A stretch of 62,424 nucleotides of DNA, filler included, from Vermamoeba vermiformis (Eukaryota), in assembly GCA_045837725.1 (NCBI GenBank). It is 6 parts of 6 records of this genome, joined end to end, with 100 filler letters (N's around TTAATTAATTAA, not from the genome) between each part and the next. Parts side by side here need not be neighbours in the genome. Positions count along the whole stretch, not along the records: positions 52,472 to 55,444 come from JBEWZL010000140.1; 5 more parts are not named here. One strand, given 5' to 3'. The position numbers and the translations under genes are program-made. Below the pieces are notes generated by a model that ran no database searches, had not been told where the DNA came from, and worked only from the letters and a program-made list of their open reading frames with translations. Shown piece after piece: positions 1-62,424 of this stretch (the first letter of the stretch is position 1; each line of letters opens with the position of its first letter).

Positions 1-27
1 ATAATTAATTAAAAAATAAACCCTTAC

Positions 28-149
28 CTTTGAACTGATGGCAGATCAAGATGCCTCAAAATTAGGTAGATCAGATCATTTGTCAAGCTACCTAAGAACC
101 AATCGTTCGAGTGGTGAAACGCCTTATGACGCTTATTTGATGCGCTCAT
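28..149 (-). CDS. First exon of a probable F-box protein (continues beyond window start)
   Basis: Manual translation from ATG at 149: MSASNKRHKAFHHSNDWFLGSLTNDLIYLILRHLDLPSVQR, an F-box-like pattern, ending at a GTAAG donor at 27-23. Confidence 0.5.
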
Positions 150-912
150 ATTGCGGGATTCATTCTACAAGAATTCACACAATCGGCGACTAAATTCGGT
201 TCAAGCTGAATGGAAAATTGCAGTAGTGCGAAAAATTCGTCACATAAGCGTACGAAAAGGTTATCACGTCTTCTGGCGCTCTCTAAAGCTTCGTAGAATA
301 TTTGATCCGTTTTCTTCCCACCAAATTCTTGAACTCCGAATCCTATTCCTCTGCGAACCATTGCAGCCTAACAATTTTCAATGCATCACATCATTACTCT
401 GCAAAAACCGACTTTTCATTCAAATTAATTTCCGGACGATCGCGAACACGCGTGATGGATAAGAACGATAACTATAAGGAAGGTAACTAACTACAAAACG
501 TTCTTCTTGGACGGAAGTAACACTATAATCGAATAGGATTCTTTATACGACCAAGCAACGTCCATGAAGATGAAATAAAGAACAATCGAATTGAATTAGT
601 AAGTTTTTTCAAGCAGCAATTTAATTAGTGCAACATTATTGTTCTGCCGCGAGCTTATCCCATTCGCAGATTGTCGTGCGCGGGCTAGCTAAAGAACGAG
701 CTCTTCGTCAACAAATCAGCGCAGTCAATCGCGTGCTATGCACTGAGTTCTTAGTCAAAAAGAGAGCTCGTTAAAACGACTCGGTGCCACATCCGCGTCT
801 CTTTGCAGACAAATGACAAGAAGACTACCTAAATCGATTCAAATACGTGTATATTAGTTAAAACATTCATGTAGATATTCTAAGAAATAAAGTACATCAT
901 TTTATTGTTCGT

Positions 913-2728
913 TTATTGCAGCAACTTGGAGATCTCATCTGCCGCTTGATTATTTCCTGTTTCTTTGAATAGCTTAACCATAAGCTTAATCTATTATAAT
1001 GCATTAGTACTATACTAATATAATTGATCTAACTACTTACCGTATCGTGCAATTGTTCGTCAATTTCGATGTCTTTAAGGCTTTGGATCAACCTTTGCGT
1101 ATTTTGTGCAAACATATTCAACGTCTTTTCGCATTGTTTTAGGCCGTGTAATTGAATAACAGTCAAAATGAGCTGAAATAAGCTCCATACATTCGATACA
1201 AAGTCACTCGTTGTGTCATCGCGACTCAGATTCGTGATCAGAGCGCTAACGAGGAAATCATCCTTAGCAGTATATATAGAGTTGTAATCAGCATCTAAAT
1301 TAATGATGCATATACAACAGGATGTTATAGTGTTCAATGAGTCTGAGAGCTTGATCAGCTTTGAAATATTAGATGTGATCCGGTCATCGCTTGCCAATGC
1401 TTTGTCAAACGTTGCTTTAGCTGATAATATCTCAATAACTCTTAATAGATTCTCTAAATAAGACGCGCTATAATAAAAACAACTCTATTAATCGAATCGA
1501 TCTAATAAAACTTTATCAAAAATTTGCAGATCTAATGCACCCTTAAACGTCATTCCACATTCATATAAAACGCTATAATAACTCTATTACGTGTCTATTA
1601 TTTAAATATGGCGTATTAGTGCTATTTAAACTTACCAATGGTTGACAAAATGATCGTTGCTAGACTGCACTTTCCGTTCAAGGGCCGCAGCAAGAGTTTC
1701 GACAATATTCAATGTCTTCAATTTCTCGGTAATAGACTCGCTGTACCAGGTCATATTAATCACCAATAATAAGATCTTGTCGCATAGCGTCTCGTCACGA
1801 GTGTGCGGAAGTACGAACAGGACGTGACTCAGAATCGGCTCTTCGTCCAATCGATCGAGCCAGATGTCGCGTGTGTTAGCTTTTGATGTCAAAACTGACA
1901 GCGTTCTAATTATAAAAAATAAAATTAATAAAATACTAATGAGACTGCGGATCCACCTTTCCGAAAAGACAATTTTAGAACCTTTAATATTCTTTTCTCC
2001 TCATTATTTATGGTAAAATACTTTTATATATTATTATGTGGGTGTTAAAAAGGAGTTACCTGAATATTTCGGTCAATACAGGCGTGTCTTCCGAAGTCAG
2101 CAACAAATGAATCAAAATTTTATGAATGTTTTCGTTGTTTTGAGTAATATCGAGTGCTATATTATCAAACGCTACTATATTTCCTATAATGCCCGTTGAA
2201 ACTTCCTAAATAAGAATTACATTAAGCACTTTAGCAAACTAGATCTGTAACTCACCAATAATCGGCTAGAATGACGCATTGCCAGCATTTGTGATAATAC
2301 GGGCATAATATGGTTATCATACATAAGCTCTGCGAGCTCTTGTTGTGTACTTAAAGTAGATGTGGTCAGCGATATTTTACGTGCTCATTTCCCGCCTTTT
2401 TTAAATATCGATTTTATGGCCTATTATTTTAATGTGTATTATTGGACAATATTTTCCTATTTTTATTGCCAATTTATGCGTGGAAATGATTTTGAAAATA
2501 ATTAAAAAAATACCTGACGTCCCAGAGCAAGCAACAAGCCTCAATCTCTGATTGTTCGTTAGCTTCTAATTGTTCATCGGTTAATTGGGCATTTTTTTCT
2601 TCATTATGATTCTTGGCTGATTCCAAAAGTAAGATCATCTGTCGCAAAATATGCGACTTGTCTATTGTCGATTCGTTAGGGTTAAAATGGTCACCATCAG
2701 GTGCAAGTGGATTATGTGCTATATCCAT
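913..2728 (-). CDS. SAAL1: SAAL1-like armadillo-fold protein, 6 exons (approx. 2728-2514, 2349-2256, 2205-2060, 1904-1636, 1467-1041, 990-913)
   Basis: N-terminal HNPLAP, EACCLLWDV, SRLLEVSTGIIGNI and SEDTPVLTEIFR match remembered SAAL1 motifs (RLREICVGILGNM, DSDPPTLLETSR); GT-AG junctions keep the frame. Confidence 0.75.
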
Positions 2729-2918
2729 TGTTCTTCGTTCATGAATAATTACATAAGACTGAAATCTGGAAATTTTTGTTTACGATAGAAAAAGTTTTAT
2801 TAATAGCACACAAATGCGTAAAATAAATATAAACCACATTAATACTATGTTCAAGATTGCTCTATATAATATAATACGTCTTTTGACCTCGTTTTTTGAC
2901 TTCAAGCCAACTCCACAT

Positions 2919-5900
2919 CTACTGCGTCAGCTGATTCGTGGTCGGATCAAATACCACGGGCTTATGCTGCACGAATTGCGGTGTCGATATTGAAATCTCG
3001 CTGTTGCCTCCAGACAATTTCTTGCTGTCCCGCTTCTCAATCTTGTCATTTACATTCTTCGCGGCCTTTGTGATCAGATCCTTCACGCCGCCAAGGATCG
3101 TGTCCAGTGACGGCTGTTCTTTCTTATCTTTCATCTCGCGACTCTTAGCAACGATATTAGACAGCTCTTCTTTGCGCGTACGCATCATTTTGCCCTTGAA
3201 TTCGGGTGATTGCATGGCCGCGCGTTCAGCGTTGATTAACTTGGTCAAAAAGAATTGACGGAACGCATCTGTCTTCTCGAACACTGGCGGGAACGGCAGT
3301 TCAGGGAACGAGGGCACAGTACCGACCTTGTTCACGATCACCAGCCTAATCACAAATAATACTCCGTTAGCAATCAATTCAAAAACCGTACCGAACCAAA
3401 ACTTCAAAAAGTTCACCAAAAAAAGGGATAAATTAAACTTTGCTACAATTTACGCGAGTGAATTACTGGTTTTCAATTTAGTCCCAATTAAAGTCGTAAA
3501 CAATGTACAATTGAATTCAAATTAATATAATCAATCACGATTAATTCAAAAGTGTAAATTTACGGTATTACTTTTGGTAAATATTTAATAATAACGAAAC
3601 AAACGTATTTAATACGAATGACTTACTTGTATTTAGTCGGTGAGGAACCAGGGATCTTTTCAACAATAGCAAAAATGTCTGTTAATAGTAGGTCAAGGAA
3701 AGTAATATGCATTGAATATACGTTAGTGTTCTAGTGTCTATATATCATAGTCGAATAAGGATACGGTTAAACTGGTTTGTCAAAATTAGCGGATCGAACG
3801 GCTGTTTTCCTTCTTTGAAAATAATAACGACGACGTCATTACCAATGTGACGCTTTCGCTCGACCTAATGAATGAATATTAGTACACCAAATATCTTCGC
3901 ACGAATAATTTTTCAAAAATTGCGATCTCGATCTTGCAAAGCATTAATTAGGCGTGATTTAGCCTCGCAATATTGTCATATAACCAATTACTATTATAAT
4001 ATTACTTACTCTTTGAACGTCTTGTTCTTGAGAGGGCAACAAAGTTGACACGTGGAACATAATTTCTTTGCCCAAAACTTCTTTGTACACTGAGTACTCA
4101 CCGGTACTCTTATCTATAATCGTATTGTTAGTATATTATAATATAATAATACTGTTGTGATGTGGTTGTAACGTACTTTTGGTGTCAAGACCACCACGGT
4201 ATTTTTCCCAGCCGAACAGTTTGATACGGTCTCCGAGCCAGGCCAAAAACTCTTCATAATCAGCACTACCCGCAGCTATAACACATATTATTAGTACTAG
4301 GCACCTATACTATATAACACCGATCCCTATTTGTTTTGATAATTTTCGAGTGAGATCTAGTGCGTGAAAGGTACGTACTCTGAGCGAACATTTCGTCCTC
4401 AGTCAGGCCGTCGCGCCAGTACAGAACGCCAAATTTGTAATTTCCATACATGATTAATTCCTTTCGTTCCATATCGACCAACAGCTCTTGCAGTTGAGGG
4501 TTTCTGACTTTAGTTAACTTGACTGTCGACAGTTCAGCAATGTTGTTCAAAGCCTTCACGACCGATTTGCCTTCGGGAACCTCCAAAATTGTTCTTTCGT
4601 GGCCCTATAACTATATATTAATAAATTGCATCAAGACAAAACCTGCACTCGCAATCTAGATCTAGACGAAAAAATTCTTCAAAAAGTCCAACTTCGTTCT
4701 TGTCGAGTCTAAATATAGTAATATGTGCAAATATCAAACGGACTTACCCTCTTCGTTCTTATTATACATTTTAATCGGTCTTCTTTCTTTGATTTCTCTG
4801 CCTTTTCGACTGAAATAACTACAGCACCAGGTGGTTCGCCCTCGGCTGACTCACCGACGAGGTTGACGTGGTCTATATTTAGATATCATTAGCGATTATT
4901 TTTTATAATTAAAGCGCATTAAATATTGGTTGTAACGAAAGTTTCATTCAAAAAAATCTGATCTGTTTGAGGTCTAAAACTATCTTAATTGTACATATTG
5001 ATAATCTCGCTGTACTCAATTATTATATAAGAATATATACGTACCAACAGAGCACATCAAATCCCGATAGAAAAATATGTCCAGATCTCCGTATTCAATT
5101 TCCAAATGAGGTGCAGTGGGTGCGCCTTTTTGACCAAATTCAATATAGTAGCCGAGTGAAGTACACCGCGGGTCTACCATGCCAGTATAATCTTTTGGAA
5201 TTGACGCCAGGTCCTAGAGAATGATCCAGATCAGTAACGGTTACAAAAATTCAATTTGCCTTAAAATATTATTAACAAATCCGTAATCAAGATCTGTGTG
5301 ATATATCGACCACATATACGACTGGTATACTATCTGTAATTTGATTATAAAATAAGAAAGCCAATTTGACTGGTCGTGTCAACTATCATCTTTGCAATTA
5401 ATTATCGCCATTGTATAAGCGTTTAGAAACCCTATTCTACTATCACATACCACTGACGGCCACTCTCTCTTCGGACGCTTTTGGGTGAGCCAATCCTCTT
5501 CGCTCATTTGTGACAGCGGATCCTCGAAGGTCTCAGTCCTAAAATCGTCGTTAATAATATAGCCCGAACCAAATACTCTGTTATAATAATGAGCGCATTG
5601 GAATATATTACTCAATGCCATTATTATTAGTTTCGCCCAAATTCGGTAAAATAAGAATTTGGTTCATTTTGTAACGGATCCAAATTTTTGGTCTCATTCT
5701 AGAAAAAATAGCTAAATTAATAAACTTACTCCTCCTCTTGCGCGCTGACGTCATCTGTGTTATTAGAGCTCTTATCTTTATCTGTTCTATCTTTTTCTGA
5801 GTCGCCTTTGTTTTTGCTGTGTGTTCGCTTGACGCTCTCGCTGACTTTGGCAAACAGGCCCTTTTGTTGTATTTTTGAGAATGTCCTTGAGAACGACTAG

Positions 5901-7562
5901 ATATGCAAGAAATATATGTACATAAGAATATGGGGATACATAAATTAATTCAAAAAAATGAACAAATTAGGCCTCGTTGCAGAAATAGAATCGAAACCGA
6001 AGCAAATTAGCCTAAAAAAATTCTAAAAATAATACGAGGCTACTAAAACGAGAATATTTCATTCGTACACGATAAACGAAGCGGAATAATTTGTTTTGAA
6101 TTGCGTAGGAAATCAACGCTAGAATTCTAGCTTGGCAGATGATAAATAGATTAAAATCATTTAGTTACCTTCACGAAGGCTTTGCTACTTCGTTTCGTGC
6201 CTTTACCGTCTTCGGGAGATAGAGACGCCGATGAGACTGATAATTTTCGTTTCTTTGTGCCCGTTTCAAGATCGATTGAATGCATATCGCTAGAAGCCTT
6301 TGGAGGCGGTGCAACATCGGTAGAAGATGACATAGATGACTATTATACGGGGATATATAGGTTAGATATGATCTTTTTTCGGAATGGGCGTATCCGTTGA
6401 GTATTAATTGATCGGAAAGTCGAAACGGTTTCGAAACTGATAGTAAATGAGAATAGTATGAAAATAATACTTACTTCATTGCTGTTTCCTCGTCCCCTAT
6501 AATATATTAATAAATGGAGTTAGCGTCAATAATTTGAAATCTAGTGTACGTAAAAAATTAAATCGACTCGGGCATTGAATGCTAAAGCTGAAAATCAGCA
6601 AAATTATTATTTATGGAATATAACTGCGTATATCTAGCGGGAAATGAAAGATAAAAGGTAAATAGAGTAACACCTCGAGTGAATCAGACGAACGTCACCG
6701 AAGTGATAAAAATTAAATTAAAACCCGATAATTACATAGATTGATAGGCAATATAAAATATATTCGGTATTTACCTAGGAGAAGTGAGCCCTGAGATGCT
6801 CATACGTCTTGATTTTCTATCAATAGTCGGACTGCTGCCAGCTGATCGGGGACTAACAGTATCGTCTGAAGCTCGTCTATCAGCTTTTTCTGATGCTGCA
6901 AGTGCATTTTGTACACGACTTTGAAATACTCGGGGTGGTCCCGTAGTCTTGCGAACTAAAGGGCGTTTGATGTTGGCTTCAGATTGAGCATTTTTTCTTC
7001 GTGGTGATAAATTACCTGCAATATTTCCATCACTGCTAGGTCCTCCATTGCGCTCGCTATTTGGTGAATCTGATGCTGAAGATTCATCTTCGTTATTTGA
7101 ATTTGCTGTGGCTACTGGTGCTCCATTAACGCTCTTTGGAGGAGGTGGTGGCGCATGTGAAGGACGCTTGGGCAGTGGGCCCTTTGCAGCAACTTTGGGC
7201 GTATTTGAATTGGGTGACAATGGTGGGTTTATAACACCATGATCGATGGTGGTTGACTTGGGTCTGCTTGGGATAGGAGGTGCCTTTTTAGTTGGTACTG
7301 GTGGTTGGTTCGGGTGCGGTGAGCCCGGTGCTTGACTGTTCGCTTGCTGTTCCATCGCAGCAAAAGTTCCAACTAATGTCGCTATCCTCGATAATTCTGG
7401 ATTTTTGCCTCCTGGTGAATTTAAAGTTCCTCTTGGACTACTGAAACTTTGTGTTGATCTTAATTTAGGTGAGGCAGGACCAGAGCTTGGGTTGTGGCTA
7501 GGAACTTTGAGTGGTGCAACACCAGGTGGAGTTGGTGGTAATCGTCTAACTTGCTCGCTCAT
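2919..7562 (-). CDS. Rap/Ran-GAP (Rap1GAP family) protein with Pro/Ser-rich N-terminus, multi-exon
   Basis: Spliced motifs YKFGVLYW, EEFLAWLGDRIKL, YRGGLD, EIMFHVSTLLP, catalytic ERKRHIGND (about 3865-3838) and FFLTKLINAERA; first exon is ORF 6771-7562. Confidence 0.9.
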
Positions 7563-8221
7563 ATTGTGTTGATGTCGTTCTACGATATTATATTATTTCT
7601 ATTTTATTGGCGCTATTTGTTTATTTTTTGAACTCCGAAAGGTGTAAAAATTGGAAATCCGCTCTGTTTGTTCCTCTTTCAATTTCTCTCCACTCAAAAC
7701 ACTAATAAAGCTTAAAAATAAATAAATATAGTGGCTATCGTATCAACAAATGCACTGTAGTTTAAAAAATTCTACCGTTGGGAATACTTGTCTGCTTTTG
7801 CCGGTCAAAATTGATGAATTTTGCTAGCCAAAATAAATCAGCACCTCGACCCGCGAGATTGTTTCTTCCTTTTAATATTCATTTGTGAATCAACCACCAC
7901 AATAGTGTAGGGATTATTACTAGCACGGAGGGTCATGACCTAAATTCGAACTAATTCACATCTAGTTCCGCAACGCGATCAACAATTGCAATCTGACCGT
8001 TACGCATATCTTTATCATTACAGTCACGAATTTATATGTGATTTTGTGGTGTTTATTAATAACAAACAAGGACGAGGCATTTTTTTGCTTCGTCGTGCGT
8101 TCAGTTATCACATTTAAATATTATTAGCTATGGTACATGTATTACAAGTTCAAAAAGTACAATTAAAGTATAATAATCCACATCGATAAGGAGTACATAA
8201 TGTGCAAAAGGAGATATCAAC

Positions 8222-11200
8222 TTACAGGTGTTGTTTCAAGTCGCGGGGCTGGATCGCTGTTGGCGCGCCTTTCAGCTTGTGCTTGAGGTTCTTCAAATAG
8301 CTTTCGATCTTATGGACCAGTATTCGCTCTTCAAGATTAACTTTCTTCTCTTTCTTCGAGACAGAACCTGCTGGCTTGTCCATCGACGTGCGTGTTTTAC
8401 CGCCAGGAGCGCTGGATGTCATTGGTCGCTGAACGTCTTTGCTCTCGCGTGTCAGAGCAGTGCCATTGTTGTTCATGGGCACAGTGGGCGATGACAGTGA
8501 GTGCAAGTCCATCTTGTTCTCGAAGCAGTAAGCGCTCTTGCCGACCAAACTTAATTGGTAGCCAACGTGGATGTGACCGTTGAAAGTGTCATAGATCGGG
8601 TCCTTCACGTCAACGATGCGCATTACACTGAGCGTGCGAAGGGTGCTTGCATCTTGCTCGAGCATGAAGTTGGGCTGCGCAAAGTTAACGATCTTGGTAA
8701 CCTTGTATCGTTTCTGTTGGAGCTTGATCGCCAAGAACACCGAGATGATGCTGCCCAACGAGTGACCGATAAGTTGAAGAGCGTAACCCTTGAGCAAGTG
8801 ACTTTCAACGGCCTTCTGAAGTTGCTCGACGATGGTCTCGATCTTGAAGAAGTTTTTGAAGTCGAAGCTCGGATCGCTAAGCTGCGACGCCTTGAGGCCA
8901 GATTCGTCAAACATATCACCTACAACGAGTGCATTAGTACGAGCATATCAGAGAAAGAAGCAAAAGCTAAAAAAAAAAGAAAGTTGGGTCAGACTGGACT
9001 GGCGATTAGGTTTGTCACTCAATTAGGAGTGCTTTTTTTCTGCATCAACCCCAATTATAACATAATTTGTTGGTATCAAATCGAGTTTTGTCGGTAGCTG
9101 CGGAGGTGGCGGGAAGAATTTATGGTACGGGCTGAGAAAAAATAAAAAAAATGTTGGATGCACAGGGCTTCGATCCCCGTACCTCCCGCATGCGAAGCGG
9201 ACGTGCTACCAAGTGCACCATGCACCCATCGTTGAATTCCGTTTTTCGAGTCCCGAGCACCACCTCCGCTACGAAACAAAATTGTTCTTACCTGTCAATA
9301 CGATCTGCGTTCTCTTGTAGTCTCCGTTCGTGATAACCATGAATTTGATGCCCATCACTTGGTCGACCACGAGCACGTACGGTCCGTAGGTATCTTTAAT
9401 GGCTGCTTCATCTCCTGACGCGCAAGATTGGCACAACAGAGCCAGGTCGTAGATCTCTTGGAAGTTGACCGCAGCGTTCGTCGACTTTGCGCTAGCGAGT
9501 TCTTCCATACGCTTCGTAATCAAGTGGTAGAAAGGATTGTTGGCAATGCTACCTCTAATAGCTTCTATCCACTCTTCGTTGTCTTTCGAGTTTTCAGCAG
9601 TAAAGAAGAGTTCTTTGTGGTTTCCTTGCATCAACTTGCCCTTCTCCATCTTGCAGGACTTGATTGGTCCACCGTCGGCAGCAACCAAAGCGAATCGAAC
9701 GATCTTCTTCTTTTCTTCACGAGGCTTCACGACGACGTTTTCCAAAGGAATCAAGCCGTTGGGGTTGTCGCTGTCTTCTTGCGATTTATAGTAATAGAGC
9801 ACTTGATCTTTAAGGATAAAGTACCGCGGGCTCCATTTCTTGTTACGACCGTCGGTTTGTCGCTTCAGCCATCCTTTCTTCTCGATGACCACCAGATCGT
9901 CGCTATCAAGCTTGATTTCGTTCTCAACGACGCTATCGTACATTCGCTCCAGGAAATCTTGTGGAGGATCTTGACCAGCCCAAAAACCGTGACTGTTCTT
10001 GATGAACTGACTCTTCGTCATCTTATCCTTAACGTTCGGATTGTGTGCGTCCGTATGAAGCATAATCAACGAGAAAGCAATCATGTAGGCAGTGTCCTCG
10101 TCGGGGAAGAAGTCTGGATTGTTTTCGCAGTATCGGGCCGAGAAGCGTTGCATGCAGCGATCAATCATTTGAGCTTCACCGGGCAAGCGGAACTTGGTCA
10201 AAAAGACACGGAAAGCCTGATCGAACTCCATGCCTTCGAAGTTGAGTCTGTTCGTAAATGCTGTGAGGACTTCAAAGTTCTCCTTTGTGCCAAGGTAGTC
10301 GCCCATAACCTTGCGTGACAGGCTATCGTTCTCCTTTTGCAAGAAGAAGGCCATATCTTGAGCAAAGTTGTTCTTGTCCACCAAGCCTTCGCTAATGAGG
10401 TACTCGACACCAGTCTTAGGCTTGGCATTGAATCGCTTGACGGCTTCGGCGAACTTGGCTTGAGTCTTTTCGTCGAAAGCACCTTTCTGACGCATTTTGA
10501 CGGCATCGTTGATGATCTCCTTGAAGGCAGGCGAGACGAGCTCGATTGGCATTCGTCCTTCGTTGTCCTTCTTGTTGGGATCAGCACCGTGTTCAATCAA
10601 AACTTTCGCGACTTCTTCGTGTCGCTTGACAATGGCATGTAGCAGAGCACTTCGTCCCTTCTTGTCAGTTCGGTTCACGTCCAACTTTTGCGTTAACAAG
10701 AATTTGACGATATCTAAGTGACCAACACTGTACATCAAGGGAGTCATGCCACCAACATCAACGGCCTCAACGTTGGCACCTTGTTTGATCAAAAATTTGA
10801 GGCAGTCCAGACCGTTGCCAAGCGCAGCCAAGTGGAGTGGTGTAGCACCTCGATCATCACCTTTGTTGATGTTTGCTTTGGCCTTGATCAACATTTCAGC
10901 AGTGGTCGCGTGACCTCGGAAAGCAGCGTTGTGAAGTGATGTTCCTTGACAGTTGTCTTCAGAGTCGACTTCAGCACCTTGTGCCAACAAGTACTGCAGA
11001 CACTCATCCTTAGCTGAGAATGCAGCCTTATGGAGAGGTGTAGCACCTTCAGCGTCCTTGCAGTTCAGATCTGCTTTGCCTTGTTCGACTAAAATCTTCA
11101 AACACTCAACGTGGCCATTGTACGTTGCTTTGTGTAAGGGAGTTGAAAGCTCTTCGTCAGTGCAATTTACATTGGCGCCCTTCTCGAGCAAAATCTTGAC

Positions 11201-14200
11201 CACAGAGGCGTGTCCATTGAAGCAAGCCAAGTGCAATGCCTTGCTGTTGCCAAACTCCATTTCAGCTCCTTTTTCGATCAACAGTTTCACGACATTAGCG
11301 TGACCATTGAACGCGGCTTGATGAAGCGGTGTTGACATTTCCTTGGTGACGGCTTTGATGTTGGCTCCTCGCTCGATCAATGCGCTAGCAGTCTTAAGTT
11401 CACCGTAGGCACTGGCGTAATGCAAAGGAGTGAAGGCTTGTTCGTTGGGAATGTTCGGATCAGCGCCGTGCTCGAGCAATAACAACGCAATTTCGTCTTG
11501 TTTCTGCATCGTAGCAAGGTTCAGCGGAGTTGCTTCCGTGGCGTCCTTGGCATTGACATCGACTTTAGCCTTGAGAAGCGCAGTCACAATATCGAGTCTG
11601 CCCGAGGCAACTGCTTGGTGCAAAGGTGTCGAGCCATCGTTGTCTTTTTCATTGGGATTGGCCCCGGCATTCAAAAGTTGATCGATAGCGGTCAACGAAC
11701 CCCTGAGAGTGTTAGAATACGAGGTTATATTATTACGACTGACTTACTTTGAAGCAGCAATGTGCAGTGAAGTAGCACCGAGAATGTTCTTGGCATTGAC
11801 GTTGCTGTTTTTAGACGACAACAGCTGTTGCAGTTCTTCCACGTTATCGTTCTGAGCAGCATCGTGCAATTGAGTCTCAGTGAGCGATTGAGCCACCGAA
11901 GTGGTTGCGGGTTTGTTTCGCTCGTTTAAGTAATGCAAGACTTCAATTCTGTTCAATCGCAACGCGACGTTATGGATTGATTCTCCTCGCGTATCATTGC
12001 ACGAAACATTGGCGCCTTTAGTCACTAGCATCTCAACAATACTACAATAGGTTAGTAAACTGTATCAATATGAGCATTAGACTTACTCTTTGTTGCCTGA
12101 TTCAACGGCATAGAACAGCGCTCCACGAGTGTTCATGTCAAACAAATTAACGTCGTTAGCGTCGCACTTGCTGAGCAGATAAGCGACGTATTGTTTTGCT
12201 TCCAAAATGCACGCATAATGCAGCAGAGTTTTGCCGTTAAAGTACTGCTTGCGAAGGTTCTCCTTTGAAGCCTTGAACAACAACTCGGTGATGTCTTTCA
12301 TGATTTCTTCTTGTTCCGCGGGCACGGTAGTTTTCTCCAGTGCAGTCAATTTGTCGTCCATTTCTGAGCTTCGGTGGTCGAAAGATCGGAAAAACGAGAT
12401 CAATTCTTTTCGGGCCTGCTTTGTGTTTCGGGTAATTCGATCAACGGCCAGAATCTTCCTTGTGACGCAGTGGTCGGAGGCATTGAACTGATTTAACGCG
12501 TTCAATAAGATTCTGTAAGGTTTGGGCGCGGCATCAGTGTTCTCAACCGGTGACCTTTGCGCGATTTTCAAGTAGAGCATCAAATCATTCTTGTCGATAA
12601 GTGCGCCAATAGAGTTATAGACTGCTTGTGATTTAGGTCTATAATATCCCGAGCCTCTGGCCTTGGTATACTCTTGTGTTTCAATTACTCGATCATACTC
12701 TTTGACCGCCGGATCTAACCGCAGAAAATAATCAGAATAAATGTCAAGCATTGTCAAGGCTATAAATAGGTAGTATATTATAGGATTTAGTATAAGAGAA
12801 CATTTTGCGATTTTTTCTTACCTTTGCGAGCCAACACCAAATGATTCTCATCATCGATGACAAGGCGAATCAACAAATAAAACTTGGCTTCGTTCTCGAG
12901 CTTAATTTGGAATAAAATTCCGTTATCTCCTTCATATCTGTATAACATGGCCACTGCTACTTTGTGCTCTTTTGATTTGTCCTCGCATATTCGAACCTTT
13001 ATGGAAAATCATACATTAAAATCGTTTCAGGTCATATAATAAATTCAAATATATTATAGACGTCATATTTGATGATGAATTAGTAATTATAAGCAATTCA
13101 TCGGCGAGCGGGAAAATAATTTCGAGCTGGGAGCACATCCAAAAGTACGAGACCAAAAAGGGGACTTACTCGAATTGCTACGCATTCACCGGGCATAATA
13201 TACTCATCAGGTTCTTGTATGATTTTAAAGGTGTATTTGCTGAAGATAAATTTTAAAGATCAGGACCGGACCTAATAATAGGTAAATATTTTTTTTCTTA
13301 CTTGACTGGAAACTCTGACCATTCATCTTCGAAATCCTCCTCTAATACTGGCGGTACTTTCTCAAGCTAATAATTAAAGTAATATTAGAAAAGAACTAAG
13401 CAAATTTCGTGTCAGATCGTTCTTACCCTTCGAACAGTTTTTGATTGTGCTCGTGGCTTATTATTTACTGGCAAATTTAGAGCCTTCTTTTCTTCAACAG
13501 GCTTATTCTCGCCGGTTTGGGCTTTAAACGATTCTAGCATCCTAGTCTGGGCCTCATCCGCTTCGATTTTCTCTTCCAATTCGGAACTTGAAGAATCTTC
13601 TTCTGGTATCGCCTTATCGACGGCAAATGAATCTTCATCTCTATCAGTATTTTCGTTGCTTAAAGGCAAGCTGGCCGAGCTTGATCTTCGCGATGTCGAT
13701 CGTTCCGTATTTTGATTGCTCGTGTGGGGTGATTTATCGCCTTCTTTTTCACTATTGCTATGAGATGATAAAGGACGATCTTTCTTTACAAAATTCGGGT
13801 CCACTTTAACCTTTGGAGATTCGAGGGTGGAATTATTAGCATTTTCAACCTTCGGACTGTGAGGCGATACAGGCTGTGCAGGTGCGCTGTTATTTAATCG
13901 AGGTGATACTAAATTAAGTCCTGTATTTGCTTTGGGATTTGCTGGAGGTGGATTCGTTGAAGGGATTACACCGGTCTTTTTGAAACTCGCTGAAACGGCT
14001 CTTTGTAATGCTGGATTGGGTGGTATTTTCGCCGTTGTAGTCGAGGCTGCTTTTGACTCTGCCTGAGCCGCTTGCTCGAATATTTTGATTTTATTTTTAT
14101 TATTCTCCAGTGCTGGGTCACTTTCGTTCACTGTTTCACCAGATGTGACGGGTTGAGGGTTCGGAATGGGTTGTTTAGGACCAATATTATTTTTAGGAGG

Positions 14201-14329
14201 CTGTTTCATATTTGCTGGCATCTTCTTTAGCCCAGATTTGACGAGGGCCTTCTTTGGACCTGGACCAGATACGTTATTCATCGGTGGTGGTCCACCAGGT
14301 CGTGGACTTGTACCATTCTCTGTACTCAT
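8222..14329 (-). CDS. Ankyrin-repeat + Sec7 + PH ArfGEF (SecG-like) with C-terminal class-3 lipase-like domain, 8 exons
   Basis: Many TPLH ankyrin repeats; Sec7 motifs FRLPGEAQMIDR and AFSLIMLHTDAHN; PH motifs KKGWL..RYFILKD..LYYY..EEWIEAI; last exon 8919-8222 has GHSLG and joins in frame through a phase-1 intron at 9291-8920. ATG at 14329. Confidence 0.88.
9155..9227 (-). tRNA. tRNA-Ala-CGC: tRNA-Ala (anticodon CGC), intronic
   Basis: GGGTGCA/TGCATCC acceptor stem with G3:U70, D-arm with TGGTAG, anticodon arm CCGC-TTCGCAT-GCGG, T-arm GGG-ATCGAAG-CCC, followed by a T-run Pol III terminator. Confidence 0.92.
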
Positions 14330-14572
14330 TTTATTAGACACAACACGAAGGGATGTGTTGCACCATTCAAAATATAAATAGAATAATCAATTCAAAAAAT
14401 ACAATCACCGAAAAAATCTTTCCAATTCAATGCCGTTTTGCTGAAACATTAATAATTCTCGCCGCTATCTCGAACACCACACATAAAAGGAAGTGATGGT
14501 AAGTAATATTTATTTAATCATACACTTCATACTAACCACTACTACAGCTTACTAAACCGCAACGACGTTCAA

Positions 14573-15291
14573 ATGCGCTCATCTGGCAACCAAATCCGCC
14601 GATCAGCTCGTCAAGCCTGCAAGAAACAATGCTCTTGCCACAATGATAATTTCTGTCAACCAATTAGACGTCGAGCCAACAGACGAAGGGCCCCAAACCG
14701 CCGCCGTGTTCGCATCCCCGGCGCAATCCGCTGGACTGAGCGAACAATTCGCATTCACAACGAGCTTGGCACCTTGCAAGGGCTTGTGTCTGAGAAGTGC
14801 CGCCTAACTGCCCGCAATTGCGAAGAAACTCGTCGAAAGATCGCGCGACATCTGTCTGACTGCCTTGTATTTCGTGGCAGCCGCCAAGTAACGATGAAAT
14901 TATGGGTAAGTGGCATAAAAAAATTGTATAAAAATATTAATCAGTCTAACAGGTCCCAAGTTCCGTATTTTCCAATATGTTTTTGCCGCATGTGGACGAA
15001 GACGATCTGAAATGGACCATCACGAAGCCGAAGGCAAAAAACGGTATCGTCAAGTTAAGCACAGCTACAGTGCGTGGTACTTTGTCTGAAGCACAGTTCC
15101 GCAGTGTGTTCCAGACGGGTTACTCCCGTAACCATCTGGATGACCAAAACCTGGCTTATCATGCCAGTATTTTGTTCGATCAAGAGAATCCGTTCAGGTT
15201 TCGCTATAATATTGACACTGGTAACCTTGTTATCAATTGTAAGTACCACGTATTCAGAATTGACGTGGATGGACTGATGATTGATATTTAA
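14573..15291 (+). CDS. Hypothetical basic, Cys-containing protein, at least 2 exons (intron about 14906-14952); start uncertain
   Basis: ORFs 14573-15010 and 14977-15291 join in frame through GTAAGT...AACAG; GC-richer than flanks; no recognisable family. Confidence 0.5.
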
Positions 15292-15404
15292 ATTTCATTG
15301 TACGTTGAGCCTTATTGTATTGACAGGCGATAGTTAAATAAATAATAATTAAACATATTGTGGATGTCTTAATTTTTGAAATTTGTAATGGTGAGATCTG
15401 AGAT

Positions 15405-16406
15405 CACCGGGTACGATCGGAGGGTATTGTAAAAATGCATTTGGGTATATTTCATTTTTTTATTCAGAAAACCCATAGTACATGGAAGTGCAAGTTGAAC
15501 AAAAAAAACGGCACATCAAAATATGCCGTAGAGCTGAAGTTACAAATTCTGTCAATTACTAACTGTTTGCCAGAATGCTCCAAGGTGGTAACAGGCAGTT
15601 AGTGTAACTAGCAAATATAACCATATATGGCAAGAGGTTATGGACATCATAAGTGGACCTTTACAAAAAACAATGATTTGAACTTGCCGCACCAAATTCC
15701 GGCAATTACTAACGACTTCCTTGTTGCTCGTAATCCTTGTAAATTCTGTTTTTTAACTGAAATTTCGGGATTTGACAGTAATTACCAAATTAGGAAATGA
15801 TGGGGCAGTTGGCATTTGTTGCACCATGGTTACTAAAGTTGAAACTTGTCCCAACAGTTTTTATCAATTACTAACGATTTGCTGATCACTTTACTATATT
15901 TCTATATTAGGCAAGTAGAAAACTCAGTTTTCAGCTGGGAAGTGCAAGGCATATAAATGATGGAGGGAAACTGTTAGTAATTGCCAGATCATATGCACAC
16001 AAGTGCCAAGAGGAGTGTTTTGCAAATGTCTACCTCATGGACCCCTGATATGCACCACTAATTTCCTTTTTAGGCTATTCCATGCTATATACTTGCTTTT
16101 TGCACTGTATTTGCCCTAGGAACACTCAAGTAAGCATCAGACTCCAATTCTTTTGTGTACCATGATCTGGCAACCTTCAAAGCATCAAATCATGATTACA
16201 AACCAGTGAAACTCTTCCTAATATGGGTGCCTTAGAGTAAAATGGGGTTTTCCCAGTTGATTTTCAAGAAAACAGGCTGTAACTTCAGCTCTACGGCATA
16301 TTTTGATGCGCCGTTTTTTTTGTTCAACTTGCACTTCCATGTACTATGGGTTTTCTGAATAAAAAAATGAAATATACCCAAATGCATTTTTACAATACCC
16401 TCCGAT
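15405..16406. mobile_element. Non-autonomous DNA transposon (MITE-like) with 129-bp TIRs; right end cut by contig end
   Basis: 15416-15544 is the reverse complement of 16278-16406 with one mismatch; no ORF inside; the left boundary at 15405 (CACCGGG) is inferred. Confidence 0.85.
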
Positions 16407-16506
16407 NNNNNNNNNNNNNNNNNNNNNNNNNNNNNNNNNNNNNNNNNNNNTTAATTAATTAANNNNNNNNNNNNNNNNNNNNNNNNNNNNNNNNNNNNNN
16501 NNNNNN
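16407..16506. other. Artificial contig spacer (N44-TTAATTAATTAA-N44)
   Basis: Identical six-frame-stop linker in all five gaps. Confidence 0.99.
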
Positions 16507-16981
16507 TTGCTGTGATTGTGGGTCGTGTTCGAATTTTGACGAGCAAATTTTTGGTGAGTTCAAAACGGCTAGATGCGAAAGAGGACTTTTTATGCCCTAG
16601 CTCTTTGCGTAGCATCATATATGTATTATATTTATGGTATTGTAAATTAAATAGCGATAAATGTTACGAGCAGTTCGGATTTTAAATAGATCTCTGCGAA
16701 GAGATCAAGCCGAGGTGAGTAGCAATCATGCTGACTAATTTATTTTTATCGTGTATATAATTGTAATAGTATGATAGCAAATTATTAAAAGCCAAACACG
16801 CCGCGTGACCTCGATCTAAATTATCTGAATTTTTTAAAATTGACAGGCTCTTTCTACAATAATATTTGTATTTTATTCTTATATTATACATATGATTACA
16901 CGTTAAAATAGTTTTTTTATGGTTCTATTATATCATTGAACATCGGATCTTGTTGACTGAATTGTTTTTTAAATAATTTAG

Positions 16982-19900
16982 GTAACTCCTCTCACTGGAC
17001 TGCAAACAAGCGGAAAAGGAAGGCCTATATTTGGCATAGACATAGGAAATCATCGAAGTAGATTATCCGTGTTTGATCCAGTGACCAAAAAGCCCAGATT
17101 AGTTCGCAACATCCAAGACAATACAGACTTCTGGCATTCAGTCGTTGCAAAAAGCGGCAATGATTTTATTGTTGGCAATAATGCCTTCAAAATGGTAAGC
17201 CTACCTCTAAATACGGCTTGATCGAGCCCGCGATCTGCTTGTTCGTAATTTGTTATTTTTATGCTTCAAATAATTTTAATTTATTGAACTGCGCTATAAT
17301 TTTGTAAATATTTCTTCGGTATTTATTGAAAATGAATTTTTCTATGCAGATCCAAGATGATCCCACGAGCGGTGTGCAACGAGTGAAGTCACTACTCGGT
17401 CAAAACACTGTCGTGCTTCAAAGCAATCAATATCAGCCCGCAGAACTCGTCGCTCAAATTTTCAAAGCTATGGGCCAGAGTGCTGGTACGTAAAATTAAA
17501 AATTAATTATAATAAATTTGGCTAATTTTCTCTCTAGCGGCATATATGCATCAAAATAACGTGAACGAGCCAGTAGAGGCCTATGTATCAGTACCATATA
17601 CCTTCACTCCTCGACAGCGCGAAGAACTTTTGCACGCAGCCGAGATTGCAGGCATTAAAATCGTGAAGTTAGTTGAAGAGCCCTTGGCGATTTTAAACAG
17701 CACGTGGCGATTGGAACAAAACGGGCAATACTTGTTGGCTGGTAAGTTGCACGAGAAGACACGCCAATACATGGTATCTAAGTGGCTAATGCGTAATTAG
17801 ATTTTGGTGAAAATTTCCGTGCGAGTGTTATGCGCGTCTTTGACGGCCAATACGACGTCTTGGGCCACGTTGAAGATAAGGCTATTCGCGAGGCTGTCGA
17901 CCAGGCTGTATTAGATTACGTCTACGACAAGCTTGTCAAAGTGGTACGTAGTATTTTGAGGTGCAAAATGCTTGTTAAGTGAGCTGATCTTTGTTTGCAG
18001 AAACCTCTCAAATACATGTTCCAGTCACGAGGCTCTGTCGAAAGGATGTTGCGACCTTACGTGCAACAAATCAACGAGAATTTGGTGACTGAAGTCGAGA
18101 CTAGTGTCATTGTCGATGAAGTTGTCATCTTCGTGTCACGCGAAGCACGTGCTCTTATGACTCACTTGCCTTTGCGCAACATTGCTGCTACTTTGGGCGA
18201 GTTGATGACGCAATCAGGCGTGTTGGCCAGTGAATTTACTCACACGATTCTCGTCGGCGGTAACTCACTGCAGTACCCTGGCTCAGCTGAAGCAGTTGAA
18301 CGAGAGACTTTCATGGCCACCTCACGCACAGTCGTACCACCGATGAGTGCTTTGGCTGTAGGCACTGCTCTCTACGGAGCTCGTGAACAGGGGCTATTGC
18401 AGCCACATTTCTTCCGTAACAGAACTGTTGACCATTTGGGACATGTCATCAGGGACACGAAGGTACGATAGTCTTGACATTCAATGCTTAATTAGCTCTA
18501 AACTAATAGTTTGACATTAGATCACGAAGCCTCAATCTTTCGCCGAAGCTGAGGGTCACTTGAGAACAGGCTCGTCACTGCCATTGCCCGTCGCAATCAA
18601 TTTCAATGACGTTATTGCAAAGACAAAGCTACCGCCACTTAATCCTCTGTGGGACGAGTCTCAAGGCGTAAGTGAATTCTGACGTTGAATGTACTTTCGT
18701 TACTAACTTCGTTCAGAAACCCGAATTTGCCACCCTTCCTAGAAAGATTATTGAAGACTACAGGAACCCTGTTCTATCCTTATCCTTCGCTAAAACACCC
18801 GATCCATTCACTGGCAATGAAGAATACTACGCCCGAGTGAACGTGCAAGCTGTGGCTGATGACTTCAAGGTACGTATTCCTTGCCTAATTTGGTAATAGA
18901 AGTGCTCTAATACTTTGCTCAGCCAATTCCAGTATACGAAACTCTGACAGACAAGGGAATGATCTTCAAAAAGGTCAAGTGGATGCACCCTTACGAACGT
19001 CTCCAACGCGCTGTGGAGTACACGAGACCCATGCTGAAGATGCACATTGTGATTGACTTGTCGGCCACTGAATATGTCTCTACGGCCCCTGACATGCCTG
19101 AGTTTGACACTTGGGAAGAGTTCATTCAAAAGGCTGATCTTGACGAGAAGTTCCAAATCAATCGTTTGTTGCTCGGTCGAGATCCGAACATTGAAAAATA
19201 CGGTACGGAGATACTGATACTAAATAGTGCATTTCTCTAATAATGTTTAAATATAGAAAAGGAAGGCAAGGTTCAGTTGTTGAAGTACATGAAAGAACAA
19301 TTGAAGAAGCCGTACTACCGTCAATTGAACAGAGTTCACGACGCAGTACAATTCATCTTAGGTCAAATGGATGGCCACGACATGATTGCCGTGTCAATGC
19401 GCACCAAAGACGGCTTGAAGACATTGATGCCGTTCACTGACAACCAAGTCATTGAGCACACTAAGCTGTTCAACACCATCTTGGACACGTACCCTGGTGA
19501 CAATGTTGATCACGCCTCTGCCGCTAAATTCGCTCACGACACTTACAACGAAGAAGACGTGGCTGTGTTCAATGTAAGTCTTATACTAGCATTTGCTCAC
19601 TACTCTATTTGAGTCTAATAAGCAAATTATAGGAATTTAAAGAGTTCCTCGAACTTCGTACGGTTGTGTTGACCGACACGGTTCCTGCCTACGAGAACTT
19701 GGAGAGCATTAAGAAGAGTCTTCAACAAGCTAACGAAACCAAATGTAAGTCTGCAAAGCCAATCTAACGCGATGTGATCGCACAAATTAACTTTGATTTG
19801 CAGGTGTAAATACTACTTTTATCTCCGTTAGCGGACGAAGATTTGATTCCGCAATTGTAAAAACAATCGGTACGTGCCTAGATTATAGTAATATTAATGA

Positions 19901-22780
19901 GCTAACATTTTGTACTCTTAACAGAAAGTGTACGCGGAGCTAACTATCTTGAGTTCCGCAACATCTTCTCGGATGAGTTCAGAAAGAAGTACGACAGACA
20001 ACACGGCGCCATGTTCTTGAACTCAGTGCTGCCGCGATTCTACGACGTTAAAGTAAGAAACGCACGGTGATATTAGCTTAATTAGAGGTCTATATATTGA
20101 CTGAAAATGTCTAGGTTTGGGTTGATTTCGAGAACTACAAGGTCGACAAGGTCTATGGCTACGACTATCAGGTCTCACCGTACTACAAAGACGAGATTAG
20201 GCAAGAAGCCGTTGTCGATCCCGAGGGCAGAGCTACTCCCGCAGTGATTATTGAGCGTGATTTTGCTGAGAAACTTAAAGACAAGACACCGCAGTTGTAC
20301 GTCAAGACTTTGTTCGGTTCCTATCACCACGACAGAGACCTCGTTGAAGATATTGACCGGGCTACTTGGGACGACCAAGCACGCAAACGAGTGATTAGAC
20401 GAGAGGTCAAACTAGAGGTACGGAGTTAAATTCTTTTGACACGTGTCATCATTCTCAAAATTGACACTTTTTTTGTAGGAGGACCCGAGATTGTTTTTGT
20501 TCAAGTTGCAAAAGAAACCGAACACTATTGAACGAAAGGACACGTGGCAATATAACCCGTTCAAGCCCACCGACACTCCATTCGGAAACAAGGAACTGAG
20601 CATGTACCAATCCGATTACACCGACACACGATCGGAATACACGATCAGGTATGTTGAAATAAGTAGTACTTTAATAGGTGTCGAGTTAATAATTTTTTCT
20701 TAGAATTCAATACGTCGATCGATCGGGCTTTGTTCGCAACTTTACACGTGTCAGCAAATTGACTGAAGACTTTGAATACGAAGAGCCTGGTGTCAGAAAG
20801 TCAGTCTTGGCGGCACGGTAAGTAATTGTAGATTGAAAAGTTAATGCGAAGGAAAATTAACGTGCGCATGATGACACTTTGACACTGGACAAGTTAATTG
20901 CTTTTTTTTACCAAACTAAAGGCTTTAACGCCAACAATGACAAAAATTTCGAATTTCTTCACCTGATCAGCACGATAACAAAATTATTATTAAATTCATC
21001 GTTGAAGTTTCATTTCCTAACATTTACATTGTAGTTATACTGAAATGGTTCGACGACTCGTGCACAACAGGCACGTGGCTTTGTCGGGCCGTGCCTCGCC
21101 TGAAGTACCAGCCATCAGCGAACAAACAGGCATTACGACACTCACTCCGGCACAAGAGAAGCAGTTGTACGAGTACTACCTCAACAACCCTGATTTGGAC
21201 GTGGGCTATTACAAGCCCAAGACCCCGCAAATCAACGACGCGGATCTGCCCGTGTTGACCAAGTTCAGCCACTATTACAACTCTGAGTTCACTCGTCTGT
21301 TCAATCCTGTCGAGCAGTGGTACTGGCCGCGAATGCCTTTGGACTATAGCAAGGATAACGAACAGCTCAGCATGCAGTTCATGAAGAATTTGGCCTTCGA
21401 ATGTGAGTGCAAAAAAAAAATATCTTCGTCTGTGAAAAAATTTATTAATATTTTTTATCGTAGATAATCAAAAGAAGATTAAAAAGGACATGAAGGCACA
21501 AAAGTCATACGTGCGCAATCGATTCATTGACGAGTTACCATTGCAGCCAGTCTTTGACATGTTGATGTTGAAGAATTACAAGCCCTATCAAGTACCCAAA
21601 TTCGAGCGAGTATACAACGAGCTGGAATTACATCGCGAATGGGATGAAAAACAAGGTACGGAATGACATTATATTATTTCCTTTTTTGGAAGTAGTAATA
21701 ATTACGATTTATTTTAGTTGATGGATCCAGAGGCAACATGAGATTTTTACGACTCATCAACTATGTAAGTACTGCCTTCGAAGGTATTATTGTTGTTTTT
21801 TTCCTAATTTGGTAATATTTAGTTCCGATGGAACGCTCGTTATTTAATGGCTTGGTTGCGTGACTATAAGAAAGATTTCCGAGAAAACGATCCTGCAGGA
21901 GCACTTGCTTATAGAGTGTTGCTTCAGACATTAGATGGGTATGTTACGATTATATTACTGGTATTATAATTCTACAATGGGACTGGATTTGGATCCGCAA
22001 CATAAAAATTTTACGAAAAGTTTTGGACTAACGATTTTTTGTTTCCTATTATAGTAAAATATGGATGCGCAGCAAGAATTATTGGGCACAATTGTTGACC
22101 TATCAATACAACCATCAAAAACGATCGAGCAAGATGGATACCGTGATCAAGAAAAATGACGTCGTGCGCGTGAACAATATCTTATGGACTGCTAAAACTG
22201 ATGTCGATAACTTCATTAATCACGTCCGTACTATGTTGCCCGAAGATAAGCGAGGTAAGCAGGGAAAAATTATCACATCCGTGAAAAAATTATTTTTATT
22301 TTTCGTTTATGGAAATCTAACGAAATTTCGATATTTGCAGATGACGCCCAACTCACCGCCTTGCGTCAAGAAATGGACCAATACATTTTTGAACGCATGT
22401 CAGAGTTAGATCCGGAGATCACGATCGAGGCCAAGCGAAACTTGTATGAGCCAGATGCTCGTGATTATAGTCCCGAAGAGATCGATCCTCTTGAAGTCCA
22501 AAAGACCAAAGAAGAAGAAGAATTCGGAAAATTGGACCGTGCTGAAATGCGTGTGAAAATTGATGATTTACCCGAAGAAGAAGAACGATTGTGGGAATTG
22601 GCCGAGCCAGATAAAAAACGAGATTTGGGCGACAGAAAGAAATGGAAAGTTGACAAAGAATATGCTTCTTATTTAACTGATTTGGGCTTGGCTCAGAAGA
22701 AACGACAAGATCTGTTGAAACGAAAACGCGAGGAAGAAAAGAGACGTAAAGAAAAGGCTGAAATGACCGGCAACAAATAA
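16982..22780 (+). CDS. Large multi-exon protein: degenerate Hsp70-like nucleotide-binding domain + vWA domain + charged helical C-terminus; 5' exons uncertain or truncated
   Basis: IFGIDIGN, VSVPYTFTPRQREELLHAAEIAGIKIVKLVEEPLA, ILVGG and ALAVGTALYGA (Hsp70 fold); HIVIDLSA, TVVLTDTVP and TTFISVS..VRGANY (vWA). Junctions checked from 17193 to 18717 and at 20649/20704 and 20817/21035 are in frame. Confidence 0.72.
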
Positions 22781-23161
22781 TAGACACAACTCCAATAATA
22801 AAAATAACCGTAATAAAACAAAAACAAGTTATTTATTTGAAAATCCGATCTACATCTACCAGCTGAGGCTACTTTTTATAAGACACATATGTTGAGGTTA
22901 TTATATACATCAATGTTGCTCTGACTTGGTTACCGTTTGGACATTCAGGCAGTTAACTTAATAAAGTGTGTTAGAACCGGTACATCAAGGTGACACTTTG
23001 ACATGTTGACACCTGTCATGTTCGGTTACGATCGCACATCTGCGTACAGGTTTTTGAAGGTTTGAGGTGTCCTCGTTCCGGATCTAAGGAAAGTAGGACA
23101 CAATAACCGAGGTAGATAATATTGATCCGATTGTTTCGCCGTATTTACAAGTTTTTAATTG

Positions 23162-25716
23162 TTAATCGAGCAGCAGGTCTTCTTTCGTTATAACAAACTT
23201 CACCGCCTCTTCGCCTTGCGGAGTAATGCTGGTCGTGAGGATATTGTCCGAGGTCGGATCCACTTCAATCATGCCGTAGAAATTAGTGCCCGCTGCACCC
23301 CACAACAATTCTTCCGCACTGCCGTCTAGTTGACGAGGCCCTTTGTCGTCGTAAAATCCGTTCAAAGGCGATACGCCAAACTCGTAGATACCTATTACAA
23401 GAAAATAAGGAAGAATTCGCAATATTGCCATTAAAAAGTTTTTCAATTTGAGTTTTGTAACGAATCGAAGCATATTGCAAGTATACTAGGCCTTATATTT
23501 ATTTAATATCAATATGAACGAGATTTCTGGATAATAACGCAAGCAAAGCAAAAAGTTAAATTTTCAAAAAAAAGAAAATTACGGCTGTTTGCAATCAAGA
23601 TAATATTATTTCTAGCAGTACGTATTATTTTTAAATTTAATGAAAATGTATTTGCTTGAGTTACCTTTGCGCAATTTATAAGCCCCAGCCCAATGACTGT
23701 CACCACTCAAAAACACGATGCCGTTGATGTGGTGCTGCACGATGAAATCGAGTATCTTTTGACGCTCGACTGTGCGACCAGACCAAACATCTGATCCGAC
23801 CGTCAATTCAGTGAACGGGACGGATGTGCCGATGAACTAAAAAAAAATTAAAAAATTAAATCATGGTATTTTTAGTATCAGTAGCTTATTAATATATGGA
23901 TTAGATTGATATAATTATAATTATTATACCTTAATTTGCGAAGAATTATGACTGAGTAGCCAAGCGAACAGATCCTGTAACTGATCTGCGCCCAACATTG
24001 TCTTAGTTTCGCTATCATTGGGCTATAATATGAATAAACCATTAGCATATGATCTATATAATACGCTATATAATTAATTAAGCGATATTTACCTCGCGAT
24101 TTGGAGATCTGAAAGTTCGCGTGTCAACGATAAAAAATGAAGCGCTGCCAATATCAAAGCTATAATAATGCGCTACATCTAAAAATAGAAATCAGTTCAT
24201 ATTTCCTAATTAGGCAAGTCTTACTCTCGGGAGCCGTGGCGTTAAATTTCGGGTTGTTTACGCCACAATAATCTTTCCAGGCCGCTATGGCGTCGAAATA
24301 TTTGCCCTGCAAATGAAATTTATCAATTTTATTATCGAATTAATAATAAATTTGATAAAAATCTTACGGATGTGCCTTTATCCCAGTCATTTTCAATTTC
24401 ATGATCGTCCACTGAAAAAAATTCGATTAGATAAATTAATAATAATATATATGTATGACTTACGCATATAATAGCTCGGATAAGACAATAATTGGCTGAT
24501 ATATTCGTCGCTGTGTACGGATCTGTAGCGATAATGATAAAACGATGTTTTTGCGTTTAGAGGGAACGGGTGGTCAATGTAAATGAAATCTCCGAGAAAT
24601 AAATTGAAGTCTTGATTTTCTTCTGCCATGGCCTTAATACTAGCGATAAAATAAGTTAATTTTGAGATTTTTAGATCCTGCATCCGTTAATTTTTTTTTT
24701 AAATCTCGTTAATATCATAAAAAAACAATATGATAAGGTAAATATTAATATTTTAAACTAAAATATAGGACTTACTTATAAAAAGGATCGGTCTGTTTGT
24801 AGATGCAAGATCCAAATCCAAATTTGAACGCGTAAGTGCCGTTAGGACTTGGAATAGGCCTCGTCCTAAATGACTGTATATCACTAGTATACTCGCCATT
24901 ATCATATATAATTTGGAATTCATAATCTGTTGCTGGCGTTAAATTTTGAAGCGTAATGCCCGCTAAAAAGTCTCTGGCTTCAGTTAAATCGAATTCAATT
25001 GTTTCTTGCCATTGTTGCGAGCCAACGGTACGATAGTACATGATCTGATATTATAATTAATATCATAAATGCCGTAATTTGAAAGCAGATCTTAAGCCGC
25101 GCAAACATAAAAAAAAGATTTGATTCAAAATGGACTTACGACTGAAGTACGAGCAGAATCTCTTATTAAAAATGTAGCAGAATTATGGCTTAATTGTCCA
25201 CGGCTTAAAAACTTGACGTCAAGCAACGGCCGGTATTCAGATTGCGTGATCCAAATAATGGAGCCGAAAAAAACGAGCAATACAGTGCCAGTTAATACTA
25301 CATAAATATATTGCACTACTGGTGGCTCGGTAATCGATCCTATAATAATTAGAAAATTAAAATTAATATTCTACAGATTCGCAACACATTTTTCTTGATT
25401 GCGTTATTATTCACCATTATTATTAACGTAAAAAAATACTATAAAATGCGATACGAATTATTAAGCAATTAATTGCCTTACTCCATCCTTTTGACCGTTT
25501 TGAATTATCGCGCCATCTGAGCCTTCTTCTTGACATTAAATATCCTGCGACAGATAGAGCCAATGATATGCCCATAAATATCCAAAACCCTATTATCACT
25601 TGATAGAAGGCGTAAGCTGAAACTCCGGCCACAAACGCGCCAACAGCCACCATCCAACAAAAGACTGCTACCACTAATGTTGCGTCATAGCAACATAGTA
25701 AGCAGCCCTTGGCCAT
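23162..25716 (-). CDS. phoD: PhoD-family alkaline phosphatase/phosphodiesterase with N-terminal transmembrane helices, multi-exon
   Basis: FGFGSC, LFLGDFIYID, DDHEIENDW, FFIVDTRTFR, KTMLGADQ, DVWSG..ERQKIL and VFLSGDSH motifs; hydrophobic exons at 25716-25482 and about 25340-25140. Confidence 0.88.
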
Positions 25717-25999
25717 GGTTCATATAAATAAATAAATAATAAATGCGTTGGCTGTTCAAAATCTCGTTTGAGTCAAAAAAATTGTTGTCAAATGAAACGG
25801 ATCGCACAATTAATACGGAATAAACCCTAATTATTACAATTATAAGCTTCTTATTATAATCATACGCTTATACAGACTTAATTCACCGTACTCCTGCTTT
25901 TCCAAGGGTTGACACGTGTCACATTTTTAATCACATTTTAATCTTAAAGCCAAATCTCCCAGCAGCTCCATTAATATCGCTATATATTGCTATATTCGA

Positions 26000-27210
26000 C
26001 TAGTCTTTATAAGCCAACAACACATCGTCAGGAATGGCATAGTTATCTGGTTCTAAAGTTCGGTTGTGATACTGCTCGGCCCAGGTCAGTGCTGTCGCGT
26101 TGTCGCTGGGACTTTCAATGGTCACGAGACTTGTGGTGCATGTGCGCTCATTTTCTGAGAAAAATAATAATAATTAGTGTTATTTGCTTAGTTTGAAAGA
26201 TATTTCCGAAACTAAAAGCACGATCCAGCACTTTAAATGTAATTATTGCGCCTATTTATGATACTATAGTAATAATAGCAGCAAATTTAATTTATTTATG
26301 GTATTAAAGAAAGTATTTCTTTGTTTGGTACGGATCTAAATCCAGAATTTTCGGAAAAATGAACTTACTTCCAGCGCTTTTGAATGAAATACCAATCCTA
26401 TAATAAACATCCTTATACATCGCGATGGTATGCACGCCAGCTGTAAAAAAAGTGGAGAATCGTATGGGCTGATATTTGGGCAAGGGTGCCATCTTGTAAT
26501 TTCCAAATTTTCGGCGCAGAAATATCAATAAGTCGTACCACGGCCGCTCAAAATTATTAAACGCCTTGAAGAGCTTCTCTCTAAGGATATAAACGTTAAT
26601 TAAAGATCGAATTCAATACGCGTACTGAATTTTATAATTTTAATTTTAATTTGACGAATCGAGTGCAGCAATAAGGTAAGTATTTTAATATGGACCTACG
26701 TTGTTGTGATATCTTTAATAAGGCCTGGATAAAAATTAATCCGACGTAAAAGCAGATTTGGTTCGAAAAGAAAAGTTACGGTGGAAATCCCTTTCTTGTG
26801 ATTATTGTTCTCTATAGCTTCGACCGTGGCTATATGTCCTATTTCCATTCCAAGAAAAGGAAATAATTGAGGTGGATCGGCTGGAATAAAAAGATTAATT
26901 GGATGTCTTTTGGTGCCATTGATGCAACCCTGCTTAAGTGATTTATTGTATAATATTAATATTTAGTTACTATTAGAATGAAATAGCAAGACTTACAGGC
27001 CAAGCAAAATTGTTTAAATGTTTCATCCGCTTTTTTTATCTTAAAATCTAATCGTTTTGCTAAGCATTTAATCTTCCATAGTTTTTCGTCGAGACTTAAT
27101 TGATTAAATAATTTGTTGACTTGAGGAATGAATACGGCGACAGATTTGACATCCAAAAATTCCAAAATCGAAGTCCATATCTCTGACGGCAGGTCCAAAT
27201 GGCACTCCAT
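26000..27210 (-). CDS. F-box protein, about 4 exons
   Basis: MECHLDLPSEIWTSILEFLDVKSV...NKLFNQLSLDEKLWK is a clear F-box; last exon ends ...DDVLLAYKD* at 26000. Confidence 0.72.
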
Positions 27211-27316
27211 GATAAATATGTAATAATAACGCCAATTCGACCTGTTAGAGTCGTGGTAGTGAAATCGGAAAAATAAACAAAGATTTATTTTGATCTGACC
27301 GTTGCAACACAAGACC

Positions 27317-28081
27317 ATGGAAGCCAATAATATTAATATCCGTGAAGAAATAGTATTTAATATTAACCTAGCTGAACAAGCAGATCTGCTCGATGATATG
27401 TGGCAAGGAATTAAAAAACTTGCTAAAATGGATGGAGAGTTTACAAGCGAAGAGCGTAGACTGTTTGCAATAGCAATGTCGATGCACTTTAGACGCTTTA
27501 GAGTTGCTTATAGAGAGACCAGTAGTCAAGAGATTAGGTTAGCCGCAAAAGCAAAGGATCGGCAGTGGGAATTGTGTCAGATCTATTTACAAAAATTGAT
27601 AGACGAGCACGAAAAAATTATATTAGAGGCTATTAATATTATAGACTACGATGTACTGCCAAAGACACGAACTATTGCTGAAATAGTGTCGTTCTATAGA
27701 TTAAAAGGCCAGTATTGGAAAGAGATTCAGGATTTGAAGCGAGACGAAGACCGAATTAACGCAATTAATCAAGCTAAAATTGCATATGAAGCAGGAATGG
27801 AATATACTACGCAATTAGACGACTTGGATCGCGTGAAACTTGGATTCGTTTTAGAATATTCAACTTTTATTTATGAACGGCTCAACGATCCTTTGCGAGC
27901 TGTAACAATAGCCAGCGAATTATTCCACGCAGCAGTAAATAGAATAGATTCATTAAATGAGGACGACTATCGCGACGTCACTTTATTTTTGGGCCTGATG
28001 CGAGACAGTGTTACTTTATGGACGAGCGATGAATTTGATCCGAAAACTGGACACAGACCACTACGTACATATGAAGAATAG
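27317..28081 (+). CDS. Divergent 14-3-3-like domain (intronless ORF)
   Basis: LAEQAD..DDM, EERRLF, LKGQYW, AKIAYEAG, LGFVLEYSTFIYE and DSLNEDDYRDVTLFLGLMRDSVTLWT align along the whole 14-3-3 fold. Confidence 0.88.
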   Translation: MEANNINIREEIVFNINLAEQADLLDDMWQGIKKLAKMDGEFTSEERRLFAIAMSMHFRRFRVAYRETSSQEIRLAAKAKDRQWELCQIYLQKLIDEHEKIILEAINIIDYDVLPKTRTIAEIVSFYRLKGQYWKEIQDLKRDEDRINAINQAKIAYEAGMEYTTQLDDLDRVKLGFVLEYSTFIYERLNDPLRAVTIASELFHAAVNRIDSLNEDDYRDVTLFLGLMRDSVTLWTSDEFDPKTGHRPLRTYEE

Positions 28082-28606
28082 GACTTATTTGAAACAGAGA
28101 GAATCACGATTTGGCGGACATCGAGTACATCTGGCACCACACTTTTTACGAAGTGTTGAAAGTAGCACCGTAAGCATATCCCGTATTAATTGCTCTATCC
28201 TCTCAAAACGAGAACAAAACGTTTTTAAAGACAACGGAGATCATGCTGGAAAATTTCTGCCTGCCATCGTTGCTCGTGGCGGATCCAGCTGTGCTTGCAC
28301 TTCATCACGCGGGAAAGAATACAGGAATAGTCATAGACTCGGGTACGATATATTATAATAACATTACTAGTATTTGATAGTATGTAACGTACGAGTAATA
28401 TTGTGAAGTAGTGGATCCGCTCGGGTTTTGAGCCACTTTTTGACCATTATATTTACAGGTGACGGTTCAACATCAATATCTATCGTCACTGAAGGCCGAC
28501 TAGTGCACCATGTATCGTCTTCATATGCTGTCGGAGGACGTGATGTAACTGAATATTTGCAGAAAATACTAGTGGAGAAAGGGTCAGTATTTTTTACACG
28601 ACAAAA
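28082..28606 (+). pseudogene. Disrupted actin-like coding sequence directly continuing the 14-3-3 ORF, truncated by gap
   Basis: DIEYIWHHTFYEVLKVAP*AYPVL...EIMLENF...AVLALHHAGKNTGIVIDSG|DGST...GGRDVTEYLQKILVEKG matches actin; in-frame TAA at 28171-28173, frameshift near 28114, intron 28343-28458. Confidence 0.85.
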
Positions 28607-28706
28607 NNNNNNNNNNNNNNNNNNNNNNNNNNNNNNNNNNNNNNNNNNNNTTAATTAATTAANNNNNNNNNNNNNNNNNNNNNNNNNNNNNNNNNNNNNN
28701 NNNNNN
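28607..28706. other. Artificial contig spacer
   Basis: N44-TTAATTAATTAA-N44. Confidence 0.99.
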
Positions 28707-30172
28707 TCCTTTTGCTTTGAATTGAAGGCGCTGCACACCAATCGCCTTGAGTTGCTTATTTAAATTCTCGATTTCCTTGTTTTGGTTTTTGGAGCGTGAA
28801 TAATGAGCGATGTTCTGCAAAAGCCTTTCAGTGATTCGTATCCGCATGTGAAGAGCACAAAAGATGAAGTTCTCTGGAGTACCACCAAGTAAAAATTCTC
28901 CCACAGCACGTCGCCGGTGATTAAGCTCATAGCGCTGACTGCAGCGCACGTGGCAGTAAGGACAAAACTCGGGATCGATCAAGGAGATGACGTTGTATTC
29001 TAGGTCCTCAGACATTGCCCACAATGCCGCCAGGTCAGCAACAACTTTAGTGGCGACTTTGAAGGAATGGCCACTGCAGTCAATTCCGTTTTGCCGAATA
29101 TGAGCGATTTGTTCGCTGATCGGTTTCAAGGTCTCCTATAATTTTAAAATAATTATTAGATAATTATTTGATAATTATTTGATTGTCTAATATTATTTTA
29201 TATAGTATTTACCTTCAAAAAATCGAAGTTTTCGTCTCCTGTGAAGATCGCGATCGGAAAGACTGAATACTCGTTCTGCACAACATATGACAAGTTGGTA
29301 GGTATTAATCCAACCAATATTTCTTTTTTCGAGTGCATTATGCGACCGTCGAGACTAACTTTAAACTCCAGGGTGTCTGGCAAAGGTGTATCTGGTGCAA
29401 ACTGTTGCACGATCTCGATTATAAGCTTGATAATTCGGGCGACACTGACATGGTAACCAATACATTCGTTATTTTTGTTTTTGACTTCATTAATGTCCAT
29501 TAGTTGCGTGACACTGCTGTTCCACATCTGTCGCTGCGCCTTAATCACATCCAAAGTCGGGAAAAGCTTTGCTAATCCGCAATCCACAACAAAGCTTTTG
29601 AATATGGAATCGCTCATTAGGCCTTCATCTTTGGCAAGCAAGGCCCTGTCTGGTTGCACTCGTAAGTCGTCAACAACCTGCTTCTTCAGCTGATTTAATT
29701 TTTTCTCTGTATAAGAACCATCACCAATGCCATCCACAAGAGCATCGATTTTTTTAGGATCGATTCTATACACTTCTGTTAATGCCTCCATCAAGGAACA
29801 GAAGTACCGCTCCTGCAGATTCAGATCAATTTCGGCGAATATCTTCTCCAACCTTGAACGGACAGCCTTCAGCGTTTTCAATTCGTCAAATGTCTTCAAA
29901 GCTACTTTGTGGTGTCCACCAGTTGGTTTAACTGTCAGCTGGGTCAAATCTTGCATGTGTTGATCCGAATCCACCTCTACTGGTAACTTATCAATATTTC
30001 TTATAACAAAATCGACAATGTATTTGATTTTCTGATTATTTTTTGCATTTTCAGGGCCATTCAAAGCCCTGAATACACTGTCGATCTGCTGCCACGCAGC
30101 TCCATCTAGTTCAGCGGTTTTAATGCCTTTGTTCTTTCGGCGGTTTTGGTTATTTATTATCTTGTTGTTCAT
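28707..30172 (-). CDS. RAG1/Transib-like DDE transposase, copy A (exons 30172-29213 and 29135-28707; C-terminus lost in gap)
   Basis: EFKVSLDGR (first Asp), VFPIAIFTGDE, VVADL (second Asp), FCPYC and IFCALHMRIRITERLL; clearly homologous to the protein at 52630-54647. Confidence 0.8.
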
Positions 30173-30627
30173 TGCTTCGAAACGAATGACTACAGGCCAA
30201 GAAGGCAGCGAATAAAATATTAATTCCTAGCATTTATTGCGCGCACGTGGGCGATGTCTTTTTTAGGCCTAGCTGCACGTGGTTTTACTTTATTTAGCGG
30301 CGAATCACGTATCACAGGCACCAGGTGCCAAAAATCCAGAAAACTCAGTTTTCACCTGCCTTGCAGAGCAAAGGAGGTTCACTTTGAATCGCGCAATTAA
30401 TCTCAGCGTGAGTTTAAATTGAATTTAGTTTCGCCAATTCCCCATGCGGAGTTTACGCTTGATTTTCATTAAAATGAATATTTGATAACAGCTGGATGAA
30501 CTACAACCATGTCTTCTACAATCACTGTAGAAATGATTGCGATGCTTACGAGCTCGGGTTTGGCCAAATTCCCTTGGCTTTCCAAAAGTTCTCGGATGGG
30601 GCGAAAACCCACCTAAAATGCCACATA

Positions 30628-30634
30628 CACTGTG
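30628..30634 (-). repeat. Perfect RSS-type heptamer CACAGTG, candidate 5' terminus of the RAG1-like element
   Basis: + strand CACTGTG at 30628-30634, pointing toward the transposase start 462 bp away; partner end not visible. Confidence 0.45.
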
Positions 30635-30985
30635 GTGATGCACTTACTGAAGGCTGCACGAATTTAAGTTTTCTGGTCTGCTTAGACTTATGGATTCGCA
30701 AGGATCTGAAACGCACAAAGCTTGGAAAATCTTTTGCATTTATTCTAGAATCTCACCAATTTTCTGGCTGCGATTCGCAAGTCGAGCATTTATCTTGATG
30801 TAAAGGCACCCAAACATTTGCTGTCATATTTGGATCCGGAGGTTGCAATTGCACGGCTACAACACAAACTACAATAATCCGATTTCAATTCAGTGCAAAC
30901 GAAAGACTAGGAAATTCATTTTTTACGGCATAATACGGCCGTATTATTTATTTATGCGTCGAAGCTTTAACAGATCGCAAGCTTC

Positions 30986-31890
30986 TTAATCATCTTGCAA
31001 AGGGTAGTCCAACGATTCGACGACGTTGATAGTAGCAGTAGCAAGGTTAGAAGTCAAAGTAGAGAAGGGGATGACAGGGTCGCTGGGGTAAGCGTAAGAG
31101 TTAGAAACGATCTTGAAGGCCAAGAAGGGGATCTCCAAAACTTGAGAGAGGTAAGCCTCAGCAGCGGCTTCCATTTCAATAATATCGACGCCGGTGTCGA
31201 CCAAGAAGGGAGTATCGGCGGGAGAAGGATTGTAAGAAGAGGAAGTAGCAATCTTTACAATAAAATGACGGTCAGATCAGAATCAATAATTAATTTTCAA
31301 AGAGTTGCTGAAATTCGACTTACTCTAGCGAGCTTAACGTTGTTGGCATCAAGAATGCTTTGGTCAACTTGAGCGCATTGGTATTCACCGATGCCAAAGG
31401 CACCATAGCCCGGCAAACCAAAGTCAGTTCGGCGATCGAAGTAAGGAGTAGTTTCGTTGTTGGCGCAGACACCAATCTCACCAGTGTGGAATGCAGTGCT
31501 GTAACCACCGGCAATACCGGCAGAAACGATCAGATCAGCCTTGAATCCGTTGAGCAAGACCAAAGTTGAGAGCATGGCGTTTTCAGGACCAATGTTTTGA
31601 ACGCGAGCGGGAGCAGAAAATCTGTCCAAACCAGCGTAGACGGCCTTGTAGTGGATGTTGTTATGAACACCTTCGTAGACACGAGTAGGCAAGAGAGGGT
31701 TGCCGAGGATGCCGCGGGTGTTGTTAACAGCGGTCAAGTTGAGCTGGGCAATGAAGGGAGCGGCTTCGAAGTTGAGAGCGAAGAGCAAACCAACACGAGG
31801 AGGTCTTCGGTACGTTCCTCTATCAGCATTGGAGCCAATGAACACGGCGCAGAGCACTGCAACGAAGAGTATAGTCTTCAAGAGCTTCAT
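30986..31890 (-). CDS. Secreted MTA/SAH nucleosidase-fold (PNP_UDP_1) protein, 2 exons (31890-31324, 31252-30986)
   Basis: Signal peptide MKLLKTILFVAVLCAVFIGSNA; ALNFEA, IGPENA, LIVSAGIAGG, IIEMEAAA and PFLAFKIVSN motifs. Confidence 0.85.
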
Positions 31891-33832
31891 GGTAATAATA
31901 CAAAGGGTAAGTCTAACTATCTAAACTAGGGATTTGTGGTAATATACAGGGGATTTTGGGATTGAAAGAAAATAATGGCGACGAAACGTTTTTATACCTG
32001 CACTTTTTTCGTATTTTTTCTTCGTACGTTCTCCGACACGGAGCTCATCATTCCGAGAGCATAAAATTTATTCGCGATAAAAATTAATGTTGCTTAATTA
32101 AACATTGCTTGGCGTCGGAATATCCCCGAAGAAAAAATGGTTCACAAAATCTATTAAAAGAATTTATCGCGATTGAAATTGAGCTTAGCTTTGCTAATTG
32201 TATTGTCATATTTGATGATAATCTTGATAATTGCAAAACATTTTGCTTCATAAATCAGAAAATCAAAACTGCCAGCGGAAAATTATATCGCAATTTTAAT
32301 CGAAAGGAACCTGCAAGTCCCATTGATTAATATGCAGACTAGCATTATCATGTATATTTGATATGTAGCATTGAAGTATGCCCTACCAATGCTCCAAGAC
32401 GAATCAGTTTTGCCGTTCACGCAAATTGCGCTGATTCGCTAAATTGCTTTATGTCTTTAACCGTCGGTCGTAGTCCGATTGAGCAATTCGGAATTCTCTT
32501 AACGATAGTACGCACTCATTCAACTCGAGTTGATATATGACAGTGCCCACGACATCAGTAAGGAGAAATTATGAGGCAAATTTGACGGATGTAACTCCGA
32601 CACAGTGGTGAGCGCATCTGCGAATTGTGTAAACGGTAAATTGTGAAATTTATAAGATCCATTTTGCACCTCACGATAGCTCGTGGTTTGATTAGATTAA
32701 CTTCCTATAGGAAGATTCAAAGTGTAAGAAAGTCAAGGAGGTACCTTTTTGGCTGGATCGCGCAGGGAAGTGCATCCGGCACTCGACCGCTGTTCTCTTC
32801 ATCTCTAGTTCATGATTATGGTCTTAGTGTGCTGTAATTACTGTTAGTCAACGAATATGGCCCTTTACAACCCCGTACATACTTGCTCCGAGGCTGATCT
32901 TGCTCGTGTAGTCGCTGCGTAATCACCAGCCAATCAGTGCTCATGTCCTCAATGCCATTATATGGGTGTTCGAGCCCATTGCTGTCGCGCGTGCACGTTA
33001 ACAGTGCATCTTGCAGTTTCACTCTTCGTAAGGAGACATCCGGCCTCATCATTAGACCAGCTGCGCTTATCGATCCAAGCGGAATATTTGAAGAAGTAGC
33101 GTGGTGAAGGAACGGTGAAGAGCTGAAGGCCCACTAGCCATCGCTAATTGATAGCATGCACTACTTGCTCGCGGTTGCGAGCAGCTGTACCATACTTCAA
33201 CGGGACAACCCACTGGCACCAAGATTTTGCCGGTGTGACGGTGATCCATTTCTTGTGACAACAAACGTGCAGTAAACCACTGTTTTTGTTATTTAGAGGT
33301 AGGAGACTGTAGACGTGTCTGTCTTGGCCGATGCGCGCCATTTTAGGTTGGTAGTCGCGAATCTAATAACATTTTATTAATATAAACAGTTTTTTCGTTA
33401 GGATCAATATTGAAAAACGGTGAGTAATGCCGAGAAAATCCAGATTTGTTTTTTATTGCAATAAGGAAAAATTTAAAATTGAGCGAAAATTAATGACGCA
33501 ATTTATTCTACGAGGTAATATAAATTGGAGTTATAATTGAATACGCATCATTAACATAAAAAAAATAATGCTTGTATTCAACGGCTACTTATGTCCCACC
33601 TGCGTTTGGTGGCCAAAAATAATTAAGCCCTTACAATTATTCTATGTGCCATGATGTGTGCGGTGTCGCTTGATTGTTTAGAAAAGATAGTGGTTTGTTG
33701 ACCAGTATTTTTGTCGGTTCTAAAAATAGTTCGAGATTCTCATTCAACCACCGTTGAAATTACAGCACCGCTATGCAATTAAATAGGACCACAGCGTAGA
33801 TAGTACGATGTTGAAGTTATAAAGTGCAACAA

Positions 33833-36800
33833 ATGATGAAAATAGCATTGTTGGTAACGACTTTATCCATAATTACTACAGCTTTGGCCGGTAAGTGTCG
33901 TACTTTTAATTAACGTATTTATTGAAGTGGAATACTGTACATAAAATTACGAACTATCATCGTAATTCCAACCAAATTTAATTTTTTTTTTTCCTTTATT
34001 TGTATAAATTAACACTAAATTCCAATTTAGCGGCTAATACTATATGGACTTACACATCGGGTACAAAATTGCTTGACGCGGACTCAACGTATTTCCAAAA
34101 GGTTGAAACACGCGTGATCCTCGATCAACTTGCAACACCTACTACGTACCTTTTGTGCATTGCAACCCTATCTAAAGAGAATGTAGTACATATTGAACAA
34201 AGAAGATTCGTTGTCGGTCAAACAGGAGCAGAAGGACCAGAACTCGTTCCGTTGGATCCGCCGTTCAATATCTCAGCTAGTTATAAAGATGTAGATATTG
34301 TAGACGGAGCTGATGAATGTCTGTTTGCGGTACTATCGCAAGATCAGGTATGTTCACTTTGAAATACTTTTCAGTACAGATAGATCAGGTTGGCGTTACA
34401 CGGAGCCCTTATTAATCGTATTGTTTAATAGACGCTTGTTATTGGCTCTCAAGCCCCACAAGTCAACGTCTTTGATCGAATCGAAGTTGTATCGAGGAAC
34501 GGCACTTTTTACGTCATCTCGGCATTGGAAGTAAGTCTCGACTGAAGTCCTTACTAGAACTTACTCCGTTAACATCATTTGATTATAGAATCTATTGGAT
34601 ATTCCGCGAGAATTTTTTGGCGATATTGTATTGCCTAATTCATATTCCTTCGAGACAACGGTGAAAAGTAAGTCGGCCGATCTGAACCTGAATTTATTTG
34701 CTACACTATATATGTATATTAATAGTTGATTTCTTAGAGAGTGGTAATTTTTTCATCGCTTCGTCATGGAGTCCAACAGATCAAGCACCAATCACGTTGC
34801 TCGGCACCGATCAAACAGACGCTGATTATCTTCTCTCATTTGCTAACACTATTTATCCGACCATGGCAGTATATAATGAATCATTTTTGCTCTTGTGTGC
34901 TGAACACCCCACTGACGGCGTACGTGCCTGACCTTGCGTTGCAATAATTCTACGCGATCATGTTAGAGGTATCTGACTGCCTTTTTTGATCAGATTCCCT
35001 GTGCGCTGCACCCTGGTGACAATAGTGGTCAATTAATTATTTCTAATAACGCTACTAGCACTTACTTCAAGCCAAGAGTATCGAAAGTAAATGACGTGTC
35101 AGATCTGATGTTTTTGACTGCGATGGTCAATGACACGACACAAGTCAGTCCAGCCATCGAAATCGACATTTTAGATCCGGACAGACAAGTCATATTCCAA
35201 ACGCGAGTCACACGCGACTCTCCGTACCTCATGGATGCAGTGTCCATCGACAACTACTTGTTCTTGACTTACACAGATTCAACTGGACTGAAGATGGATG
35301 TCATGTATTGGGGTGTAAGTACAGAGCGCTTAGTACGTCCTGTCCAGCATGTCGCTAATGCAAGTTGTTTCTAGGAATCAGTACCACCGTTTCCACCCCC
35401 ACTAGCACCGCCAGTGGCGGCACCCGTTACAGTTATTACGCCCGAACAAGCACCAAAAAGCGAAAATATTGATAGTACGCCACAAGGAGGACTATCAGGT
35501 TCATCTATTGGTGCAATTGTCGGATCAATCGTCGGAGCAGCACTTGCAGCAGGAGCAATCGTGCTTGCAGTGCTGTTGACTCGTCGCAATCGCCAGAGAA
35601 AAGCAGCGAAACAGAATGAAGAAGCCATGTCACCAAAAGAAGACTCGAGTAGCTATGACAGCGAATCTTCGTCATCAAGTGTCACGCAATATGAAACTGT
35701 TAATGTGCCAGATACTCAGTCGACGCAATTGGTCAAGCAAGATACTTCAGGCTACCAAGAGTTCTCGAATACTACCACAGGCCATTACTCTGAGACCCCT
35801 GCAACACAACACCAAACAAATGTCACGGAAGAGGCAATGTTGCCACCGGCAGAGATCGAAAAGCGAATGAAAATTCCGTACAAGAGTCTCGTGTTCAATT
35901 TTGAACTCGGCTCAGGAAACTTTGGCAAAGTATTCAAAGGGTACGTAGTTAAGTTATTATACCAATAGCAATTGACGCTAAGTTGACTCTGCGTACAGTG
36001 AATGGAACGGAGCGGAGGTAGCTATTAAAGTCAGCAATGAGCTGGCAGACACCGACGAGTTCCTTGCTGAGGCGAAGCTCACGCTGTAAGTAGAACACAA
36101 TGTACGCCAAGAAACTCGTCTAACAATATCCTTTGCAGTGGTATCAACCATCCAAACGTTGTACAAACGTTCGGTGTCAGCCTTGATGGACCCAATCCGT
36201 GCATTGTCCTCGGATTCTGCGGTGGTGGCAGTCTCGATCGATTGCTCAAAGACAAAAGCACTCCACTCGACAACACTCAAAAGCGAGACTATGCACTGAA
36301 GATTGCATATGGACTGCTGCATCTTCATCAAAACAACATTGTGCATCGTGACTTGGCAGCACGCAACATTTTGTTGGCGAATGATGGCACTCCCAAGATC
36401 TCTGACTTTGGCATGTCGCGTGTCATCACCAGCGCGTCGTCGGTCGGAAAAACAAAACAGACTATTGGTCCTTTGCGGTGGATGGTACGTACTGCTTGGC
36501 AGTTCTCACGTTCCCCAATAATCATGTGTAAAGTTCGCTCGTACCTTTTCTCATTACTAATAGGCGCCTGAGAACATCGAAAGCCAAACGTACAGTCCCA
36601 AGTCAGACGTGTGGAGCTACGGAATATTAGGTACGATAGCGATGCTCACGCACTAAACGAAAGACTAACAATGATGGTCAGTGTGGGAGATTGTTGCTCG
36701 TCGAGAACCACATCTCGATGCAGATCAACTGCTCGTTGGTGCACGTATTCGTGATGAAGGATATCATCCATCAATTCCCAATGAGTGCGAGCCAGTGCTG

Positions 36801-36944
36801 AAACGAGTGATGGAGCTGTGTTGGCAGAAAAACCCGAAGGATAGACCTGTAAGCTATCATAATTGTATGATTACAATGCCTAATTCGATTGCCTAGACTA
36901 TGGAGGATATTGTTGGCGTGCTTCGATCTAATCCGAAGGTGTAA
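33833..36944 (+). CDS. Receptor tyrosine-kinase-type gene RK1 (signal peptide, novel ectodomain, Pro/Thr stalk, TM, kinase)
   Basis: LGSGNFGKV, VAIK, HRDLAARN, DFG, GPLRWMAPE and SDVWSYG; TM segment IGAIVGSIVGAALAAGAIVLAVLL followed by basic residues. Confidence 0.9.
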
Positions 36945-37262
36945 ACTTTTTCTTGTGGCTTGGCGTTGCTTTTATTTGAAGCTGCCAAATAGAGAAAGTG
37001 CTGCACCCATATGAGGAAGATCGGTCTTCTTTAACGAATGCGTTAGGAGTTTGACTCGATCCGATCGAAAAGGTAGTTTATCGAATTTTCTTCTTTTAAA
37101 CGCCAACAATTGGAATAAATTGAGTTAGCGAAGCCTTGACAACAAGGCCACGCACTTTCATCCGAACTTGAATTGTTGCTGTTTCAACGGTTACAAAAAT
37201 AGACAAATTTAAATTTTTAATCTTTAACAATTTCGTGTCCCACAATGGCGTGATAAATTATC

Positions 37263-40200
37263 ATGCAAAAATTAATATTGTTTGTTATCTCCATAGTAAT
37301 ACTTCAAGTCACGTTTGTTAACGGTACGGTTGCAGAAATCAAGACTATTAAATTCAATTTACTCAAAAAAAACCTCTATTTATTGCATTCATTTAATTAA
37401 GTAATTGCGAAAACGTACACATTTCCACGCGATAAATTTAATCGGTACTAAAATTAGCATTTTATTTTCCATTACATTTTCTAATCTCTCTTTCAGCCGC
37501 CAATCTCACTTTTCTTATTTAGCGGCCAATAACATATGGACATACACATCAGGAACAAAATTAATTGATGCCGATCCGAACTACTTTCGAAAACTCGAAA
37601 CGCGAGTGCTCCTTGATCCAGTCGCAACACCAACGACTTACATTATCTGCATTGCAACAATCTCATCTCAACAAAATCTCATTCACGTAGAACAAAGAAA
37701 ATTCGTCGTTGGTCAGACAGGAGCAGAAGGACCAGAACTCGTCCCTTTCGATCCGCCGTTCAACATATCAAATAGCTATCGAGATGTCGACATTGTGGAT
37801 GGCGCAGATGAGTGCGTATTTGCCGCGCTATCTCAGGATCAGGTAAGCGATACTATCTTAATAAACTCGTTAACTTGTCGGTACTGATAAAATATGAACA
37901 ACAGTATCTTACAATTGGTACACAACCTCCACGAACGCACTATTATGATAGAATTGAAGTCGTAATGAGCAACGGAACGTTTTACACGGTCAGTGCCAAC
38001 CAGGTAACAATGAGTTGTTATACGATACTATTCTACTGTAGTTCTAATGACCCCACCGCAATAGAACTCTTTACTACCTCCAGCGCCGTTTTGGGTTGGC
38101 TTTTTGTATCCCAGCCAGTACTCGTTTGAAACGATGGTTGAAAGTAAGTAGGACTTAAAACACCGCAACGAATTTTACCACTTGGTTCCAACCGATGATC
38201 GGCCTAGCAGTAGTTAATTTGCATTTTTAGAATCTAATGGCCAATTCTGGATCGCATCATCGAGCTCGCCAACAGAAAACGCCGGAATGTCAATACTCAG
38301 CACGGATAAAACAGACACCGAGACCTTGTCTTCGTTCAATAATTGCACCTTTCCGACATTAGCCGCGTTCAATGATTCGTTGTTGCTACTGTGTGCCGAA
38401 CATCCTGTTGGTGTAAGTTTTTTTAGCCAACAACCTCTTTCAGCGGCTTGTCAATTGAATCTCATTACTTCAAACTTCAAGTACTAATTTATAATGCGTT
38501 AGGTTCCTTGTGCTGTTTTTCCATCAACCGATATCAAAGGTCAATTAATCATCCCGAACTCCGCGACGTTGACATACACCAAGCCGAAAATATCAAAAGT
38601 CAACGATACGTCCAATCTAATGTTTTTGAGTGCACTTCTGAACGACACAACTCAACCTGCACAAAACGGCCTGCAAATAGAAATTGATATTGTGAACTCA
38701 AACAGACAAAGAATTCTCCAAAGACGATTCACACGCGACTCTCCGTACCTCATGGATGCAGTGTCTATCGACAACTACTTGTTCTTGACTTACACAGACT
38801 CGACTGGACTGAAGATGGATGTCATGTATTGGGGTGTAAGTTGCTTGTCTTGCAATCGTCGATCAAACGTTAACATATTGTGATAGGAATCCGCGCCTCC
38901 TTTTCCAACGCCGATCTCACCTCCTATACCGGAGCCCATCTCTACACCTGAATCGGCGCCGTTAGCAACTCCCGTCTATGTACCTGTCAATAACGTCTCA
39001 CCCATGAACACACCAAAAAGTGATCAGAGCATCGACGGAGCGCCACAAGGAGGACTGCCAGGTTCAACTATTGGCGCAATTGTCGGATCAATCGTTGGAG
39101 CAGCACTTGCAGCAGGAGCAATCGTGCTTGCAGTGCTGTTGACTCGTCGAAATCGTCAGAGAAAAGCAGCGAAACAAAGCGAAGAGATGTCTTCAAAAGA
39201 ACAAGACTCAACGAGTGGTCACGACAGTCCAAGCGAATCTTCCTCCAGCAGTAGAAGCAGCACTAGCTTGTCCTCTTCTTCGTCCTCATTATCCAGTGAA
39301 CACAATTCCGGAAATCAATCAAACAATGAGCCAACTCTTATCAATACTGCAGGATACACGGACGAGAATTGGCCTTATCAACCTATATCAAACGTTGCCA
39401 GAACAGCGAATGTACCAGCAGCGGAGATTGAAAAGCGAATGAGAATTCCGTTCAAAAGTCTCAAATTTGCTTTTGAGCTCGGTTCAGGAAACTTCGGCAA
39501 AGTATTCAAAGGGTACGTAGAGTAGTCAAGTGAACAATGAATTGCCCTAACATCGTTTTTCCAGCGAGTGGTACGGCGCTGAAGTTGCAATCAAAGTCAG
39601 CAACCAAGTCACGAACACTGAAGAGTTCCTTGCTGAAGCGAAGCTCACGCTGTAAGCTATATTTCTTTCTTGAAAACCGCTCTAACATTTCAATCGGCAG
39701 TGGTATCAGTCCGCACCCTAATCTCGTGCAAACGCTTGGCGTGAGTCTTGACGGACCCAATCCGTGCATTGTCCTCGGATTCTGTGGTGGTGGAAGTCTC
39801 GATCGATTGCTCAAAGACAAAAGCACTCCACTCGACAACACTCAAAAGCGAGACTATGCTCTGAAGATTGCATATGGACTGTTGCATCTTCATCAAAACA
39901 ACATTGTGCATCGTGACTTGGCAGCACGCAACATCTTGTTGGCGAATGATGGCACTCCCAAGATCTCTGACTTTGGCATGTCACGTGTCATCACGAGTGC
40001 ATCGTCGGTCGGAAAAACCAAGCAAACGATCGGTCCGTTGCGATGGATGGTACGTACTTCTGGCAGTTCTCGCTGACCACAATAGACTAATCTGTTTCTC
40101 AGGCGCCCGAGAACATAAAAAACCAAACTTACAGTCCCAAATCAGATGTGTGGAGCTACGGAATATTAGGTACGCCGTTCATTTTTCTCGTGCTTATCGA

Positions 40201-40499
40201 AAGGACGAAAGACTAACAATAGTCAGTGTGGGAGATTGTTGCTCGTCGAGAACCACATCTCGATGCAGATCAACTGCTCGTTGGTGCACGTATTCGTGAT
40301 GAAGGATATCATCCATCAATTCCCAATGAGTGCGAGCCAGTGCTGAAACGAGTGATGGAGCTGTGTTGGCAGAAAGACCCAAAGGATAGACCTGTAAGTA
40401 CTATCATAAGTATATTTAAGCAAATTGACGAGAGATTAACTGTTATTGCAGACTATGGAGGAAATCGTTGATGTACTGAGACCAAATCCGACCTCGTAA
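37263..40499 (+). CDS. Receptor tyrosine-kinase-type gene RK2
   Basis: Same exon architecture and kinase motifs as RK1. Confidence 0.9.
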
Positions 40500-40743
40500 T
40501 GAGTGACTGGATACTATGGTCTTGATCCACTCTCGGTGCACGATAAGTATGATTTTTGTACATTCAGCAGGCATCCACAATGGAATTTGACTAATATTAT
40601 ACCTGTTGTATATCTTCAATAGGAAATAAATTCCTCTGTTTCCAAATATGGTAAATCTTGTTTTTGGCGCGTTAAACTTTCTATTTGATTTGACAAACTA
40701 AATCAACGCATTAACTGACTACCAATAATGGCATGGTAACATA

Positions 40744-43700
40744 ATGGTAAAATTTATCACGTTGGCAGCCTCGGCAGTGATATTGCTATTTGCCCTCGTA
40801 AACGGTACGTTCGATCCGTGACAGGATCTCCTAATTCCTATTTTTATTATGACTATCTTAGCAATATTAATAATGACGTTTCATTATCAATAAGTGTGCA
40901 ACGCATGCAACAGTTAATAATTTTTTCCAAATTTAATAAAAAAAAGATTTTTTAAAATCTCACTTTTCTTATTTAGCGGCCAATAACATATGGACATACA
41001 CATCAGGAACAAGATTAATTGATGCCGATCCGAACTATTTTCGAAAACTTGACACAAGAGTGCTCCTCGATCCGCTCGCAACACCAACGACTTACATTAT
41101 CTGCATCGCAACAATCTCATCACAACAAAATCTCATACACGTAGAACAAAGAAAGTTCGTTGTTGGTCAAACAGGAGCAGAAGGACCAGAACTCGTTCCG
41201 TTCGATCCGCCGTTCAACATTTCTAAAGACTACCGAGACCTGGATATAATTGATGGAGCTGATCAATGCCTTTTAGCAGTATTGTCGCAAGATCAGGTAC
41301 GTCTATTACTATTTTTAACCCGATCTGAGACCCTCCGTCGTTTATACGAATTTAAATTCATCTCTTTATTTAATAATAGTATCTTACCATTGCGTCTCAA
41401 CCGCCTGAACGTAATTATTGGGAGCGAATCAAAGTTGTATCACAAAACGGAACGTTTTACTTGGCTCTTGCCGATTCATCTATTGTAAGCAAAATTCTAT
41501 CGCTACATTCTGCTCCAAGATATCAAATTTTCTTATAATTTAACCAATAGCAATCTATGTTCGCTGTTTTTTTGGGATATACGGTGCCCAGCTATTACTC
41601 GTTTGAGACAACGGTAGAAAGTAAGCCAACCGTTCACTGAAGGCCCGAAAGAATTTATCGTAATGCACACTTAATTCGTTGTAGAGAGTGGACGATTCTG
41701 GATCGCATCATCGAACTCGCCAACAGAAAACCAAGGAATGTCCTTGCTTGGCAGTGACCACACTGACATCTTGACACTCACCGACTTTCGTAATTGCACC
41801 TTTCCGACATTAGCTGCGTTCAATGAATCGTGGTTGATACTGTGTGCCGAACATCCTCTTGGTGTAAGTTTTTTCTTCGTTAGGCTTCAGCGACTGGCTA
41901 ATTGAATCAATGCTTCTGACTATCAAATAATAACAAAGAAAATGTTAGGTTCCCTGTGCGTTTCATCCGTCATTTGACGTCAAAGGAAAGCTCGTCATCA
42001 CGAACTCGGCGACGCTGACATACACCAAGCCGAGAATATCAAAAGTCAACGATACGTCCAATCTAATGTTCCTGAGTGCACTTCTGAATGACACAACTCA
42101 ACCTGCGCAAAACGGCCTTCAGATCGAAGTTGACATCGTGGACGCACTGGGCCAGAGAATTCTCCAAAGACGATTCACACGCGACTCTCCGTACCTCATG
42201 GACTCCGTGTCCATCGACAACTACTTGTTCTTGACTTACGCAGACTCAACTGGACTGAAGATGGATGTCATGTATTGGGGTGTAAGTTGCTTGTCTTGCT
42301 GATCTCCATGACAAATGTTAAATTTTGCTGATAGGACGCCGTACCTCCTTTCCCGACACCAATATCACCTCCAATAGCTGAACCGATCGCCACACCTGAA
42401 TCCGTGCCAATGTCTAGTCCCGCGTCAGCACCTGTCACCCAAACTGATGTCACGCCTTTTCAACAGCCAACGACTGATCAAAACATCGACGGAGCGCCAC
42501 AAGGAGGACTGCCAGGTTCATCTATTGGCGCAATTGTCGGATCAATCGTCGGAGCAGCACTTGCAGCAGGAGCGATCGTGCTTGCAGTGCTATTGACTCG
42601 TCGCAATCGCCAGAGAAAAGCAGCGAAACAAAATGAAGCAGAAATGTCATCAAAAGAGCAAGACTCGACAAGTAGTCATGATAGCGAAGAGATGTCGTCT
42701 AAACAGCAGGACTCAACGAGTAGTCAAGACAGTCCGAGCTCGTCATCAAGTGTCACGCCGTATGACGCGGTTATAATGCCAAACAGCCATTTGGCGCAAG
42801 AAGTGACTCAAAACCCAGTTAGATCAAGATACACGACCAACCCTCCAAGTCACAATTCCGAGAATCTGTTAATCCCTCAACCAACTTCTAATGTTCACAA
42901 AGAAACTGCGCTACCAGCAGCGGAGATTGAAAAGCGAATGAAAATTCCGTTCAAAAGTCTCGTGTTCAATTTTGAGCTCGGTTCAGGAAACTTCGGCAAA
43001 GTATTCAAAGGGTACGTGGTTGATCAAGCAATGAGTTACGAAATCTAATATCATTTTTTCAGTGAATGGTATGGGGCTGAAGTTGCAATCAAAGTCAGCA
43101 ACCAAGTCACGAACACTGAAGAGTTCCTTGCTGAAGCGAAGCTCACGCTGTAAGCTATCTCACGTACTTAAAAACCTATCTAATATTTCAATCGGCAGTG
43201 GTATCAGTCCACACCCTAATCTCGTGCAAACGCTCGGAGTGAGTCTTGATGGACCCAATCCGTGCATTGTCCTTGGATTCTGTGGCGGTGGAAGTCTCGA
43301 TCGATTGCTCAAAGACAAAAGCACTCCACTCGACAACACTCAGAAGCGAGACTACGCACTGAAGATTGCATATGGACTGTTGCATCTTCATCAAAACAAC
43401 ATTGTTCATCGTGACTTGGCAGCACGCAACATCTTGTTGGCGAATGATGGCACACCCAAGATCTCTGACTTTGGCATGTCACGTGTCATCACGAGCGCTT
43501 CATCGGTCGGAAGAACTAAACAGACGATTGGCCCATTGCGGTGGATGGTACGTACCTTTAATAGTTCCCAGTAGTCTTACTGCTAGTGATTTCGGCGCTT
43601 GAACGTTTGGCCGAAACGGGGATATCTTTTGCAAAAAGGCCCTTAGAGGCTTCCTTCTCGAGAAGCTCCAAGCGGGCGCTAATTTTGGAGTTGATCTCTT

Positions 43701-44277
43701 TTAACTTTTCGTTTTCTAATTTCATCTGAGAGAGTTCTGCGTTATCTGAACCCATTTTATGAGCGGATATAACTTGGCGGAGGGACTGGATTTTTTCAAT
43801 AACGTGTTCATGCTTGTTATGCATGTCTTGGACGCTAGCTTTCTTAATACCGAACATTTATAAATTACCCATAAATTTACTAGTAAATTAATCAGGCACC
43901 CGAGAACATAAAAAACCAAATGTACAGCGTGAAGTCAGATGTGTGGAGCTACGGAATATTAGGTACGATAATGATGTTCTCTAAACGAAATACTAACAAT
44001 AGTGGTTAGTGTGGGAGATTGTTGCTCGTCGAGAACCACATCTCGATGCAGATCAATTGCTCGTTGGTGCACGTATTCGTGATGAAGGATATCATCCATC
44101 AATTCCCAATGAGTGCGAGCCAGTGCTGAAACGAGTGATGGAAATGTGTTGGCAGAAAGAGCCAAAGGATAGACCTGTAAGTAGTCGTATGAAGCTATTG
44201 ATTTTAAGTGGCATTATTAATGCTTATTGCAGACGATGGAAGAAATTGTTGACGTACTGAGATCAAACCAAAAGTAG
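40744..44277 (+). CDS. Receptor tyrosine-kinase-type gene RK3 (enlarged intron 43548-43895)
   Basis: Same architecture; closest to RK2 in the ectodomain. Confidence 0.9.
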
Positions 44278-44447
44278 CACAAACCGTCAAAATGTCGTTT
44301 GTGATCAATTTACTATTTTTGGATCCACGATCACGACGAAAATGCTTGCAACAACTAAAGCGGCATTTTATTGTATTATTAGTAACAAGGTACGCCATAA
44401 CCATAACCTGCGTCAGTGACAGTTTGACATGTTTTGAGTTGTGTGCA

Positions 44448-47400
44448 ATGAAGCCTGCGGTTAACTTAGTATTAATCGTAATTTTGTATTTTAGTCTGGA
44501 TTATATCAACGGTATGTAATTTATTGTAACTATTCATAGATGGCTAAATTTACGCCTATAAACTAAAGAAAGATCCGATCTGCTATTGAATATTTTTAAT
44601 TATTTATTTAATAGCATCGTTAATTATAATCTTTATTTTAGGTGCGAAATTATTTATTTATTCTTCTGACACCGCGATCCAAAATGTATCAACGAACTAC
44701 GTTGAGAAAATTGAAACTTACGTCTACCTCGATCCAAACGCAAATTCAACAACTTACATCATATGCATTGCAACTCTATCTACCCCAGCTCAAGCAGGAC
44801 GCGTTTACATTGAAAAAAGAAAGTTTGTTGTTGGCGAAACTGGATAGAGTGGACCAGAACGCATTGCAGTTGCCAATCAGTTCGAAAGCACTAAACAATA
44901 CAAGGATATTGATATTATCAATGGTCCAAACGATTGCATCTTTTCTGCCCTTTCAACGGACAATGTAAGCCGCATCCGGATTCGATCTGACGGCCTCAAA
45001 CTAATTGTATTGATGTGTTTTAAGGCACTATACATAGGCACGGGAGATACGCCTTTTAACTATTTAGTGTTGCCTCGGGATCGATTTGAGCTGACTGGCG
45101 ATGGTCAAGCCTACTTGCTTTGGGCACAAGACGTACGAATAGCTTAATTATTATTATTCGCGGAATTTATCTAATTTAATTTCTTTGCAGAGCTATGGCA
45201 CCTATCCGCCACCAGAATTGTTTTCTTATCAATTCTCGTCGTCCCATTCTTTGGATGCGATTGCTTTACGTAAGAACCGTTATCATCGCATTGCCTTAAT
45301 TCTTACCTTAATTTTTAACAGCGAATGGAAGCTATATAGGCGTAGCTGCGCCAACTCCGACTGGATCTCCGGTTTCGCTTCAGTTATTCGGCAACGGCAC
45401 CGACACTGGAATTCTTTATCAAGTCTCGGCAATTTATCCATCTATTGCGGCATTCGCTGATAGCACTCTTTGGGTTTGTGGCGAGGATCAAACAGTCGGG
45501 GTAAATAAGAACTTCATTTATTTTCTGGTTGGATTCGCATCCACTGATCCGGTTTATTAATAGATTGTGTGCGGATTTCATCCCCAGGGCTCTTCACTGG
45601 ACGATTCCTTTACTATACGACCAAACACTGCCTCGCTCACATTCCACAAGCCAATCATATCACTGGTGAACTCGACGACTTCAACATTATGCATGGGCTC
45701 GATAATAACCAACGGTACCGCTAGTCAATACGAAATTGCAGCCGTAGATATAACCAAAGTGCTGCAAACTTATGTGAGACGCGATGACGCCTATCAACTA
45801 CACTCGGTGGCTATGAACGGTTATATTTTTGTAACCTACACCACTTTAAATGCCAGCCAGATAGACGTCTATTATTTTGGCGTAAGTGGCTGCCTTTAAG
45901 CGTATGCTAGGTCTGTTGCTTAATTTAATGTTTAGGACCAAGCGCCGATCTTGCCAGTTATGACACCTGTCAATCCAGTGACACCTGTCACTACACCTGT
46001 CGAGCCATCGGCCAATAAGACCGCAGGTGCAGAGCCCGTGATACAGCCGTTAAGTTCGACTCAAAGTCCACAAGACTATGCTGCAGTTACCGGCCCCAAT
46101 GATCTGACTCCGGGGCAACTTGGCGCTGCTATTGGAGTGCCCTTAGGCGTCGCTGTTCTCGGCGCTGGATTGCTCGTGTTGCTGCTGATGCTGCGAAGAC
46201 GAAAAAAGGCTAAAAAAGGCAATCACGAGCCCGGGAACGATACTTCAATGGGCAACAACTCGATACTAATGACATCAGTCTCTGAGGCTGACAAGTACTC
46301 GCCCATGCCGGACAATAACACCACGAACAAAGACGACGCTACTACGCGGTACATTGCACTAGAGTCGCTAGACATTGAACGCAGAATGCAAGTGCCGTAC
46401 AAAAGTCTCCTGTTCTTGCGTGAAATTGGCGCTGGAAGTTACGGCAAAGTGTTTCAAGGGTAAAAATATTATTTTATTACAATAAGAATTAATACTAAGC
46501 TGCTATGTTTAGCGAATGGCATGGTGCGCAAGTCGCTATTAAAGTCAGCAACTTTATGACAACAATGGATGAATTTTTAACTGAGGCCAGATTAGCGCTG
46601 TAAGTCTTGCGTAAAATTGATTGTTCGTGAAATCTAATGGTAATTACAGAGCGATTGCACCACATCCTAATCTCGTGCAAACATTCGGCGTGAGTCTTGA
46701 CGGACCCAATCCGTGCATTGTGCTCGAGTTCTGTGGTGGTGGCAGTCTCGACAAACTGCTCGAGAACAGTCCTAACAAGCTAGACAATACAACTAAGCGA
46801 CAAATAGCGATGAAGATTGCATATGGACTGCTGCATCTTCATCAAAACAACATTGTGCATCGTGACTTGGCAGCACGCAATATCTTGTTGGCGAATGATG
46901 GCACACCCAAGATCTCTGATTTTGGCATGTCACGTGTCATCAAAGACAACTCAGCGTCAGGCAAAACGAAGGCTACAGTTATTCCGCTTCGGTGGATGGT
47001 ATTTGCTGACTAGCTTGCCATTTTTTTCTCGATTAACATGTTTGTTTCATGCCAGGCACCGGAAAACTTGCGTGATCGTTCGTACAGTATCAAATCAGAC
47101 GTTTGGAGCTACGGCATATTAGGTATATACGATAATAAGAACTTTACAGGGCTATTTTTAGCATGTCCCGTACTACGGGCTGATTTCATTTTAATATCGC
47201 AATACTAATACAAATAGACCCGATAATATTCCCTTCAAACTTAACGCATCATATTTATGTTTATCGAGCATCCAAAGATGATACTAAATTAGTCTTATAG
47301 TATGGGAAATCGTTACAGGACGAGAGCCGCATGACGACGAGGACCAACTCATGATAGGAGCACGCATTCGTGACGAAGGATATCATCCATCCATTCCCAA

Positions 47401-47668
47401 CGAGTGCGATCCGGCCCTGCAGCGAGCGATGGAGATGTGTTGGCAGAAAGATCCGAAAAATAGACCTGTAAGTTTTGTTTGGCTTGATTCTAGAATCGAA
47501 ATTATTGCAATACATTAGTACAATCGTTATGCTGCTGATATAATACAATTCAGTCGTCGCATTTCTGATCGCATCCTGAACTTTTTCAAGACAGACCTGT
47601 ACTAACACTTAAATTTTCAGACGATGGAAGAAATAACTCGCTTTCTTCGATCATTTAAACAAGACTAA
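44448..47668 (+). CDS. Receptor tyrosine-kinase-type gene RK4
   Basis: Signal exon at 44448, diverged ectodomain, TM AAIGVPLGVAVLGAGLLVLLLML, IGAGSYGKV, HRDLAARN. Confidence 0.88.
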
Positions 47669-48090
47669 GCTGAAGACCGTTGTTCCGAGCTCAGATGCTT
47701 ACCAGCTTCTGTATTAGTTTTAATTTCTTTAAATTGAGGCAATGCTTCTGATGCATTGTGCTCATTATTGTAAGTATTCGGACTCGTACACATGCTAGTC
47801 AACTCTTAAAAAGACTAAATATCTGGCTAGAACACATGACGCGTAAACGGAATCACTCAAAGACCACGAAAATTTATCTCAATACACTCTATGACGGTCG
47901 CTAAAACAGTATTGTAAGTAATGACATGCATTAAATACATATGTTACTATGTAGCCTTCAGCACGGCTGACGAACGGCTTTGGGTGAGGATCCATGCAAC
48001 CATAAATTTCCATAAAAGGCAAACGTTAAATCGTTGGGTTTTTTTGTTTAGTCATCCTGACCATACTTCACAATAGCAACAACACCACAA

Positions 48091-51000
48091 ATGAGGATCA
48101 CGTTCTTGGTGTTTTTTATAGCCTCGGTTTGGATCGGGTCGATAACCGGTAAACTATTAATAGTTTAGTCTTTGATTAATGGATTATTCAATCACACATT
48201 ATGATTATTATTATTTAATTAATAACATTCTCTGATCCTTTTGAAAAATTGAATCGGCCGTTAAATTTTTTCGTACCAGTAACGGATGGAATTAAATTTA
48301 TTTTTATATGGAATAATTAATAATTACGCGACTCTAACGAATGAAATGTACGAAAAGGCTAATTGTTGTATAAACTGTCAGCGGCTAGCTTGTGGACTTT
48401 TCTTCCCGACATCTCCATCTACAGCACATCTGTTACTGATTACTACGCCAAGATAGAAACGTATTCATATAACGATACTCAAGCTGCAACACCGACCTTT
48501 TATGTTTGCATATTGACTCTAACGACTCAAGCGCAAGGAGGCTCAGTCTTCACCCAAAAACGCAGATACGTTGTTGGCGAAACAGGAACCAATGGTCCTG
48601 ATATTATACCACTCCCTTATCAATTCGACAATAGTAAAATATACAAAGACATCGATTTAGTTTCAGGCCCGGCCGATTGTCTTTTTGCCGTGCTTTCAAC
48701 GGACAACGTACGTATTGCAAACTGAATCAAAATTAGACTAAATATTTTTAAATATATATGGCATAATATTAATGCAATATTTATAGGTGGTTTATATTGG
48801 TAATGGCGAATCCGCGTACTCTCCCGTGACTCTGAGCAACAATCGCGACCAAATTGAGCTCGTAAATGATGGAGCAGTCGACTCTTATTTTTTCACTATG
48901 AACGTAAGTATTATAGTTATTAAGACAAGCTCGTATTAATGCTAGAAACAGAGTTTTTGGTACCTTCCTCCGCAGAAATTTGGATCCCCGAACCTTTTTA
49001 GTTTCGGCGACTCACAAGACGCTATTCTTTTAGGTGGGTACTATTTATAAATATTTAGACTTGCTTTAAATTTTAACAAGCTATAAAAACTAAAACAAAT
49101 TTAATTAATCCTGATTGAATCCAGCGAACGGAGACATCGCGGCTGTTGGCGCGGCCAGTGGCTCCTCTACGCTATCGGTACGCACTGCTAGCGGTGCTGA
49201 TACGGCTATGCTCAATCAAGCAGGCTACGGCGGCAACAAACCTTCGTTAGTTGGATGGAGCGACAGTACATTCATGGCTTGTGCTCAAAACGTTAATAAA
49301 GGCGTAAGTAACGCATACTATATTACGCATATATATATATGTATATATATATAGGAGATTACTGGCCGTCTAATAACTTATGTTAAAATAATTCAGATCG
49401 TCTGCGGATCGTACCCCTCCGGTCCCGACAGCGTGGTAGCACGTGCTGCAACTGCCACCCAATCAGTGACCTACCCTATTCTCTCCTTAATGGACAAGAA
49501 TAGCGACTTGGCGAGCATGGCCTGTCTCATGTACGACAATAGCTTCGCGCAGTCTTACTACGAAGTGAGCGTGGTGAACAAGAACAGTGTGATTCAGCTC
49601 AGTGTGAGCAAGGGCGGTGTGTATCTCGTCAGTCAAACGGCGCAAGCGAATTACATCTTTGCCGTGTACTATAAATCCACGGGACTGTACATGGATGTGA
49701 TCTACTACGGAGTAAGTTTCTCATTCAAGAACTCATTCATATCATTTCTTAAATAATACATATTGTTAATATCGATCTTCGTTCACTTTTAAGCGAGCGG
49801 TAGATTTGTAGTCTTTAATTTTGGATCACCTCTTTTTCGAAATTTCGTACTCATTTTTTTATTTGTTGAACATAGGACTCTCAGCCACCACTTCCACCTC
49901 CAGTAGCTGTACCAGTAACTCCGCCAGTCACTGCACCCGTCGCTGCCCCGATCACACCTCCAACCACATCCCCGATCATCGACACACCACTAACAGCTCC
50001 TCAAGCTGATGTGCCAGCTGCCACCACTCCGACTCAAAATACGCCATCTACGGTCGATGTGCCCGTTGCAGGACCTATTGCTAGCAATGGAACTCTGGGT
50101 CCAGCCAGTGCTGTTGGTGCGGATGTGCTCGGTCCAGCGATTGCCATCCCTGGTGCCGCGGTAGTAGGTACGGGCCTGTTCTTGTTGTTGTTCTTCTTGA
50201 AGAAGAAAAAGAAGGAGAAGGACGAAAAAGACGAAGAACAATCAAGCGATGACGGTACAGCCACGCCTAGGACTGTTATTAACGGCAGCAATCAAAGATT
50301 TTCCGTGGATCCGTCAAATTACGGAAATATTCCTGGAAGAGCGAGCGTTACCGGCTACGGAGCTATACCCGATGGTGGTGCACCTACTGGTCCTGACACG
50401 TTCCAAGGCATCAATCCTACCGCTATCAAGCCCTCGGAAGTTGACAAGCGGATGCAGATCCCGTACAAAAGTTTGTTTTTTGCCCGCGAAATTGGCGCTG
50501 GAAGTTACGGCAAAGTGTTCCAAGGGTAAGTTCAAGGACATTAATTTTTATTACTATAAAAGGAAACAAGTTACTAACACCGTGTTTCAGTGAATGGCGT
50601 GGCGCACAAGTCGCTATTAAAGTCAACAATCAAATCTCTGACACTGACGGATTTTTGGCCGAGGCGAAATTGACGCTGTAAGGACCCAGAAAATTTGATT
50701 TTTTCAGCTCAAATTCGATTATATGTCCTATTTATGGATCATATCGCTAAAAAAAAAATAAGTCATTTAAGATTTGCAAAAGACTTTTTGGTTCACTGAA
50801 TGGTTCGTTCATGAAAACTAATGACATTTACAGTGGCATTGCACCACACCCTAATCTCGTGCAAACATTCGGTGTGAGTCTTGATGGACCCAATCCGTGC
50901 ATTGTGCTCGAGTTCTGTGGCGGTGGCAGTCTCGACGGTGTCATGTACGACAAGGATCTGGTCGTGACCAACGAAAAGAAGCGAGACTATGCACTGAAGA

Positions 51001-51645
51001 TTGCATATGGACTGATTCACTTGCACAACAACAACATTGTGCATCGTGACTTGGCAGCACGCAACATCTTGTTGGCGAATGATGGCACTCCCAAGATCTC
51101 TGACTTTGGCATGTCACGTGTCATTCAAGACGAGGGCTCGAAAGGAAAAACTAAAGCAACGATTGGTCCGTTGCGATGGATGGTACGTACTGACACGAAT
51201 ATTGCCATAAAAGGAAATATTAACGAGACATTTCATTAGGCTCCTGAATCTTTGCAAGATCGAGATTACAGCGTAAAATCGGACGTGTGGAGTTACGGCA
51301 TTTTAGGTACGCAATCTTTGCAACTATTTTTTTTCACTGAACCTCTTGTTGTTGACACGTGTTATTTTTCACGAACAGTTTGGGAAATTGTTGCGCGAAG
51401 GGAGCCGCACGAAGATGAAGATCAGTTGATGATTGGCGCCAAAATTAGAGACTTGGCCTATGCTCCACAAATACCCGCGGACTGCGATCCGACGCTGAAA
51501 CAAGTGATGGAAATGTGCTGGAAGAAGGACCCTAATGAACGACCCGTAAGTATAATAAGGGCATAATAATTCATAGGGCATTAAGACTAATTATGGCAAT
51601 ATGCAGACTCTGGACCAAATCATCGATCTGCTCCGATCCGCGTAA
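48091..51645 (+). CDS. Receptor tyrosine-kinase-type gene RK5
   Basis: Signal exon MRITFLVFFIASVW, diverged ectodomain, TM AIAIPGAAVVGTGLFLLLFFL, full kinase motifs. Confidence 0.88.
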
Positions 51646-51920
51646 ACAAAATGCCAGGTGCTTTATTAATATCTCGTATTTTTATTTATTAATATTGTGG
51701 CGAAAATAATGCGATTTCTAAGCAAAACTATCGCCTCTGTAAATAAAAAAATTGTACTTTAAAAACGAGACTGCTTCGACTCACAACCCTATTTAGGTTG
51801 GTATTTTCGTTGATTATGGAACACGCGTTGCTTTTTTTTGAGACGAAGAACAATAAAAACTTTCATGATTAGCACGAGGTTTATCACAACAAGTGGACAA
51901 AAAACTAATGGTTTGTCTAT

Positions 51921-52371
51921 TCAATCTTTTACATTGTACAAATTAAAGTCCCTCCAATTGTGGAAACGAAGTAAATCCCTGCCGCGAAATGATTCATCGT
52001 TCGTGCAATAGCGGTCAGATAACTCTCCGTTCACTTCGACTACTCCTTCGGCTAAGATGTTGAACCAGTGTTTGCAGACGAGATTGATTGACGCAGTGTG
52101 CATTAGTGGTTGGGTGTAAGGTGGGCTGCATACGAAGCTGAAAATAATTTTTACCAATTCTGGCAATAGCGTCGCTGACAACTGATCGATCTCGACACCG
52201 ATCTCGAATTTTTTGAATTTTGGGAACAGAGTAATGACGCACTTCTTATCTTTAGGGTCTTTTCGTTCCAAGATGAAATTTCCTTTGATGTTGATAAAAT
52301 AACAATGGGGGACAATCATATCAACACGATTCCTATCGATCCAGTACCAAAACTGCCCATCTCTGCACAAA
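51921..52371 (-). CDS. 3' part of a protein with an F-box-like motif (5' end lost in gap)
   Basis: LLPELVKIIFSFV...INLVCKHWFNIL; frame open to contig end. Confidence 0.6.
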
Positions 52372-52471
52372 NNNNNNNNNNNNNNNNNNNNNNNNNNNNN
52401 NNNNNNNNNNNNNNNTTAATTAATTAANNNNNNNNNNNNNNNNNNNNNNNNNNNNNNNNNNNNNNNNNNNN
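52372..52471. other. Artificial contig spacer
   Basis: N44-TTAATTAATTAA-N44. Confidence 0.99.
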
Positions 52472-52629
52472 GCAATACAATCCCCGTTCTTCAGAAATTT
52501 GGAATTAATAATTTTAATAAAATATAACGCTACGAGTAATGTGGCTTGCACCAATTTGGGGTGAGTGTGCGTTATGTCTCGTGACTGTTTACTTGATTTG
52601 GATCTATTTTTTTTAAATTATTTAACGAG

Positions 52630-54647
52630 ATGCAAAACCAACCAAGTAACAAGAGGGGCCCTAAGGAACGGCCTTTACATACCTTAGGAGACCAACAAAA
52701 AATGACCCGAGTTATTCAGGAATTAAAAAACAAAATTGACAGTTTGCGGATTGCCGCTGCCGTCGATGACGAATTTATGGCAAAAGCTCTGAGCAAATTG
52801 GTGCACCCAACCCTAACACTACTAAAGCAGGGGTGGGAGTCAGCTTGGGTCAAAACTCAAAAGTCACAAAGTAAAGAATTCACAGAAGAACGACTCGAAA
52901 AGGTTTGTTCAGCGGATGTCGTTACTTTTTACTAACTTGAACTTAGATTTTACTTGGTAAAATGTCATCCCTGGCATCAAACAATTGTTGGACAACTATT
53001 AGGGATATTGGAGAGGTTGCTGAGCTTCCAAGTGTCAAGACTCTAACTCGTGTAAAAGAAGAAATTAACGAAAAATTGAAAGACCAACTCAAGTTAACCA
53101 CTGACGCCAAGTTGGTATCATGTTCAATTGGAGTAGAAGAAGGAATCAAGTTTATTCTACGTCTACATTTAAGTGCATTTGGACAAAATTCTCTACCGGC
53201 AGATGTGACGTTCAAGTTTAGTTTTGATGGTAGACCTATTGAAGGAAGACATGAAGTAGTGATTGGATTGGTGCCAATTGATACTCAATTTCCTGAGCAA
53301 TCTGGTTATTCAAATTTTCCCATCGAGATCTTGCAAGGCACCGAAAAACAAGCAAAAGAAAACATTAAAAAAATAGCCAGTGCTCTAGTAAATATTGAAA
53401 AAAAAGGAATTAACTGGCTTAATGATGACTTGTTCAAATTTGATGGATCGTTTAATATTAAAATTGTGATCTGCAGCGACTTAGTAGCAATTTGGAGAGC
53501 CACCAATCTTAAATGGAAAAAAGGAGAAAGCTTTCAATTTTGTCCTAAATGCACTCGAACTTGCTTACAAATTGGTAACGTGAGCAAACCAGTTGCCGAT
53601 GAACTACGAGATCTTCTACCAGAACTTGATATACCGGCTAAAAACTACATATATTGTTCATTGCATGCAGGGATGCGAATAACAGAAAGAATTATTGAAG
53701 CTATTGTGACTCCTTTACCTGTTGGACAACGAAAAAAGTTCATAACCGAAGCACGAGTGCATGATGTCAAAGTTGAAATACTCAGCACAAAGAAAGTGAA
53801 AGTAGCAGTTCAAGGCAATACAGTGAAAGATTTTTTATATGACCCCACAGCTATAAACAAAAAGGATAGTACTCTGGTTTACGAGCGATTAATTGCTTTA
53901 CCGTTGGATGTAAATCCAGCAACTGAGGAGATAAAATTCTTGGTGGATTGGTACATGAAGTCAAATAGCAGCAAAGACGAAGAAGCAATAAAACGAAGAA
54001 GAGAAAATATTACGATGCTATTAAATAGTTGGGCAGCGGTTTATTTAATTATTGCTTACGACAAAGACCTTCCTGACACGTACATTATTGCATTGAAAGC
54101 AGCATTACAAAGCATGCAACAGCTATTTTTAAAATTATTTGTCGATTTTATGACGCCATACCTTCATCTGCTCTTTTGTCACACTGAAGAGATCGTAGAA
54201 ACACACAAGTCAATAGGAAAATTTTCTCAACAAGGGTTTGAGCAAGCAAACAGTTTGCATAGATCAGCAGAAATCCGTGCCTCAAATCATGGAGGTGGAA
54301 AGGGCAACAGATCCGTCAGCGAACAAGTAATGAATCATATCTGGGGACGATTATATTTGATCGAAAAATTGCAAGTATTTGAAGTCCTCAATAAGATACA
54401 TAATCGGGTTATTAAAAAGAAATCCAATGATGGCAGCGATGACGAAGAAATAGATGTAAACGAAGTTGAACTTGAAACTGCTCAGAGCGCAAGTAAAAAG
54501 AGAAAAAGAAGACCAAATAAACTTACCAAAGCAAAGAAGCGAAGAAGACTTGAGAACAAAGAGCAAGTAATTCAAGTATTCGAAGAGGAAAGATCTGATT
54601 ATGAGCCTGAAGACGTAGACGTGGGCAATGAGAAGACAAACGATTAG
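52630..54647 (+). CDS. RAG1/Transib-like DDE transposase, copy B, complete (exons 52630-52902, 52947-54647; 657 aa)
   Basis: NBD-like NKRGPKERPLHTLGDQQK; FSFDGR (Asp 53226); CSDL (Asp 53478); CPKC; CSLH; PYLHLLFCHTEEIVETHKSIGKFSQQGFEQANSLHR (Glu 54240); basic NLS-like tail. Confidence 0.88.
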
Positions 54648-54875
54648 TTATAATTATGGTATCATAGCTGTATTTATTTTAATTAATATTAAATAAATTT
54701 TCGGTATTGAATAATTAATTTAAACTAATCGTTGCAGTTAATTACTTCGTCTTGAGGTTCTTTTGAATTTTTGCGTTTGTTTTGGAGGCTTTAAATTCAG
54801 TGCTCTTGCTTCTGCGGCAGAAAGACCAAGCTTTTCATACTTTACAGCAGATGCGACGGGCTTTTGCTTGTAGTA

Positions 54876-55444
54876 TCAGTAGTTTCTTTTGATGGTCTGT
54901 CCATACTCTGTGAAAGAGTTGTGGTGTGAAGTAAACACTATTGAGTATCGTTCGCCGCTGTAGGGTAAATTCTCGTGTAGTAAGTCTCGGGATCTAAAAA
55001 ATATTACATCTCCAGGTTCAATACAAAATCGCAGATTGTGTTCACGAAATACCAAGTCACCTCCAGTAAATTTACCCATCGGTACGACACAACAAAGACC
55101 TTCCATTTCGTCCATGTCGTCGTAATGCGCAGTCGTGCCTCCGGAGTTGAATACTGCCATTAAGAAGCACTTTCCAAATAGTTTGAGGGGTGCTTTGATA
55201 GCAGAGTATTGCTGGTAAAGTTTACGATCCGTGTTATAGAATAATTTGTTGACTGTTTTGACGATCGATTTCATTGCACGAGTATTCCATATTGGGATCT
55301 GGCCATGAGCGATGTAATAAGCTAGTGCATTCATGTAGTCTTGACTAACTGTAATAAAGTCTCGGTAGTGCCGCCATTCTCCAATGTGAGGCCGTCTCTT
55401 CTTTATGGCACGTACGTTGTTAATTAACGACTTTGTTGCGTGCA
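54876..55444 (-). CDS. 2OG-Fe(II) dioxygenase, TET/JBP-like transposon-associated type (5' end lost in gap)
   Basis: Frame open from contig end: HIGEWRHY...TTAHYDDMD (HxD)...VVPMGKFTGGDLVF...PGDVIFFRSRDLLHEN (distal His)...GERYSIVF (RxS). Confidence 0.82.
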
Positions 55445-55544
55445 NNNNNNNNNNNNNNNNNNNNNNNNNNNNNNNNNNNNNNNNNNNNTTAATTAATTAA
55501 NNNNNNNNNNNNNNNNNNNNNNNNNNNNNNNNNNNNNNNNNNNN
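55445..55544. other. Artificial contig spacer
   Basis: N44-TTAATTAATTAA-N44. Confidence 0.99.
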
Positions 55545-55621
55545 GTGCTAGACGCCACAATTCATAGTCGTCATAAAAGGTCTGAAGTCAAAGATAGCGA
55601 AGGTGTAACAAGAGGCTCAGA

Positions 55622-57550
55622 ATGGTAGGAAATAGATCGAATCCGAAACTCGATTGTTCAGTCACTCGACGAACAATAATTAATTAATTGATATTTGTCT
55701 AATATTTTTTGTCATTAGGAGAATGCATTTTGGGGTTTCGATGTACTTCCGAAGGAGATTAAGCAACGAATATTTTCTTTTACGGATTTGGACTTGGCAA
55801 CCGTTCTTCGGTGAGTTAACCCGAATTAATAAATCCCAATTATCCTAAAAAGTATTAGAAATATTAATACAATTCAATTTAGTCTCCAATCAACGAGTTC
55901 AGAGTTCAAAAGATTGTGTTGGTTTTGGATGCGCAATTACGACACTTCATTCATGACGCAAAGTGAGCGTACAGCACAAATCGCATCTCACCTGATTAAC
56001 AGAGTAAATTCGAATATGATTCGACGAATGGATCTATCGCGTAAGTCAAATTTGATAAAAACTTAAGAATTTTGTTGACACCGTGACAGGATGCGAAAAA
56101 GCGGTCTCATTGGCGTGCAAGATTCTGAAAAAATTTCCAAATTTGCAACGGATTGAATTCGGTTTTCAAGGCGGCGGTGGTATTGAAGACAAAATAACTG
56201 AATTCGAGCAACACCCCGAACTTTGCGAAATTTCGTTGAGTTTGGATCATTGGTACTGGCCAAAGTCAAAAATAAGATTCAACATTAAATTAGATAAGTG
56301 CTTGGACTACCTAAGAGATGACGACATTGATCCGGCCAATCCAACAATCAATTATTCACTGGAAAAATCACCGTTCGTCCAACAAGAACCCATTTACTAT
56401 AATAGAGCTTATCACCGTGGCGGAATAATTGGCAAGAATATGATCGTGATTGGTGCGACTGATGGCACTTTGACATTTTTGACACTTGACGCTGTCAATA
56501 ACCGCCTCGTTCGCCGCTCAACCAATACTCAAGTACATAAGGATTGCATCAATGCCATATGGTGCGAAAAAGAAAATCCTTGGTCTCATGCACCTTTCAT
56601 CACGTACATTGCCTCAAACGTAAGTGAGCAGATCCGAGGGGAAGAATCGACTGCCCTCATGACTAAAGACCGTTTATTTAGGATAGAATAGTATCCAGCT
56701 GGTCTTGTGTCAATGACGAACCAGTGCTGAATCAAACAATCGTGTTCCCAGAGTCAATTTTGTTCGTGTGCGATCATGCAGACAAGTATGTTCTTGCAGC
56801 TGGTAAACGAATGCTTTACATCGCCGATACTAAAAAGAACATGATTGTAAAGCACGATGCCGTTGATGAGGATATTACAGGTAAGAGGTTGTTGAAAGTG
56901 TTTTGGGTTGATTGACAGTAAGGCACGATTCGACGTGCTAACACTGATTTTTGTTTTCTGCTCAGGCTTGCACGTTAACACGAAAACTGCTGTATTGAGT
57001 ACTCATACAACGATTTATGATATCCTACTTGAAAATATACCTAAAAGAGGTCGTCTGTTGCAAAAACATAGTGAGGCAAATGCGCCGAATCTCTGGATCC
57101 TGCGCGGTTCAAAGTACGCCACGTTATTACCTCGTGTCTTACATACTAATTACAGCGTTCAGACTTAGAATATCAGTACTGCAAAATAGAATAACATTGT
57201 TTGATCACGAAGCGAAAATAGAGTTGTTTTCTAACAAAAGCAACAACTGCACGTTCGACACCAGATCTCATTTGTTTAGGCACTCACCGAAAAACTTTTG
57301 GAATACAGTATCTACTGGTACTACTATCATTGCTTATGTAAGTATTCTGTTGACCATATCACTCGTTTATGAATTCGCGTAGGAGAACTCCAGGTTAATT
57401 CTCGCGACAATATCTCCCCGTATCTCCCGCCAACAGTTGAACGAGGGAAAGTTCCCAACGTGCAATGCGTTATGGTACTCTTTGTGCGGCAGTTATCTAT
57501 TCGGACTTTATTCGGACAACGGATTGTATTGGTGGCACATCACTGATTGA
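55622..57550 (+). CDS. F-box protein with degenerate WD40-like repeats, copy 1, multi-exon
   Basis: FDVLPKEIKQRIFSF...LQSTSSEFKRLCW F-box; IVIGATDGTLTF, VHKDCINAIW and final SDNGLYWWHITD*. Confidence 0.7.
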
Positions 57551-58177
57551 TCGTACAATACTCAAGCTCGTTCATATCATAAAGGATGCTTAAATACAAC
57601 GTGCTTAATACCCGATCGTTTTCTAGCTCAGTTCGGACAGATAGCAAAAAAAAAGGTCATCCGCATTTGCAGTTTGCAATATTTTGTGGACAAAGCACCA
57701 CAAATAAAGGTCTTACTTTCTCGTATGACAAATTTTTCTATTATCGAACCATTTGAACACCACGAAGCTCTATCCAAGTTCTTTATTGAAGATCTGATGT
57801 CCGACCAAACCGAACAGGAGTTGATTCACGAAAGAGTGCGCTTAGATATTACTAGGATTTGGCCAGAAACAAAAGAAGATTTAGAGTTTTATCAAGAATG
57901 CAAAAATGCGACCGGATTCACTGCCTCGGAGGTGTTAGCCCGCAGAAGTCGGAAGGAGACAGAAAGCGGCAAGCACACTACCGAAAGTGTAATTAATTAC
58001 TCAATCCACGTTAGATTTTGAATAAAACGTAATTTTTAAAAATCAGTTCAGATCAACAAAAACATTGTGGACGAGATTGCCAGAAAAAGATAAGAACAGG
58101 TAAATAGAACAGAAAATGCACAGCACCAAACTTTAAGAGTTCATATCGCACAACCGGTTGTAGTTGATCCACAGCGC

Positions 58178-59206
58178 ATGGTTAGAAAAAATTAATGTAA
58201 ATGCTTTGAACCAAAATTGATAACAAAATATTTAATTTAGGAACAGAACAATGTATTAATATCGTGGGGATTTGATGAACTTCCGAAGGAGATTAAGCAA
58301 TTAATATTTTCGTTTACGGATTTGGACTTGACAACCGTTCTTCGGTGAGTTAATACGCCAATGTTCTTAAAATATTATTACAAAATTAATGAAATTATTT
58401 TAGCCTCCAATCAGTGAGTTCAGAGTTCAAAAGATTGTGTTGGATTTGGTTGCGGGATTACGACACCTCTCAATTATGTAACAAAGAACGAACACCAGTA
58501 GTAGCAGCTTATTTTATTACGCGAGTCAGTCCAAACATGATCCGAAGACTCGATTTGTCACGTAAGTTCTTTTTGTGTGCAGATGCGTAAGACTGACCAA
58601 TATTAAACAGAATATGATAATCCACTCAGCTCAGCCATCAAATTATCAAAGAAATTTCCTAATTTGCAGCGTATTGAGTTCGGAGTTCATTGCATGCCGC
58701 ACCTGGAAGAACTTGAAGCACTCGAAGGCAAACATCCAGCACTTTGCGAAGTTTCCTTATCAAGCCTATATGAAATCAATTGGTCCAGTACAACCCTGCG
58801 GTGCGTTGTGACTGACCCTAGGTTCCCTTCGGGCTCATATACGGGAATCCCAGCAACTCTCAATGTCTTTACGCGTGAAAGGCCGTTCGTCCAACAAGAG
58901 CCCATTTACTATAATAGAGGTTACCATCGTGGCGGAACAATTGGCAAGAATATGATCGTGATTGGTGCGACTGATGGCACTTTGACATTTTTGACACTTG
59001 ACGCTGTCAATAACTGTCTTTTGCGCCACTCAACACATTATAGTGCTCACAAAGATTGCATCAATGCGATATGGTGCGAGCAAGCTGATCGGACCTACAT
59101 CACTTCAAGTGTACGTTAAAACTTAGGGATCCAGATCCAAATTTCTGATTCACAGACGTATTGATGAACTATTGAATTCTTACTGCTTACTATAGGACGG
59201 CACAGT
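58178..59206 (+). CDS. F-box/WD40-like protein, tandem copy 2 (3' end lost in gap)
   Basis: FDELPKEIKQLIFSF; same intron positions as copy 1; near-identical block 58883-59014 versus 56371-56502. Confidence 0.7.
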
Positions 59207-59306
59207 NNNNNNNNNNNNNNNNNNNNNNNNNNNNNNNNNNNNNNNNNNNNTTAATTAATTAANNNNNNNNNNNNNNNNNNNNNNNNNNNNNNNNNNNNNN
59301 NNNNNN
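59207..59306. other. Artificial contig spacer
   Basis: N44-TTAATTAATTAA-N44. Confidence 0.99.
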
Positions 59307-59987
59307 GACATGTTTATGATTAAGATAAACAACATCTAGTGTATCACACCACACATGTGCTGATGGATGGGATCAAACTTAATGCTGACATTGCTGTCAC
59401 TACTGAATCTTTGGATTCTTATATCTGCTTGTACATAGGATATTTCTAGGGTGGACGTCCTGTCCGCCAAAAATTTTTCATCCGGATCCGGGGTCGCGGC
59501 TCCCGTGATGTTAGTAATTGACCAACGCATACCAAACTTTGCCATTAGCACCAGCGGACCCAATAAGTACTACTATTGGCATCAGGAGGCTTTGGGCTGG
59601 CTGCTGGAGGCTGAAAATGTCATTGTTCTGCAAAGAACTTATGTACTAGAACTTTGTTCTATATGCTGCAAAACTATTTAAACTTTGGAAATACATAGAG
59701 ATATCACTATACAACAAGAAGATATGAGTAATCATCAAAGATATTGTAGTGACAGCAATTTGTAAATTTTCAGCATTAAGCATGAACCCATCCACCAGCA
59801 CATGTTTGGTACAACACAACTATAGGTATTTTATGCAACCCTGAACTTTGGCTACAATGCATTGTCACCTAGCTATGAAATTTTTTTTGAATCATCTATA
59901 CTTTTTTATGTTGTAACTTTGTCCAGTATAGTGGCGAACCTGGTTATAAGAAGGAATATGCTTAATCATATACATGGGCGGACGTCT

Positions 59988-60103
59988 CGTCCGGCAAAAA
60001 CCGCACGTCCGCCGAAAACCGCGCGTCCGCCGAAAACCGCGCGTCCGCCGAAAACCACGCGTCCGCCGAAAACCACACGTCCGCCAAAAACCGCACATCC
60101 GCC
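59988..60103 (+). repeat. Tandem array of six full 18-bp units plus a partial one (CGTCCGCCGAAAACCGCG consensus)
   Basis: Directly visible; unit core GTCCGCC(A/G)AAAA is the same motif as in the TIRs. Confidence 0.95.
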
Positions 60104-60156
60104 TCCAATAAATCACATATATAAATATTAAAATATATTACCACTGAGAATTAGCA

Positions 60157-62122
60157 ATGCCAAGTGGGGAAGCAAAGTAAGGGATATATAAATAATTATT
60201 AATAAAATAAATTTTGCATTAATAATCAAAATTATAATAGAATTTTTTATTAATTAAATTAAAATTAAATATTTTTTTAATTAGACCTAAAATTCGAACT
60301 CATCAAGCACGAACTTTCACAAAAAACCAATGGAAATCTCTAAATGAAAAAACAAAAATCATTAATGAACAAGCTCAAGTTACATTATACGAGTATTTTC
60401 TTAAAGTGTTAGACACACCAAACGAAACCACAAAGTTGAAGCCGGATGTACCGTAAGTATTCGAATTGTTACAAATTTTTGCTGAAATTTGCATTACAGG
60501 CTGAATATGGCTCCAGAGCACGCAATTAAATTATTTTTACACTGGCTTGTTCATCACCGTCCTTATCGTGGCTATGAAAGCTTTTATGGTGTGGCAAGAT
60601 CAAGCATGGGAGAATTCATTGACAGCATGATACAATTGGTAAGTAGACTTACTAATCAGGAATATGTCTAATACTTGTAGCTTAAAGACTTTCATGTTGA
60701 ACACATTGCATCATCTGCCGAAGAGAGAAAGGCAGCAGCTCAAAGTCTTTTGGTTGGTCACTTTGCTCACATAACAGCATTGATGGATGGAACTCATGTT
60801 GCTGCTATGATCCCTGCAGCAGTGATGGAAGAAGGTGTGTCTTACCACTCTTTTAAATTGAAGAAGAATGCTTACAACACCTTAATGGGAGTTACCTTTG
60901 ACAAGATAATCTTTTATGTGTCTGAATCCAAACCAGCTGGCACATTTAATGACCAAGCAATGTGGAATGAGTATGGCGCCAAGTACAGAGCTAAACTGGA
61001 GTGTAATGAGATAACCATTGCTGATGGGGCCTTCTCAAAACATCATTATGAAACAAAAACCTTTGGTAAGTTCTGCACAGAACTATTCATCTCTAATGTG
61101 TTTGCTTAGTGCCAATACGCAAGCCTAGAAATGGTAAACTCTCTACTATACAAAAGGCAACTAATCGTGCCCACAAACGAGTAAGAAGTCTGGTAGAAAG
61201 AGTCTTTGGCCACTTGAAACACATGTTCCGTATCCTTCGCTCCAACTACCGACATAACATCAAGCAATTCAACATAGTGCTTAAAACATGTGCAGCTCTC
61301 TACAATATCCACCTTCGTAATGTGGATAAAGCATTCAATGGTCAAGGCCATCCTCTGTTTGCTCATGATGGGTATCGTCATGTTCAACCTGCAGAGCAAC
61401 AAGAGGCAGTGCATCACTCAACTTTTGGTGGCTTCTTGGCAGCATGTGGAGTCATTCAACAAGCTGAGCAACCTCAAGTCCAACTTCCTGATATTGAAGA
61501 AGAAGTGGTCTTGGATAATGAAGTATCTGAACCTGATTACTCATCTGATGAGGATGAAGAGATTGACGCATGGGAAGCAGAAGCTGATGGATTATCTGAA
61601 GAAGAAGAGGCTAGTTATGAAGAAGAAGATTACCTTATGAGCGAAGAAGAAAAGAGCAGAAGTGAGAATTTGCGTAAAAGAACAACTGCGTTGATTGAAC
61701 GTGATGCAGCAGTGAAAGAAAAGTTCAAGGAGTATTTCGAATTGTACAACCAGCTCTTCAAGACTTCAAAGGCACATGACAGTTATGTGGCTCAGAAAAG
61801 ACGCAATGTGAACTTTGTAGTAGGCAAAATTGATGCAACTGAGAGATCTTTGATGAAGAAGATCATGGCGTTAAATGAAGAAATCCAAAAGTTGGATACA
61901 GGCTACTACTTTGGCTGTTTAGAAGAAGGAGATTTGGAAAGCATCAAACGCAACCTTGACAGAATGCAGGAGCAAATCCAAAACAATAACAACACCCCAA
62001 TTAACTCTGAAGAAGCTCCAGCCTCACAAAACTCAGAGGAGAGCGGCCCTACATCACAACCAACATCAAAGAAGCGAAAGAGAGCTACCCCAGAGGAAGA
62101 AACCCCCACCAAAAGACATTAG
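60157..62122 (+). CDS. PIF/Harbinger-type transposase with acidic and coiled-coil C-terminal extension, 5 exons
   Basis: HTH-like LFLHWLVHH..FYGVARS; MDGTHV, PAGTFND, IADGAF, RVRSLVERVFGHLKHMFRIL and CAALYN; introns about 60177-60284, 60452-60499, 60638-60680 and 61066-61109 keep the frame. Confidence 0.87.
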
Positions 62123-62424
62123 TTCTACACAGAACATCAACTTTTTTTCTTTGCTCCAGCTTCGTAAGCAGGACCTGCTAAGTATCTATCCATATTTTAA
62201 TCATATAATAAACATATATACAGAATTTTAACTAAATTGGTCAATTACTAAAGTCGGCGGACGGACTGTCCCCGGACGGACGCAACGTCCCCGGACGGAC
62301 GAAAAATTTTTGGCGGACGGGACGTCTGCCATGGCATATAGAAATCTTGTTACAGACATGCAACTTGGTTGGGGGGGATAACTTAGCCTGGACATCACAC
62401 CCTGGCTGGCTGTGTCATTCACAC

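Follow-up and report, generated by a model that had tools for sequence, protein, structure and literature searches.

Does a RAG1-like transposase gene that faces a TET/JBP-type dioxygenase gene in Vermamoeba vermiformis form a single mobile element with it? The window, meaning the whole stretch of 62,424 nucleotides that was analysed, consists of six contigs joined by N44-TTAATTAATTAA-N44 spacers. The contig in question (52472..55444, 2973 bp) lies between the N runs 52372-52471 and 55445-55544, and the ORF list places two genes only on it. This convergent pair, with the transposase on the plus strand and the TET/JBP-type dioxygenase on the minus strand, is the sole content of the contig, which extends just 158 bp upstream of the transposase ATG. 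Both genes are long ORFs nearly without introns. Throughout the 62-kb window, ORFs of at least 220 aa number 10, including 3 that encode transposases, and a GC3 comparison revealed that neither gene of the pair stands out from host genes. The adjacency of the two genes was confirmed by a single read-derived Logan contig of 2391 nt from the likely source sample, which covers both genes (53054-55444) at a uniform depth of 636 with one difference. This contig is a separate assembly, yet it comes from the same sample as the window contig.

The transposase gene comprises two exons on the plus strand. Exon 1 (52630..52902) opens with ATG 52630 and contributes 91 codons with a basic N-terminus. It is followed by an intron of 44 nt (52903..52946) that has GT..AG borders and contains TACTAAC. 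Exon 2 (52947..54647, TAG stop at 54645-54647) encodes the RAG1/Transib-type catalytic core. The exon 2 ORF from ATG 52962 to 54647 specifies 561 aa and exon 1 lies in a separate upstream ORF; in-frame splicing of both exons yields a protein of 657 aa with zero internal stops. The ILLGK codons located after the intron and before ATG 52962 align with ALLAK of a diverged paralogue, indicating that translation starts upstream of ATG 52962. Conserved alignment columns place the catalytic triad at D 53226-53228, D 53478-53480, and E 54240-54242, and the zinc motifs at 53541-53552 (CxxC), 53655-53666 (C..H), and 54165-54182 (Hx4H).

The transposase belongs to the RAG1/Transib (CMCT clade) superfamily. 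Its RAG1-like identity had been proposed in the original prediction and was supported by Pfam, by a profile search against solved structures, by Foldseek, and by VIA-align. RAG1 was the sole transposase family matched in Pfam by the query protein P0001 (E 2.5e-4). The score of 19.7 bits lies below the PF12940 gathering cut-off of 25, and the homologue P0008 passes with 30.1 bits. The gathering score is a cut-off set by curators and reflects no biological feature. Among 42 transposase family members, 8 matched Pfam RAG1 and none (0/42) matched other transposase families. When P0001 alone was compared with the sequences of solved structures, 15 of the 16 matches with E<=10 were RAG1. A profile of P0001 and 41 homologues retrieved 19 matches with E<=1; 17 of them were RAG1, BbRAG1L, or HzTransib at E values of 2e-20 to 2e-11, the best being 2e-20 for RAG1 and 6e-12 for HzTransib, and the other 2 were unrelated (E 0.42 and 0.59). 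The structure model of the transposase had a pLDDT of 83. In the Foldseek search with this model (E 1e-10), the listed ranks 1-49 were all RAG1, RAGL, or HzTransib, with Hermes at rank 50. VIA-align of the model against 48,161 chains gave the highest similarity to RAG1 (Z 21.7, rmsd 3.4, 411 residues aligned), followed by BbRAGL (Z 21.0), HzTransib (15.5), and the P element (13.4); the RAG1 and BbRAGL scores of 21.0-21.7 cover 411-417 aligned residues. CACTA, Plavaka, and ESTA are without structures in the PDB, so these lineages are not distinguishable by fold.

The residues D89, D173, C194, C197, C232, H235, H402, H407, and E427 are nearly invariant in alignments of 42 and 11 sequences. A D-D-E triad is present on an RNase H fold, in which D173 aligns with the aspartate of RAG1 GYDEK and E427 with the glutamate of GNESGNK. 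The HMM alignment is out of register around D89, and the position of this residue on the first strand of the model suggests that it is the counterpart of the first RAG1 aspartate. C194-x2-C197 and H402-x4-H407 align to CTLC and YLHKTLAH of RAG1, respectively, and C232/H235 are also conserved. The C(2)C / H(3-4)H zinc-motif criterion was used as defined in Kojima 2025 (PMC12730594). Pfam detected no RING or N-terminal zinc domain in the transposase. The closest transposase homologues are few and about 34% identical, and a search for TET fusions found similarity to TET in none of 152 transposase relatives.

The dioxygenase gene (54738..55442, minus strand, TAA at 54738-54740) is cut at its 5' end by the contig end and encodes a K/R-rich tail. 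As written in the window, its ORF of 188 codons extends from 55442, where the contig end leaves it open, to a TGA at 54876-54878, and the same frame continues for 45 codons beyond this TGA to the TAA. The tail past the TGA is homologous to P0004, a 384-aa homologue that is 49% identical to P0003, the truncated dioxygenase from the contig; the tblastn alignment passes through the stop. At 54878 the Logan contig from the likely source sample carries G (A>G) at a depth of 636/636, which converts the stop to CGA (Arg). With this base read as G, the gap between the two stops is probably 90 bp, not 228 bp. The original prediction had described a complete RAG1-like gene and a dioxygenase that converge 228 bp apart and fill the contig. 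Their convergence holds, and so does the stop-to-stop distance of 228 bp in the window sequence (54647 to 54876), with 90 bp as the probable true value; the dioxygenase is incomplete, beginning at approximately residue 122 of P0004, so that its N-terminal third is missing. If the read-supported CGA is accepted, the spacer between the stops is an AT-rich segment of 90 bp (54648..54737), spanned by an 18-nt inverted repeat (54639-54656 / 54716-54733). An AATAAA is present on each strand of the spacer, at 54692-54697 (+) and 54673-54678 (-). These facing poly(A)-like signals probably mark shared 3' ends of the two genes.

Judged by its sequence, the dioxygenase is TET/JBP-like, not AlkB-like or another oxygenase, in agreement with the identity first assigned to it. 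Tet_JBP is the best Pfam family for both P0003 (E 2.6e-7) and P0004, at scores below the PF12851 gathering cut-off of 34.9 bits (30.4 bits for the truncated P0003 and 25.1 bits for P0004). The next-best dioxygenase matches are TauD-type, with E values of 5.6e-4 (Pfam, P0004) and 0.39-1.1 (PDB). The solved structures closest to P0003 are CcTet of Coprinopsis cinerea (PDB 7vpn/8jkk) and NgTet1 of Naegleria gruberi (PDB 4lt5/5cg8), the similarity being low (E 1e-5 and 4e-3, respectively) and the N-terminal third of the dioxygenase being absent from the contig. The active-site residues HxD (55119-55127), distal H (54975-54977), and R (54948-54950) align with those of both enzymes; H106-x-D108, H156, and R165 of P0003 correspond to the Fe(II) ligands and the 2-oxoglutarate-binding Arg of CcTet, and P0004 retains them. 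Of the 30 feature matches of the dioxygenase in the Atlas, 27 share a Tet_JBP cluster set that is mostly fungal. A possible grouping with non-nucleic-acid oxygenases was also checked, and the protein groups with nucleic-acid oxygenases instead. A word search for relatives of the dioxygenase returned P0004 only. Against the PDB, a profile built from the two TET sequences gave poorer scores than P0003 by itself, and the structure model of P0004 built from the two-sequence alignment had a pLDDT of 32.8.

Transib elements end in CAC..GTG-type TIR termini and are flanked by a 5-bp TSD. For the pair described here, one transposon enclosing both genes had been predicted, and neither its ends, nor a TSD, nor a second instance of the pair was found. 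No TIR, TSD, or element end was detected within the 2973-bp contig, which stops inside the TET gene. A TIR between the two genes, which would separate them, was looked for and no convincing one emerged: the TIR-like CACNNTG is absent from the spacer, both CACNNTG sites of the contig fall within coding sequence, and no inverted repeats of at least 14 nt have one arm in the 5' flank and the other in the spacer. An inverted similarity that is weak, gapped, and AT-rich links 52494-52535 to 54662-54700 and scored 26 (shuffle mean 18.7, sd 2.6), a value reached by 6 of 300 mononucleotide shuffles. These arms could be TIRs enclosing the transposase alone. Copies are still alike to the left of 52494, indicating that the arm at this position is not terminal. 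Branching of the assembly graph occurs at each end of the contig, and 52494-52585 has a third variant with about 92% identity. The branched ends together with the third variant fit a multi-copy family; for the branching and a core about twice as deep in coverage as the branches, diploid heterozygosity fits as well as two copies.

A diverged paralogue of the transposase lies on another contig (28707..30172, minus strand). It has two exons and about 24-32% identity (tblastn of P0001, 6.5e-18), and its ORFs carry the D, D, CxxC, and C..LH motifs. This is the only other transposase copy in the window, and its 3' part is cut away by the contig start, exactly where a partner gene would lie. No nucleotide repeats of the contig were found above chance elsewhere in the window. 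An 11-mer at the start of the contig also occurs, inverted, on a different contig (57521-57531); TET sequence is absent from that contig, and the match was judged to be chance. A profile scan of metagenome contigs with an alignment of five transposase sequences returned one contig of 1253 nt, which is without TET similarity. The same alignment gave no match in viral and prokaryote contigs, and neither did the TET alignment. The water-metagenome run X5 yielded four short contigs, none of them outside the transposase gene; with 9 of 30 bins covered at a depth of 2-3, this run is too thin for the pair. Two RNA runs bear the same species label, with the presence of the organism unproven, and contained 1 partial read and 0 reads.

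The reading we favor, at a probability of roughly 55%, is that the contig is a piece of a RAG1/Transib (CMCT) cut-and-paste transposon with a TET/JBP passenger gene. Both genes would then probably lie within one pair of transposon ends, in an element that is mobile or recently was so. Given its family and its intact D-D-E and CxxC/Hx4H motifs, the 657-aa DDE transposase would excise and then reinsert the element. The dioxygenase retains the Fe(II) and 2-oxoglutarate residues and is predicted to oxidize DNA bases. By analogy with the fungal TET+ transposons, the convergent TET enzyme might oxidize 5-methylcytosine or another methylated base on the element DNA. Such oxidation would remove or change the silencing mark that the host sets by methylation, and the element would stay expressed.

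The two genes may instead be neighbours by chance, either as a transposase-only Transib-like element beside a host TET/JBP gene or as a TET gene in a transposon-rich region, and not one mobile unit. We regard this as possible but doubtful. It agrees with the single instance of the pair and with the lack of detected element ends, and canonical Transib consists of a transposase only. The two arms of weak inverted similarity, one in the 5' flank and one in the spacer, might delimit the transposase alone, but the candidate left arm (52494) does not coincide with the edge of a copy. Heterozygosity can likewise account for the branching at the contig ends. However, the spacer measures a mere 90-228 bp and contains the facing poly(A)-like signals, and because TET/JBP genes are rare, such a neighbour would be unlikely a priori. 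Capture of TET genes by fungal DNA transposons has moreover occurred repeatedly according to Kojima 2025 (PMC12730594).

An immobile, domesticated host locus, in which a RAG1-like nuclease and a TET enzyme are kept, for example, for programmed DNA rearrangement or chromatin marking, is improbable. Both frames are intact with all catalytic residues kept, and the convergent arrangement recalls RAG1-RAG2, as would be expected of such a locus. However, the diverged paralogue and the third sequence variant point to a proliferating family, and the nearest homologues, few in number and about 34% (transposase) and 49% (TET) identical, are unlike a conserved orthologue. Least of all do we expect an assembly artefact, in which the contig would be a chimera of two unrelated repeats. 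The contig is short, both of its ends are branch points of the assembly graph, and at least one window base, at 54878, disagrees with the reads. The independent 2391-nt contig nevertheless crosses the junction (53054-55444) with one difference and even depth, and no joints were reported in it.

An association between KDZ and TET/JBP was reportedly noted by Iyer et al. in 2014. TET+ DNA transposons have since been described in ten fungal lineages, including the CMCT-clade EnSpm, Plavaka, and ESTA (Kojima 2025, PMC12730594). According to that paper, the ESTA transposase was recognized through HHpred similarity to RAG1, and ESTA has TA TSDs and is placed apart from Transib. The belief that the pairing was undescribed is not supported, since fungal TET+ transposons, including the RAG1-similar ESTA, are already in that source. 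As far as they are described there, these transposons share with the present locus a DDE transposase that bears C(2)C and H(3-4)H motifs and adjoins an intact TET/JBP gene, and escape from methylation-based silencing is the role proposed for TET. Their described hosts, in the same text, are all fungi (rusts, mushrooms, Pezizomycetes), whereas the host here is non-fungal. The likeness to ESTA, EnSpm, and Plavaka was drawn from these published descriptions. Among TET+ transposons, so far described only in fungi, an element from outside the fungi with greater affinity to RAG1/Transib would represent a novel variant. The idea of a transposon-borne TET dates in the literature from 2014 and was broadened in 2025, which makes the present case an extension, not a new principle. 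If the two genes form one element, TET/JBP capture by DNA transposons would cease to be peculiar to fungi and would extend to the RAG1/Transib branch, the source lineage of V(D)J recombination. Such an element would further suggest that a little-studied protist silences transposons by methylation and that a transposon counters this, and would provide another compact TET enzyme to study.

In descriptions of Transib the transposase is the sole gene (Tao et al. 2022, PMC9435367), and Transib was compared here through HzTransib (PDB 6pqn and others) and Subgroup I/II of that study. The present transposase shares its fold with Transib, as well as the catalytic and zinc motifs (profile E 6e-12, Z 15.5), and is of similar length, about 650 aa. 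It differs from Transib in the adjoining TET gene, and RAG1/RAG1L outscores HzTransib with both the model and the profile. The proposal that TET stands instead of RAG2 was not sustained, since Transib elements are without any RAG2L and nothing need be replaced by TET. The contig contains no kelch RAG2L partner and is too small to accommodate a further gene; a RAG2L outside it is possible. We consider it highly improbable that the TET/JBP enzyme is a working partner of the RAG1-like transposase in RAG2's place, with oxidation or recognition of methylated bases coupled to how sites of cleavage and insertion are chosen or licensed. A protist would then possess a relative, guided by base modification, of the ancestor of the V(D)J recombinase. 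The locus is unlike RAGL/ProtoRAG in that its convergent gene encodes a TET/JBP dioxygenase, not kelch RAG2L, and in that RSS-like TIRs were not seen in the contig. The RAG1-type core and the convergent second gene are shared with RAGL/ProtoRAG and with vertebrate RAG1-RAG2.

The noted convergent arrangement of a RAG1-like transposase gene and a TET/JBP-like dioxygenase gene was confirmed as an observation: the two genes fill one entire contig, 52472-55444 (2973 bp). The window holds six contigs separated by artificial N44-TTAATTAATTAA-N44 spacers (16407-16506, 28607-28706, 52372-52471, 55445-55544, and 59207-59306), and since it is six glued contigs and not one genome stretch, neighbourhood across these positions is meaningless. 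The transposase ORF (52962-54647, plus strand, 561 codons, stop TAG) is preceded on the same strand by an ORF of 101 codons starting at ATG 52630. A 44-nt intron (52903-52946, plus strand) with GT..AG ends and a TACTAAC box joins the two in frame, giving a spliced protein of 657 aa. Between the intron and ATG 52962 lie five codons for ILLGK, a stretch that aligns with ALLAK of a paralogue in the window and thereby supports the spliced model. This paralogue (28707-30172, minus strand) consists of two exons with an AT-rich intron of ~77 nt and has a longer N-terminal region. It shares only about 24-32% identity with the transposase and shows that old, separate lineages of the family exist in this genome. 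It is cut by its contig start, exactly where a partner gene would lie.

The 657-aa transposase (P0001) belongs to the RAG1/Transib superfamily, with all catalytic and zinc residues present. As a single sequence, it matched Pfam RAG1 below the cut-off (E 2.5e-4, 19.7 bits, cut-off 25) over the C-terminal H..H..E region, and RAG1 accounted for 15 of the 16 solved structures matched at E≤10. A HMMER search of 1.84 billion representatives returned 168 relatives at E≤1e-3, 31 at E≤1e-10, and 4 at E≤1e-30, the nearest full-length ones being ~34% identical. P0001 was aligned with 41 of 150 listed relatives chosen by length (~470 aa or more); long relatives omitted from this alignment include P0119 and P0133. 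Eight of the 42 aligned sequences matched Pfam RAG1 (E≤0.01) and none matched another Pfam transposase family. The 42-sequence profile matched 19 solved sequences at E≤1, 17 of which are RAG1, amphioxus RAG1L, or Helicoverpa Transib (2e-20 to 2e-11), and the other two are unrelated (E 0.42 and 0.59). Residues D89, D173, C194, C197, C232, H235, H402, H407, and E427 are nearly invariant in the alignment; D173, CxxC, Hx4H, and E427 align with the GYDEK, CTLC, YLHKTLAH, and GNESGNK motifs of RAG1, respectively.

The fold agrees with this assignment, as does the ESM Atlas. An AlphaFold model built from the 42-sequence alignment (mean pLDDT 83, pTM 0.80) was compared with known structures. Listed Foldseek ranks 1-49 were all RAG1, RAGL, or HzTransib (E 1e-10 to 8e-6), followed by Hermes (3e-4). 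Against 48,161 representative chains, VIA-align ranked RAG1 best (Z 21.7, rmsd 3.4, 411 residues aligned), with BbRAGL (Z 21.0), HzTransib (Z 15.5), P element transposase (Z 13.4), and Hermes (Z 8.4) among the further top matches. Fold alone cannot separate CACTA, Plavaka, and ESTA, because the PDB holds no structures of these lineages. A Pfam search of P0001 gave no match to the families that we take to represent CACTA, Plavaka, or ESTA.

The dioxygenase ORF runs on the minus strand from 55442, at the contig end, to TGA 54876-54878 (188 codons), and its frame continues for 45 codons beyond this TGA to TAA 54738-54740. The dioxygenase (P0003) lacks its 5' part, and its alignment begins at about residue 122 of the 384-aa homologue P0004. 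A tblastn alignment of P0004 crosses the TGA into the tail (218 columns, 44% identity). At 54878, where the window assembly has A, the Logan contig of the likely source sample (2391 nt) has G, turning the false stop into CGA (Arg) at a depth of 636 of 636. On these two observations, the in-window stop probably reflects faulty assembly or variation between strains. The reported 228 bp between the stops therefore holds for the window sequence, whereas the true spacer is probably ~90 bp. Further bases of this draft assembly may also be wrong. Within the AT-rich stop-to-stop spacer lie an inverted repeat of 18 nt and, on each strand, AATAAA, from which we infer that the 3' ends of the two genes are shared or overlapping.

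The truncated P0003 matched Pfam Tet_JBP below the cut-off, at 2.6e-7 (30.4 bits, cut-off 34.9). Five sequences of solved structure matched P0003 at E≤10; they comprise Coprinopsis CcTet (1e-5) and Naegleria Tet (4e-3 and 5.5e-3), each in two forms, plus a TauD-like protein (1.1). The best matches are thus Tet_JBP, CcTet, and Naegleria Tet, and the enzyme did not group with non-nucleic-acid oxygenases. In the alignment with CcTet, H106-x-D108, H156, and R165 fall on its iron and 2-oxoglutarate residues. P0004, the sole relative found in the word-indexed database (49% identical), retains these H-x-D, H, and R residues, and 27 of its 30 ESM Atlas feature matches have in common a group of mostly fungal Tet_JBP clusters. 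The predicted dioxygenase structure (pLDDT 33) is too low in confidence for fold comparison. Judged from sequence, the TET/JBP assignment has moderate, not overwhelming, statistical support. Both proposed gene identities stand.

The framing of the dioxygenase as a replacement for RAG2 is unneeded, as Transib elements lack RAG2L. The novelty claim also shrinks: according to Kojima 2025 (PMC12730594), TET-carrying transposons exist in ten fungal lineages, even with a RAG1-similar transposase. There, the ESTA transposase was recognised via HHpred similarity to RAG1, and ESTA, EnSpm, and Plavaka are grouped with Transib and RAG1 in a "CMCT" clade, whose defining motifs are C(2)C and H(3-4)H. Transposon TET genes are proposed to allow escape from methylation-based silencing, a proposal that by the paper's own account lacks experimental validation. 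The survey of eukaryotic RAGL and Transib by Tao et al. 2022 (PMC9435367) describes a convergent RAG1L-RAG2L layout; the first part of its text contains no mention of TET. In the main texts of the papers listed by searches on JBP with Transib, on Naegleria with JBP and transposons, and on Transib in amoebae, we found no report of TET with Transib/RAG1L beyond Kojima 2025. The new aspect would be that such an element lies nearer to RAG1/Transib and comes from a seemingly non-fungal protist.

We slightly favour the two genes forming one TET-carrying transposon (probability roughly 0.55). The tiny spacer and a single read-derived contig covering both genes at even depth argue for it, as does the spacer's lack of any CACNNTG and of any inverted repeat of at least 14 nt pairing it with the 5' flank. 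That the pair is an assembly artefact is very improbable, and a domesticated pair appears improbable. The assembly graph forks at both contig ends, with branch depths of ~283-366 versus 600-636 in the core, and a third variant (~92% identical) exists over 52494-52585, which would fit a multi-copy family; the diverged paralogue at 28707-30172 also counts in favour. However, the depth pattern is equally compatible with simple heterozygosity. Both genes are long ORFs, while host genes are split by introns. Only 10 ORFs of at least 220 aa occur in the 62 kb, three of them transposases.

Against one element, neither transposon ends nor a TSD were found on contig 52472-55444, and the leading alternative, less likely but realistic, is that the transposase and the TET gene are chance neighbours and not one mobile unit. 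The stretches 52494-52535 and 54662-54700 resemble each other in inverted orientation and could enclose the transposase without the TET gene; the similarity is gapped and AT-rich, and its score of 26 was reached by 6 of 300 shuffles. The arm at 52494 is not a copy boundary, because the copies stay alike leftward of it. Scans of metagenome, viral, and prokaryote contigs yielded nothing usable.

The first ~50-110 bases of the contig (52472-52585) are common to several read-graph branches, with a summed depth of ~1700 versus ~600 in the core and one variant carrying 7 differences and 1 gap. Flanks left of 52473 diverge (agreement 0.65), and this segment may lie near a repeat boundary. Elsewhere in the window, a 337-aa ORF on the last contig (61109-62122, plus strand) resembles, at its start, the C-terminal portion of Pfam DDE_Tnp_4 (3e-10) and DDE_Tnp_1, and looks like a PIF/Harbinger-type transposase remnant. 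A large, intron-free ORF at 9269-11695 (minus strand, 808 aa) encodes ankyrin repeats, a Sec7 domain, and a PH domain, as in a host gene of the Arf-GEF type; its GC3 of 0.57 clearly exceeds the values of the transposon genes.
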